This document shows, one piece after another, positions 1-64,000 of a stretch of DNA of 64,000 nt; position 1 is the first letter of the stretch; each line of letters opens with the position of its first letter. The notes under the pieces were generated by a model, which saw only the letters and a program-made list of their open reading frames with translations, was not told the origin of the DNA and ran no database searches. Made by a program: the position numbers and the translations under genes. This stretch comes from Octopus sinensis. Lineage: Eukaryota. The stretch spans positions 23,436,001 to 23,500,000 of the forward strand of contig NC_043009.1 of NCBI RefSeq assembly GCF_006345805.1. Reading direction: 5' to 3'.

Positions 1-20
1 CTATGTATCTACATCTTTTA

Positions 21-446
21 TCTTTTACTCATTTGAATCACTGAGCGGTAGTCATGCTGGGGCACCACCTTGAGGGGTTTTTGTCAAACAAATTGATTCC
101 GGAACTTAACTTTTAATCCTAGTATTCAATCTATCAGTCTCTTCTGCTGAACTGCTAAATTACAGGGATGTAAACACACCAACACCGGTTGTCAAGTGGT
201 AATGAGGATGGGTGGGTGAGGTGGACAAACTGACACAAAGACATGCACACATAAACATATACATACATATATATATACATATACAACAGGTTTCTTTCAG
301 TTTCTGTCTACCACATTTACTCACAAGGTTTTGATCGGCCCAAGGATATAGTAGAAGACACTTGCTCAAGGTGCCATGCAGTAGGACTGAACCCGGAACC
401 ATGTGGTTGGGAAGTAAGCTTCTTACCAGACAGCCACAACTGTGCC
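21..446 (-). mobile_element. tRNA-derived composite SINE, family A (tRNA head + CORE-like box + internal (TG/TA)n + 3' module)
   Basis: Matches the family consensus seen ~24 times in the window; the minus strand begins with a tRNA-like head and continues ...CACCTTGAGCAAGTGTCTT. Confidence 0.8.
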
Positions 447-1859
447 TATTTGTGTGTTCTCATGCCATGTCACATCCACCCTTAAGTGGTGAATACCTCA
501 CCTTCTGGTATTCATACTGCTTCTGTCACATTGTTTAAACATAAATATAGAAATGTGTGTGTGTGTGTACACAAATGGATTATATTGTTTATTTTTCTTT
601 GTGCTTGTGTATTACCCACATTTGATGTACAGCTGCTACACTTATACCTCAGGGCTAGAATTTAAATAAACCATATATAAAAAAAAAAACGAAAAAAAAA
701 AGGCAACTGTTGCCAATGTGGATGACAATGATGGCAACATGTTGATGACAATGATGCCAACAACCCCTACAGCATCATTAAACTCAAATGTTTGTTTGTT
801 TTTTTGATGCACGTAGTAAGACACAGCACGTTTCTTTTTCACTGTTCAACAAGTTGCTTCATCCAACTAAACAGACGCAACACACGTGGCTTCTAACCTT
901 TGTTACATAACATTGAAATAAAGATATAAAATATCCTGGGGGCTCCCGTCTCACCAATGAGCACCTTTGCATGCATCCATACACAAACAAATACACGCAC
1001 ATATGTAATCTTCCTAAGTAATCCTTAAGAAGGATTTTGCTTTTGCGACAAGCTATTTTTTCTTTTATTTTTTTCTCTCGCCTGTTGTTTGTTTGGCTAA
1101 TGTCTTTTTACCTAAATACAAAAATTACATATATTATCTTCAGCTGCTATAAGCAAAGCCTTCTGCCCTGTCTTTATTTCTGCTTTTATAAAGAAATTCT
1201 TTCATCTTTGTAGAATCAATAGAGGTTTTAATAAAGGGCCTTGTGGTGTTTATATTCCGCCTCTTTCATCTATTTAATCAGTTCAGTCATTGGACTGTGG
1301 CCATGCTGGAGCACTGCCTTGCAGGATTTTAATCAAACAGATTGACCCAGCATTTATTTATTTATTTAAAAAAAAAATCTTATATTCTATTAGTCTCTTT
1401 TCCCAAACTGCTAAATTACAGGGACATGAACAAACCAACAGCTGTTAAATAGAGTGAGAGTGTGTCTGTTGGAGTGACAGACACAGACACAAAGAAACAC
1501 ATACAAACACAGGCAAACAACAGGCTTCCACACAGTTTCTGTTGAGTAAATTTACTAACAAGGTATGGGTTGACCTGAGGTTATAGCAGAAGACACCTGC
1601 CCAAGGTGTCACACAGTGAGACTGAACCTCAAATCACCTTGTTGCAAAGCGTGCTTCTTAACCTCACAGCCATGCATGTGCCTACATTTACTTACATCTT
1701 TTTCATATCCTGAGTTCAAGTCTTGCCTATGTCAGCTCTGTCTTTCATTCCTTTTGGGGCTGGATTAAATATGAACCAACCAAGTGCGAAGGAGGGGCGA
1801 ATAATTAAATCAACTTTCACCTTTTCACAAGAATTGCCGCCTTGTGTTTTTATCAGTGT

Positions 1860-2085
1860 CAGCAGGTAGATAGTGAGCTGGCAGAATTGTTAGCATGCCA
1901 GGGGAAAAATGCTTAGCAGCATTCCATCTGTTTTATGTTCTGAGTTCAAATTCTACCGAGGCTGATTTTGCCTTTTAGCCTTTCATGGTCGATAAAATAA
2001 GTATGAGTCGAGTACAGGGAGTGATGTAATTGACTTTAGCCGTTCCTTGAAATTACTGGCATTGTGCCAAAATTTGAAAACATTA
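1860..2085 (+). mobile_element. SINE family B (GGCGGCGAGCTGGCAG head)
   Basis: GAGCTGGCAGAATTGTTAGCATGCC ... TGAGTTCAAATTC ... TTTCATGGTCGATAAAATAAGTA ... GTGCCAAAATTTGAAA; many dispersed copies. Confidence 0.8.
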
Positions 2086-2227
2086 TGACTATTAGAAGGG
2101 TGGTGGACTGTCAAATATTAGCCTGTCAGACAAAATATCTTGCAGTATTTCTTTTGGGTCTTTACATTTGGAGTTCAATGCCCTGTGAAGCCTTCCTTCT
2201 TCCCAATGTTGATAAAATCATGTTTAA

Positions 2228-2447
2228 CCCTTTCGTTTCTGTATTTATTTTGAGATACTCTGTATTTCTTTCAATTACTTTAAATATAACAAAGAATTTA
2301 GGAAAATAACTTTGTTATCATTAAGTTAGTGTTAGGAACATAAATTGTAACTAAGGTCTGGGGGAAGATTTTAATTCAAAACTTATGAAAACAAGACATT
2401 TGTATTACAAAGCCAGAGCCGGTTTCAGCTGGGTTGGTAACGAAAGG
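2228..2447. mobile_element. piggyBac-type MITE (~220 bp)
   Basis: TTAA|CCCTTTCGTT...GTAACGAAAGG ends; inverted homolog at 32315-32536; right-hand TTAA is degenerate. Confidence 0.65.
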
Positions 2448-3189
2448 TATGTATCAGGAAAAGGATGTTTGAGATGTATCAGGAAAGTTTCTCTTCAGGA
2501 TACACACCTGGGAAAAGTATTTTTTTCTTTTTGTAGAAAACTACAGTAGTTGCTCAAGCAAGTAAGTCTGACATCTCCATACTACTGATATTGTTTAAGG
2601 AAAGGGTAAGACAAAGGCCCACCCAGCTTGGCACCAGTGTTGTTGCAGTTCTTACTCTCAGAAACACAAAGACCAAGGAAAGCTACTTACAGCAAGGCAT
2701 CTTGTCCGATGCTCGAACAGTTCTGCCAATCCAGCTTCCCCATCCCTACCCCCGGATTTGTACTTTTATTTTTAAGAAAATCCCAAAAGGATGAAAGACA
2801 ACATTGGACCTCAGTAAGGTTTGAACCAAGAAGGCAGGGGTTTGAAACAAGAACTGAAAAGGCTAGCCAACATGTCAACGACTCAGGATCAATTTATTGT
2901 CTTTATTGAAATATATGAAGGAAATAAAAATTAAACAATGCTTACAGGCATTCCATATGCTCTAAGGATATCCATTTTACACATGGGACAACTTCTTTGT
3001 TCTAACAGCCATGGATCCACACAGGATTTATGTAAAATATGTCTGAAACAAAGAACAGAAACAACAGCTTTAAGAGAGCAATATTAGTATTAATAGTGTA
3101 GTCTTTAACACAATCCCAACAACCACACAGCAGTCTTAACAGCAATGCCACAGTCCCAAAAATCTTACTGCAATCCCAACAATCATACC

Positions 3190-3422
3190 TATTTCTTTAC
3201 TACCCACAAGGGGCTAAACACAGAGAGGACAAACGAGGACAAACAAACGGATTAAGTCGATTACATCGACCCCAATGCGTAACTGGTACATATTTAATCG
3301 ACCCCGAAAGGATGAAAGGCAAAGTCGACTTCGGCGGAATTTGAACTCAGAATGTAACAGCAGGTGAAATATGGTTACGCATTTTGCCTGGCGTGCTAAC
3401 GTGTCTGCCAGCTCGCCGCCTT
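3190..3422 (-). mobile_element. SINE family B with Tx1-like tail and 17-bp TSD
   Basis: Full head-to-tail copy; ATCCCAACAATCATACC duplicated at 3173-3189 and 3423-3439. Confidence 0.9.
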
Positions 3423-3424
3423 AT

Positions 3425-3880
3425 CCCAACAATCATACCGTGGTCCCAACAGCCATACCACAGTCCTGACAGCCATACTATACAGACCCCAAATTGCCAT
3501 CACAATCCCAACAGTCATACCACAGTCCAAAAATCCTAACCATAGTCCCAAAGACCTTACCACAATCCCAACAACCATACCATAGTCCCAACAGCCAGAC
3601 CACAGTCCCAACAGCCAGACCATAGTCCCAACAGCCAGACCACAGTCCCAACAGCCAGACCATAGTCCCAACAGCCAGACCACAGTCCCAACAGCCAGAC
3701 CATAGTCCCAACAGCCAGACCACAGTCCCAACAGCCAGACCATAGTCCCAACAGCCAGACCACAGTCCCAACAGCCAGACCATAGTCCCAACAGCCAGAC
3801 CACAGTCCCAACAGCCAGACCACAATCCTAAAAACCTTACCACAATCCCAACAGCCATACTGGAGTCCCAACAACCTTAC
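3425..3880. repeat. 20-bp minisatellite CCA(C/T)AGTCCCAACAGCCAGA with alternating 40-bp higher-order unit
   Basis: Near-perfect alternation at ~3580-3822; degenerate units at 3100-3190, 3425-3580, 3822-3880 and 4170-4300. Confidence 0.95.
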
Positions 3881-5399
3881 TACTGAAATGTCTTATTTTT
3901 TTAAGTTAGGATCACATCCAGTTCTAAAATGTATAACTCACTAGACTGCTATCCAGGTAATATGGTCCATAGATTAAACATACTGGAATGCACTGATGTA
4001 TCAAATGTTAGGAATTCTTATGTACCATGGGGAACATCACAGTAAAAAAAATTCCTGGCTTTGCATTCCAAAAGACCACCATTTGTACGTGTGACCAGTT
4101 CCTGTCAAACACAGTTGCACCAGGGAGATAACTCCCTACCTATGAAGACCCGTAGAACATTCCAGAACATCACAACCACAATCCCAACAATACCACCATA
4201 ATCCCATCAGCTTTACCACAATCCCAAAAAAGGCTCACCAGTCCCCAAAACTGCACCAAAGTCTCAACAGCCTCACACTAGTCTCACCACAGTGTCACCA
4301 TACAAATCTCCTCAAGTACATAGTTTGAAATGTGATCTACAAAAATGAGATAGGAGTGAATATATGGAATGAATATGGCGTTGAAGGTAAGAAAATATGC
4401 GTCAGAGAATAAGAATGAGAGGAAGAGGAAGAGAGAAAGGGAAGGAGGAGGAAATAGGTTGGTTATCTCTGCTTCTCATGTATTTGCATACGTGTGTGTT
4501 TGTGTGTGTGTATGAGTGTCTGTGTATATGAGCGTGTGTATGAATAAAGGGAGAAAACAAGTGTGCTAGAGAGAGAGGGCGTGTGTGTGTGTTTGATAGT
4601 TAGTGTGTGTATGTATGTGTGTGTGTAAACATTCTGCTATGTGTATGCCTAAGCTTGGACGTGAGCTTGTTTATGTTTACTTGAGATGCTCCTGATAAAT
4701 ATTTTCCTTTATTCATTCAATCACAATTATAAAACCATGTATATATTTATGTGTGTGTGTGTATGCATGTGCACACACACACTTACTCGAAAATTTTGAA
4801 GTGGATCGCTTGGAGATTAAATATAAAGTAAGATTTTAAAAAACAATCTTAAATCCAATATAAATGATTAATACGAACTCTGAAGAATTTTATTTTCTGT
4901 TTTTGATAAGAATTTCCTTGTATTCATAAAAGCAAGCTCTTAATGTACACTATCAAGTGAAAATGCAAGAGATTTAGCAAGAGTACATACAAAGGACGTT
5001 AATCGAGGAGCAATAGTAATAGACAAAGGTAAACGTGGCTGTGTGGTTAAGAAGTCCATTGCCCAATCACATAGTTTCAGGTTCAATCCCACAGCCAAGC
5101 AACTAAAAACCTGATGAGTGGATTTCGTAGATGAAAACTGTGGAAGCCTGTCATGTGGTTGTGTGTGTGTGTGTTCTTATTCTTTTGTTCTTTTACTTGT
5201 TTCAGTCAATTGATAACGGCCATGCTGGAGCATTGCCTTAAGGGAGTTTAGTTGAACAATTTGACCCTAGGGCTTGTTTTTTGTAAGCCCAGTAGTTATT
5301 CTATCGGTCTCTTCTGCCAAAATGCTAAGTTACGGGGATGTAAACACACCAACATCAGTTGTCAAGTGATAATTGAAGGGGGGACAAACACAAAGGCAT

Positions 5400-5444
<45 letters not shown>

Positions 5445-6989
5445 GTAAATCCAAAAAAGAAGAACAAATACAAAAAAACAACGCGAGGACATGGTACATG
5501 TAATGTATCAACAGACGCTCAGGAAAGGAAAGAAAGATGGTTTAATGTTTTGAGCAGATGCTCTTCTTTGGAAAAGAAAGGAAGACGGAGGAAGAAAATT
5601 GCCAATGATTCACATGTGGTTACATTTTGAAATGACCGGAAGGGAACGGGTAAAGAAAAGGTTCTAAGACAGGAGAATGTAAGAGAAGGAAGGTATGTGT
5701 GTGTGCAGGTCTGTGTGTGTGTAATAATAGCATGTGTGTGTAGTTTTGGTTTTTTATATGTGTATGTGTCAGTGAACTTTGTGCCACTTAATGTCGTAGG
5801 AGGAACTTATAGTAGAAGTGGCTGTCTTTTGTGTAGTGTGTCCCTTCACATGTGCATAGGAGAATGGTCAGTAGAAAGGTGTTTAACTGGTAGTTTGAAG
5901 TTGTGTTTATATATATATATATACATATACACACACACATGACGGGCTTCTTTCAGTTTCTGTCTATCAAATCCACTTGCAAGGCCTTGGTGGGCCTGAG
6001 GCTATAGTAGAAGAGACTTTTCCAAGGTGCTACACCTGTTTTCCATGCTGGCATGGGTTGAATGGCTTGACAAGAGCTAGCAAGGCCAGGGACCACACCA
6101 GGTTCCATGGTCAGTTTTGGCTTGGTTTCTACAGCTGAATGCCCTTCCTTAATGCCAACCACTTTACAAAGTGCACTGGGTGGGTTTTATATGGCACTAG
6201 CACCAGATATATAGACATGAGTATATTTAGTAGATGGAAACTGAAAGAAGTTTATCATATATCATCATTATCATTATTTAAAATCTGCTTTCCATGCTGG
6301 CATGGGCTTGACAGATTGACAAGATACAGTGAGCTGCAAAGTTATGCTGAACTCCAGTATCAGCTTTGGCATGGTTTCTGCAGTTGGATGCAACTTCCTA
6401 TTGTCAACCAATTTACAGTGTGTACTGAGTGCTTTTTTCTCATGCTACTGGCACTTGTGAAGTTGCTAGGTAACTTGTAAGATAGAAAGAGAGAGCAGGG
6501 GAAATAGGAAAAAGCCCCCACTTAAAGGTGACAGGTGATGTTGAGTATCTGAGGTGAGTGAAGTGACTTTAAACCAATGCTAGGTAGGATAGAGGGACAA
6601 GCGCAGGTGTGTTACTGACTTCTTGTCTTGATGCCATGTTATAGTTGGAAGTGAATGTTAACCATTTTATACAGAGTGTTATTCATTTCCAATCTTCCAT
6701 GAAAACATGTCCAGTTATGAAGAATATTACATTGCTTGAAAACAAGTGAGGATTAGTGACAAAAAGAGCATCCAGCCAGAGGAAAATTCCATCAGATCTA
6801 TGCAGACATGGAAAGGTAGACATTAAAGCACTGATGATGATGATGACGACGACGACGATAAAATCTTGATTAGAAAAGGCAGTGTTTAGCTAGGTGTAAA
6901 ACCTTTATCACTCTTGAAAACTACAATGAGAACTTTGCTGTAAACTCTATATGCAGGCTAATAAATTTTGCAGAAACTGAACATATACA

Positions 6990-7150
6990 CTCTTGGAGTG
7001 GTTGGCTTTAGGAAGGGCATCCAGCTGTAGAAACTCTGCCAGATCAAGATTGGAGCCTGGTGCAGCTATCTGGTTTGCCAGCCCTCAGTCAAATCGTCCA
7101 ACTCATGCTAGCATGGAAAGCGGACGTTAAACGATGATGATGATGATGAA
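6990..7150 (+). mobile_element. RTE LINE 3' tail fragment
   Basis: CACTCTTGGAGTGGTTGGCTTTAGGAAGGGCATCCAGCTGTAGAAAC...GGACGTTAAACGATGATGATG; same tail as the RTE at 34820-35938. Confidence 0.8.
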
Positions 7151-7614
7151 CTCTGGAAAGTTAGTAAATAAGCCGAATAAATAGAAAAGTTAGAGAAGAG
7201 CTATTAGATTACAACAATTGAATAACCCCATTGCAGTACTTAATCAGTTTAGCAAAATTAGGGATAAAAACAGATGTAATATCAATTTGATATTCTTGAT
7301 GTCTGCCTGTCAATTTATAAGTTACTCTCCTTAAAGCCCCAGAATTTGATAAAACATGTGTTATCCACAATAAGGACTGTTCATACAATCAGGCAGGCTA
7401 GAAATCAGAAACTGATGTTTTCCCAAAGTGATTCTAGATGGATGAAAGTTATTAATGATGTTACAATGGGTTTCTTTGATGGCGCTGAAAGACTGTGATT
7501 GAGTTTGATTTGTTGATTGATTTAAAAGGTCAGTTTAAATCTGGATTTCATAGTTTGAATATAATTTTGTATAGAGATGACAGTCTAAGAACTACCAAAG
7601 AATATAGAGATGTA

Positions 7615-7790
7615 TAAAAAAACACCCACTACATTCTCGGAGTGATTGGCGTTAAGAATGGCATCCAGCTGTAGAAATACTGCCAGATCAGACTGGAGCC
7701 TGGTGCATCTTCCTGGCTTCCCAGACCCTGGTCGAACTGTCCAACCCATGCTAGCATGGAAAACAGAGTTAAATGATGATGATGATGATG
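7615..7790 (+). mobile_element. RTE LINE 3' tail fragment
   Basis: Same tail family, ending in (GAT)n. Confidence 0.8.
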
Positions 7791-7881
7791 ATAACCATAA
7801 TAGAATAAGGAAAGAGCATTTCAATGCTTCCAAAGAATTTAGGCTTAATTTCACTGTAGTTAGCTATACCACAATAGTCAA

Positions 7882-8212
7882 GGTGCGTGGCTCAGTGGTT
7901 AGAGTGTTAGGCTCACAATCACGAGGTAGTGAGTTTGATTCTTGGACTGGGCTGTGCATTGTGTTCTTGAGCAAGACACTTTATTTCATGTTGCTCCAGT
8001 TCACTCAGCTGTAGAAACGAGTTGCAGTGTACTGGTGCCAGGCTGTATTGGCCTTTGCCATTCCCTTGGATAACATTGGTGGTATGGAGAGAGGAGGCTG
8101 ATATGCATGGGTGACTGCTGGTCTTCCATAAACAATGTTGCCTGGACTTGTGTCTTGGAGGGGAACTTTCAAGGTGCAATCCTATGGTCATTCATGAATG
8201 AAGGGTGTCTTT
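7882..8212 (+). mobile_element. tRNA-derived CORE-type SINE, family C
   Basis: A box TGGCTCAGTGG and B-box-like GAGTTTGATTC, then TGTGTTCTTGAGCAAGACACTTTATTTC; homolog at 15677-16015. Confidence 0.8.
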
Positions 8213-9750
8213 ACACTTAAACCCTATAGACAGTGAAATGAAAACTTCATTTACATTAATAGAAACTCCAGTCATCCACCATTTTTAGGAACCTTGTCAG
8301 TAATATTGGTAGAATAATCTTGAACATCTCAATTAAAAAATATTTGAGACAGTTACAAGCAACTACAAAATGCTGAAAAGTTGTGGATTTTTGTGAACAG
8401 ATTAAGTTTATTCCCAAGTCTGCTCCAATCTCAGCTAATGGGACAAAACAAATGCTACTGTAATGTAATCTGGTTTAACTCTCCATTCGAGTCAAATTTA
8501 ACTTTAGAAATAATTTCCAAGTTCATCTTCAACTAATACTTCCTAAATCTCAGAAGCATTTCCTTAAAGGTCATAAATATTGGTTTCAAATTTTTGCACG
8601 AGGCCAACAATTCTGGGTGCTTCTTTCTCATGACACTGGCACTAGTGAAGTTGCTAGGTAACTTGTAAGACAGAAAGAGAGAACAGGGGAAATGGGAAAA
8701 AAGCCCCCACTTATAGGTGATGGTGAGTATTTATTTTATCAACCTCAAAGGGACGAAAGGCAAAGCTGATAATGACAAAATTTGAACTCAGAACATAAAG
8801 ACGGGTGAATTACTGCTAGGATTTTGTCCAGTGTGCTAATGATTCTGCCAGCTCACTGTCTTAAAGATCATAAATATTAAAGATTATTCAAACAGAAAAC
8901 CTAAAAGTAAGCTATAGTTGCAAGAATAATATGGGAGAAATTATTGCTAGTATCAGGCACTCCAAGCCACAGAATAAGTCATCCAACAGCTATGCGAATG
9001 GGCAACAAAATGCAAATCTAGAAAACTGCAATTGCCAAAGGAAGGAGCTCTGATAATTAAACAATTTATGCAAAGCTAATGTTTCACTAACGTTTCAAGC
9101 TGTTGTGTCAGTGCAATGTGACAAGCAATTTCCTAAATCCTATATTGGGATAAGTGAGGGCAATTCAAGAGCCAGTGTCATGACATCAAGCTGCCTACTC
9201 CCATTTCAAGTAACTTCCTGGTAATATGAAACTGCCTTCATTCACATTAACTTGAGGCTATCTTGTATCCAATTTCCAATTACCTCCCTCTCTGATGTAG
9301 CTAGAATGATAAATGCTAATGCTTACAAGTCATGATATGTGTATTACATAAAGCATGTGAAACATACCAGATTGTAAATGAGTCGCAAAACATTAAAAGA
9401 TAAAAAATGTTACAGTTTTTTTTTTATTGTGTCCCTCAACTAGAATAAAATTACAGATGTAATTACAAATGCAAATAAAAAATATATTTACATACTTCAA
9501 AAGCATGTGTACATGTGTGTAATTATAAAATTATTTTCAGTTTCACCAAATGTGTATGCATTTGTGATTATGTGTGTGTATGTATATATGTATGTGTATA
9601 CACACACATATATACATATACACACAAAAATACATGCACATACACAAATATATATACATATACACATGTATACATATATTCACATACAGACACACATATA
9701 TACAAATACACACACATGTGTGTATGTGTGTGCACGTGTCATTCTCTCAT

Positions 9751-10157
9751 ACTCTTTACCCTTTTACTTGTTTCAGTCATTTGACTGTGGCCATGCTGGA
9801 GCACTGCCTTTAGTGGAAGAAATTGACCCCAGTTCTTATTCTTTGTAAGCCTAGTACTTATTCTATCAGTCTCTTTTGCCAAACCGCTAAGTTATGGCGA
9901 CGCAAACATACAAGCATCGGTTGCCGAGCAATGTGGAGGGGGGACAAACACAGACACACAAACATATACACACACATACATATATATACACATATGACAG
10001 GTTTCTTTCAGTTTCTTACTACCAAATCCACTAACAAGGCTTTGGTCGACCTGAGGCTATAGTAGAAGACATTTGCCCAAGGTGCCACGCAGTGGGACTG
10101 AACCAGGAGCCATGTGGTTGGTAAGCAAGCTACTTACTACACAGCCACTCCTGTTCC
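9751..10157 (-). mobile_element. SINE family A
   Basis: Full-length match to family consensus. Confidence 0.85.
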
Positions 10158-10571
10158 ATGTCTGTCTTTATACCAGTATCTCTTGAAAACGGTGCTTTCG
10201 TTTATGTCCTATAACTTAACAGTTCAACAAATAAAGATTGATAAGATAATTACCACACTTAAAAATAAGTAATGGAGTCAATACAATTAACCAAAACCCT
10301 CCAAAGCAGTGCCCCAGAATGGTCATAATTCAACAACTGAAACAAGAGAATGACTAAAAGAATGACTCTCTCTCTCACACACACATTCTTAGGTATTCAT
10401 AATCTCAAAAAAAAAAAAATATGCAGACACACACACACAAACACACCCACACATACACAAACACACACGTATCTTTATCTCTTCCACGTCCAAATACAAA
10501 TATGCTGATATCTATATAAGCACATGAATAAAACATCAAATAGATTTATCTTGTTATTATTTGTCAGCTTT

Positions 10572-11415
10572 AAGGCGGCGATTGTTAGCATGCTTGGTGA
10601 AACGCTTAGTGGCATTTCACTCATTGCTACGCTCTGAGTTCAAATTCTGCCATGGTTGACTTTACCTTTTAATCTTTTCGAAGTCGATAAAATAAGTACC
10701 AGTTGAACACTGGGGTCGATGTAATTGATTCATCGCTTCTCCCAAAATGCTACCCTTGTGGCAAAATCTGAAACCATTATTATTATTATTGTTAAGGTGA
10801 CAGACTGGCAGAATCATTAGCATGTTGGACAAGATGCTTTGCGGCATTTCGTCCGTCTTAATGTTCTGGGTTCAAATTCCGTGGAGGTCCACTTTGTTTT
10901 TTATTCCTTTCAGAGTTGATCTGTTGATCTAATCAACTTAGCCTTCCCTCAAAATTGCTGGCCTTGTGTCAAAATTTGAAACCTTTCTTTGTCAGCTGGC
11001 AGAGTTGTTAGCACACAGGGCAAAATGCTTAACGGCATTTTGTCTGTCTCTATGTTCTGAGTTCAAATACTGCTAAAGTCGACTTTGCCTTTCATCCTTT
11101 TGGGGTCAATAAATTAAGTACCAGTGAAACACTGGGGTCGATGTAATTGACTAGTCCCATCCTATTCTTCTTCTTATTATTATTATCATTATTGTTTTTA
11201 AGGTGGTGAGCTGGCAGAATCGTTAGCACACAGGGCAGTATGCTTAGTGACATTTCATCTGTTCCGAGTTCAAATTCTGCTGAGGTCAACTTCACCTTTC
11301 ATCCTTTTCAGGGTTGATAAAAAAAAGTACCAGTTGTGCACTGGGGTTGACATAATTGACTAGCCTGCTTCCCTCCCACAAAATTCCAAACCCTGTTTCT
11401 ATAGTAGAAAGGATT
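10572..11415 (+). mobile_element. Head-to-tail cluster of four SINE family B copies
   Basis: Four successive GGCAGA..TTAGCA..GAGTTCAAAT..GTCGATAAA modules; (ATT)n linkers follow the first and third. Confidence 0.85.
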
Positions 11416-12555
11416 ATTTGTCAGTTTTTCATTTGTTTAATTTTTGATGCTTTCTTCTTAATTTTATATAGGAAACTAGAAATATTTAGAAAAAATAAAA
11501 ATAAGTTAGACCCAACCACAGGGTTCTGGGTTCAGTTCCACTGTGTGGCACCTTGGGCAAGTGTCTTCTACTATAGCCTTGGGCCAACCAAAGACTTGTG
11601 AGTGGATTTGGTAGATGGAAACTGAAGGAAGCTTGTTGTATGTATGTATGAATGTGCCTTTGTTCCCACCACTGTTGCTTGAAAACCAATGTTGGTGTGT
11701 TTACATTGCTGTAACTTAGCAGGTCAGCAAAATAAACTGATAGAATAAGTACCAGGCTAACAAAGAACAAATCATGGGATACTTATTGATCAGACCTCAT
11801 ATGTTGCGAAATGTACATTGAACTCACACAAAACAATTAAGTCTTAAATATAGGAGGTGGGGTGGGGGGAGAAAAGATGATTACAGCTGAGAAGCCTTTA
11901 ATTAAAGATGTGCTCGATGAAAGCTGACCTGGGGTTAAACAATTACAACTTACTTGCATGGAAGAATCCTAATGACATCAGAAGGTTTGTAGCCCTCAAT
12001 ACAGACTGCACATTGGTCATAATCTGATTCCAGTTCCTGTAAAGACAGAAAAAAAATGTAATTAAAATGTTACAGAATTTCAGGTGTAAATATAAAAAAA
12101 TTATTGAAGCCTGTTATAAACCCTCTTGATATTTCCCTTAGCGTTATGACACAAGAAACAATCCCACCAAAATTGAAAAAGAACAAAAGAGAAAAACAGG
12201 TCAACCTGCGCTCTATGACACAATCACCACCACCATCAAAATCAGCAAAATGCAAAAGAAAAAAAATATCAGGTCACCCTGACTCTATGACACCCCCCAC
12301 CCACCAAATTAGTTAAGAAAAAATTTTAAAAATACAAAACTTTAAAAAAATTTTTCCGGGACGTCCTACGTCCCAGATATAAAGGTAAAAATAAAATATT
12401 TCCACTTTGCAAGTTCGAGTTGAGTACTCCCTTGCACGCTCTGTTGACTCAAACCTTGCTTCTATTGTGGCGAATTTACCGCCTCTGATTAGATATCTTT
12501 CATAGTCGCACCAAGAAACTTTTCGAAGGTGCTTTCCTCCATGTGTTCAAATCTT

Positions 12556-13085
12556 TTTTCTCTACATTGTATACTTTATAGACAATAGTCTTTTCTTTAA
12601 TTTAATTTTTTATTATCCATCTGGACTATTCCATTTCCGCACACTAATTTTATTTTTAATTTATTCCCATTCATGTGAAACCACTTCTTCAAGTTCAAGT
12701 CATTGATACAATTTTATACCAATTGCTATTTTTACTTTTGTTATGTAATGATTATATTATACTTTAGTTTGATTTTAATTATTACTGACTACATATAATT
12801 CAATTGTTATTATTATTTTTATTGTTAAAGTGAAAGCATCTGACATAAAATGGAGAAATATTTTTGTTTCACTTTAACATGTAATACTGAAATAATGGAG
12901 AAGATATGATATTGCTATGGGCTCGCTCTAGGCAAGCAGTAGAACATTTTTTTTTGCCAATGACACTCCCCGGACCCTAAGTAAGGCATGTGTAAAATTT
13001 GAATGAAATTGGTTGTGTAGTTCTCAAGTTTTAGGGAAACACACAGACAGACAGACAGACATTCTCAGTTTTATATATATAAAGA
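12556..13085 (-). mobile_element. Non-autonomous Helitron-type element, 5' arm
   Basis: Minus strand starts A|TCTTTATATATATAAAACTGAGAATGTCTGTC; ~500 bp homologous to 61089-61557; 3' end not located. Confidence 0.7.
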
Positions 13086-13479
13086 TATATACGATGGGCT
13101 TCTTTCAGTTTCTTACTACTAAATCCACTCACAAGGCTTTGGTCAGCCTGAGGTTATAGCAGAAGACACTTGCCCAAGGTGCCACACAGTGGGACTGAAC
13201 TCAGAACCATGTGGTTGGTAAGCAAGCTACTTACCACACAGCCACTCCATTTGTCAATATATCTCTAGTAGTTTGGTGTATATGAAAATGAAGTAGTATC
13301 CATGTGTATGTGAGGAGACAGCTGCATGATCACAATGATGTGGATTCAGCTCCTAAACAAAGCACTTCATTTCATATTGTTCACATTCTACTCAGCTGTC
13401 AACAAGCACTAGCAGTGAGTTTTAATGCAGCTCTCTGTCATTGCAGCTATCACACCCTGGATGTGTAGTCAGGTTAAAG

Positions 13480-13745
13480 CAGTGGTTCCTAATCCCCCCC
13501 CTTTTTTTTTTCATTTACCTACGGACCCCTTTGATTCTCATTTTACACAGGTGGACCCTCATGGCCATTCTATATTTTTAAAAAATTCCATATTTTTAGA
13601 ATTAAATATTAATAGAAATTGTATAAACAAATTAATATATTTTGTGTATTGTACAAGTATAACCGATTTATTACACGTAAATTTTAGCAACAAAATCTTA
13701 TATGGCCTCCACAAGGGTCATATGAACCCCAGTTGTAAATTAACG
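13480..13745. mobile_element. hAT-type MITE
   Basis: Starts CAGTGGTTCCTAA; 8-bp direct repeat GGTTAAAG at 13472-13479 and 13746-13753; right TIR degenerate; partial homolog at ~41280-41398. Confidence 0.55.
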
Positions 13746-14296
13746 GGTTAAAGGGTGTGAAAATCAAGAGAACGTCTCTGTATGCTTGTGATTACACAGG
13801 CACTTAAAACAATAACTGAAAACATGGTACAAGCTACCAAGGCATTCTCATTCACAAGTGACAGCTGAATCTTTTATTACAAGTAGTCCTTGAGATTTAT
13901 TCGTTGCGCTTCTATCTAGTTGTGTACCTGTAAAACAGGAAGTCTAAGGTTTGTCCAAGTGACAAACATAAACACAAACACATATATTGCCATCATTGAT
14001 GGCAATGGTAGTGTCATCCGCATCATTTTCATCATCATTTAATGTTCACGTTTCCATACTTGCATGGGTCCAGCAGAGTTTATTGAGGCAGATTTTCTAA
14101 GGTTAGGTGCTCTTCCTGGTGTCAACCCCTACCTGTTTCCAAGCAAATACTTTCCAATAGCCAGACATATTTTCGCAAAATATTGGAAATGAAGGACATT
14201 CGTTTACAAGCGGACACAAACATACTCATACATACATATACAAACATATATATACACATACATATATGCACACATACATGTATATGTGTGTATATA

Positions 14297-14386
14297 TTTT
14301 ACTGGGGAAGGTCGGTTTATGGGGTTACCCTGGATTTCCTGTCCATAACCCAGGGTAACCCCATAAACTGGCCTTCCCCAGTAAAA
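14297..14386. repeat. Foldback inverted repeat (37-bp arms, 16-nt loop)
   Basis: Arms 14297-14333 and 14350-14386 differ at 2 positions only. Confidence 0.9.
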
Positions 14387-14618
14387 AACATTAATTGCTC
14401 TACGGCTAAGAGTGTGCTTCTTCTCAGGATTTATGTTTTCTAAAAACGATATATATATATATCCATCTGTTCTAATTTAATTAAACTCTATGTCTTTGTG
14501 CAGCTGAAAATTTCTCTGCATTTTAAATTGATGTAATGATTGCATTGTTCAATTAAATGGAGTTGCATGAAATGATCATACTGCATTACCTCTGGATATC
14601 CTTGTTGCTTATTTTGAT

Positions 14619-14657
<39 letters not shown>

Positions 14658-14724
14658 GAGGGTGAAAAATTTGATATTAATTTAACTCTCTTATAATTTA
14701 TGTATATATATGTATATATATATA

Positions 14725-14900
14725 TATGGCACATAAAAAACACCCACGGAGTGGTTGGCGTTAAGAAGGGCATCCAGCTGTAGAAACACTGTGCCAGATC
14801 AGACTGGAGCCTGGTGCAGCCTCCTGGCTTCCCAGACCCCGGTTGAACTGTCCAACCCATGCTACCATAGAAAACGGATGATAAACGATGATGATGATGA
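14725..14900 (+). mobile_element. RTE LINE 3' tail fragment
   Basis: GGCACATAAAAAACACCC...GGTTGGCGTTAAGAAGGGCATCCAGCTG...(GAT)n. Confidence 0.8.
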
Positions 14901-15676
14901 TGTATTCATACAGCAGGGTTCTAGCTCCTGTCTACCAAATTAACCTCGCAAGGTTTTGGTCAACCTGAGCCTATAACAGCAGAAGACACTTGCCTCAAGA
15001 TTCTGCACAATGGGACTGAACCTGAATCCATGTGGTTGAGAAACAAGCTTCTTTCTCAACTACACAGTGCCATGATTTGCAAACTAGTAACCTTTCTGCC
15101 ATACTAAACTAAGATCAGTAACACCTTTATCCGTTACATGACTAGAATATAAAGAATAATTATTGCTACCATTTCAGGTTATTGAAATTTTATCTTTCAA
15201 GTTGGCAGCCATATTGTGCTGATGTCATCACTAGGTTTAATGACTTTATTAGCAAGCGCTAGAAGTACACCGTCTTTGATTTTTCTGAAATTCCACTGTA
15301 GTTCATTATCTATAATGGATATTGAATTCAATAGCAGTATATGTTTTCCATTATCACAGAATATATTCTCAGCTATTTCATTTAATTTGTAGATTTGTTC
15401 GTGTGTACTCTTTGTATTTTTTGGATATTTGGTTTTTGTTATCGTTTTAATATTCCCTTCTTTGTGCTAATGTAGATGAGAGAATTTTTTTTTTTTTTTT
15501 AATTTAGATATTTGGAGTATAATGCCTGCAAGTAAGAGAACTAAAAGCCATATGGCTGTGTGGTTGAGAAGTTTGCTTTCCAACCAAATGGTTTTGAGTT
15601 CAGTCTTACAGTGTGGTACAGAACAATGCAGTAGGTTATAGAAAATTATAAGTGTATATAGAGAACTGTGGAGGTA

Positions 15677-16015
15677 CGGTGCATGGCACGGTGGTTAGAG
15701 TGTCAGGCTCACAATCATGAGGTAGTGAGTTTCATTCTTGGATTGGGTTATGTGTTGTATTCTTGAGCAAGATACTTTATTTCACATTGCTCCAGTTCAC
15801 TCATCTGTAGAAATGAGTTGCGACGTCACTGGTGCCAAGCTGTATCTGCCTTTGCCTTTCTCTTGCGTAACATCAGTGGCGTGAAGAAGGAAGGTTGGTA
15901 TGCATGGGTGACTGCTGGTCTTCCATAAACAACCTTGCTCAGACTCGTGCCTTGGAAGGGAACTTTCTAGGTGCAATCTCATGGTCATTTGTGACTGAAG
16001 AGGGTCTTTATTCTT
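15677..16015 (+). mobile_element. CORE-type SINE, family C
   Basis: Homologous to 7882-8212 along its length. Confidence 0.8.
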
Positions 16016-16119
16016 TTACCCTTTATATAGAGAACTAACTATACACTGGTGTTGGGTATGTTAAGAACTACAACAGAGAGGTATGTAGAGCAACACACAG
16101 AAATACATAATGAAATATA

Positions 16120-16920
16120 ACTTTTGTACTCCAGGTACAAGGCCCGAAATTTTTGTGGGGGGGGGGTCCAGTTGATTACATTAATCCCAGTATGCAACTG
16201 ATGCTTAGTTTATGTAATCTATTGACCCTGCAAAGATGAAAAGCAAAGTCAACCTGACCAGAATTTGAACTCAGAATGTAAAGCTAGACAAAATGCCACT
16301 AAGCATTTTGCTAATAATCCTTTCTACTCTAGGCACAAGGCCTGAAATTTTGGGTACTTATTTTATTGGCCCTGGAAAGATGAAAAGCAAAGCTGACCTT
16401 GAGGGAATTTGAACTTGGAACATGAAGAGAGATGAAATGCTGCTAAGCATTCTGTCTGGCATGCTAACAATTCTGCCAGCTCACTGCCTTAACAACAACA
16501 ACAAAAACTTTGATAATAATCCTTTCTATTAAAGGCACAAGACTTGAAATGTTGGGGGATGAGGCTAGTCAATTACATCAACCCCAGTGTTTCACTGGTA
16601 CTTAATTTATTGACCCCAAAAAGATGAAAGACAAAGTCAACCTCGGCGGAATTTGAACTCAGAATGTAGTGACGGGCAAAATACCACCAAGTATTTTGTC
16701 CAGTATGCTAATGATTCTGCCAGCTGGCCACCTTTAATAATAATAATTTCTATAATAGACATATTCCTGAAATTTTGCAGGGTTGATTGGGACTTGTTTT
16801 ATCAACCTTGAAAAGATGAAAGGCTGATAAAATAAACCTTGGTGGAAATTGAACTCAGAACATTAGGGTTAGGGCTGCAGTGAAGCATTTTGTCCAGCAT
16901 GCTAATGATTCTGCCAGTTT
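16120..16920 (-). mobile_element. Cluster of SINE family B copies (minus strand)
   Basis: Repeated GATGAAA(A/G)GCAAAGTC..GAATTTGAACTCAGAA..CTGCCAGCT modules. Confidence 0.8.
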
Positions 16921-16989
16921 GTAGCTGGCAGCTCCCTAGAGATGGCATCGCAAAAAAAAAAACACACCAATGATTGTGACACCTCAACA

Positions 16990-17462
16990 TCATGTCCTCT
17001 GTATGAATGAAATGCTGAATAAAAATTATTATCAGAACTGTATTCAGGAGACTAGATCCCCTGGTAAAGTAAAGGTTTCTTACACAGCAAGTATCCCACT
17101 AGGCAGCAGGGAAGGGCTTGATCATAATCCAAAAACTACTGCAAAGATTAGGAGCAAATAAAGACAGAACTTTGATGGATTGTTATCACATAAGCGAGCC
17201 TAACAAAGTAGGTACTGGTAGAGGGTGTATAAAATGTGGATAGAGAAATCGGTGCTCTTGGCACAACACCCAAGCTGTTATCTAAGAGGCTGAAGGATAT
17301 TGGAGTTGTGACTTGCATTGTTGACCCATAAAAAAAGTGCAACCCTGCATTCTGCAAGAATCCTATGGAAGTTTTTCATGATTTGAAGAAACTCGTTGTC
17401 ATCGAACCTCAAAACATCATCTCTGAGAATGAATACAACCTGAAATACTTACAACAACAACG
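16990..17462 (+). mobile_element. R4/Dong-type non-LTR retrotransposon 3' remnant (restriction-like endonuclease C-terminus)
   Basis: Translates IGALGTTPKLLSKRLKDIGVVTCIVDP*KSATLHSARILWKFF at ~17248-17378; ends in (AAC/AAT)n. Confidence 0.6.
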
Positions 17463-17759
17463 ATAATGATTTCAAATTTTGGTACAAGACCAGCAATTTT
17501 GTGGGAGGGGGTAAGTTGATTACACTGATCCTAGGACTCAAATGGTGCCTATCTTATCGACCCTGAAAGGACGAAAGGTATTGTGGAACTTGAACTCAGA
17601 ATGGAAAGACAGACAAAATGCTGCAAAGCATTTTACTCAGCGTGCTAAAGATTGTCAGCTTGCCACAATAATAACAACAACCACAACAACAACAATAATC
17701 ATAATCAAGAAAAAGTCAAAATGAATCCAGTAAACTTATGTGTGCATGTATGTGTGAGT

Positions 17760-18059
17760 GTTTGAGAGACAGTGTACAAGAACAGACATCAAATGTAAAC
17801 AGATACACACATCTATCCAGTTTCTCTACTTTCTCTCTCTCTCTCTCACACACACATACATTCCTACATCCACATGCACACACACACACACACACGCTCA
17901 CATCTACACACACACATTTTTATATAGATACGCAAAATCCAAATGTCCAGCCTTATGAATTCACACATTCCATTGCATCCATGCAACAAAAACCACACAC
18001 CACTTACATATACAAACACATAGGCAAACACACAAACATGTACATACATACAGACACTC

Positions 18060-18151
<92 letters not shown>

Positions 18152-18600
18152 GTATGTTACATACATGTACTAGTAAACATACATACACACAACTAAACCA
18201 ACACAAATGAACAACTATTCCACCCACACACAACACATAATGTACACACATTCATACACACACACAAGCATATATTATACATACACATATATTTAAGCAC
18301 ATTTATATATATATACAAATGTACACAAATACACACTGTGTATACATTCACAAATAGATATACGCACACAAGTACTTGTGCACAAAGTTTACACATACAT
18401 ACATACATACATACATACATACACACACACATGCACATAGCATACACATACAAAAAAGTACTGGTGCACATAATGCACATGCTCACAAATACATGTACAC
18501 ACACACACACATACCATATTCACATGTGTACATATGGAAAAACAGACATGCACACAAACACACATGTGCAGACAGACACACACACATATGTACAGATAAT
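17760..18600. repeat. Compound (CT)n/(CA)n/(TA)n/(TACA)n microsatellite field
   Basis: Direct inspection; source of many spurious ORFs. Confidence 0.9.
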
Positions 18601-20141
18601 TACCAAAGTGAGTGCCAACTGCTTCTAACTACGATGCTGTCACATCAAAACAATCGACCCCACCCCCCATCGATACTGCCGCTGCCACCGCCACCACAGT
18701 TGGTCAGTGGAAATGGATATGTCTTACAGAAGGAATCAATTTCCAAACTGCTGCAGCAACAGGGGAATACTGCACGGGTGTATGGGGTGGGAGATGTGGA
18801 AAGTTGGTGGAGGAGGGTGGGGTGGGGGCAGAGCACCGGTTGGGGGAAGGAAGGGGAGAGTAAATGGCTCAAACTGTGTGAGATTATTGTTGCTTTTGTT
18901 TAGCACATCCCCCACCATCCACTTTGATAGAGGAGACTTATGATTAAAACTGCTCCAGATATGGCCATTCCAAATGGTATTTAAATTGTAGCTGTACTTT
19001 GAGTGACATTATCTAATGAATGTGTCCATTGCCTTGCTACATTTTGTGAGGTTTAAAAGTGATTTGGCTGCTATTTCTAACAAGTCAGATGACCACATAA
19101 AGGCTTTGTGTTGCATGACCTTGTTGTTTAGCCCCAGGTCAGCCCTCAAAGAGACCTATGATCTCAGGTTTCCAAGTCATAACCACTTCATGACAGTTTT
19201 TCTATTTTTTTTCTTTTGGCAAACTGCATATAACGGCCATACTGGAGCACTGCCTTGTTGGGTTTTGTCAAATAAATCATATCCAAAATCTATTTAAGCT
19301 CTTGACGACTGGTGTTGGTTTGTTTACATCTCTGTAACAGCAGTTTGGCAAAAAGAAGAGATAGAACAAGTGTTCTATCTCTTCTTTATGCCAAACTGCT
19401 GTTACAGAGGTGTAAACAAAACAACACCAGTTGTCAAGCAGCATGGGAACAAATACAAAAACATGCACACATGAGGCTTCCACACAGTTTCCATCAAACA
19501 GATCCACTCACAAGGCTTTGGTCAACCCAGGGCTACAGTGGAAGGCACTTGCACAAGGTGCATACAGTAAAACTGAACCAGGAACCCTATCATTACAAAG
19601 TAAGCTTCTTAATTATGCCATCATACTTTGACTTCTCTCTCTTTTTTTAACAACATAAGGTGTGGCTTGAAGCAATTTGGCTGCTGTTTCTAGCAGGCTG
19701 AAAACCACAAAGATGTTCCTTTGCTACATGACTTTGCTGTAACAGTAGTTCCAATCACGTAGTTCTGTAACAGATTGGTTCCAATCAAGCAGGCGTAGGA
19801 TCAAGACACCATTCTGTTTCATTATTCAGACATAGTGCATCTAGGACTACATTATCCAATGTGTAATTACATCTGCCTGTATGTGTACCTACCTGAGCAG
19901 ACTTGTGTGTTTGCATGTCTATGAGTGTGCCTATCTATGTGTATGTGTGTGTGTGCATGTATGTGAAAATGTTTGTATATTTACATATGAATGCATGCGT
20001 ACAGATGTGTGTGAGAAAATGTTTGTGTATGTATGTATGCAAAAAGGTTTGAGTATATGTATATAGATGTACACATGTATGTTTGAATATGCTCGTCTGC
20101 ATGTGTCTGGCTGTCTATATATATATGCATGTCTGTATGTG

Positions 20142-20552
20142 TAGGAGTGGCTGTGTGGTAAGTAGCTTGCTTACCAACCACATGGTTCCGGGTTCAGTCC
20201 CACTGCGTGGCATCTTGAGCAAGTGTCTTTTACTATAGTCTCGGGCTGACCAAAGCCTTGTGAGTGGATTTGGTACACAGAAACTGAAAGAAGCCTGTCG
20301 TATATACCTATATCTATATATAAATATATGTGTGTGTATACGTTTGTGTGTCTGTATTTGTCCCCTGAACATCGCTTGACAACCGATGCTGCTGTGTTTA
20401 CGTCCCCGTAACTTAGTGGTTCGGCAAAAGAGACCAATAGAATAAGTACTAGGTTTACAAAGAATAAGTCCTGGGGTCAATTTGCTCAACTAAAGGCAGT
20501 GCTCCAGCATGGCCACAGTCAAATGACTGAAACAAGTAAAAGAGTGAAAGAG
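20142..20552 (+). mobile_element. SINE family A
   Basis: TGGCTGTGTGG (A box) ... GGTTCAGTCCC (B box) ... (TAAAAGAG)n-like tail. Confidence 0.9.
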
Positions 20553-20874
20553 TGTACATATCTTTGTGTATGCATATATGAATGATGTATGTTTGTGTGA
20601 AAATGCTTGCATTTTTATATGTGGATGCATTCATGCAAATCTGTTCAAGTTTGTGTGTGTACACATATATGCATATATGTGTATGTGTGGATGTTTGCAG
20701 CTGTATGTACGTCTCTGCATATGCCTCCATACATCTATACGTATGATTTATGACTATGTGTATAACCATCTATGCCTGTCAGTGTGTGTGTATGTGAATG
20801 TTTGTATATGCCAGCCTATATGCGTATCTGTGTTAGGATATATATGTTTGTGTCTTTGTATCTATATTAGTAGG

Positions 20875-20928
<54 letters not shown>

Positions 20929-20930
<2 letters not shown>

Positions 20931-21302
20931 CACTGGAGTGGCTGTGAGGTAAGTAGCTTGTTTACCAACCACATAGTTCCAGGTTCAATCCCACAGTGTA
21001 GCACCTTGGGTAAGTGTCTTCTACTATAGCCTTGGGCCGACCAAAGCACTGTGAGTGGATTTGTTAGACGGAAACTGAAAGAAGCCCGTTGTATATATGT
21101 GTGCGTGTGTATGTTTGTCCCCCACCCCAACATCGCTTGACAACTGATGCTAGTGTGTTTATGTCCCTGTAACTTAGCGGTTCAGCAAAAGAGACTGAAA
21201 ATAAGTACAAGGCTTACAAAGAATAAGTGCTGGGGTCGATTTGCTCAAGTAAAGGCAGTGCTCCAGCACAGCTGCAGTCAAATGACTGAAACAAGTAAAA
21301 GA
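20929..21302 (+). mobile_element. SINE family A
   Basis: Full-length match, immediately 3' of a (TA)n tract. Confidence 0.85.
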
Positions 21303-21803
21303 ATATATATATGTTTCTGTGTATGCATATATCTGTGTGCATGTGTGTGAATATTTGCATGTGTACATATGTCTGTATACACCTGTATATGTCTGTCTAT
21401 ATCTATGTGTGTGTGTGCATGCATGTGAGACTATGTATATGATGCATGATTATATGTCTATGTGTGTGTGTGTATGAATGTTCGTGCTTGTATTTCTCTG
21501 TGTATGTCTGTCTATATCTGTGTGTATGTATATTATTACAGAAACCATACTCCATGCTGCAATCCAGTTTGTTTTGTCTATCACAGTGACTCACAAAGAA
21601 CACACAGCAAAGGTTTCTCTTACCATTCCCAATTAAGCATTATTCATGCTTCAATTTACATACATATACATACATTATATTTTAAGTGTGTATGTATACA
21701 CACACATACATACATATACCTACATGCATACAGACATACACAACTACACACATACAAGCATACATACCTATGCTCACACACACACATATAAACACTATAT
21801 ATT

Positions 21804-21844
<41 letters not shown>

Positions 21845-21848
<4 letters not shown>

Positions 21849-22172
21849 ACAATCAAGGAATGGCCATAATAGGCCATTCACCCACTAGAAATAACAGCCA
21901 AAGCTTCAACTGCAAATAAAAATCAATTCCGTAAACAGGAGAAAATTTAAAAAACATTTACCCTGTAATTTCTTATACGATGCACCGTTTCATCTGCTGT
22001 TTAATGGTAAACTAACCTGATTAAATTAAATCAAGCCAATCTTCCATAGGCCCTCAGATTCTTCAGTAAGAAATAGCCCAAGTCGGAACAAATATTTTTA
22101 TTTGCGGTTGAAGCTTTGGCTGTTATTTCTAGTGGGTGAATGGCCTATTATGGCCGTTCCTTGATTGTTGAT
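21845..22172. repeat. 79-bp inverted repeat pair with 170-bp spacer
   Basis: 21845-21923 vs reverse complement of 22094-22172: 77/79 identical. Confidence 0.9.
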
Positions 22173-22269
22173 GTTGAACTTAAAAATGGTCTATGACTAT
22201 TTAATTTTTTCCCACTAGGCCGCTGGTGGCAAAAGAATTCTACAAAATTTTTTTGCCACCCTATATTGA

Positions 22270-22341
<72 letters not shown>

Positions 22342-22360
22342 TCATACATACATATATATA

Positions 22361-22740
22361 GGCGCTGGAGTGGCTGTGTGGTAAGTAGCTTGCTTACCAA
22401 CCACATGGTTTTGGGTTCAGTCCCACTGTGTGGTACCTTGGGCAAGTGTCTTCTACTATAGCCTCGGGCCGACCAAAGCCTTGTGAGTGGATTTGGTAGA
22501 CTTTGTATATATATATATATATATATTTATGTATGTGTGTGTTTGTCCCCCCAACATGGCTTGACAACTGATGGTGTTGTGTTTACGTCCCCCGTAATTT
22601 AGAGGTTCAGCAAAAGAGACCGATAGAATAAGTACTAGGCTTACAAAGAATAAGTCCTGGGGTCGATTTGCTCAACTAAAAGTGGTGCTCTAGCATGGCC
22701 ACAGTCAAATGACTGAAACAAGTAAAAGAGTAAAGAGTAA
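22361..22740 (+). mobile_element. SINE family A
   Basis: Full-length match to family consensus. Confidence 0.9.
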
Positions 22741-22957
22741 GACTATATGCATCCATTCACACACATGCACATGCACACACATATATCAGGATTAAAGACA
22801 TATGACTGAGGTAGTGGCATTGATGCAGTTATAATTAGCAAAAGTGAATGACTGGAAAATGTTATACATAATCATATCTGTGTTATACATCTTTAACATG
22901 CACACACATGCATTAGTATACACACACACACACACACACATCTATATTGCTACACAA

Positions 22958-23013
<56 letters not shown>

Positions 23014-23420
23014 TGTATACACATACAAACATATGTACATTGTGTGTCTATGTGATGTGAATATGTGTATATATTATATATACATATATGTGAAGGCAAA
23101 CTAGCAGATATATGTACATACATACATATATATATATATCACAGCCTACAAACACACATATATATATATATATAAATACACACATGTATTACATATACTC
23201 ACATACGCATATACACATATATGCGTGTGTGCGTTTGTGTGCAAATAGGTATATATGTCTGCATGTGTATGTGTGTATTTATGTGTGTGTGTGTGCAAAT
23301 ATATCTCACCTTGGAAAACCCTGAAATGATGTGAATGAAAGCTATTTATCTTTAACCAAGAATTCTTTACAGTTTTCTATCCTTCATGTCTACCACCTCT
23401 ACTCACCCAACCCACCCCTA

Positions 23421-23452
<32 letters not shown>

Positions 23453-23608
23453 CAACGCCGTTGCTTGCCGCTCCACTAACTCTTGTTTCCCAACAGATAA
23501 TGTATTTACAATATTTACTCTCTTACAATACTAATACCACTACTACTAACAGTAGGAGTATATAATAAAAGTTCTACAAGACAGAGAGAAAGAAAGACAG
23601 ACAGACAG

Positions 23609-23669
<61 letters not shown>

Positions 23670-24174
23670 AAGAGAGAGAGAGAAATACAGACAGACAGAG
23701 GCACAGAGAGAGAGAGAGAGAGAGTGTGTGTCTGATGTTTAGTTTTGCAATTAGAAACTTATATACTAGCCATCTTAGCAATAATGACAACAATGAAAAG
23801 ACCAGCAACAATATGAAACATAATAATGACACTACTACTACTACTACTACTACTACTAGTAGTAGTAGTAGTAGTAGTAGCAGCAGCAGTAGCACACTAC
23901 TTTTACTCATGGTGATGAGAATAATACTAATAACAATAATGATAATTCGTTGAAATTTAGGCATAAGGCCAGGAAATTTTGAGAAGTTGATTCCATTGAC
24001 CCCAGTACTTGACTGGTATTTTATTTTAGCAACCTTGAAAGGATGAAAAACAAAGTTGACTTTGCTGGTATTTGAACTCAGAATGTAAAAGGTCAGAAGA
24101 AATGTCATTAAGGCATTTTGTCCAAAACACTAATGATTCAGTGAACTTGCCACCTTAATAATAATGATAATAAA

Positions 24175-24660
24175 TCATACCTCCTTATTGATATGACTGT
24201 CTCAATAGATATAAACGTATCTATCAAGACCTACCAAAAACTGAGCAAATATAAAGATCTTGAAATAGAAATTAGCAAAATGTGGAACCTGAAGACTAAA
24301 ACAATACCTGTTGTCATAAGTGCCCTAGGAATGATAGCAAAAGGGGTTGATTGCTACCTAGTTCAGATACCAGGAAACCCCAAAATGGCAGAAATTCAAA
24401 GGATAGTGCTCATGGGAACTGGCCATATCCTACATAAAATACTTTCTATGTAATCTCAAATTTTAAAATAAATACATAATTTTATTATGGTTTCTTAAAC
24501 ATTCTCAAGAACAACACTATGTGCAAAACCAAATATATGGCACCCTAGGCATAACACCAACATGAACTTCCAACCTGTTGTCTCTTGAGGTCTCTGGGTG
24601 AAACTTGGAGCCAACTTGGAGTACAGATATAAAGCAAAAGTCAAACATAAAATAATAATA
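24175..24660 (+). mobile_element. R4/Dong-type non-LTR retrotransposon 3' end (restriction-like endonuclease domain)
   Basis: LLIDMTVSIDINVSIKTYQKLSKYKDLEIEISKMWNLKTKTIPVVISALGMI...IQRIVLMGTGHILHKIL* fits the D..K..KY.DL / PVV.GALG pattern; (TAA)n on both sides. Confidence 0.8.
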
Positions 24661-24661
24661 A

Positions 24662-24935
24662 TCCTTTCTACCAGGCTCATGGGCCCGGTTTCCATGGCAT
24701 ATGTATTCCCCCAGCTGGATGGGACACCAGTCCATCGCAGCGTTGCTAAAGAAACAGGAAGAAAGAGTGAGAGAAAGTTGGGGTGAAAGTGTACAACAGG
24801 GGTCACCACCCACCCCCTGCTGGAGCTTTAGGTGTTTTCGCTCAATAAACACCTAAACAATGCCCGGTCTGGGAATCGAAACTGCGATCCTTTGACTGCG
24901 AGTCTGCTACCCTAACCACTGGGCCATTGCGCCTC
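24662..24935 (-). mobile_element. tRNA-derived SINE, family D
   Basis: Minus strand head TGGCCCAGTGGTTAGG...GGATCGCAGTTTCGATTCCC; homolog at 47362-47645. Confidence 0.75.
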
Positions 24936-24940
24936 CTACC

Positions 24941-24980
<40 letters not shown>

Positions 24981-25923
24981 TATCAAATTTTGGCACAAGG
25001 CCAGCAATTTTAGAGGAGGGGTATGTCGATTAAATCAACCTCAGTACTTGACTGATACTTATTGCATTGACCCTGGAAGAATGAAAGACAAAGTTGATCT
25101 CAGTGGTATTTGAACTCAGAATGTAAATTCCTGAAGAGATGCCTCCTTGTCCAATGAGTTAATGATTCTGCCAGTTCACTGCCATAATAATGATTGTTTT
25201 TAATCAAGTGCGTGGCCTAGTGGTTAGGCTGTCACACTGAAGATCGTTAGATTTTGGGTTTGATTCCTAGACTAGGTGGTACGTTGTATTCTTGAGCAAA
25301 ACACTTCATTTCATATTGCTTCACTTCCTCTTTTGATCAGTAGGGGGGGGAGTGGCCTGCTCACCTAGTCAGTGGGGTGGTGTCTTTTGAGGGCTAAAAC
25401 TATGCAAAAAGCACATTGTGGCCAGCATCTGATAGCGTGGCTGGTCATGTGATCATGTGGTGGAGGAGGAGAGTTAGTCATTTACAGCGACCCCTGCCCC
25501 ACCACCCTCCAGAACTTGGTCGGTACCTAATTTTATTGACACCAGAGGAATGAAAGGCAAAGCTGACCTCAGCAAGATTTGAATTCAGAACATATGTCGG
25601 AAAAGATACGGCAAAGCATTCTGTTTGATGTGTTAACGATTCTGCCAATCAATCGCCTTTATAGCGATTCCCCATTTTGGCACACGGCCACCAATTTTGA
25701 GGGGAAGGTCAAGTCAATACCACCAATGCCAGAGATTGATTGGTATTTTATTTTATCAACCACAAGGGGACAACAGACAGACTTGACCTCCATCACAATG
25801 ATGACGATGTGGAGATTTTGAAGAAGGAAAAAGCTAAACCACTACATAGCATTCTGAACTGTTAGAAATAGCAGCTAAATTCCATTCAAATCATGTCATA
25901 CTACTCTTTATAATACTAATATA

Positions 25924-26490
25924 TTGGGTTGTCCGGAAAGTTTGTGCCGATTTATAGTAGTTTACCTTTCAACTTATTCTAGAACATGGTTGAGTCCATA
26001 AAATAGGATTTGACTATACCTCCATTTAGAGCACAGTTTAAGCTATCGTTTCGTGGAAGAAGATCTATGTTCCTAAAACCTGTGTTAATTCTGTAACCCT
26101 TTAAAATGGAAGATAAGAAAGTTCCTTTTCGGCACTTGATGCTTTGGGAACCAGACAAAAATTGCTGCAGCTCAGCTGGGATGTGTTACCCCGCTCTCCA
26201 TATTCACTAGATATTGCTCCATTGGATTTCCACTTATTCAGGTCTCTGCAGAATAGTCTTAATGGTAAAAATTTCAATTCCTTGGATAACGTAAAAAGAT
26301 ACCGTGATGAATTCTTTGTCAATGAAACCACCTCAATTCTGGGAAGAGGGTATTTTCAAGTTAAAGGAAAGATGGAGATGCATTGTGCAAGAAAATGGTT
26401 CATATTTTGTTGATTAAAAATGTAACGGCAAGTATTTATTGACCTTTTTCTTTCTTTTAAAAATCGGCGCAAACTTTCCGGACAACCCAA
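25924..26490 (+). mobile_element. Internally deleted mariner element (567 bp)
   Basis: 30-bp TIRs TTGGGTTGTCCGGAAAGTTTGTGCCGATTT, TA on both sides; residual PYSLDIAPLDFHLF (YSPDLAP-like) motif. Confidence 0.9.
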
Positions 26491-26639
26491 TATAAGAACA
26501 TATTTAGCAATGGGATTGGAGATATGCTGTTTCTAGATGAGAGATGAAAATGGTCAGGATTGCAATGTCACATGACTATGGCCATAGGTCTAATGGATCA
26601 AGGCTTACCTGGGGCTAAGCAATAATAACAGCAACACAC

Positions 26640-26860
26640 ATACATAAAGAAACACCCACAGATGGTGATGATGATAATGGTGGTGTTGATGATGATTGTT
26701 AAGATGACTGTGGCGGTGGTGTTGATGGTTATAGTGATAATGGAGATAATGGTGATGATGATGATGACAACGAAGATAGTGAAAATGGTGTTGGTGGTGG
26801 TAGAGATACTGATTGTGGTGGTAATGATGACAACAATGATGATAATGATGGTGATGATAG

Positions 26861-26899
<39 letters not shown>

Positions 26900-26900
26900 T
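26640..26900. repeat. Degenerate (GAT/GGT)n trinucleotide field
   Basis: Direct inspection. Confidence 0.9.
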
Positions 26901-28020
26901 TGTTAACGAGGTGACAACAAAAGACATAAAGAAAAGCAATTAGGATCATGTTTTAATAAAGATTTAATTGGAAACAAAATAGATGATGGAGGCAGTGGAG
27001 ATATCTGTAATTTTGTGTGTAATAAATGTTTTTACATGAAAAAGGTTACGTACAGTAGGTGGGTGGGTAGGGGGATTTCTTTTTAACTTTCTACTATTAC
27101 TCTCTCTCTCATACTCTTTGCCTCTGTCTCTTTTTGTATCTAACCTATATATTTTTCTCTTTAAACATTCTCTCTCTCTCTCTGATACATACAATCCAAT
27201 CCATTTCTCTCTCTCTCTACCCCTCTGTATTAGTATCTACTGATATATTTTTCTCTGTAATGCTGAGTATATCTTACTCTCCGACACTTCTACCATCTCC
27301 CATTTCTCTATTCCTCACGCATGCTATTTCTCTTTCTCTCTCTCAATTGATCTCTCTATCTCTCTCCCTCCTTCACTTTATCTATCTCTCTCCTTCCTTC
27401 ATTATCTATCTATCTATCTATCTATCTACCTTTGTCTCTCTGTACATCACAAACACACACATGCACACACACACACACACACACATACATGCACATACAC
27501 AGAGTGTCAAATGTTTCTTTAGGAACACAAGACAAAGAAAACACCATTTCAAATGTTTGATACAGGAGGGATGGGTGAGAAAAATGCGAAGAAATGGCTT
27601 TGTTACCTCTGTGTGTGTGTGTGTGTAGGTATTTGTATGCATATTTATATGTACGTGGGTGTAGCGAGAGAGAAAGACAGAGAGCGAGAGAAAGACAGAG
27701 AGCAAGTGAAAGCGAGAGTGAGTGAGTGTGTGTGTATGCGTGTGTGTGTGTGTGTGTGGTGTGTGCCTAGTAATCTGATTATCTTTCTCCGCCTGAGTTC
27801 TTCAGGTATCAAATTCTTTAGCAACCCAAAGAATTTCTCTACTCAGGTATCAAATACTCTTGAACCTGAACACCTACCACAACGTAGGGACATGTGTGTG
27901 TGTATGTGTGAGTGTAGGTGTGTGCGAGTGCATGTGAATGTGTGTGAGTGTATGTGTGTGTGTGAGTGTGTGTGCATAAGTATGTATGTGTGTGTATGAG
28001 TGTATGTGTTTGTGTGTGCG

Positions 28021-28069
<49 letters not shown>

Positions 28070-28129
28070 ATGTGTGTGTTGGTGCATGTGTTTGAAAACT
28101 ACCATGAAAAAGATAAAGAGAGAAATCAG

Positions 28130-28305
<176 letters not shown>

Positions 28306-29417
28306 TTGCCAGTGTTGTATTCTGTCCATTTTCATAGTTCCTTTATTTTAGATTCCAAAAAGGGAAACCTCACTCTGGAAAGCCATGAACATCATCACAT
28401 CATGTTTGCTTTTTATAACAAACATAAGGCTTCACCTATGAAACACAAACAGAATGTACACATGTCTCAGTCACACCTTATTCCCCCTCCCCCCACGCAA
28501 AAATATGACGTAAAAACCAGCATCTGAGTTATCTAGCCAACATAGAACCTCACCAGCACACACAAACACACAACACAAAATATATGGAACACTGTAAGTG
28601 CCAAATGCAAACATTCAGCATAGAATGTGCATCATGTTGACAATTTTTAGTATCAATGTGTGTGAGTGATTCTAGTTGTTAGAACCTGAAGTGCTATAAA
28701 CTATAAATATATGTTTTTTAATGATTTGTCTCAAACAAGGCTTGAGGCTACTGTAACAAAGAGGGTCTATGAAGAAGGAAAAAAAGAGAGCCTATAAATT
28801 CAAAAGCTGTTGATTGACAGAAAGCTTAAAGGAGTGGATATTATAGACCTAATGAGAAATAAGATGATGATAGTGACTTTTAAGGGATCAACAGTTCAAG
28901 GGGAAAATAGAATAAAAGGATTTATGGATTAAGGAGAATACTACAATACACTTAAGAGAAATTACAAGTTTTCTTGAAATTAAATGAGAGCAAACATGTG
29001 GTGTGTGGGTAAATTCTGTGGCCCTCTCTGTGGTTATTTTGCACTGTTTATTTGTATATGTCTGTCATGTGGAGTCTACGCAAGGTATTATTATGTCATT
29101 TTTGTTTTTTAATAAATTAAACACTTTTATGAATGGGAAATGGAGGCAGTGTTGTGTTGTATCAGATTTCTTAATGCTTCGTGTTTTCATATTAAAAAAA
29201 AAAAACAGTTTAAAGTATTAATGGATATTCCATTTTCCACACAATGAAATAGTTTTATGTAATAAGGCCTTGATGATGACGAGTACTTAGAAACAACACG
29301 CAAGAGAATGAGTTATGAGTGTGGGTGGTTTTAAATTGCATATTATTAGATACACAGAGTAACATGGCAACTGTAGAGCTGAGAGGCAGTTATCAGGGTG
29401 AGAAAAAAGTTAGTTTA

Positions 29418-29921
29418 CAGTGATCCCTCGTTTATCATGGTAGATTAGTTCTGAGATCGGCTGCGATAACTGAATTTCCACAAAGTAAGGACACCATATT
29501 TACAGTATTTATTTAACATGTATTTGGACTTTCAAAACCCTCCCTGTGCTGTTAACAACCCATCCATTACAGTAGTCTATTAATAACAAGGACAACTGTT
29601 AAGCAATAGCACTTTAGATTTAAAAAATAAAGATTGTTACTGTTACACAGGCCAGATTACATAATAGAAAGCTGAGATTCGACGTCTCTCTCCATTGCAC
29701 CAATCACAGCCTGTCTTAAGTTCAAATACCCCTGTATATGCTTTTTTGCTATTTTACGCTTGTTTTGTTGTTCCTAGACTAGGAAATAATATTTATTATA
29801 TATATATTAATGAATGTAATGAAAAATTTTAGGCGTTCATATATATATATATATATATTTTAAAAATCCGCAAAGTCGTGAATCCACAATAATTGAACGA
29901 TGAAGTAGCAAGGGATCACTG
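29418..29921. mobile_element. Tigger/pogo-type MITE (504 bp)
   Basis: TA|CAGTGATCCCTCG ... AGCAAGGGATCACTG|TA. Confidence 0.8.
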
Positions 29922-30022
29922 TAGAAGCAAAACAAGATACTCTTAAGAGTATCCCCCAAAATAAAGTAGGCTAAATAATATGTCCATTCTTCATTAGGAG
30001 AAATTAATAAAAGGACCTAAAC

Positions 30023-30196
30023 CAGTGGTTCTAAACTGCAGTTCCAAGGGCTACATGTGGCCCTTGGCAATCTTCCCTTTATAAGTGTAATAAATTTTTC
30101 TTTAATTGATTTGTGCTTTACTCTTTTTGATGCAGCTCCCAAAATAAACCCTGGTTTTGGATCTGGACTGGATATCAAAAAGGCTGAGAACCACAG
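30023..30196. mobile_element. hAT-type MITE (174 bp)
   Basis: CAGTGGTTCT...GAGAACCACAG ends; 8-bp TSD ACCTAAAC / ATCTAAAC. Confidence 0.7.
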
Positions 30197-30205
30197 ATCT
30201 AAACG

Positions 30206-30610
30206 CTTACTCTTTACTCTTTTACTTGTTTCAGTCATGTGACTGCGGCCATGCTGGAGCACCGCCTTTAGTCGAGCTAATCGACCCCAGTATTTATTCT
30301 TTGCAAGCCTAGTACTTATTCTATTGGTCTCTTTTGCCGAGCTACTAAGTTACGGGGATGTAAGCACACCAGCATCAGTTGTCAAGTGATGTTGGGGGGA
30401 CAAACACACACACACGAACATACACACACACACACACGAACATACACACACACACACATATATACGACGGGCTTCTTTCAGTTTCCGTCAGCCAAATCCA
30501 CTCACAAGGCTTTGGTCGGCCCGAGGCTACAGTAGAAGACACTTGCCCAAGGTGCCATGCAGTGGGACGGAACCCGGAATCATGTAGTTCATAAGCAAGC
30601 CACTCCTACA
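30206..30610 (-). mobile_element. SINE family A
   Basis: Full-length match. Confidence 0.9.
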
Positions 30611-31373
30611 CCTATGAATGTGAAGTAATGTTATTAGGACTTGCATGTTGAAATAGCAGAATGACCAAAAAATATTCAGAAGAATATCCTGAATATTAAG
30701 CTGGTTGGGTGATATGCCATTTCTTCATCAGGAGAAATTGAAAGAAAAACAAATCAGAATCTGTACACTTGTGAGTGCAAGTCTGGTTTGACTACATTCA
30801 AGTGGTTTTAGTAGAACTTGTATGTTGATCAGGACCAACAATTTTGATGGATTAAAAACACAGTAACATACAATAATTCCATTTATCAGAGGGTTAAGGC
30901 ACTAGGTTCCTGACCTGAAAGAAATTAATGTTAAGCCAGTGAAAACATACTGCTTCCTTGAAAAATGCCAAAAGATGTTGATGATAAAGTTGGAAGTTTT
31001 CATAACTTTGTGTTTAATGAACATAAATTTTTTGTGATTATATTTTGTCTGCAATCAGAAATATTTCAGGTGGTCTCTATTGGTAAGTCATCATCATCAT
31101 CACCATCAAACACCTGTTTTCCATGCTGCCATGAGTTGGACAATTTGACCAGAGCTGGCCAGCCGGAGAAATGCACCAGGTTCCAATTGTCAGTTTTGGT
31201 CTGGTGTCTATGGCTGGATGCCCTTCCATATGCCAACCACTTCACAGAATGTACTGTGTACTTTTTACATGACACCAGCACAGGTGCTTTTTATGTGACA
31301 CCAGCATGAAAAAGAGTACTTTGAAATGACCATGAGGATTAGAGTAAACAACAGGATAGTCAGAAAGAATTAA

Positions 31374-31583
31374 CCCTTTTCTGATACCAAAACACCTGAG
31401 ACTGCTCTTGGTTCTATGATACTAATTCATGTTTTAAAATGATCTAAATTAAAGCCACCCAACAAAGTTTCAGGTTACTTTATGTTAAATAATAAGAAGA
31501 TTATTTTACGAAATTCTTTGTTATTTTAAAAATCAGTTGAAATAAAGACAATGTATTTCGACAGGAATACGGTAAGGAAAAGG
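31374..31583. mobile_element. piggyBac-type MITE
   Basis: TTAA|CCCTTTTC ... GGAAAAGG|TTAA. Confidence 0.7.
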
Positions 31584-31939
31584 TTAACATGTGTTTGGCT
31601 AAATAAAATACAGTTTACAAGGATTGAGTCTACTTGAAACAATATCTTTGTTGTTGGTGCAGAATCAATTCCATGCATGTTTGTGTGAAATAATTAACCA
31701 AAAACTGAAAACAAAACAAAATTAGGTTGTTCTCTCAGGTGGATGTAGATCAATTTTACAGTCATTGGATGCTTTGTAAACAAATAGTAGACAGAAGTGG
31801 AATACATTGATGGTTTCAGTAAACAAGGAACTGATGAGTGTAGAAGTGCTGTAAAACTTTCAAATCTAGACATATTTGAAGACTGGATGACAAATACTTA
31901 ATAGAGATTATCTAAAGATATGATTGTTAAGACTTTTAA

Positions 31940-32151
31940 CCCTTTATCATTTAATCTGGCCCAAATATTCTACCTGTTTTATGTTCAAACTGACCTGATC
32001 CAACCCCTCACACCTACCCTACAATGTCAGGCAAAAAAAATATACAAACACACCGTTGAAATGTTGAAGCTACAAGATAACGTGTGATTAATTCAAAACA
32101 ATGTGAATAAATAAACATTACATTTGACAAAGGAATCTGAATGCTAAAGGG
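31940..32151. mobile_element. piggyBac-type MITE
   Basis: TTAA|CCCTTTATCATT ... AATGCTAAAGGG|TTAA. Confidence 0.75.
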
Positions 32152-32314
32152 TTAAAAAAAAAAGTGTGGTATTTCAAATTCATTTGATGGGACTGGAAGC
32201 AAAACATTAATTGAAGAAATTGTTCAGTCTTGTGAACAAGAAATCAAATGAATTAGATGATTATAATTCGAGCAGGGCTGAAGTAATGACAAGATAATAT
32301 TTATGCCAGGTTAA

Positions 32315-32536
32315 CCCTTTCGTTAACAACCCAGCTGAAACTGGCTCAGACTCTGTAGTACAAATATCTTGTTTTCATAAGTTTTGAATTAAAATCTTCC
32401 ACCAAACCTTAGTCATAATTTATGTTCCTAACACTAGCTTAATAATAACTAAGTTATTTCACTAAATTCTTTGTTATATTTAAAATTGATTGAAAGAAAC
32501 ACAGAGCATCTCAAAATAAATACAGTAACGAAAGGA
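32315..32536. mobile_element. piggyBac-type MITE
   Basis: TTAA|CCCTTTCGTTA ... TAACGAAAGGA|TTAA; inverted homolog of 2228-2447. Confidence 0.8.
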
Positions 32537-32984
32537 TTAAATATGGGTGTCCCATTAGATATAAACAAGAAAGCATTTGGAACCAAAAAAGCCAATATGG
32601 GAGTTTCTCTCATGGTAACTACCACAGTATAGTTTGTTCTAATGGAACATCCAAGTTTAAGTGGACATAAATATTATTTCTTGGTATTAATACTGTTTCT
32701 ATGGCTAATAAATATTTTATAATGATGAGAGTTTTCAAGAGTGACAAAGAGGATGAAAAATGCTTAGGTCTATTTTACAATAATTGACAAAAATATCATT
32801 GAAATATTCTATGTTGTGTATAAGTTATACAATTACAACATGGAAAATGCATATTGATCATTTAATCCATTTGTAATAACTTGGTTTCAAATTTTGGCAC
32901 AAGGCCAGCAATTTCAGGGAAGTGAGTAAGCCAATTACATCACCCCCCGCCCACTACTCAGCTGATATTTATTTTATACATTTT

Positions 32985-33213
32985 AAAGGCGGCAAGCTGG
33001 CAGAAACGTTAGCATGCTTAGTGGTATTTCGTCTGCTGCTACGTTCTGAGTTCAAATTCCGCCGACATCAACTTTACCTTTCATCCTTTCGGGGTCGATA
33101 AATTAAGTACCAGTTATGCACTGGGGTCGATGTAATTGACTTAATCTCTTTATCTATCCTTGTTTGTCCCCTCTGTGCTTAGCTCCTTGTGGGCAATAAA
33201 AAAATATGGTACT
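32985..33213 (+). mobile_element. SINE family B with Tx1-like tail
   Basis: Ends TTGTTTGTCCCCTCTGTGCTTAGCTCCTTGTGGGCAATAAAA; nested in an older minus-strand family B copy. Confidence 0.85.
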
Positions 33214-33563
33214 TATTTTATAGACCCTGAAAGGATGAAAGGCAAAGTGGACCTTGGTGTAAAGACACTCAACATACCAGATAGTGGTGGTGGTGGTGGT
33301 GATGCTGTTAAACCAAATGATGGATTAAGTCCAACTTCTTGATGGGATTTGAGCTCAGGGCACCAAAGAGGTGGAACAGATATAGCCTAAGACATCTGGT
33401 CTGATGTGTTTAGTTTTGCTAATCTGTTGCCCTGCATTGGTATTTCTTTTTATTTTTACTTTTATTGACCTGTAAGGATGAAAGATAAAGTTGACCTTGG
33501 CAGAATTTGAACCTGGATATTACATTGCAGAATTCTACCCAATTATATGTAGTGTACATGTGA

Positions 33564-33600
<37 letters not shown>

Positions 33601-34819
33601 TGCATGTGTGTATGTGTGAGTGGTGTGTGTGTAGTGTGTGGGAACGGTGTGTGTGTGATGTGTGAGAGTTATATTGTGTGTGTGTGTGTGTGTGTGTGTG
33701 TGCATGTGGTGGAGTGGGTTACTGTTTAGTCTCATCTGAGCAGACCTATGATCAAAGTAGTCCCAGCTGTGACCATCCTGTCCTTTCTTTCCTAACAGGG
33801 ACTACAACACGTATTTTAAATGAAGATACATATCCCATATACAACCTTCTTCATTTAAACCAGTAAGGTATCATTTGAGACAGATTTGACAGCCATTTCT
33901 AGCAGACTGTGAGACTGCACATACAGCATCCCTCATTGACTCAAGGGTCCACTGTTGTTGCAGCGGATACCACTGAACGCAGCCAAGAAAGATGCTGAGA
34001 CGGGCAGCGTGCCAACAACTCTGACGCAATGCATGCATCAAACACAAATACCAAAACAACTGCAAATATTATACATTTGAAAACTTCTGACGTGTTTGCT
34101 AACCACGTAGTGAGGAAGTAAATGGGATTATGCAATCAAATTGGTGAGTTTGGAGTGTATGCCATAAAGATGAGAAGATTTTGTTATTTTGGACATGGGC
34201 AGAAAGAAAAAAAAGGAAAAGTTCTTTCTAATTTTCCACACTTTCTTTACCATATTTCTGTTGAAATAAATTATGTTTGTTTCCGATTGATTTTGAAAAT
34301 AATCTTTTATCTTTTATTTATCTTATCTTTTGCAGACATTGGACTGCAGCCACACTGGAGCACTGCCTTAAAGGTTTCAATCAAATTAATTGACTCCGGT
34401 ACTTATTTCCAAGCCTGCTACATATTCTATCAGTTTCTTTTGCCGAACCACTAAATTACGGAAGCATAAAACAAATCAACACTGGTTGTCAAGTGTTGGT
34501 GGTGGTGGTGGAAAAACACCAAGACACACACACACACACACAAATGATTGTTTTATGTTCAATTATAACCCTTTCTATTAAAGGCACAAGGCCTGAAATT
34601 TTGGGGGAAGGGGACAAGTCAATTACATCTGGGGTGTTTATTTTATCAACTCTGATAAGATGAAAGGCAAAGTCGTCCTTGGTGGAATTTGAACTCAGAA
34701 TGTAGTGATTGACAAAATCCTCCTAAGCATCTTGCCTGGCATGTTAATGATTCTAATTTTACATCAATCTGATAGGTTACTCAACGCTTTTGTAGAGTAC
34801 AAATTTATAATTCTTAAAC

Positions 34820-35938
34820 AGTGTAGCTGCTAGAATAAGAATAGCCTGGGCAAAGGTCAGAGAGCTCCTACATCTGTTGGTGACAAAGAGCCTCTCACTC
34901 AGAGTAAAAGGTAGACTGTATGACGCATATGTACAAACATCCATGCTACATGGCAGTGAAACATGGGCCGTGACTGCTGAGGACATGTGTAAGCTTGCAA
35001 GGAATGAAGCTAGCATGCTTTGCTGGATGTGTAATGTCCGTGTGCATACACGACAGAGTGTAAGCGCCCTGAGAGAGAAGTTGGACCTAAGAAGCATCAG
35101 ATGTGGTGTGCAAGAGAGACTGTGCTGGTATGGTCATGTGTTACTTATGGATGAAGACAGCTATGTGAAAAAGTATCGTCTCACACACTAGCAGTAGAGG
35201 GAACCTGTGGAAGAGGTAGACTCAGGAAGACCTGGGATGAGGTGTTGAAGCATGACCTTCGAACTCTGGGCCTCACTGAGGTGATGAGAAGTGACCAAGA
35301 CCTTTGGAGATATGGTGTGCTTGAGGAGATCTGGCAAGCCAAGTGAGACTGTAACTGTGGCCTATGCCAATGCAGCATAACCAGCTCATTTAATAGTACC
35401 CTTCAATCATTGGGCAATAAACTGTGCTTGCAAAGACCTGTTCAGGCAAGTGAAGTCATTGTCATAGCCGATGACAGTACCACCTGATGGGCACCCATTC
35501 CGGTAGTATGTAAGAAGTACCATTTGAGTATGGTCAATGCCAGTGCTGCCTGACTGGTCCTGTGCTGGTGGCACATAAAAAGCACCATTTGAGCGTGATA
35601 GTTGCCAGTACCTGCTTGACTGGCTCCTGTATCAGTGACATATAAAAAACACCATTCGAGCGTGATCATTGCCAGTGCCGGCTGACTGGTTCCCATGCCA
35701 GTGGAATGTAAAAAGCATGGCCGATACAATACTGTCTGACTGGCCCTCATGCCGGTGACACATAAAAAGCACCCACTACACTCTCAGAGTGGTTGGCATT
35801 AGGAAGGGCATCCAGCTGTAGAAACATTGCCAGATCAAATTGGAGCCTGATGCAGCCTCCTGGCTCACCAGCCCTCAGTTAAACTGTCCAACCCATGCTA
35901 GCATGAAAAGCAGATGTTAAATAATGATGATGATGATG
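34820..35938 (+). mobile_element. 5'-truncated RTE-clade LINE (ORF C-terminus + tandem-repeat 3' UTR + (GAT)n tail)
   Basis: ARIRIAWAK..LRVKGRLYDAYVQTSMLHGSETW..EASMLCWMC..RLCWYGHV..GRGRLRKTW; then ~65-bp GTGGCACATAAAAA subrepeats and the tail. Confidence 0.9.
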
Positions 35939-37420
35939 AGACAAGAATATTATTGACAGTGACTTTGAAGTTTCAACCAACTAAGCCATGTGCTTTCAAA
36001 CCACATGGTTCTGGGTTCAGTTCCATTGCGTGGTACCTTTGGTAAGCGACTTCTGTTATAACCATAGGCTGACCAAAGTCTTGTGAGTGTGTATATGTTT
36101 GTATTTATGTATGATTACCAAGAACAAGACTGCCCTGCCTGCCGAAGCTGTACCATAAGCTGTGCAAGTCCAGTGCCAATTCCTCACCTTCAGTCCCAGA
36201 ACACCATCAATGCCTGACCAACAACAGACTTCCAAACCTGTATTGGACTAATTGGCCACAACTGGACATACTGAACCGTTTTCTTCTCACATGTGGTATC
36301 CTTGGTCACTGTTGACAATGTCGGATGAAGTAATGATTTATGTGTGTATTTATCTTCATGTTTGTCTCCTCGTCTTGACATAGTCGTAAATGAGTGTCAC
36401 TGTCATAAAAGCGGTGTTGGTCATTTCTAGTATTCTGTGAGATTGAGTCTGGTCACAGGGAAATATTACTTTATTTGGAAACAGGTGAAGGTTGGTGGCA
36501 GGAAAGGCATCTGGTTATAGAAAGCCTGCCTCGACAGCATGGGAAAGTGAATGCTAAAATAATGATGGTGATGACGATGATGAAGCACTTGAACATTTCT
36601 GCACACAGGTTGTAAAATATGTACATCATATGCACAAGTACACACAGCACAGAGAGAGAGAGAGAGAGAGAGAAAGAAAGGAAGTGGGGGAGTAGTGGGG
36701 CTGTCATTTCATTTGAGAGAGAGAGAGAGAGAGGGGGAGAGAGAGAGAAAAGGAAGCATTTTTCTGAACATTTTTTTTGAGGTGAAGTGAAGGGGAGGGC
36801 TCTTCCTTTGTCTGAGAGATTGCAAAAATAAAATAAAATTCTAAAAAGTAATAAAAATATATTTTCAAGAGTTGCAAAAAAAAAAATAAAGACAAGTTGC
36901 AAAATGTCAGATTCTTTTCCTTCTACCTCATAACGAACTTATCCAAATTTATAAGCTCCAATGTTCAATTTTTGTTGAAGCAGACCAATACTAGTCAGTT
37001 TCCTTGGACAAGCTACTTCTTTCTTCTTCTCCAGTCTTTCCTTTTCTTCTTCAGACTTCCTCTTCTCCTTTTCTTCTTCAACCAATAAACTATATTAGTA
37101 TACTTACTGATTTAACTATTCTCTTCAGGCTCTAGGTCAAACTGTTTGCTAAACTCCATCACCATGTTTACTACGCCTCAGCATTATCTGCAGCATAACT
37201 TGGGGTTTTTCCATTTGCAAATAACTAACTCGTTTAGTTCTTCCTAGTAATTTACAGGATTTGAAATTTATTTCAGGAATTCTCATAAATGGACAACCAC
37301 TTCTAATGGCAACCACTCAATAGTAGCAGGAACCACAGCAGAAATAGTAGCAGTAGTAGTAATTTTTTTACCTATGTTTGAAGAACGGAGTCGATAGAGG
37401 AAGAAAACAATAATATAATA

Positions 37421-38142
37421 TTGGGTTGTCCGGAAAGTTTGTGCCGATTTTTAAAGGAAAAAAAAGGTCAATAAATTCAACTCAATTCAATTTTTATTGG
37501 CTCAAAAAGCAAAAGCAAGGCCAAGTAGGGGGACAGGGAGTTATGTACAGGGAGGGTGGTCATACAAAGAGTTCAGGCCATTTCTGGTCAAGAGAGACTT
37601 TGAACCGAGTGGTTGTCGGCATCTTCACTATCTCGTCCAGCCATTACATTTTTAATCAACCAAATATGAACTGTTTTGTTGCACAATGCATCTCCATCTT
37701 TCCTTTAACTTGAAAATACCCTCTTCCCAGAATTGAGATGGTTTCATGGCAAATAATTCATCAAGGTATCTTTTTATGTCATCCAAGGAACTCAAATTTT
37801 TACCATTAAGACTATTCTGCAGAGACCTGAATAAGTGGAAATCCGAAGGAGCAATATCTAGTGAATATGGAGAGCGGGGTAACACATCCCAGCAAAAGCT
37901 GCAGCAATTTTTGTCTGGTTCCCAAAGCATCAAGTGCCGAAAAGGAACTTTCTTATCCATTTTAAAGGGTTACAGAATTAACACAGGTTTTAGGAATATA
38001 AACCTTCTTCCATGAAAACATAGCTTAAACTGTGTTCTAAATGGAGGTGTAGTCAAATCCTATTTTATGGACTCAACCATGTTCTAAAATAAGCCGAAAG
38101 GTAAGCTACTATAAATCGGCACAAACTTTCTGGACAACCCAA
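37421..38142 (-). mobile_element. Internally deleted mariner (same derivative as 25924-26490) with nested CR1 fragment
   Basis: Same TIRs with TA flanks; identical deletion junction TTGGGAACCAGACAAAAA. Confidence 0.9.
37477..37640 (-). mobile_element. CR1-type LINE 3' end fragment
   Basis: Minus strand WLDEIVKMPTTTRFKVSLDQKWPELFV* resembles the CR1 C-terminus (W..L..EVV.A.S...FK..LD..W); AATTG-like tail; absent from the sister mariner copy. Confidence 0.6.
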
Positions 38143-38617
38143 TACCAGTGACTAGCATGAATTTGAACTCACAACCATAAGCCAATAAAGGAGACCTCTC
38201 CTGTAGCCATTTGCCTTACTAGAAATAGCAACCAAATCTCTTTCAAATAGTACTTCTGTCTAGCAAGGGTATGCATGTCTGTGGATTGCTCAGCCACTTG
38301 CCTGTTCTGTTGTCCAGATCAACAGGAACCCTTGTCATAGTAACCAACAGAGTGCTAGTTATTCTGTTGGTCTCTTTTGCTAAATGGTTAAGATACAAGG
38401 ATGTAAATGTACCAACACCAGTTGCCAAAAGTCACGAAGTATAAAACTACAGTTGGTGTAATAGCTGAGGACACCAGATTATACCCACAACCACCACATA
38501 GATTTTGTGACTTTTGTTAAACATACAAACATACCTACACATATTTATATACACACATGCATACATATAGATATTTAAGTATATACATATATATGCATAC
38601 ATGCACACACATATACT

Positions 38618-38985
38618 TTTACTCTTTTCTCTCTTTTACTTGTTTCAGTCATGTAACTGTGGCCATGCTGGAGCACCGCCTTTAGTCGAGCAAATCGACC
38701 CCAGGTCTTATTCTTTGTAAGCCTAGTACTTTTTCTATTGGTCTCTTTTGCTGAACCACTAAGTTATGAGGACGTAAACACACCAGCATCGGTTGTCAAG
38801 CAATGTTGGGGGGACAAACATGTATAAGACGGGCTTCTTTCAGTTTCCGTCTACCAAATCCACTCACAAGGCTTTGGTCAGCCCGAGGCTATAGTAGAAA
38901 GACACTTGCCCAAGGTGCCACGCAATGGTACTGAACCCGGAACCATGTGGTTGGTATGCAAGCTACTTACCACACAGCCACTCCT
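38618..38985 (-). mobile_element. SINE family A
   Basis: Full-length match. Confidence 0.9.
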
Positions 38986-39649
38986 ATGCCTATTTACACA
39001 CATACATACATATATACATGCACTATGTCTAAGTAATCTGGTTATGAGCACCCTGTCCAAGGCTAGATCTTCTTTGATCATAAGTTTGCTTCATCAGACC
39101 TAGCCTAGGGTTAAACAACATCATTATCCCATTCAGTAAATTGCTGTGTTGGTTGGGACTTTGTAGTATATTTTTTCATTAGTGTATGTGTGTTTGTGTT
39201 TAATTATATAATTTTGGCAATCAACAAACTTTTTACTTCAGGCAGGAATTAAATATTGAAAAAAAAAGAAAGAAAACTCCAGAAAATACTAAAAAAGACT
39301 ACAAAAACAACATCAACAATTCATACCAAAATGCCCCCCACTCCCGTTGCCACCACTACCACCACTAGACAAAAGGTGACGACAATTCAAACGAAACAGA
39401 ACACTGTGTAAAACAATACAAAACCACATACACATGTATTTTTGTTGTGTAAAATCAATCAATGCGTCTCATTTGCCAAACAATATAAAAATTGAGCTAA
39501 ACTTGGCAAGGGCACTGCACTGCTATAAACCAGAGAGAAACTGATGCACCAAATGGGTTGCACTAGTATCCCTGTACAATTAATGTTACTATGTATGCAT
39601 CTCTGTTTATATGTGAATGTATATGTGTGTATGTATGTGTGTGTATGTA

Positions 39650-39682
<33 letters not shown>

Positions 39683-39708
39683 ATGTAGTATGTATGTATG
39701 TATGTATG

Positions 39709-39751
<43 letters not shown>

Positions 39752-39995
39752 ATGTGTGTGAATTGTGTATATATGTGTGATTGAATGTGTGTATTTGTGC
39801 ATGCATATATTTATGTGTGATTATGTAGGTGTGTACGTAATTAACTTAAGTATGTATAATAACATGGACATGTATTTAAATATGTATGTATAATGTGTGT
39901 ATATATGTGTTAGTATGTTCAATTGAAGTGCAAGCACACAGAAAAACAAATGCAAAAAGAAAAAGATGTTCACCATTTCTCTCCTAATCTTCATT

Positions 39996-40034
<39 letters not shown>

Positions 40035-40549
40035 CACAAACACAGATATTTATACAAATAGATATACACAAATTTGTGTGTGTGCATGTGTATGCTGCCA
40101 CTATCATCATCATCGTCTTTGTCTTCATTATTGATGTATTCTTTCATTCTTTTACCTGTTTTAGGCATTACAGGTGGTCATGCTGGGGCACTGCCTTGAA
40201 GAAATTTTGTTTTTTAAAGCCGGGTACTTATTCTATCGTTCTTTTTTGCTGAACTGCTAAGTTACAGGGACATAAACACATCAACACTGGTTGGCAAGTG
40301 GTGGTCATGTATTTTTTATTGGGATCCTCTCTGGTAATGAGTTTTACCATTTCTTACAGTCTTTGGTCATTGTCTACATTAAACATCACAGAAGCTTGCT
40401 TCCCAGCCACCTGGTTTTGGGTTCAGTCCCGCAGCGTGGCACCTTGTTTTCTATTGTAACCTTTGGCCAACCAAAGCCATGTCACTGGATTTGGTAGACA
40501 GAAACTGAAAGAAGCCTATTGTATGTATATATATATATATATATATATA

Positions 40550-40868
40550 GGAGCACTCCATCAGTTACGACGACGAGGGTCCCAGCTGATACGATCAACA
40601 GAACAGCCTTCTCGTGAAATTAACATGCAAGTGGCTGAGCATTCCACAGACATGTGTACCCTTAACATAGTTTGCAAGGAGATTCAGCATGACACAGGGT
40701 GTGACAAGGCTAGCCCTTTTTCAAATACAGGTACTACTCATTTTTGCCAGCTGAAGCAACATAAAATAAAGTGTCTTGCTCAAGGACACAACGTGTCGCC
40801 GGGAATCAAACTCACAACCTTATGATCATGAGCCGATTGCCCTAACCACTAAGCCATGTGCCCTCACA
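40550..40868 (-). mobile_element. tRNA-headed CORE-type SINE with distinct 3' module
   Basis: Minus strand GGGCACATGGCTTAGTGGTTAGG..GTTTGATTCCCGGC..GTGTCCTTGAGCAAGACAC; homolog split by a family A copy at 42330-43025. Confidence 0.75.
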
Positions 40869-41469
40869 TGTGTGTGTGTGTGTGTGTGCATATATCTATG
40901 TATGTGTGTCTTTGTGTCTGTGTTTGTACCCCCATCACTGCTTGACAACCCACTGCATGGCACCTCGGGCAGGTGTCTTCTACTATAGCCTCGGGTCGAC
41001 CAAAGCCTTGTGAGTGGATTTGGTAGACGGAAACTGAAAGAAGCCCATCGTATATATGTATATATATATGTGTATGTGTGTGTGTATGTGTTTGTCCCCC
41101 AACATTGCTTGACAACCGATGCTGGTGTGTTTACGTCCCTGTAATTTAGCGGTCCAGCAAAGAGACCGATAGAATAAGTCCTGGGGTCGATTTGCTCGAC
41201 TAAAGGTGGTGCTCCAGCATGGCCACAGTCAAATGACTGAAACAAGTAAAAGAGTAACTATTTTTTAATACAATTCTTAATAATATTTATTTCTAAAAAC
41301 ATAAAAGGATTTTTTAAACATCAAATGGCTATGAGGGTCCAACCGAATACAGAGGGAATCAAAGGGGTCCGCAGATAAAACATGGCTGAGGAACACTGTT
41401 CTAGAGTTACAAAGTGAAGACATGTGGCTCAGGATGTTACACTCATGATTGTAATATTGTGGTTTCAAT

Positions 41470-41900
41470 AAGGCGGCGAGCTGGCAGAAATGTTAGCATG
41501 CCGGGCGAAATGCTTAGTGGTATTTCGTCTGCCATTACATTTTGAGTTCAAATTCCACTGAGGCTGACTTTGCTTTTCATCCTTTCGGGGTCGATAAATT
41601 AAGTACCAGTTACGCACTGGGATCAATGTAATTGACTTAATCCAGTTGTCTGTCCTTGTTTGTCCCCTCTATGTTTAGCTCCTTGTGGACAATAAAGAAA
41701 TAAGAAATGCTAGCATGCTGGGTGAAATGTTTAGTGGTATGTCATCTGTCTTTACATTCTGAGTTCAAATTCCACCAAGGTTGACTTTGCCTTTCATCCT
41801 TTTGGGGTCAATAAATTAAGCACCAGTTGTTTTCTGGGGTCGATCTAATCAACTGGCCCCCTCCCCAAAAATTTCAGGCCTTGTGCCTAGAGTAGAAAAG
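41470..41900 (+). mobile_element. Dimeric SINE family B insertion with 17-bp TSD
   Basis: AATATTGTGGTTTCAAT at 41453-41469 and 41901-41917 flanks two family B monomers. Confidence 0.85.
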
Positions 41901-42419
41901 AATATTGTGGTTTCAATTCCCTGACTCGGCAGTATGTTGTGTTCTTGAGCAAGACACTTTATTTCATATTGCTCCGGTTCACTCAGTTGTAAATGAGTAA
42001 TTGTGTGATGAATTGGCATCCTGTTCAGGGGAATGTGATGACCTTGGTCACATATATACCCAGAGAAATTGGGTGACTGACCTTATGAGTCCTAAGACTT
42101 GAGAGGTTAATGTCCAGGGAGTTGATGATGACGATGGCGGTTACAGAAGTGTTTTGCTTCTAAGAAGCTTTCTGGGCATTTGAAAGATATCATTTGAGTT
42201 TTCTTAAAGATAACTACTATTGAGTATTTGTGACATACTAAAACCTTGTTCTGTCAGCCTGTGATCCCACGACATCTCGTATACACTCACAATTTGCACA
42301 GAGCACACAACAGCCTGGCTCTCTATTGGCTTTGATGCTGAGCATTCCAGTTGATTCAACCAACGGAACAGCCTGCTCGTGAAATAAACGTACATGTGGC
42401 TGAGCACTCCACAGACATA

Positions 42420-42808
42420 CTCTTTTACTCTTTTACTTGTTTCAGTCATTTGACTGCGGCCATGCTGGAGCACTGCCTTTAATCGAGCAACTCGACCCCG
42501 GGACTTATTCTTTTGTAAGTCTCTTTTGCTGAACCGCTAAGTAACGAGGACGTAAACACACCAGCATCGGTTGTCAAGCAATGCTAGGGAGACAAACACA
42601 GACACACAAACATACACGCACACACATATATATATACATATATACGACGGGCTTCTTTCAGTTTCCGTCTACCAAATCCACTCACAAGGCAATGGTCGGC
42701 CCGGGGCTATAGCAGAAGACACTTGCCCAAGGTGCCACGCAGTGGGACTGAACCCGGAACCATGTGGTTGGTTAGCAAGCTACTTACCACACAGTCACTC
42801 CTGCGCCA
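42420..42808 (-). mobile_element. SINE family A (young), nested in another SINE
   Basis: Near-consensus copy interrupting ...TCCACAGACAT|GTGTAC... of the host SINE. Confidence 0.9.
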
Positions 42809-43041
42809 TGTGTACACTTAACGTAGTTCTCAAGGAGATTCGGTGTAATACAGCGTGTGACAAGGCTGGCCCTTTGAAATACAGGTGCTACTCATTTTTG
42901 CCAGATGAATGGATTGGAGTAATGTGAAGTAAAGAATCTTGCTCAAGGACACAATGCATTGCCAGGAATTAACTCACAATCTTACAATTGCAAGCTGAAT
43001 ACCCTAGCCACTTAGCCATGCACCGTCACAGGCATACAACA

Positions 43042-43839
43042 CAGGCATACCTCGGACTTAAGTCATTTCAATTATACGTCGGTTTACAAAAGTAATATAT
43101 GGAAAATTAAAAATCAAGTTAAGTCATTTTACTCAACTTTACGTTTGTCTGCTACAAATATTGGAATCATAAAATCTCTGGAAAACCATTAAAAGTACAT
43201 AAAATCATGTTAATGTATAATAAATAAGAATAAAAGCATATAAAATCAAATTAAACTGTGAGCAGTAAATGTTAAGATACACACCATAAAGTAGTGTAGC
43301 TTAGTGAACGAAATCATAAAATCAGCTGTGTTATCTTATTTATCAGTCTTTTGGAGCTCATAATGCACTGTAGTTCCAATATCTACCATTAGGCATTGTT
43401 GTCACTCATGATTCCTGCGATTGTTTTGAATTCAAATTTTCTAACATGTGCTTATTGGCTACTTTCTCATTCTCATTCATTTGTGACTTTATTTTTTACC
43501 CCCATGGTTCCTAAGAAAATTCATAGTGAAAGTGCTAAGTGCCATGCAGTAATGGTGGAAGATAAACTGGCAATGTTAAAATGCTATGAAAAAGGTGAGA
43601 AAGTGATAGCAATTGCACAATCTTTTGAGATGAGTTGGACAACTGTATCAACAATTGTACATAATAAGGACAAGATTTTAGCACACATAGCTTATATTAA
43701 CCATGTATTATTGAAAATGCATCCATAAATAAAGTACAGAACTGGGAATGGCTATTATCAGTTTAGCCTAGAGACAAGTTAATTTGACTTAAGTCAAGTC
43801 TCTTGAAACCAATTAATGACATAGGGTGAAGTATGCCTG
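43042..43839 (+). mobile_element. Internally deleted Tigger-like element
   Basis: Ends CAGGCATACCTC / GAAGTATGCCTG|TA; residual N-terminal HTH: EDKLAMLKCYEKGEKVIAIAQSFEMSWTTVSTIVHNKDKI. Confidence 0.8.
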
Positions 43840-43843
43840 TATA

Positions 43844-44041
43844 CTGTATTTGATGGCATATAAGACACACTTTATTTTCAAAAAAACTGCCTTAAAAATC
43901 ACCCTGGGCCCTATGTGTGAAGCTGGGCCTATATTACATGCTTTAGAGTGCTAATAATGTTTTTTTTTTTCTTTGAATATGTGCTGCTGAAATTAAGATG
44001 CATCTAATATGGCCATACATCTTTTACACCATCAAATATGG
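43844..44041. mobile_element. Tc1/pogo-type MITE (~198 bp)
   Basis: TA|CTGTATTTGATGGCATATAAGAC ... CATCTTTTACACCATCAAATATGG|TA. Confidence 0.65.
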
Positions 44042-46879
44042 TAATCCAAAGAACAGAGAGGTAGAACATAAAGCATAAGGAATTCCATTTGGCAATTCTA
44101 CCAATTTGCTGCCAAACAGAATGGGGGACAGAGTTCTTAACTCATAAGTGCTCAGTGGTGTTTCGGGGGAAAACAATCCTTTGATATAGGTGTTAATGGT
44201 AAATATTGCAATAAGCTATCCTGGACCAAACATGGGCTGCCCTTTTGGTAGTTACCCAGCCCAGGAATACAGGTGAAACCAATAGCAGCAGTATGGTGGT
44301 TGTTTCAGTCTTGGCAAAAGAGTTAGCCACTGACCAATGGTGATGCTAACATGATGCTGCATACAGAAACCTTATAAGGTCAGATATATAATATGAAACT
44401 TTGTTTAACTTTGGTCCTTAGTTACTTCAAAAACATTCAAACTGAAATCATAAAGCATACACCCCTCTAACTTCCAAAATATTACAAGCTTGGTGCCAAA
44501 ATTTCTAACCATTATTATTACTATTATATTAATACAATATATTATGGTCTTATTATCCACTCTGTAAGGTTGGTGCAGATAGAAACACACTGAGCAATAA
44601 TTAATTTTGTTGATTAATGACCAACTTTAAATCCTGACTGTTTTAGTATTGTATTCTATCCCACTGTTGGCTTACACTTCAACAGACCACACCTGCTCCA
44701 ACACATCAATTGTGTTTGGGTGTGCATGAGCAGGTACAAATTACAATACTTTTTACTCTTTGCTTCTTTCAGTTATTATACTGTGGCCATGCTGGGGCAC
44801 CACCTTGAATTTTAGCTGAACGAATTGACCCTAGTTGCGTTTGGTAAACCACTAAGTTATGGAGACGTAAACACGCCAACACTGGCTGTCGAGTAGTGGT
44901 TCTCAACAGATATAAAGGACTTTGTGAAAACTTGAACTGTATGGTAAGAAGTTTGCTTCCCAACCATAAAGGTTTCAGGTTCAATCCTACTGTGTGGTAC
45001 TTTGGCAAGTGTCTTCTACTATAGCTGCAGGCTGACCAAAGCCTCGTGAGTGGATTTGGTAGAAGGAAATTGAAAGAAGCTCATCGTGTATATATATGTG
45101 TGTGTGTGTGTACGCATGCATGCATGTATCTGTCTCTGGCCCCACCACTTCACAACTGGTGTTGGTGTGTTTACATCCTTGTAACTTAGTAGTTTCGCAA
45201 TAGAGACCAATAGAATAAGTACCAGGCTTTAAAAACAAAACAAAACAAAAAAAAAATGTTAAGTCTTTGGGTTGGTTCAGTTAGCTAAACTTTTTCAAGG
45301 TAGTGCTCCAGCATGGCTGCAGTCAAATGGCTAAAAACAGATAAAATATTAAAGCTAAAATGAGATCCATAATGGAAAATGGAAGTGGAACAGGGGGTTA
45401 AACCTAACTCAGAGACAAACAATGAGGTGGTGTGGTCTGATCTGGTCTGGCTCTAGTATAACGGCATTCTGCCACCGCTGCATTAATAGTGTACCAATTA
45501 ATCAGGAATGATACCATCTACACTACAGATAAGCGGAAAACCGGACTGTAGCATATTACACAGACTAGTTTGTTTACTGAAGACTTTCTGATGAGTGGTA
45601 AGATAACAACCTGTACTCACATACACACGTGTACAAATAAACACACATGTACACATGAACACACACACACACACAAACATTTACATGCACACAAAGAAAA
45701 ATATATCTCTAGATATTCATGTATTAAGTGTCTGCATGTTCGTACATTCTTTTATGCTTTTACTTGTTTCAGCCATTTGATTGCGGCCATGCTGGAGCAC
45801 CGCCTTTAGTCGAGCAGATCAACCCCCAGGACTTATTCTTTGTAAGCCTAGTACTTAGTCTAACATGTATACATACATTTCTATACACATATGCATATAA
45901 ACATACACTGATGTATACACACTAATATGCAAATCTATATGCACAGACAGACACTCACTATCTGCTGTTCCCTCTCTTACAGACATAGACACATACATGC
46001 AAATGTTTATGCACACATATATATGTATAAATATATATATTTAAATTTACATACACACACGTGTACATATACAAATGATGACACTATATATTTTATGCTC
46101 TACAAGTGCCTCTTATAAATGCAAAATCTTTTATTTATATACACATGTATTCTAAATATACATACATACATACATGCAAGCATACATACTTATACACCAG
46201 TCTATGAAACAGGCATAACTGTTAGTGTGTGCATGTGGGTATTAGAAGCCTGACTGTATGTGCGATTGGAGAGGTGACAGTGTGAGGGTACACACAAATA
46301 CGACAGTATGGGTATGGCATACCAGCAGGGTGGGGGTATATGACAGCTTTGTGGGTAAGGGTATACCTGTGAAAGTACAGGCATGGCTGTGTGATTAATA
46401 AATATGTTTCGCAGCCACATGGTTCCTGGCTTGCTTCCACTGCAAGCAAACTTAGGCAAGTGTCCTTTGCAATATCTTGGGTGGAGAGTGTGTGTTCCTT
46501 TATCCAGCTAGTGCCAACACACACACAAGTGAGTGAATAAACAAGAGAAAAAAAGCAGTTAATACATTTTGTAGGAGTTACACATATTATTGGCGAGCTG
46601 GCAGAATTGTTAGCATGCCAGGCGGAACTGAGGTCGACTTTGGCTTTCATCCTTTCGGGGGTCGATTAAATAAGTACCAGTTACACACTGGGGTCAATGT
46701 GATCAACTTACCCTCCCAAATTTCAGGCCTTGTGCCTTTAATAAATAGGACTATTATTTAAAACAGTTTGATGTGACTTTGCAAGTTTCTTACAGAAACC
46801 TACAGCATGAAAGTATCAGCCCTTGAGTCATTCCATACCTTTGACCATTTAATACACGCGCGTGAAAAAAACATTTATG

Positions 46880-47105
46880 TGCAGGTGGCACATAAAAAGC
46901 ACCATCTAACTGGCCCTCGTGCCGGTGGCATGTAACGGCACCCACTACACTCTCGGAGTGGTTGGCATTAGGAAGGGCATCCAGTTGTAGAAACTCTGCT
47001 AGATCAGATTGGAGTCTGGTGCAACCATCTGGTTCGCCAGGCCTCAATCAAATCGTCCAACCCATGCTAGCATGGAAAGTGGACATTAAACGATGATGAT
47101 GATGA
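46880..47105 (+). mobile_element. RTE LINE 3' tail fragment
   Basis: Two GTGGCAC subrepeats plus the standard tail. Confidence 0.85.
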
Positions 47106-47361
47106 CACACACACACACACACACACATAAATATTTCAAATAGGCATAGCAATACTAAGAATCTGGTGTAGAACTCAATACACATATGCTTCAAAATGAA
47201 GCATAATTTGAGTATGGAGCAGTAATAAGAAAATGACAAAAGAATTAATAATTATAAACTAACAGAGTTCAGAAGATAATCGTTTATTCTTTTGTCATTT
47301 CATTTTCTTATATATACATGCATACATAAATATATATATATATATATATATATGTTTGTTC

Positions 47362-47645
47362 CTTCTTGAGCCACGCCTGTCTCATAAGGGCCTGTTTCCT
47401 GGATCCTTTGGCGTAAAGGTTCCCTACCTGGATAGGACGCTGGTCCGTTGCAGGTGAGCTGCAAGATGCAGGAGGAAAGAGTGAGAGAAAGTTGTGGTGA
47501 AAGAGTCAGCAGAAGTTCACTATAACCTTCTGCCGGAGCTGCATGGAGCTTAGGTATTTCGCTCATAAATGCACACATCGCCCAGTCTGAGATTCGAACT
47601 CACGATCCCTCGACTGCGGGTCCGCTGCTCCAACCACTAGGCCAT
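47362..47645 (-). mobile_element. tRNA-derived SINE, family D
   Basis: Minus strand TGGCCTAGTGGTTGGAGCAGCGGAC..GAGTTCGAATCTC (A and B boxes). Confidence 0.8.
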
Positions 47646-47681
47646 ATACATATAAGTATATAATATATATATATATATAAG

Positions 47682-47736
<55 letters not shown>

Positions 47737-47738
47737 TA

Positions 47739-47771
<33 letters not shown>

Positions 47772-47799
47772 AGTATGTATATATATATATATAAGTATG

Positions 47800-47832
<33 letters not shown>

Positions 47833-47836
47833 TATG

Positions 47837-47867
<31 letters not shown>

Positions 47868-47871
47868 TAAG

Positions 47872-47946
<75 letters not shown>

Positions 47947-47988
47947 TATGTATATATATATTATATATATATATATATTATATATAAG

Positions 47989-48025
<37 letters not shown>

Positions 48026-48029
48026 AGTA

Positions 48030-48077
<48 letters not shown>
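47646..48077. repeat. (TA)n tract with recurrent AAGTATG interruptions
   Basis: Same compound motif recurs at 50326-50950. Confidence 0.9.
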
Positions 48078-48082
<5 letters not shown>

Positions 48083-50325
48083 CAAATCAAATCAAAACAA
48101 ATCAAAATAGATGAACATCAATGGAATTTGTATCCTTGTGGTACCAGTGCCAGTGCCAGTGGCACACAAGAATCCATCCGAACGTGGCCGTAGTCAGTAC
48201 CGCTTGTGGTACCAGTGCCGGTGGCACACAAGAATCCATCCGAACGTGGCCGTAGTCAGTACCGCATCACTGGCCATCGTGCTGTGGGCACATAACAAAC
48301 ACCATCCGGTCGTGGCCGTTCGCCAGCCTCATCTAGCACCTGTGTCGGTGGGACATAAAAAGTAGTCAGTACCGCTTGTGGTACCAGTGCCGGTGGCACA
48401 CAAGAATCCATCCGAACATGGCCGTAGTCAGTACCGCATCACTGGCCATCGTGCTGTGGGCACATAACAAACACCATCCGGTCGTGGCCGTTCGCCAGCC
48501 TCATCTAGCACCTGTGTCGGTGGCACATAAAAACACCTTCCGAAGACCCGGCAAGACTAGTCAGGCCATAAACCATGGCCCCTACCTGGGACGTAGTCAG
48601 TCCACCTGTGCATACCTTCCTCCTTGTGATACTTGTGAAGGCCTGTTGAGGCAAGTGAAAATCAAAGGCCTGTTGAGGCAAGTGAAAATCAAAATCAAAA
48701 TCAAATCAAAACAAATCAAAATAGATGAACATCAATGGAATTTGTATCTTGTGGTACCAGTGCCGGTGGCACACAAGAAAACCATCCGAAAGTGGCCGTA
48801 GCCAGTACCGCATCGACTGGCCTCCGTTCTGTGGGCACATGACAAACACCATCCGATCGTGGCCGTTCGCCAGCCTCATCTAGCACCTGTGTCGGTGGCA
48901 CATAAAAACACCATCCGAAGACCCGGCAAGACTAGTCAGGCCATAACCCATGGCCCCTACCTGGGACGTAGTCAGTCCACCTGTGCATACCTTCCTTCTT
49001 GTGACACTTGTGAAGACCTGTTGAGGCAAGTGAAAATCAAATCAAAACAAATCAAAATAGATGAACATCAATGGAATCTGTATCTTTGTGGTACCAGTGC
49101 CGGTGGCACACACTTTGTGGTACCAGTGCCGGTGGCACACATGAGAACCATCCGAACGTGGCCGTAGCCAGTTCCGCATCGACCGGCCTCCGTGCTGTGG
49201 GCACGTAACAAACACCATCCGATCATGGCCGTTCGCCAGCCTCATCTGGCACCTGTGTCGGTGGCACATAAAACACCTTCCGAAGACCCGGCAAGACTAG
49301 TCAGTCCACCTGTGCATACCTTCCTTCCTTCTTGTGACACTTGTGAAGACCGGTTGAGGCAAGTGAAAATCAAATCAAATCAAATCAAAATAGACAAAAT
49401 AGATGAACATCAATGGAATTTGTATCTTGTGGTACCAGTGCCTGTGGCACACAAGAAATCCATCAGTGCCGTAGTCAGTGCGGTGGGCACATGACAAACA
49501 CCATCCGATCGTGGCTGTTCGCCAGCCTCATCTAGCACCTGTGTCGGTGGCACATAAAAACACCATCCGAAGACCTGGCAAGACTAGTCAGGCCATAACC
49601 CATGGCCCCTACCTGGGACGTAGTCAGTCCACCTGTGCATACCTTCCTTCTTGTGACACTTGTGAAGACCTGTTGAGGCAAGTGAAAATCAAATCAAACA
49701 AATCAAAATAGATGAACATCAATGGAATTTGTATCTTTGTGGTACCAGTGCCGGTGGCACGTGGCACATAAGAAAACCATCCGAACGTGGCCGTAGCCAG
49801 TACCGCATCGACTGGCCTCCGTGCTGTGGGCACGTAACAAGCACCATCCGATCGTGGCCGTTTGCCAGCCTCATCTGGCACCTGTGTCGGTGGCACATAA
49901 AAACACCATCCGAGCGTGGCCGTCTGCCAGCCTCGTCTGGCACCTGTGTCGGTGGCACATAAAAACACCATCCGAGCGTGGCCGTCTGCCAGCCTCGTCT
50001 GGCACCTGTGTCGGTGGCACATAAAAACACCATCCGAGCGTGGCCGTCTGCCAGCCTCGTCTGGCACCTGTGTCGGTGGCACATAAAAACACCATCCGAG
50101 CGTGGCCGTTTGTCAGCCTCGTCTGGCACCTGTGTCGGTGGCACATAAAATCACCCACTACACTCTCGGAGTGGTTGGCGTTAGGAAGGGCATCCAGCTG
50201 TAGAAACACTGCCAGATCTGACTGGACTGGTGCAGCTTTCGGGCTCCCCAGACCCCAGTTGAACCGTCCAACCCATGCTAGCATGGAAAGCGGACGTTAA
50301 ATGATGATGATGATGATGATGATGA
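48078..50325 (+). repeat. Higher-order tandem array of RTE 3' UTR sequence, ending in an intact RTE tail
   Basis: ATAGATGAACATC starts at ~48107, 48721, 49057, 49399, 49708; 60-bp subrepeats at ~49870-50150; tail at 50150-50325. Confidence 0.9.
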
Positions 50326-50344
50326 TATATATAAGTATGTATAC

Positions 50345-50381
<37 letters not shown>

Positions 50382-50448
50382 AGTATGTATACATATATAT
50401 ATATATATATATATAAGTATGTATACATATTATATATATATATATAAG

Positions 50449-50488
<40 letters not shown>

Positions 50489-50599
50489 TATGTATTATAT
50501 ATATATATATATATATATATAGAAGTATATATATATATATATATATATATATAAGTATGTATATATATAATAATATATATATAAGTATATATATATAAG

Positions 50600-50649
<50 letters not shown>

Positions 50650-50724
50650 AGTATGTATATATATATATATATATATATAAGTATATATATATAAGTATGT
50701 ATATATATATATATATATAAGTAT

Positions 50725-50774
<50 letters not shown>

Positions 50775-50823
50775 ATGTATATATATTATATATATATAAA
50801 GTATATATATATATAAGTTGTAT

Positions 50824-50854
<31 letters not shown>

Positions 50855-50954
50855 ATATAAGTATGTATATATATATATAATATATATATATATATAATAT
50901 ATATATATATAATATATATATCTCTATATTATAAATATATATATATATATACAT

Positions 50955-53045
50955 ATCAACATATGCACAAAAAAAAACAAAACCAAACTTCAGCAAAAAA
51001 GAATGGGCTGAGTTGAACAAATTAAAACTATATAAAACAATAACAATCAAAGAGGCGATAAAGGGAGTGCTGTTGTCTTAATGGATACGACATTTTACAT
51101 AACTTTGGTACTTTCTATGCTGGAAGACACAACATACTATGAAAAGGCACAAACTACAGTCAACAAAAAATAATGAGGGAACTAAAATCCATATTAAACC
51201 CATACAAAGCAGGGCTAACCGACAAAGATATTTATACCAATTTCACAAGTAAAAACTAGCCAATTCTACGGTATACCTAAGATCCACAAAAGTGAAAAAA
51301 TAAGCAACGCATGCAAGATAGCTACAGACAAATAATTAAAGTCCCTAATCCTAATGACCTCAAATTGAGACCCATAATAGCAGGTCCCGCATGCGAAACC
51401 CACCGCCTCAGTAACTTTTTAGACACCCTGTTTAAAACCACTCCTCAACATGTCAAAAGCTATATAAGGGACGACTTAGATATGCTCAATCACCTACCGA
51501 ATACTATAAACAAAAAACACCATACTGGTATCCTTCGATGTAGTCAACCTCTACTCCAATATCCCCCACAACCTAGGACTAGAGGCAATCCAATTCTGGC
51601 TAGAGAATCACGCCAACGAACTACCACACCGCATCAAAAAAGAATTTGTGATAGAAGGGTTAAATTCATCCTGGAAAATACTTCTTCGCCTTCAATGACA
51701 ACTTCTACCGACAAAAATCGGGGACTGCGATGGGTACACAATGGCCCCCTCCTTTGCCAACCTAGTCATAGGATACCTAGAGATTAGTCTGTATCGTAAG
51801 GTTCTAGAAAGATATGGCAGCCCTTTCTCCATCTACACAGAAACAACTGGAAGAGATATCTAGATGACTGTTTCATCCTTTGGCATAAAATATAGAAAAA
51901 CTCATAGAATTCCAGAAAATTTTGAACGGACTGGACGTAAACATCCAATTCACGATGGAATAGCCAACAACAACTCCCCTTCCTCGATATCCTCATTAAG
52001 AAAGCTAATAATATAATAGAAACAGACATATACTATAAGCCTACAGACTCTAAGCAATATCTTCCTTCAATTCATGCCACCCAGACACACCAGGATGAAT
52101 ATCCCCTTCAATCTAGCAAAAAGGATATGCACTATAGTCTCTAACGCAAACACCAGAGACACACGACTACAAGAACTAAAGATACCCTAATCACCAGGAA
52201 CTATCCACCTTCACTTATTGACAAATGCATTCAACGTGCCCTTCAACTTAACATCAAGGAACTGAGACATCCCAAATCAAAGAAAAACTTACAACCAAAA
52301 GCCTTACCATACATCTCCACACACAACCCTCTCAATAACGAAGCCTTCGACACCATCCTCCACAACATACCCCTCCTAAAAAAAAGACCACAGAATGAAC
52401 ACAATCCTCCAAACACACACGATCATAAAAAGCAAAAGACAGCCTAGATCCATGAAAAGTCTCCTTACACAAGCCCGAATTCACTCTTCAACACAGAAGC
52501 CGACAGTAAAAAATGTGGAAGACCCAATTGCGGGATATGCGACTATCTAATCGAGGGTTCTGAGTTCTCCTTCAAACAGGGACAACGTTTTACAGTGAAA
52601 AGCAACTTCACATGTGCTTCGGAGAACCTAATATACTCACAAACCTGCTCCGGTGTCAAGAGCAGTACATAGGCCAAACAAAAATGGTTTGCGTAAACGA
52701 ATGGCCCTGCACAGATCCCAGATAAAAATTCCACAAACAGAAAAATAGCTTTAGCCAACACATAGATACTTGCGCCAACAAAAAAACACCAAACTTCAGA
52801 ATTTTCCCCCTCTACCAATTTAGGGACGATACAACCTCAAGACAACGAATAAGTAAAGAAAATCTCTTTATTACAAAATACAAGCCACTTCTTACGGTCT
52901 ACGACAAACAATTAATATACCTCAACTTTAGAATAAAGAAAAAAAATATATATACACACACAAATACTACACTCCATAGAATCCATTACTATCAGCCCCT
53001 TCATAGCTATATTTACACCATTTCATATTCTCCTTCTCTGTTTTT

Positions 53046-53078
<33 letters not shown>

Positions 53079-53674
53079 ATCATCATCGTTATCATCATCA
53101 TCGGCATCATCATCATCGCCACCATCATCACCACCATCTTCTCCTTCTTCTTCATCATCATCGTTTCATCATCATCTCGTCGTCATAATCATCACCACCA
53201 TCACCATCATCGTCATCTTCTCTTCTCCTTCTTCTCTCCCCCCTACCCCTTAAGTTTGTCACTAATGTTTTTTAGTATAACACCTACGCTAATTCTATAA
53301 ACAACAAGCCTGTCATATAAATATTCTCCTGAATTGAACTGAGACTGCCAGCCGCCACTGACCATTCAAAATACAACCATCAGGGCACTCCCAGATTCTC
53401 CCACCCCCCTTTCCTCACCAGCCTTCCCTCTACTACCCTACCAAGAACTCACAACTACCTCGAACACACAAGTGCAAACAAGGGAGTCAGAGAAAGGCAG
53501 AATGCCACTTAAATCTGAACACTACTATAGAAATTTCTTTTAAAAAAACTTTTCTTCTAATTTTCTAATTTAATTATTTAATCATTACAGTTGAAAAGGT
53601 CTCAAAATGACCGAAACCGGTACTGAAATGTTCACTATAAAATTATTTTAGCATTTTCTATTTTTTACTTGTTT

Positions 53675-53679
<5 letters not shown>
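50955..53679 (+). mobile_element. Penelope-like element (RT + GIY-YIG endonuclease; Neptune-like), frameshifted
   Basis: ADKG-like motif (~51050), LRPIIAG, FDVVNLY (~51535), GTAMG (~51720), RYLDD (51854-51868), LPFLD, YYKPTD, CGRPNCGIC linker (52514-52540), NLIY..QYIGQT (52625-52680). Confidence 0.92.
53583..53630 (+). ncRNA. Minimal type I hammerhead ribozyme, U3-A8 variant, at PLE 3' end
   Basis: CATTACAG-TTGAAAA-GGTC(TCAAAAT)GACC-GAAA-CCGG-TA-CTGAAATG; stem I 7 of 8 paired; palindromic stem III ACCGGT. Confidence 0.7.
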
Positions 53680-53755
<76 letters not shown>

Positions 53756-53756
<1 letters not shown>

Positions 53757-53964
53757 CCATGTTGATTCGTTAGCTACTGCACGCAATTTTTTTTCTCTCC
53801 TTCTTTCTGTGTTTTTCTCTCTCTGTGTATCTTTCTGTTGAGAGCGTAGGCTCGAAACGTTAAAGACTTGTTTTATTTATATTTCCTGAGCGCCATACTA
53901 ATACAATTGTTCGTTTGTTTTCCACCTGCCTCGTCGCTTTTGTTTATTTTCATAAAGCTTCCCG

Positions 53965-53965
<1 letters not shown>
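53756..53965 (+). mobile_element. Short non-coding element between (TA)n tracts with a hammerhead-like fold (probable PLE terminal-repeat derivative)
   Basis: TCTTT-CTGTTGA-GAGC(GTAG)GCTC-GAAA-CG-TT-AAAGA at 53830-53866. Confidence 0.5.
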
Positions 53966-54008
<43 letters not shown>

Positions 54009-54299
54009 TATATACTTGTTCGAAGGTTATATGGATACAGTTTGTGTATCAAATAGCTAACTTAAGGCGATGGCCTCATGGAGCTAATAAGCGGACAGCT
54101 TTTTTCTTATTTTTATAAGAATGCCATATTAGTATGGCGATAACTATTATTTCCGGGAACGCTGCCGCTGTTCTCTTTTAGAGAGACTTAGTTATTTTAA
54201 TATTTCTATTATTGAAAACAAGTGGATGTATTCCACCGAACTAGGTAAATAAAACCATCGAACAGAGATTGTCGGAAGCGACACCTACTGGCTGGCTAC

Positions 54300-54341
54300 G
54301 CTGCATTGAAAAGGGGCAATACTCCGAAACGCGTCTGTAGC
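54300..54341 (+). ncRNA. Minimal hammerhead ribozyme (U3-A8 variant), copy 1
   Basis: GCTGCA-TTGAAAA-GGGG(CAATA)CTCC-GAAA-CGCG-TC-TGTAGC; predicted cleavage 3' of C54335. Confidence 0.75.
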
Positions 54342-54658
54342 TGCCGTCAAGTAGTGTGGAGCGACTGACCTCCCTTGTTCGAAGGTTATATGGATACAGT
54401 TTGTGTATCAAATAGCTAATTTAAGGCGATGGCCTCATGGAGCTAATAAGCGGACAGCTTTTTTCTTATTTTTATAAGATGCCATATTAGTATGGCGATA
54501 ACTATTATTTTCCGGGAACGCTGCCGCTGTTCTCTTTTAGAGAGACTTAGTTATTTAATATTTCTATTATTGAAAACAAGTGGATGTATTCCACCGAAAC
54601 TAGGTAAATAAAACCATCGAACAGAGATTGTCGGAAGCGACACCTACTGGCTGGCTAC

Positions 54659-54700
54659 GCTGCATTGAAAAGGGGCAATACTCCGAAACGCGTCTGTAGC
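54659..54700 (+). ncRNA. Minimal hammerhead ribozyme (U3-A8 variant), copy 2
   Basis: Identical to copy 1; predicted cleavage 3' of C54694, 359 nt downstream. Confidence 0.75.
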
Positions 54701-54945
54701 TGCCGGTCAAGTAGTGTGGTGCGACTGACCTCCCTTGTTCGAAGGTTATATGGATACAGTTTTGTGTATCAATAGCTAACTTAAGGCGATGGCCTCATGG
54801 AGCTAATAAGCGGACAGCTTTTTCTTATTTTTATAAGAATGCCATATTAGTATGGCGATAACTATTATTTATATTATATATATAGATATAATATATATAT
54901 ATATAGGTATTATATATATATATATATATATATTATGTATGTATG

Positions 54946-54985
<40 letters not shown>

Positions 54986-55025
54986 GTATGTATATAGATA
55001 TATATATATAATATGTATGTATGAT

Positions 55026-55056
<31 letters not shown>

Positions 55057-55163
55057 TATATAATATATATATATTATGTATGTATATATATATATATATA
55101 TAATATATATATATATATGTATGTATGTATATATATTATATATATATGGATATATAGGTATTG

Positions 55164-55194
<31 letters not shown>

Positions 55195-55210
55195 GTATGT
55201 ATGTATATAT

Positions 55211-55262
<52 letters not shown>

Positions 55263-55365
55263 ATATTATATTATGTATGATATATAATGTATATATATAT
55301 GTATATATATAATGTATGTATGTATATATATATATATATATAAATATATATATATGTATGTAATG

Positions 55366-55396
<31 letters not shown>

Positions 55397-55410
55397 ATAT
55401 ATATATATAT

Positions 55411-55655
55411 ATGTCGATTCCTTCTTCCACTTCCAGGAAATCTACGCTCCCAGCTTAGTGTTTCTAATGCTCGTTGCTTAGTTTTTCTTGGAGGGCTGGC
55501 CGTGATCTAGTAATCTCAAGATTAATCAGCCGAAATTACTCGATGATCCGGTTCTTGACTGAAGACTGAGGGTTTCGAATGTCCTGTCCGTGTTTTATCG
55601 TATCGTCTTCTAAGAGTTATACGTTCTTGTCCATTTTTGTATTTTTCTACATACC

Positions 55656-55657
<2 letters not shown>
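55411..55657 (+). mobile_element. Short element between (TA)n tracts, diverged homolog of 55730-55935
   Basis: Shared GGGCTGGCCG..CAGCCGAAATT..GACTGAAGA..TTCGAATG blocks in inverted orientation. Confidence 0.55.
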
Positions 55658-55690
<33 letters not shown>

Positions 55691-55729
55691 AATATATATA
55701 TATATATGTATGTATATATATATATAAAT

Positions 55730-56565
55730 GAATGTTTTTATATATAATGAACGTGAAATACAAGAAGGGACGAACACGGAACACAGACAAATCATTCGAA
55801 GCCTTCAATCTTCAGTCAGACACTGAATCATCATAGCAAATTTCGGCTGTTCAATTCTGATATTTGTTCCAACTCGGCCAGCCCCAAGAAAAAGACTAAG
55901 CTGTAAGCATTAGATTTCTTGGTAGAAGACAGGAATGTGAACGCACAAGACGGATGTGAATACAAGAGACGAAAACGAATTGAAAACAGTAATGAATAAA
56001 CAAATATATATAACGGTGGTTGTCATACGAACTTAGACCAAATGAGACAAAAACAACAACAACACACACAACAGCTGGCGTAGAAATAATTACCGTTTCG
56101 GTAGCGGGGACATGTGGTCGAGATACGAAGGCCAACAGAATGTTTAAGAAGCAGCAGGTCGCAGGAGAGAGAGAAGAGAGACAGAGAGAGAGGGAATCAA
56201 GAGGGTGGAAGGCAGGACAGAATCAGTGACCAAGAGAAAAGGAGAAAGAAGGGATTAAGGAGGATGGGAGGAAGGGGGAGGAGGATGGAGGAAGAGAGGG
56301 AAGAATCGGAGGGCGCCAAAAAGTTTGGTGAAGAAGCAATGGCGGGTAGGAAAGACAGTGTGTATAGAAGTCGTGCAGGTTTAAAATTGGACAAACAAAC
56401 GGGGGGGGGTGCACGTAACGCCGCATAATATAAGAATGAATGTTTTTATATATAATGAACGTGAAATACAGGAGGGACGAACACGGAACACAGACAAATC
56501 ATTCGAAGCCTTCAATCTTCGTCAGACACCGAATCATCATAGCAATTTTCGGCTGTTCAATTCAT
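55730..56565 (-). mobile_element. ~830-bp non-coding element with ~125-bp direct terminal repeats (PLE-like partial tandem)
   Basis: 55730-55857 is repeated at 56440-56565; purine-rich interior; (TA)n flanks. Confidence 0.55.
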
Positions 56566-56588
56566 ATATGTATATATATGTATGTATG

Positions 56589-56620
<32 letters not shown>

Positions 56621-56630
56621 TATATGTATG

Positions 56631-56675
<45 letters not shown>

Positions 56676-56772
56676 ATATATATATGTATAATATATATAT
56701 AGTATGTATGTATGTATATATATAATATCTATAATATATTAATATATATATGTATATATATATATTTGTATG

Positions 56773-56818
<46 letters not shown>

Positions 56819-57040
56819 TATATATATGTATATATATATATGTATGTATGTATATATATATATATATATAATATATATTTATATATATGTATTTGATTTT
56901 ATAAATATAATTATAAAATTATAATAATTTTTAAATTATATATATAAAATTAAATACTTTGATTTAATTTTTACTTAAATTGGTTAGCTACTTGATAATA
57001 TGCTATATAGACTTTATCCTTGATTATAATTGATATATAC

Positions 57041-57074
<34 letters not shown>

Positions 57075-57269
57075 TAACAGAAAAGGAGGAATTTCAATAA
57101 TCCTCACATTGTGAGTTGTAATATATATAGGAAATTAAATATATTGTTATATTTCGGAATGGTCATTTTGCCAGTTTAGCCAATAAAAGCACAAGCACTA
57201 TATATTTGGTGCTATTTTGCTTCAGTGTTATTTATTTTTTACATTAATCTTAATCTTATTTCGGCCAGA

Positions 57270-57530
57270 GTTCTTTCATCATCATCATCCAGTGTTTTAA
57301 ATCCAGGTTTTGTCCCTGTAAACAGGGGTGGCTGGATCTACCTCAATGTCATAGCAACTGAGGTAGGCAGGTGCAGCCCACCCCTACCTTTAGGCTGGCT
57401 GGTGCCCATTCTCTTTTGCTATCATGAGGCTCTTTTGGAGTTGGATTTTGAATGGGGAGCATGCCCTTGCTTACCCCCCAACCTCAGTTTCTAGACATGA
57501 ATGATCCCAAGACCTCCTCTACCATGATTT
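57270..57530 (-). mobile_element. 3' tail of a second RTE-like family
   Basis: Minus strand GGGGTAAGCAAGGGCATGCTCCCC ... (GAT)n tail. Confidence 0.5.
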
Positions 57531-57663
57531 TTTAAAGGAATGTGGTGGGAAACTAGCTCAAGAAAGCAGGGACGCTACTCCCTGAGACCACTTTTGGAGC
57601 CCCCTCACCTAATCCATAATATACAACCAATATACATACAAAAAGACATATATATGTATATAT

Positions 57664-57725
<62 letters not shown>

Positions 57726-58179
57726 CCAAGGAAAAAGACTCATGATCTCTTAACAAACCAATGTGACATAGTATTTGTTCCACTGGGGAGGGTTACGTGG
57801 TTTGCACATCATAGATTGCATATATATTTTTTTTCACACTTGTATCAGTCCTTAAACTGTGGCCATGCAATCGAATGAGCTGACCTCAGCACTCTTTGCT
57901 TTTTTCAGGCCTGGTACTTATTCTATCGATCTCTTTTGCCAAATCGTTAAGTGGTGGGGACATAAACACAGCAACACCAGTTGTCAAGTGGTGGCCGAGG
58001 ACAAACACAGACACACATAAATATACATGACAAACTTCTTTCACTTTCTGTCAGTCAAATCCACTCACAAGTCTTTGGTCAACCTAAGGGTACAGTAGAA
58101 TTCATTTGCTTGATGTGTCACACAGTGGGGCTGAACCCAGAACCATGTGGTTGCAAAGCAAACGTCTTACCACAGCATT

Positions 58180-58519
58180 TAATTGTGGCCATGCTGAAGC
58201 ACCACCTTTAGTTGAGCAAATCGACCCCAGGACTTATTCTTTGTAAGCCTACTACTTATTCTATCGGTCTCTTTGCCGAACCGCTAAGTTATGGGGGACG
58301 TAAACAAGCATGTTGGGGGCACAAACACAGACACACAAACATATATATATATACATATATACGATGGGCTTCTTTCAGTTTCCATCTACCAAATCCACTC
58401 ACAAGTCTGTGGTTGGCCCGGGGCTATAGTAGAAGACACTTGCCCAAGGTGCAACGCAGTGGGAATGAACCTGGAACCATGTGGTTGGTAAGCAAGCTAC
58501 TTACCACACAGCCACTCCT
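58180..58519 (-). mobile_element. SINE family A
   Basis: Near full-length match; an older copy lies adjacent at ~57830-58180. Confidence 0.85.
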
Positions 58520-58627
58520 ATATATATATATTATACTTTATATTAGTACCAATGTAGTGTTGAGTACTCATTCTCACTGTTCAATATTAGCATGTTATAT
58601 ATATGTATATATATATATATATATATA

Positions 58628-61557
58628 CTAGCATTAAAGACCCGTCGTTGCCGGGTCATAGTGCTAGTGCATGTATATATGTGTATATATATGTGTACAT
58701 ATTACATGTACACATAAAATGCAAAATACAAAGTTATATCTTGATATCGCTAGTGATAATAATACTCAAAATATATAACAGACTGGAATTGTTTTATTAT
58801 TATCCACAAGGGGCGAACATAGAGGGAACAATACAATCTGATGTGGGGTCAGATACACGAATGGGGTTACACAAAGATGAGTTTTAAAAATTCAAAAAAA
58901 TACAAATATAAAAATCGAATGAAGAACAGACCGGAAGACATTACGGATAGAGTGGGAGCGGGTTTAGCTCGGACCCCCATGAGCCCCGCTTCCCCACTGA
59001 TACTTTGGTTTCGTCTAGTTTTACATTTATGTGGTATCATCCACTCACAACTTTCGTGATACATCCTTCCATCGTTCTTCATACACTCTCTTAGTCAGGC
59101 ATTTTCTCTCCAGCCCTATCTTCCTTTTTAGGTGAAAGATGAAGTAATTCATCAATCCAGGGCCGGAGATGAACTTGCCTGACCGTAAACCTTTCATCCT
59201 AGTCTTCCAAATCACCTCTTGCGCAATTGCTACTACAATGAGAAAACAATTCTTACCTTCTTTCGCAAGGAAATCTGGTGGGTCAATTTTTATAATAGAC
59301 TCAGTCGACAGCTGTACTCTTCGTGTGCTTGACAACAGCTGTTCGGCATAAACCCTCACCTGTGACACGACCGAACAATGGACAATAGCGTGCGGGATGG
59401 TTTCCCTATCCCGCTTGCATCTTGGACATATCGGACTGTCTTGGCCACCGTTCCTTGCGAGTTTATCCCGAACAGGTAGAGCTCCTCTGTAACATTGCCA
59501 TGCCAGAGACTTCTGGAAGTTGTCCAGGGTCTTCAGCCCGAACGTACGTCAGAACAGACTGGCCAGCTGATTATCGTCGAGACCTAGGGCTTCCCCTAAG
59601 GTATCTTCACATTCCGTCTCTACCAACCCTCTATAGAAGAATGTGGTGGAACCCCCACCGCAGGCGTTGCCTGAGCGACGGAATAGCAGGAGAGCCTTGC
59701 GACACTCCGTGTACCATGTGCCCAGTTTCGATCTACGATTCAGCCAGGTTTCCCATCCACCGAAACTAGTGAACTTGGGAAACCTCAGTTTTGCTAGCGG
59801 AGACCACACCCGTTCACCATCCATGTAGAGCCACAGATATCTTAACCTCAGCGCATGTCTGCGCATCATCAGCCAAGGCATCCCTAGCCCACCCTTTAAC
59901 GGTTGTTGACAGCAAGTAGAGCGCTTTCACAGAGGGTTTCTCGCCCCTTCCACAAGAAGTAGAAGAGCTGTCTTTCCAACTTGTTCAACCACGAATCAGG
60001 GCAAGGAACGACGGAAAGGCGGTAGGTGATAACCGATGCGATAAACACATTGGCTACTTCCGCCCTTCCTTTCAGGGATAGCCACTGCCAAGACCAGGTC
60101 TTGGCTACTGCAGCCAACCTGCTCGATACCTTACCCCAGTTCTTCTCTATTTGGAGGTCTGGTCCGAACCAAACCCCTAGCAACTTAATCGGACCCTCCG
60201 TCCAACATCCCACGACGCTGTCAGGAGGCATCGACTTGCCTCTCCTGGTGCCGAGTTGCAAGCCGACTGACTTTTCACGATTAACCTTTGCTCCTGTCAC
60301 CGTCTCGTAAACCTCTATGGCCTTGCCTACCCTCTGTAGGTGATCCATTTCGGTTACGATGATGGTGATGTCATCCGCGTAAGCTGACACCGATTTTCCA
60401 CAACCTGGCTGTCTCGGAATGCCACTCAGTTTTCGCAGTAATGGCTCAAGAGCCACCATGTACAAAAGCGGGGAGAGCGGACACCCTTGACAAACCGAGC
60501 GCTTGATGTTGAACGACCTCGAAAAGAAGCCGTTCACCCGGAAAACTGTGCCAGGGCAGGACACCAGGTAGCGATGGTCGACCCTATCGAATGCTTTAGA
60601 TTGGTCTAAATGACCAGTGCCCCACCTTGCAGAATCACTATTTAAACCCCTCTATAGTGTGTACCGCATAAGATGGAGATTATCCTGAATAGATCTGCCA
60701 GGAACGCACATGTTCTGTGCCTCCCCGATCAGACCATTCGCGACACACGCCCAATCTTTTCGATAAACATTTGGCCAAAATCTTCAACTCTGTGTTTAGC
60801 AGAGTGATGGGTCTGAAATTATCAATACACCCCTTGCTCGGGTCCTTTCTGACAAGTGTCACTACTCCCCGGCGCACAGATCTGGGTAGGACCCGTTCTG
60901 CTGCCAGTTCGCATAGACCTCTGCCATTAGGGCCCGAACAAGTCTGGCATACTCTTAATAAACTAAGGGGTAGCCCATCCAAACCCGGCGCCTTGCCCGT
61001 GCCGCAAGTCCGCCATCGTCTCAACCACCTCCCAGGCGTGATTGGCCCTTCACAGCCCATATAACAGACTGGAATTGTTAGCACTTCGTTTTCTCTACAT
61101 TGTATACTTATAGATAATAATCTTTCTTTAATCTAATTTTTATATCAATCTGGACTATTCCATTTTGCACGCTAATTTTATTTTAATTTATTCCCATTCA
61201 TGTGAAACCACTTCTTCAAGTTCAAGTCATTGATACATTTTATACAAATTGCTATTTTTCACTTTTGTTATGTTATGATTATATATACTTTATTTGATTT
61301 TAATTATTACTTACTACATATAATTCAATGTTATTATTATTTTATTGTTAAAGTGAAAGCATCTGACATAAAATAGAGAGAAATAGTTGTTTCACTTTAA
61401 CACGTAATACTGAAATAGTGGAGAAGATATGATATTGCTATGGGCTCGCTCTAGGCAAGTAGGGCATATGTAAAATTTGAATGAAATTGGTTGTGTAGTT
61501 CTCAAGTTTTAGGGAGAGACAGACAGACACACATTCTCAGTTTTATATATATAAAGA
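58628..61557 (-). mobile_element. Non-autonomous Helitron-type element (interrupted by L1/Tx1)
   Basis: A|TC 5' end at 61557; 3' hairpin GACCCG/CGGGTC (58639-58657) followed by CTAG|T at 58628; homolog at 12556-13085. Confidence 0.8.
58794..61058 (-). mobile_element. 5'-truncated L1/Tx1-clade LINE with 21-bp TSD
   Basis: KAPGLDGLP, FRPITLLNTELKILAK, LDQSKAFDRVDH, QGCPLSPLL, YADD (60370-60381), CPRC..H..C knuckle (~59380-59430); ATATAACAGACTGGAATTGTT at 58773-58793 and 61059-61079. Confidence 0.92.
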
Positions 61558-61613
61558 TATATATATGTATGTATGTATGTATGTATATATACTCGTATAT
61601 GTATATATATATA

Positions 61614-61642
<29 letters not shown>

Positions 61643-61650
<8 letters not shown>

Positions 61651-61969
61651 ATCATCATCATCATCGTTTAACGTCCGTTTTCCGCGCTAGCACGGGTTGG
61701 ATGGTTCAGCGGGGTCTGGGAAGCCAGGGGCGTGCACCAGGCTCCAGTCTGATCTGCAGTGTTTCTACAGCTGGATACCCTTCTAACGCCAACCACTCCG
61801 TGGTAGTGGGTGCTTTTTTACGTGCCACCTGCACAGGTGCCAGGGGGGTCTGGCATCGGCCACGATCGGTTGGTGCTTTTTTAACGTGCCACCGGCACGG
61901 AAGCCAGCCAAGGCGGCGCTGGCATCGGCCACGTTCTGATGGTGCTTTTTATGTGCCACCGGCACAGAT
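61643..61969 (-). mobile_element. RTE LINE 3' tail with UTR subrepeats
   Basis: Reverse complement of the tail family, including GTGGCAC subrepeats. Confidence 0.85.
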
Positions 61970-61983
61970 GTATGTATATATAT

Positions 61984-62020
<37 letters not shown>

Positions 62021-62022
62021 GA

Positions 62023-62053
<31 letters not shown>

Positions 62054-62730
62054 TATATGTCAATGCATGTGTATAAACTATGCAACATAGACACACACAC
62101 ACACCTAATACTCGATATGTGCATGAGGACAGCATATCAATTACTAAGTTGACAGGTTTATCAGGGGACATCACATCCCAAAGTGCTCATTAATGAAATG
62201 ACTCAGGTAGCATTAGATCCGGCTGAGTTAATGCGATTCTCCTCCCACACACACAACTCCAAACTGAACAGATGTGCGGAATTTCCATGTTGACAATTTT
62301 GGCTTTGGATTATGTAGAATCTTTATTGTTTCTTTCTTCTTTATTTTCTTTTTTTTTGCATTTTTGTTTTGATCACAGCACCACTCGTGCATGAAGAAAC
62401 ATTTTTTGTTTTGAAGTATTCATAGATTTTGAGATGTTGGTAATCGCTATATGCACTAACAGAATTCAAATTTAGAAAGCAGTTAATGGCAACAAGTTGT
62501 TCTGGATGATTAGGTCTCTGCTATGATGAGGTCAGCCATAGTGAATATAACTCTTTCCTCCTTTATCGCTTATCTGTTACAGTCATTAGACTGTGGCTAT
62601 GCTGGAGTACTAACTTGTAGAATCTTAGTCAAATAAATCAACCCCAGTATGTAACTTTTTTAAAACCTGGTATTTATTCTATCGAATTCTTTTGCTGAAG
62701 CACAAATACAGCCAGACACACACATGTATA

Positions 62731-64000
62731 CACAGACATGCAGGAAATAAATAGACACCTTTAATTTTCAAAATCTTTTATTTAATATGCAAAGCAAACA
62801 ATTGAAATGTAGTCGATAGGTAGGACTACATACTTTAGTATTTAGTTGACATTCCCTTTGCAGTTTTTAATTCAGAAACTCTTTTTGGCAATTAACTGAT
62901 GAGCTTTGCGATTGTCTCTTGTGGAATTTCTGCCCACTTTTCACACAACAATTGAAACAATTCATCTTTAGATTTAGGTTTCTGTCGAGTTTTTCGTATA
63001 GCTCTCTATCTAGTATGCTCCAAAGATTTTCAATTGGGTTCATGTCAGGGGATTTGCTCGACCAAGGAAGCTTTATGATCCCATTTTCAGTCAGCCATTG
63101 TTGATTCCTTTTCGCTGTGTAGCACGGAGCCCTATCTTCCACGATGAATAAAAACTAATTTTTCGTTATATTATCCTGTGAATACATCAGACACAGTCCT
63201 TGCTTAAGTATTCTGATGTATTTTTCAGAGTTTATGGTTCCAACACATTCGATCAGCTCAGAACGACTATTACTGGTGACAGCCACTCATACCATTACAG
63301 AGATACCACCATGTTTCACAATTGGTTGAGTCGTTTCAAATCTAATTCTTGATTGGGAAGCCTCCAGACCCAAACACGTCCACTGTCTGAAAATAATGCA
63401 AATCTGGATTCATCTGAGACACTCACTCTATCCCAAAATGAACTGGATTTTTCTGACATCTCCTTAGCCCATTTCTTTCTTTTCCTGATATTAATTAGTT
63501 GAAGGAGAGGTTTTCTTCTAGCTGTTCGTCCATAATACTCAAGCTTATGCAGATATGTAACACACGTTCTTGGACTAACTTCTAGCTGTTTTGCAATGTC
63601 AGAAGCCTTTGAATAGGGTTTGTTTTCCACAATTCTCTTCTAACAGCGAAGCTTTCTTTCTGAGGGACTAGGTCGGCCGGGACGAGAATCTGTTGATTCT
63701 TTTCCTTGGCTTTTGAATTGCACTATAATTCTATTAACAGTAGCAAGAGGAATTTGAAGATTTTCAGCAATTTTTTGCTGGCTAAGGACCAGCCTCAGAT
63801 TGTCCAACAATACACCCTCTTTGAAAATCTGACAGTTCTACTGAATTTTTTGTGCGTGGCATGGTTACTCTTTGCAAATGTTTAATATAATGGCACCTGG
63901 AATGAAAACGAATAGTTACATTGTAAATTCTACACCGCTGAAAACATATTAAGACGCTTAGATCAGAAATTTTGAAAATTAAGGGTGTCTATTTACTTCC
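62731..64000 (-). mobile_element. Tc1-like transposon, decayed transposase; right TIR runs off the window
   Basis: WSSKSPDMNPIENLW and RTARRKPLL motifs; 62743-62774 matches the reverse complement of 63969-64000 at 30/32; TA at 62729-62730. Confidence 0.88.

What the first reader, a model, noticed from the sequence alone, without database searches (positions are those of the whole stretch)
54015..54870. Candidate cephalopod retrozyme: 359-nt non-coding tandem unit delimited by variant (U3-A8) hammerhead ribozymes
Seen: 2.4 near-identical ~359-bp units with no ORF, bounded by (TA)n on both sides. Each full unit folds into a type I hammerhead: 6-bp stem I GCUGCA/UGUAGC, core UUGAAAA, stem II GGGG/CUCC, GAAA, palindromic ACGCGU stem III and a GUC cleavage site. 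The unit also has perfect small hairpins (GCCATA-TTAG-TATGGC, GATAC..GTATC). Established: the hammerhead C3-G8 pair is Watson-Crick, so U3-A8 is a compensatory double change, not decay. Minimal hammerheads with palindromic stem III cleave as dimers. Animal non-LTR retrozymes are tandem hammerhead repeats of a few hundred nt that yield circular RNAs and are thought to borrow PLE machinery. Inference: a multimeric transcript self-cleaves at 54335 and 54694 to release a 359-nt monomer or circle. The array starts and ends out of register with the cleavage site, as expected from rolling-circle reverse transcription. I do not know whether this family has been described.
Basis: partly seen in the sequence, partly recalled or inferred. 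Interest (0 to 1): 0.95.

Follow-up and report, generated by a model that had tools for sequence, protein, structure and literature searches.

The report
Octopus hammerhead-ribozyme tandem repeat (retrozyme)
A 359-bp non-coding repeat in an octopus genome carries a self-cleaving hammerhead ribozyme motif in each unit and looks like a small parasitic 'retrozyme' that borrows a neighbouring Penelope-like retrotransposon; it is a new cephalopod example of an element type already known in other animals, not a new kind of element.

Summary
Window 54015-54870 holds 2.4 tandem copies of a 359-bp non-coding unit inside a (TA)n tract. Each full unit has a type I hammerhead (HHR) at 54300-54341 and 54659-54700.

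The motif is not chance. My descriptor found no hit in 11.8 Mb of random sequence. A covariance model built only from four experimentally validated retrozyme HHRs (coral, mussel, two axolotl) finds both copies at 32.8 bits, E about 2e-7.

Diverged homologues of the unit exist in Octopus bimaculoides and O. vulgaris. Two carry the HHR. Helices I and II and the core 3-8 pair (U-A here, C-G there) change in a compensatory way.

The released 359-nt RNA is predicted to be highly self-paired (z = -6.3). Two motifs cofold into the classical double hammerhead.

A decayed Penelope-like element (RT plus C-terminal GIY-YIG) lies about 340 bp upstream in the same (TA)n tract. It carries a second, non-homologous HHR with the same UUGAAAA core near its 3' end.

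However, U3-A8 hammerheads and metazoan (including molluscan) retrozymes are already published. Cleavage, circular RNA and mobilisation remain untested. I rate it a new member of a known kind, of moderate interest.

The parts
54015..54870 (+). Tandem array of 2.4 units of a 359-bp non-coding repeat (retrozyme-like), 40% GC
   Evidence: TRF period 359, 2.4 copies, 97% matches; unit alignment; no long ORFs; GC content
54300..54341 (+). Type I hammerhead, copy 1: helix I GCUGCA/UGUAGC, core UUGAAAA (U3-A8), helix II GGGG/CUCC with loop CAAUA, GAAA, palindromic helix III ACGCGU, C17 at 54335 (predicted cleavage 54335|54336)
   Evidence: Descriptor scan; model R1 built from validated retrozyme HHRs, 32.8 bits, E = 1.9e-7
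54659..54700 (+). Type I hammerhead, copy 2, identical in sequence; C17 at 54694 (predicted cleavage 54694|54695)
54336..54694 (+). Predicted 359-nt monomer released by cleavage at both hammerheads. Its 5' end pairs with its 3' end, extending helix I into a long, branched, rod-like fold
   Evidence: MFE -117.5 kcal/mol against -87.0 +/- 4.9 for shuffles, z = -6.28; helices I and II are kept in the MFE structure
53966..54014 (.). (TA)n microsatellite, 5' flank of the array (insertion target)
54866..55412 (.). (TA)n microsatellite, 3' flank of the array
50957..53678 (+). Decayed, 5'-truncated Penelope-like element. [quoted passage not shown] It is bounded by (AT)n at 50325-50956 and 53679-53754
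   Evidence: Frame translations; about 750-aa homologues carrying RVT_1 and GIY-YIG; tblastn covers residues about 106-752 of 753
53584..53629 (+). Second, non-homologous hammerhead-like motif about 50 nt from the PLE 3' end: AUUACAG UUGAAAA GGUC-UCAAAAU-GACC GAAA CCGG UA CUGAAAU. It has the same U3-A8 core and a palindromic ACCGGU helix III
   Evidence: R1 hit, 15.1 bits, E = 0.047; homologous motif with UUGAAAA in an O. bimaculoides PLE 3' UTR, L008 11970-12008

Best explanation
The array is a short multimer of an octopus non-LTR retrozyme: a non-coding, non-autonomous retroelement with one type I hammerhead per 359-bp unit.

Proposed mechanism:
1. Transcription reads through the array.
2. 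Two neighbouring hammerheads pair through the palindromic ACGCGU helix III to form a double hammerhead. They cleave after C17 (54335 and 54694).
3. This releases a 359-nt RNA with 5'-OH and 2',3'-cyclic phosphate ends. The extended helix I rod holds those ends together.
4. A host RtcB-type ligase, or the ribozyme itself, circularises the RNA.
5. A Penelope-like element (PLE) reverse transcriptase copies the circle by rolling circle, and the PLE GIY-YIG nuclease inserts the multimeric cDNA into (TA)n microsatellites.

Shown here: the motif, its conservation and covariation across homologous copies, the fold, the tandem layout, the (TA)n insertion site, and the neighbouring PLE with the same core variant.

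Inferred: cleavage activity of the U3-A8 core, circularisation, and mobilisation by the PLE.
For: Motif and statistics
- The tandem repeat is confirmed.
- The HHR descriptor hits only these two sites in the window and none in 11.8 Mb of random sequence.
- Model R1 was built only from coral, mussel and axolotl retrozyme HHRs that cleave in vitro (sequences from the PMC7229834 supplement; model). It scores both copies at 32.8 bits, E = 1.9e-7.

Family and covariation
- Homologous family copies are L005 19934-20261 (71% identity, HHR core CUGAGGA), L001 14425-14154 (HHR core CCGACGA) and a truncated copy at L007 11673-11525.
- Among the three HHR-bearing copies, 4 of the 6 helix I pairs, the 10.1-11.1 pair and the 3-8 pair change on both sides while staying paired.
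- On nine aligned HHRs, 96% of cells are paired, 14 of 16 pairs have double changes, no shuffle in 500 reaches the observed values, and slid controls pair at about 35%.

Fold
- The monomer fold has z = -6.3 and keeps the HHR helices.
- Cofolding two motifs gives the double hammerhead at -38.1 kcal/mol, against 2 x -16.0 for two separate monomers.

Retrozyme features
- The unit is 359 bp and 41% GC, with no coding capacity. This matches the published definition of 150-450 bp and under 45% GC (PMC7229834).

PLE context
- A PLE remnant lies about 340 bp upstream in the same (TA)n tract, and its own 3' UTR HHR has the UUGAAAA core.
- Related PLE copies also end in (TA)n.
- Family copies L001 and L007 also abut (TA)n.

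Literature
- U3-A8 occurs naturally in S. mansoni PLE HHRs (PMC4209133).
- Retrozymes co-occur with PLEs and are related to their terminal repeats (bioRxiv 10.64898/2026.07.22.740005).
Against: - No activity or expression data exist for this element.
- In a comprehensive double-mutant scan of a type III hammerhead, only the G3:C8 swap rescued activity. All other doubles in that core region were low (PMC9901934), so U3-A8 may be a weak ribozyme.
- PLE minimal HHRs cleave poorly in vitro (PMC4209133).
- Rfam hammerhead models give no hit, even at E <= 10 on 81 nt. They also miss the canonical-core homologue in L005, so this negative carries little weight.
- Only three HHR-bearing family copies were recovered. 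The two U3-A8 units are recent duplicates of one another, so U3-A8 within the retrozyme family rests on a single lineage.
- One relative (L001) has U4C and another (L005) has a non-palindromic helix III, which shows that many copies are decaying.
- No sequence similarity beyond the HHR was found between the unit and the neighbouring PLE.
Confidence: 0.75

Rival explanations
1. Dead relic. The array belongs to the retrozyme family, but its hammerhead is crippled by the U3-A8 change. On this reading the 2.4 copies arose by local DNA-level duplication (unequal exchange or slippage in a microsatellite-rich region), not by ribozyme processing and rolling-circle reverse transcription.
For: - U3-A8-type doubles had low activity in a saturation double-mutant scan of a type III HHR.
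- Other family copies are visibly decaying: U4C in L001, and a non-palindromic helix III in L005.
- The neighbouring PLE is full of frameshifts and stops, so no local autonomous partner is active.
- The region is rich in other tandem duplications.
Against: - All eleven other invariant core positions are intact, in a copy that is about 29% diverged from its nearest recovered relative.
- The two changes are exactly pair-preserving.
- The same UUGAAAA core occurs independently in two copies of an octopus PLE HHR and in S. mansoni PLEs. That argues the variant is tolerated.
- Array units are 97-98% identical, so the array is young relative to the family.
Confidence: 0.2
2. The repeat is not an independent element. 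It is the terminal pseudo-LTR or tail region of the adjacent Penelope-like element, duplicated as part of a complex PLE insertion.
For: - It lies on the same strand and in the same (TA)n tract, 340 bp downstream of the PLE 3' end.
- PLEs typically form partial tandems, with HHRs in their terminal repeats.
- The core heptamer is identical to that of the PLE's own HHR.
Against: - There is no sequence similarity between the unit and the PLE, or any of the fetched PLE relatives, beyond the HHR core.
- The PLE already has its own 3' UTR HHR and ends at a separate (AT)n.
- The homologues of the unit in L005 and L001 are about 10 kb and 4 kb from the nearest PLE remnant and not contiguous with one; the truncated L007 copy lies within about 0.4 kb of a PLE remnant's 3' end.
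Confidence: 0.04
3. The unit number or the tandem arrangement is an assembly artefact. Alternatively, the hammerhead resemblance is chance within an ordinary satellite.
For: - The differences between units are mostly homopolymer indels, which are typical of long-read error.
- One O. bimaculoides family copy abuts an assembly gap.
Against: - Chance is excluded by the random-sequence scan, the independent covariance model and covariation among homologues.
- The units also differ by true substitutions, and the array has clean (TA)n junctions on both sides.
- The unit number does not affect the identification.
Confidence: 0.01

Closest known systems
Metazoan non-LTR retrozymes (Cervera & de la Pena 2020, PMC7229834), especially the Mytilus galloprovincialis about 353-nt retrozyme
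   Same: - Short tandem repeat of a few hundred bp, under 45% GC and non-coding.
- One type I hammerhead per unit, with a 6-bp helix I, a 4-bp helix II and a minimal CG-rich palindromic helix III (mussel GAAACGCGCGUC, octopus GAAACGCGUC).
- Highly self-paired monomer.
- Co-resident PLEs.
   Different: - The core is UUGAAAA (U3-A8) instead of CUGAUGA.
- There is no detectable sequence similarity to the mussel unit outside the ribozyme.
- The host is a cephalopod.
- Only a 2.4-mer is seen here, and expression and circularity are untested.
Penelope-like-element hammerheads, including the U3-A8 variant of S. mansoni Cercyon PLEs (Cervera & de la Pena 2014, PMC4209133)
   Same: - Natural U3-A8 covariation in the catalytic core.
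- Palindromic 15.2-16.2 region or loop 3, implying dimeric action.
- Association with PLE termini; the PLE in this window carries such a motif at 53584-53629.
   Different: - The tandem-array hammerhead has the canonical architecture (6-bp helix I, 4-bp helix II, and no bulged base between positions 9 and 10.1), not the min-HHR layout.
- It sits in a small non-coding repeat, not in a PLE terminal repeat.
Amphibian satellite 2 and axolotl retrozyme hammerheads that act as dimers (Forster et al. 1988; PMC7229834)
   Same: Helix III is too short for monomeric cleavage, and a double hammerhead forms between tandem copies. The double hammerhead is the cofold MFE here.
   Different: The sequences are unrelated, and the amphibian motifs keep C3-G8.

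Membership tests
Hammerhead ribozyme, type I | Conserved core U4 G5 A6 A9 / G12 A13 A14 / A15.1-U16.1 / H17 | tested here: met
   All are present in both copies: UUGAAAA ... GAAA ... UC.
Hammerhead ribozyme, type I | C3 and G8 (canonical identities of the core Watson-Crick pair) | tested here: not met
   The positions are U3 and A8. The pair is preserved and the identities are not. The homologues in L005 and L001 have C3-G8. U3-A8 is a published natural variant (PMC4209133).
Hammerhead ribozyme, type I | Three helices around the core, supported by covariation, with helix I open | tested here: met
   There are compensatory changes in helices I and II and at the 3-8 pair among three homologous octopus copies. 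Across nine HHRs, 96% of cells are paired, 14 of 16 pairs show double changes, and no shuffle in 500 reaches the observed values. The alignment was built by hand to the structure, so it leans towards that structure.
Hammerhead ribozyme, type I | Detection by a curated or independent covariance model | tested here: inconclusive
   Rfam 15 gives no hammerhead hit at the gathering threshold or at E <= 10, but it also misses the canonical-core homologue. A model built from four validated retrozyme HHRs detects both copies at 32.8 bits, E = 1.9e-7.
Hammerhead ribozyme, type I | Site-specific self-cleavage 3' of H17 | not testable with these tools
   This needs in vitro transcription and kinetics.
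Non-LTR retrozyme | Tandem repeats of about 150-450 bp, each with a type I HHR | tested here: met
   Units are 359 bp in 2.4 copies, with an HHR in each full unit.
Non-LTR retrozyme | Low GC (under 45%) and no coding capacity | tested here: met
   GC is 41%. The longest stop-to-stop frame is 64 aa, with no protein homologue.
Non-LTR retrozyme | Monomer RNA highly self-paired, with the HHR closing the rod | tested here: met
   The fold has z = -6.28, and the monomer's 5' and 3' ends pair through an extended helix I.
Non-LTR retrozyme | Multicopy family in the genome; co-occurrence with PLEs | tested here: met
   Three further diverged copies were found in about 145 kb of other octopod-like DNA, of which about 103 kb is identified as Octopus. 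A PLE remnant lies in the window, and PLE remnants occur in several fetched loci, including all five identified Octopus loci. Total copy number could not be measured.
Non-LTR retrozyme | Expression as linear and circular RNAs of unit length | not testable with these tools
   No transcriptome search was available. The ORF-based search of assembled public runs found nothing.
PLE pseudo-LTR (part of the PLE itself) | Sequence continuity or homology with PLE termini | tested here: not met
   There is no similarity beyond the HHR core to the adjacent PLE or to fetched PLE relatives.
SINE (LINE-mobilised) | Pol III promoter boxes and a poly(A) or LINE-like 3' tail | not tested
   Family copies end in or next to (TA)n, not poly(A). 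Promoter boxes were not searched for.

The most novel reading that the evidence does not exclude
The UUGAAAA (U3-A8, A7) core could be an active, lineage-specific hammerhead variant that arose independently in an octopus Penelope-like element and in its non-autonomous retrozyme. That would point to selection for a matched or deliberately attenuated ribozyme core. One possibility is slower cleavage that favours multimeric templates or ligation. Another is that the core acts as a partner-recognition feature for the PLE machinery.
Probability: 0.12. Interest if true: 0.6.

Novelty: new member of a known kind. Interest (0 to 1): 0.4.

Why it matters
The finding extends hammerhead-bearing retrozymes to cephalopods. 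It gives a compact natural test case for the hammerhead C3-G8 tertiary pair, because homologous octopus copies carry C-G while this array and a neighbouring PLE carry U-A.

The locus also places a retrozyme multimer and a PLE side by side in one (TA)n tract. That is circumstantial support for the current hypothesis that animal retrozymes are mobilised by PLE reverse transcriptase and its GIY-YIG nuclease.

On the practical side, such repeats can be abundant sources of small circular RNAs and can cause assembly gaps. One O. bimaculoides copy abuts a gap.

Tried and rejected
- **Rfam 15.** I ran it at the gathering threshold on the whole window and at E <= 10 on 1.1 kb and on 81 nt. There were no hammerhead hits. 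I rejected this as evidence against, because Rfam also misses the canonical-core homologue in L005. The mir-297 and mir-1277 hits are (TA)n artefacts.
- **ORF trick.** I searched a 437-aa composite of all stop-to-stop frames of the unit against 5.8 billion proteins, hoping to find other copies in assembled runs. Nothing scored.
- **Exact-pattern DNA scans.** Scans for the ribozyme in metagenome and viral contig collections gave 0 hits.
- **Unit as part of the neighbouring PLE.** blastn and nhmmer found no similarity outside the HHR.
- **Canonical-core descriptor on PLE relatives L002-L004.** Nothing was found. Their 3' UTR motif has a deviant core (AUGAAUA or AUGAAGA) and was only seen by eye. 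Its parse remains tentative.
- **Shuffle script.** My own dinucleotide-shuffle script hung, so I used strand folding's shuffles instead.
- **Literature.** Przybilski & Hammann 2007, on tolerance to 3-8 exchanges, is not held in the library. No paper combining retrozyme or hammerhead ribozyme with cephalopod terms was found.
- **MAFFT.** It misaligned HHRs with different loop lengths. I padded the loops with N to fix the register.

Full report
**1. Observation**

The repeat is real and sits at the stated coordinates. Tandem Repeats Finder gives 54015-54870 with period 359, 2.4 copies and 97% matches. The units align with a few substitutions and some 1-nt homopolymer indels; units 1 and 2 match at 354 of 363 columns. 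(TA)n lies on both sides, at 53966-54014 and 54866-55412. The longest stop-to-stop frame inside the array is 64 aa.

They read GCUGCA | UUGAAAA | GGGG-CAAUA-CUCC | GAAA | CGCG | UC | UGUAGC. C17 falls at 54335 and 54694, so a 359-nt monomer (54336-54694) would be released. Helices I and II each contain one G.U wobble.

**2. Is it more than chance?**

I wrote an RNAmotif-like descriptor with these requirements:
- core YUGANRA with a paired 3-8;
- G10.1-C11.1;
- helix II of at least 3 bp;
- GAAA;
- 0-8 nt before UH;
- helix I of at least 4 bp.

In the 64-kb window it hits only the two sites in the array. In 11.8 Mb of first-order Markov sequence of the same composition, scanned on both strands, it hits nothing.

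Rfam 15 gives no hammerhead match at gathering thresholds or at E <= 10, even on 81 nt. It also fails on a homologous octopus copy with a fully canonical core. I therefore treat the Rfam negative as insensitivity to these minimal-helix-III type I motifs.

As an independent test I took four retrozyme constructs from the supplement of Cervera & de la Pena 2020: coral Amil224, mussel Mg353, and axolotl Ax353 and Ax330 (PMC7229834). The paper reports in vitro self-cleavage for these, efficient for the coral HHR and needing dimers for the axolotl ones. I aligned their hammerheads and built covariance model R1 without any octopus sequence. R1 finds both array copies full-length at 32.8 bits, E = 1.9e-7 for the whole window, despite the U3 and A8 mismatches to the model.

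**3. Relatives elsewhere**

The window is octopus-like. The best protein hits of an RT fragment at 51311-51787 are from Octopus bimaculoides, O. sinensis and O. vulgaris. I fetched about 145 kb of other octopod-like genomic DNA around homologous RT fragments. About 103 kb of it (L001, L005-L008) is identified as Octopus.

R1 and nhmmer then revealed diverged homologues of the 359-bp unit:
- L005 (O. bimaculoides CM046618.1) 19934-20261, 71% identical over about 300 nt. Its hammerhead is at 19983-20027 and reads CUCAUA CUGAGGA UGGG-UAACCA-CCCA GAAA CCUAUG UC UGUGAG.
- L001 (O. bimaculoides CM046604.1) 14425-14154, minus strand. Its hammerhead is CGAACG CCGACGA AGGG-AAAUAA-CCCU GAAA UCCGGA UA CGUUCG. 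It abuts an assembly gap on one side and (TA)n on the other.
- L007 (O. vulgaris OX597815.1) 11673-11525, a fragment lacking the ribozyme and lying between TA-rich microsatellites.

Among the three ribozyme-bearing copies every helix I and helix II position stays paired although most positions differ. Four of the six helix I pairs change on both sides. The 10.1-11.1 pair reads G-C, U-A and A-U. The core 3-8 pair is U-A in the window and C-G in both relatives.

I also made a hand-registered alignment of nine hammerheads: three from the octopus family, two octopus or PLE 3' UTR motifs, and the four validated ones, with loops padded with N. On it, 96.2% of cells form standard pairs, 14 of 16 pairs have double-sided changes, and no shuffle in 500 reaches the observed values. 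Sliding the partners drops pairing to 32-43%. That alignment was fitted to the structure, so the within-family comparison is the stronger argument.

The hairpin GCCAUA-UUAG-UAUGGC is also conserved structurally in the relatives, as GCCACA...UGGC.

**4. Fold**

The predicted monomer 54336-54694 folds to -117.5 kcal/mol, against -87.0 +/- 4.9 for dinucleotide shuffles (z = -6.28, with 0 of 100 shuffles as stable). The minimum-free-energy structure keeps helices I and II. It extends helix I through a U/UAC internal loop into a long rod in which the monomer's 5' end pairs with its 3' end. That is the arrangement expected to hold the ends together for ligation.

A 53-nt segment alone does not form helix III. 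Two such segments cofold into the classical double hammerhead, with helix III ACGCGU x ACGCGU and helix I both in trans, at -38.1 kcal/mol against 2 x -16.0. This is consistent with dimer-dependent cleavage as described for newt, axolotl and PLE motifs (PMC4209133; PMC7229834).

**5. Context: a Penelope-like element in the same (TA)n tract**

Upstream on the same strand, 50957-53678 is a decayed, 5'-truncated PLE. Its remnants include:
- the RT motifs FYGIPKIHK, RPIIAG and YLDD;
- a CGRPNCGIC linker;
- a C-terminal GIY-YIG remnant (NLIY...YIGQT).

The remnants are spread over three reading frames and match residues about 106-752 of roughly 750-aa proteins that carry RVT_1 and GIY-YIG. The element is bounded by (AT)n at 50325-50956 and 53679-53754.

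R1's third-best hit in the window (15.1 bits, E = 0.047) lies about 50 nt from the PLE 3' end, at 53584-53629. It reads AUUACAG UUGAAAA GGUC-UCAAAAU-GACC GAAA CCGG UA CUGAAAU. It has the same U3-A8, A7 heptamer as the array, a 4-bp helix II and a palindromic ACCGGU, but no other similarity to the array unit.

An O. bimaculoides copy of this PLE has the homologous 3' UTR motif, again with UUGAAAA and with a decayed G12A (L008 11970-12008). Other relatives carry 3' UTR hammerheads with canonical cores: L009 CUGAAGA, L010 CUGAUGA with ACGCGU, and L007 CUGAUGA. Several relatives end in (TA)n.

So the PLE and the array sit as separate insertions in one long (TA)n tract. (TA)n is also where two of the three other family copies lie. 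This fits insertion by a microsatellite-biased PLE endonuclease; Craig et al. discuss such bias for Neptune and Naiad PLEs (PMC8557442).

**6. Interpretation**

The best-supported reading is a cephalopod member of the non-LTR retrozyme class. It is a non-coding, tandem, roughly 360-nt unit with a type I hammerhead that probably acts as a dimer. It would release a strongly self-paired monomer that can be circularised, then reverse-transcribed and inserted by PLE machinery.

What is shown:
- motif identity;
- statistical significance;
- conservation with covariation in homologous copies;
- fold;
- tandem layout;
- target-site context;
- a co-resident PLE with the same core variant.

What is inferred: cleavage by a U3-A8 core, circularisation, rolling-circle reverse transcription, and dependence on the PLE.

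The main doubt concerns activity. In a saturation double-mutant scan of a type III hammerhead, only the G3:C8 swap rescued the 3-8 pair (PMC9901934). PLE minimal hammerheads cleave poorly in vitro. Against simple decay:
- the two changes are exactly pair-preserving;
- all other invariant core positions are intact in a copy about 29% diverged from its nearest recovered relative;
- the same core recurs in an unrelated octopus PLE hammerhead and in S. mansoni PLEs.

I put about 0.85 on family membership and about 0.5 on the U3-A8 ribozyme being appreciably active in vivo.

**7. Comparison with known systems and novelty**

Metazoan retrozymes, including a 353-nt mussel element with a very similar GAAACGCGCGUC helix III, were described in 2020 (PMC7229834). 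U3-A8 covariation in PLE hammerheads was described in 2014, with about 1,300 hits in S. mansoni (PMC4209133). The PLE origin of animal retrozymes is argued in a 2026 preprint (10.64898/2026.07.22.740005).

I found no paper in the held library that describes hammerheads or retrozymes in cephalopods. Craig et al. mention only PLE remnants in cephalopods.

The finding is therefore a new member of a known kind. Its locally interesting features are a canonical-architecture hammerhead with U3-A8 in a retrozyme, C3-G8 homologues available for comparison, and an adjacent PLE sharing the variant.

**8. Limits**

- Only three ribozyme-bearing family copies could be recovered, because no eukaryotic genome or transcriptome DNA search was available.
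- Copy number, subfamily structure and expression are unknown.
- The source species of the window is not identified beyond Octopus-like.
- The parse of the deviant PLE 3' UTR cores in L002-L004 is tentative.

Noticed in passing
window 50957-53678 (+): A decayed, 5'-truncated Penelope-like element (RT, CxxC linker, C-terminal GIY-YIG). It is bounded by (AT)n on both sides, and an expanded (TTC)n/(TCA)n microsatellite sits in its 3' UTR at 53046-53220.
   Followed up: yes
window 53584-53629 (+); L008 11970-12008: A second hammerhead-like motif with the same UUGAAAA (U3-A8) core and a palindromic ACCGGU, near the PLE 3' end. A homologous motif occurs in an O. bimaculoides PLE copy, where G12 has decayed to A.
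   Followed up: yes
L002 3604-3649, L003 2666-2711, L004 4614-4661 (also 8479..., 12xxx repeats): PLE relatives from metagenome or ENA contigs share a conserved 3' UTR motif, CCAUGAA(U/G)A-hairpin-GAAACCGGU-GG. It reads as a hammerhead with A3-U8 (AUGAAUA), or with an inserted A after C3. This may be further natural variation at the 3-8 pair, but the parse is tentative.
   Followed up: partly
L004 2201-12263: The PLE is present as head-to-tail tandem copies with a period of about 3865 bp. Each copy has an upstream ORF of about 300-440 aa with no Pfam hit, followed by the RT-EN ORF.
   Followed up: no
L005 1020-1102 (-), L005 72-108 (-), L007 11178-11214 (+), L010 11767-11808 (+): More PLE-type minimal hammerheads with canonical cores (CUGAAGA or CUGAUGA) and palindromic helix III occur in the octopus or octopod-like loci. 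One has a very long helix II. Such motifs recur every few tens of kb in the sampled DNA.
   Followed up: partly
L001 14425-14700: The O. bimaculoides family copy directly abuts a run of N (an assembly gap). This is consistent with a collapsed or unresolved tandem array at that locus.
   Followed up: no
one search hit list (P0069, P0079, P0082, P0129): Full-length PLE RT plus GIY-YIG proteins are deposited as proteins of bacterial MAGs ('Candidatus Thiodiazotropha endolucinida' and 'Candidatus Thiodiazotropha taylori'). They probably come from host (clam) DNA binned into symbiont genomes.
   Followed up: no
window 59896-61084 (-): ORFs from a non-LTR (LINE-like) reverse transcriptase; the 222-aa ORF hits RVT_1 at E = 4e-14.
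   Followed up: partly
window 62867-63630 (-) and 37652-37960 (-): At 62867-63630, remnants of a Tc1/mariner-type transposase (HTH_Tnp_Tc3_2 and a weak DDE_3 hit). The 37652-37960 ORF resembles a transposase C-terminus by eye but had no Pfam hit.
   Followed up: partly
window 3443-3873, 48190-48533, 49761-50155: Other tandem repeats are present: a 20-bp minisatellite (21.5 copies), a 172-bp repeat (2 copies, 98% matches) and a 62-bp repeat (6.3 copies). The last two look related to a dispersed SINE-like sequence that recurs across the window.
   Followed up: no
window 53950-54030 and 54910-55000: The sub-threshold Rfam 'mir-297', 'mir-1277', 'mir-466' and similar matches are artefacts of (TA)n/(TG)n low-complexity hairpins.
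   Followed up: yes
window 53755-53965; L006 15749-15882: The 210-bp segment between the two (TA)n tracts, separating the PLE from the array, has a 71% match in an O. sinensis locus. It is therefore another dispersed repeat fragment of unknown type.
   Followed up: no
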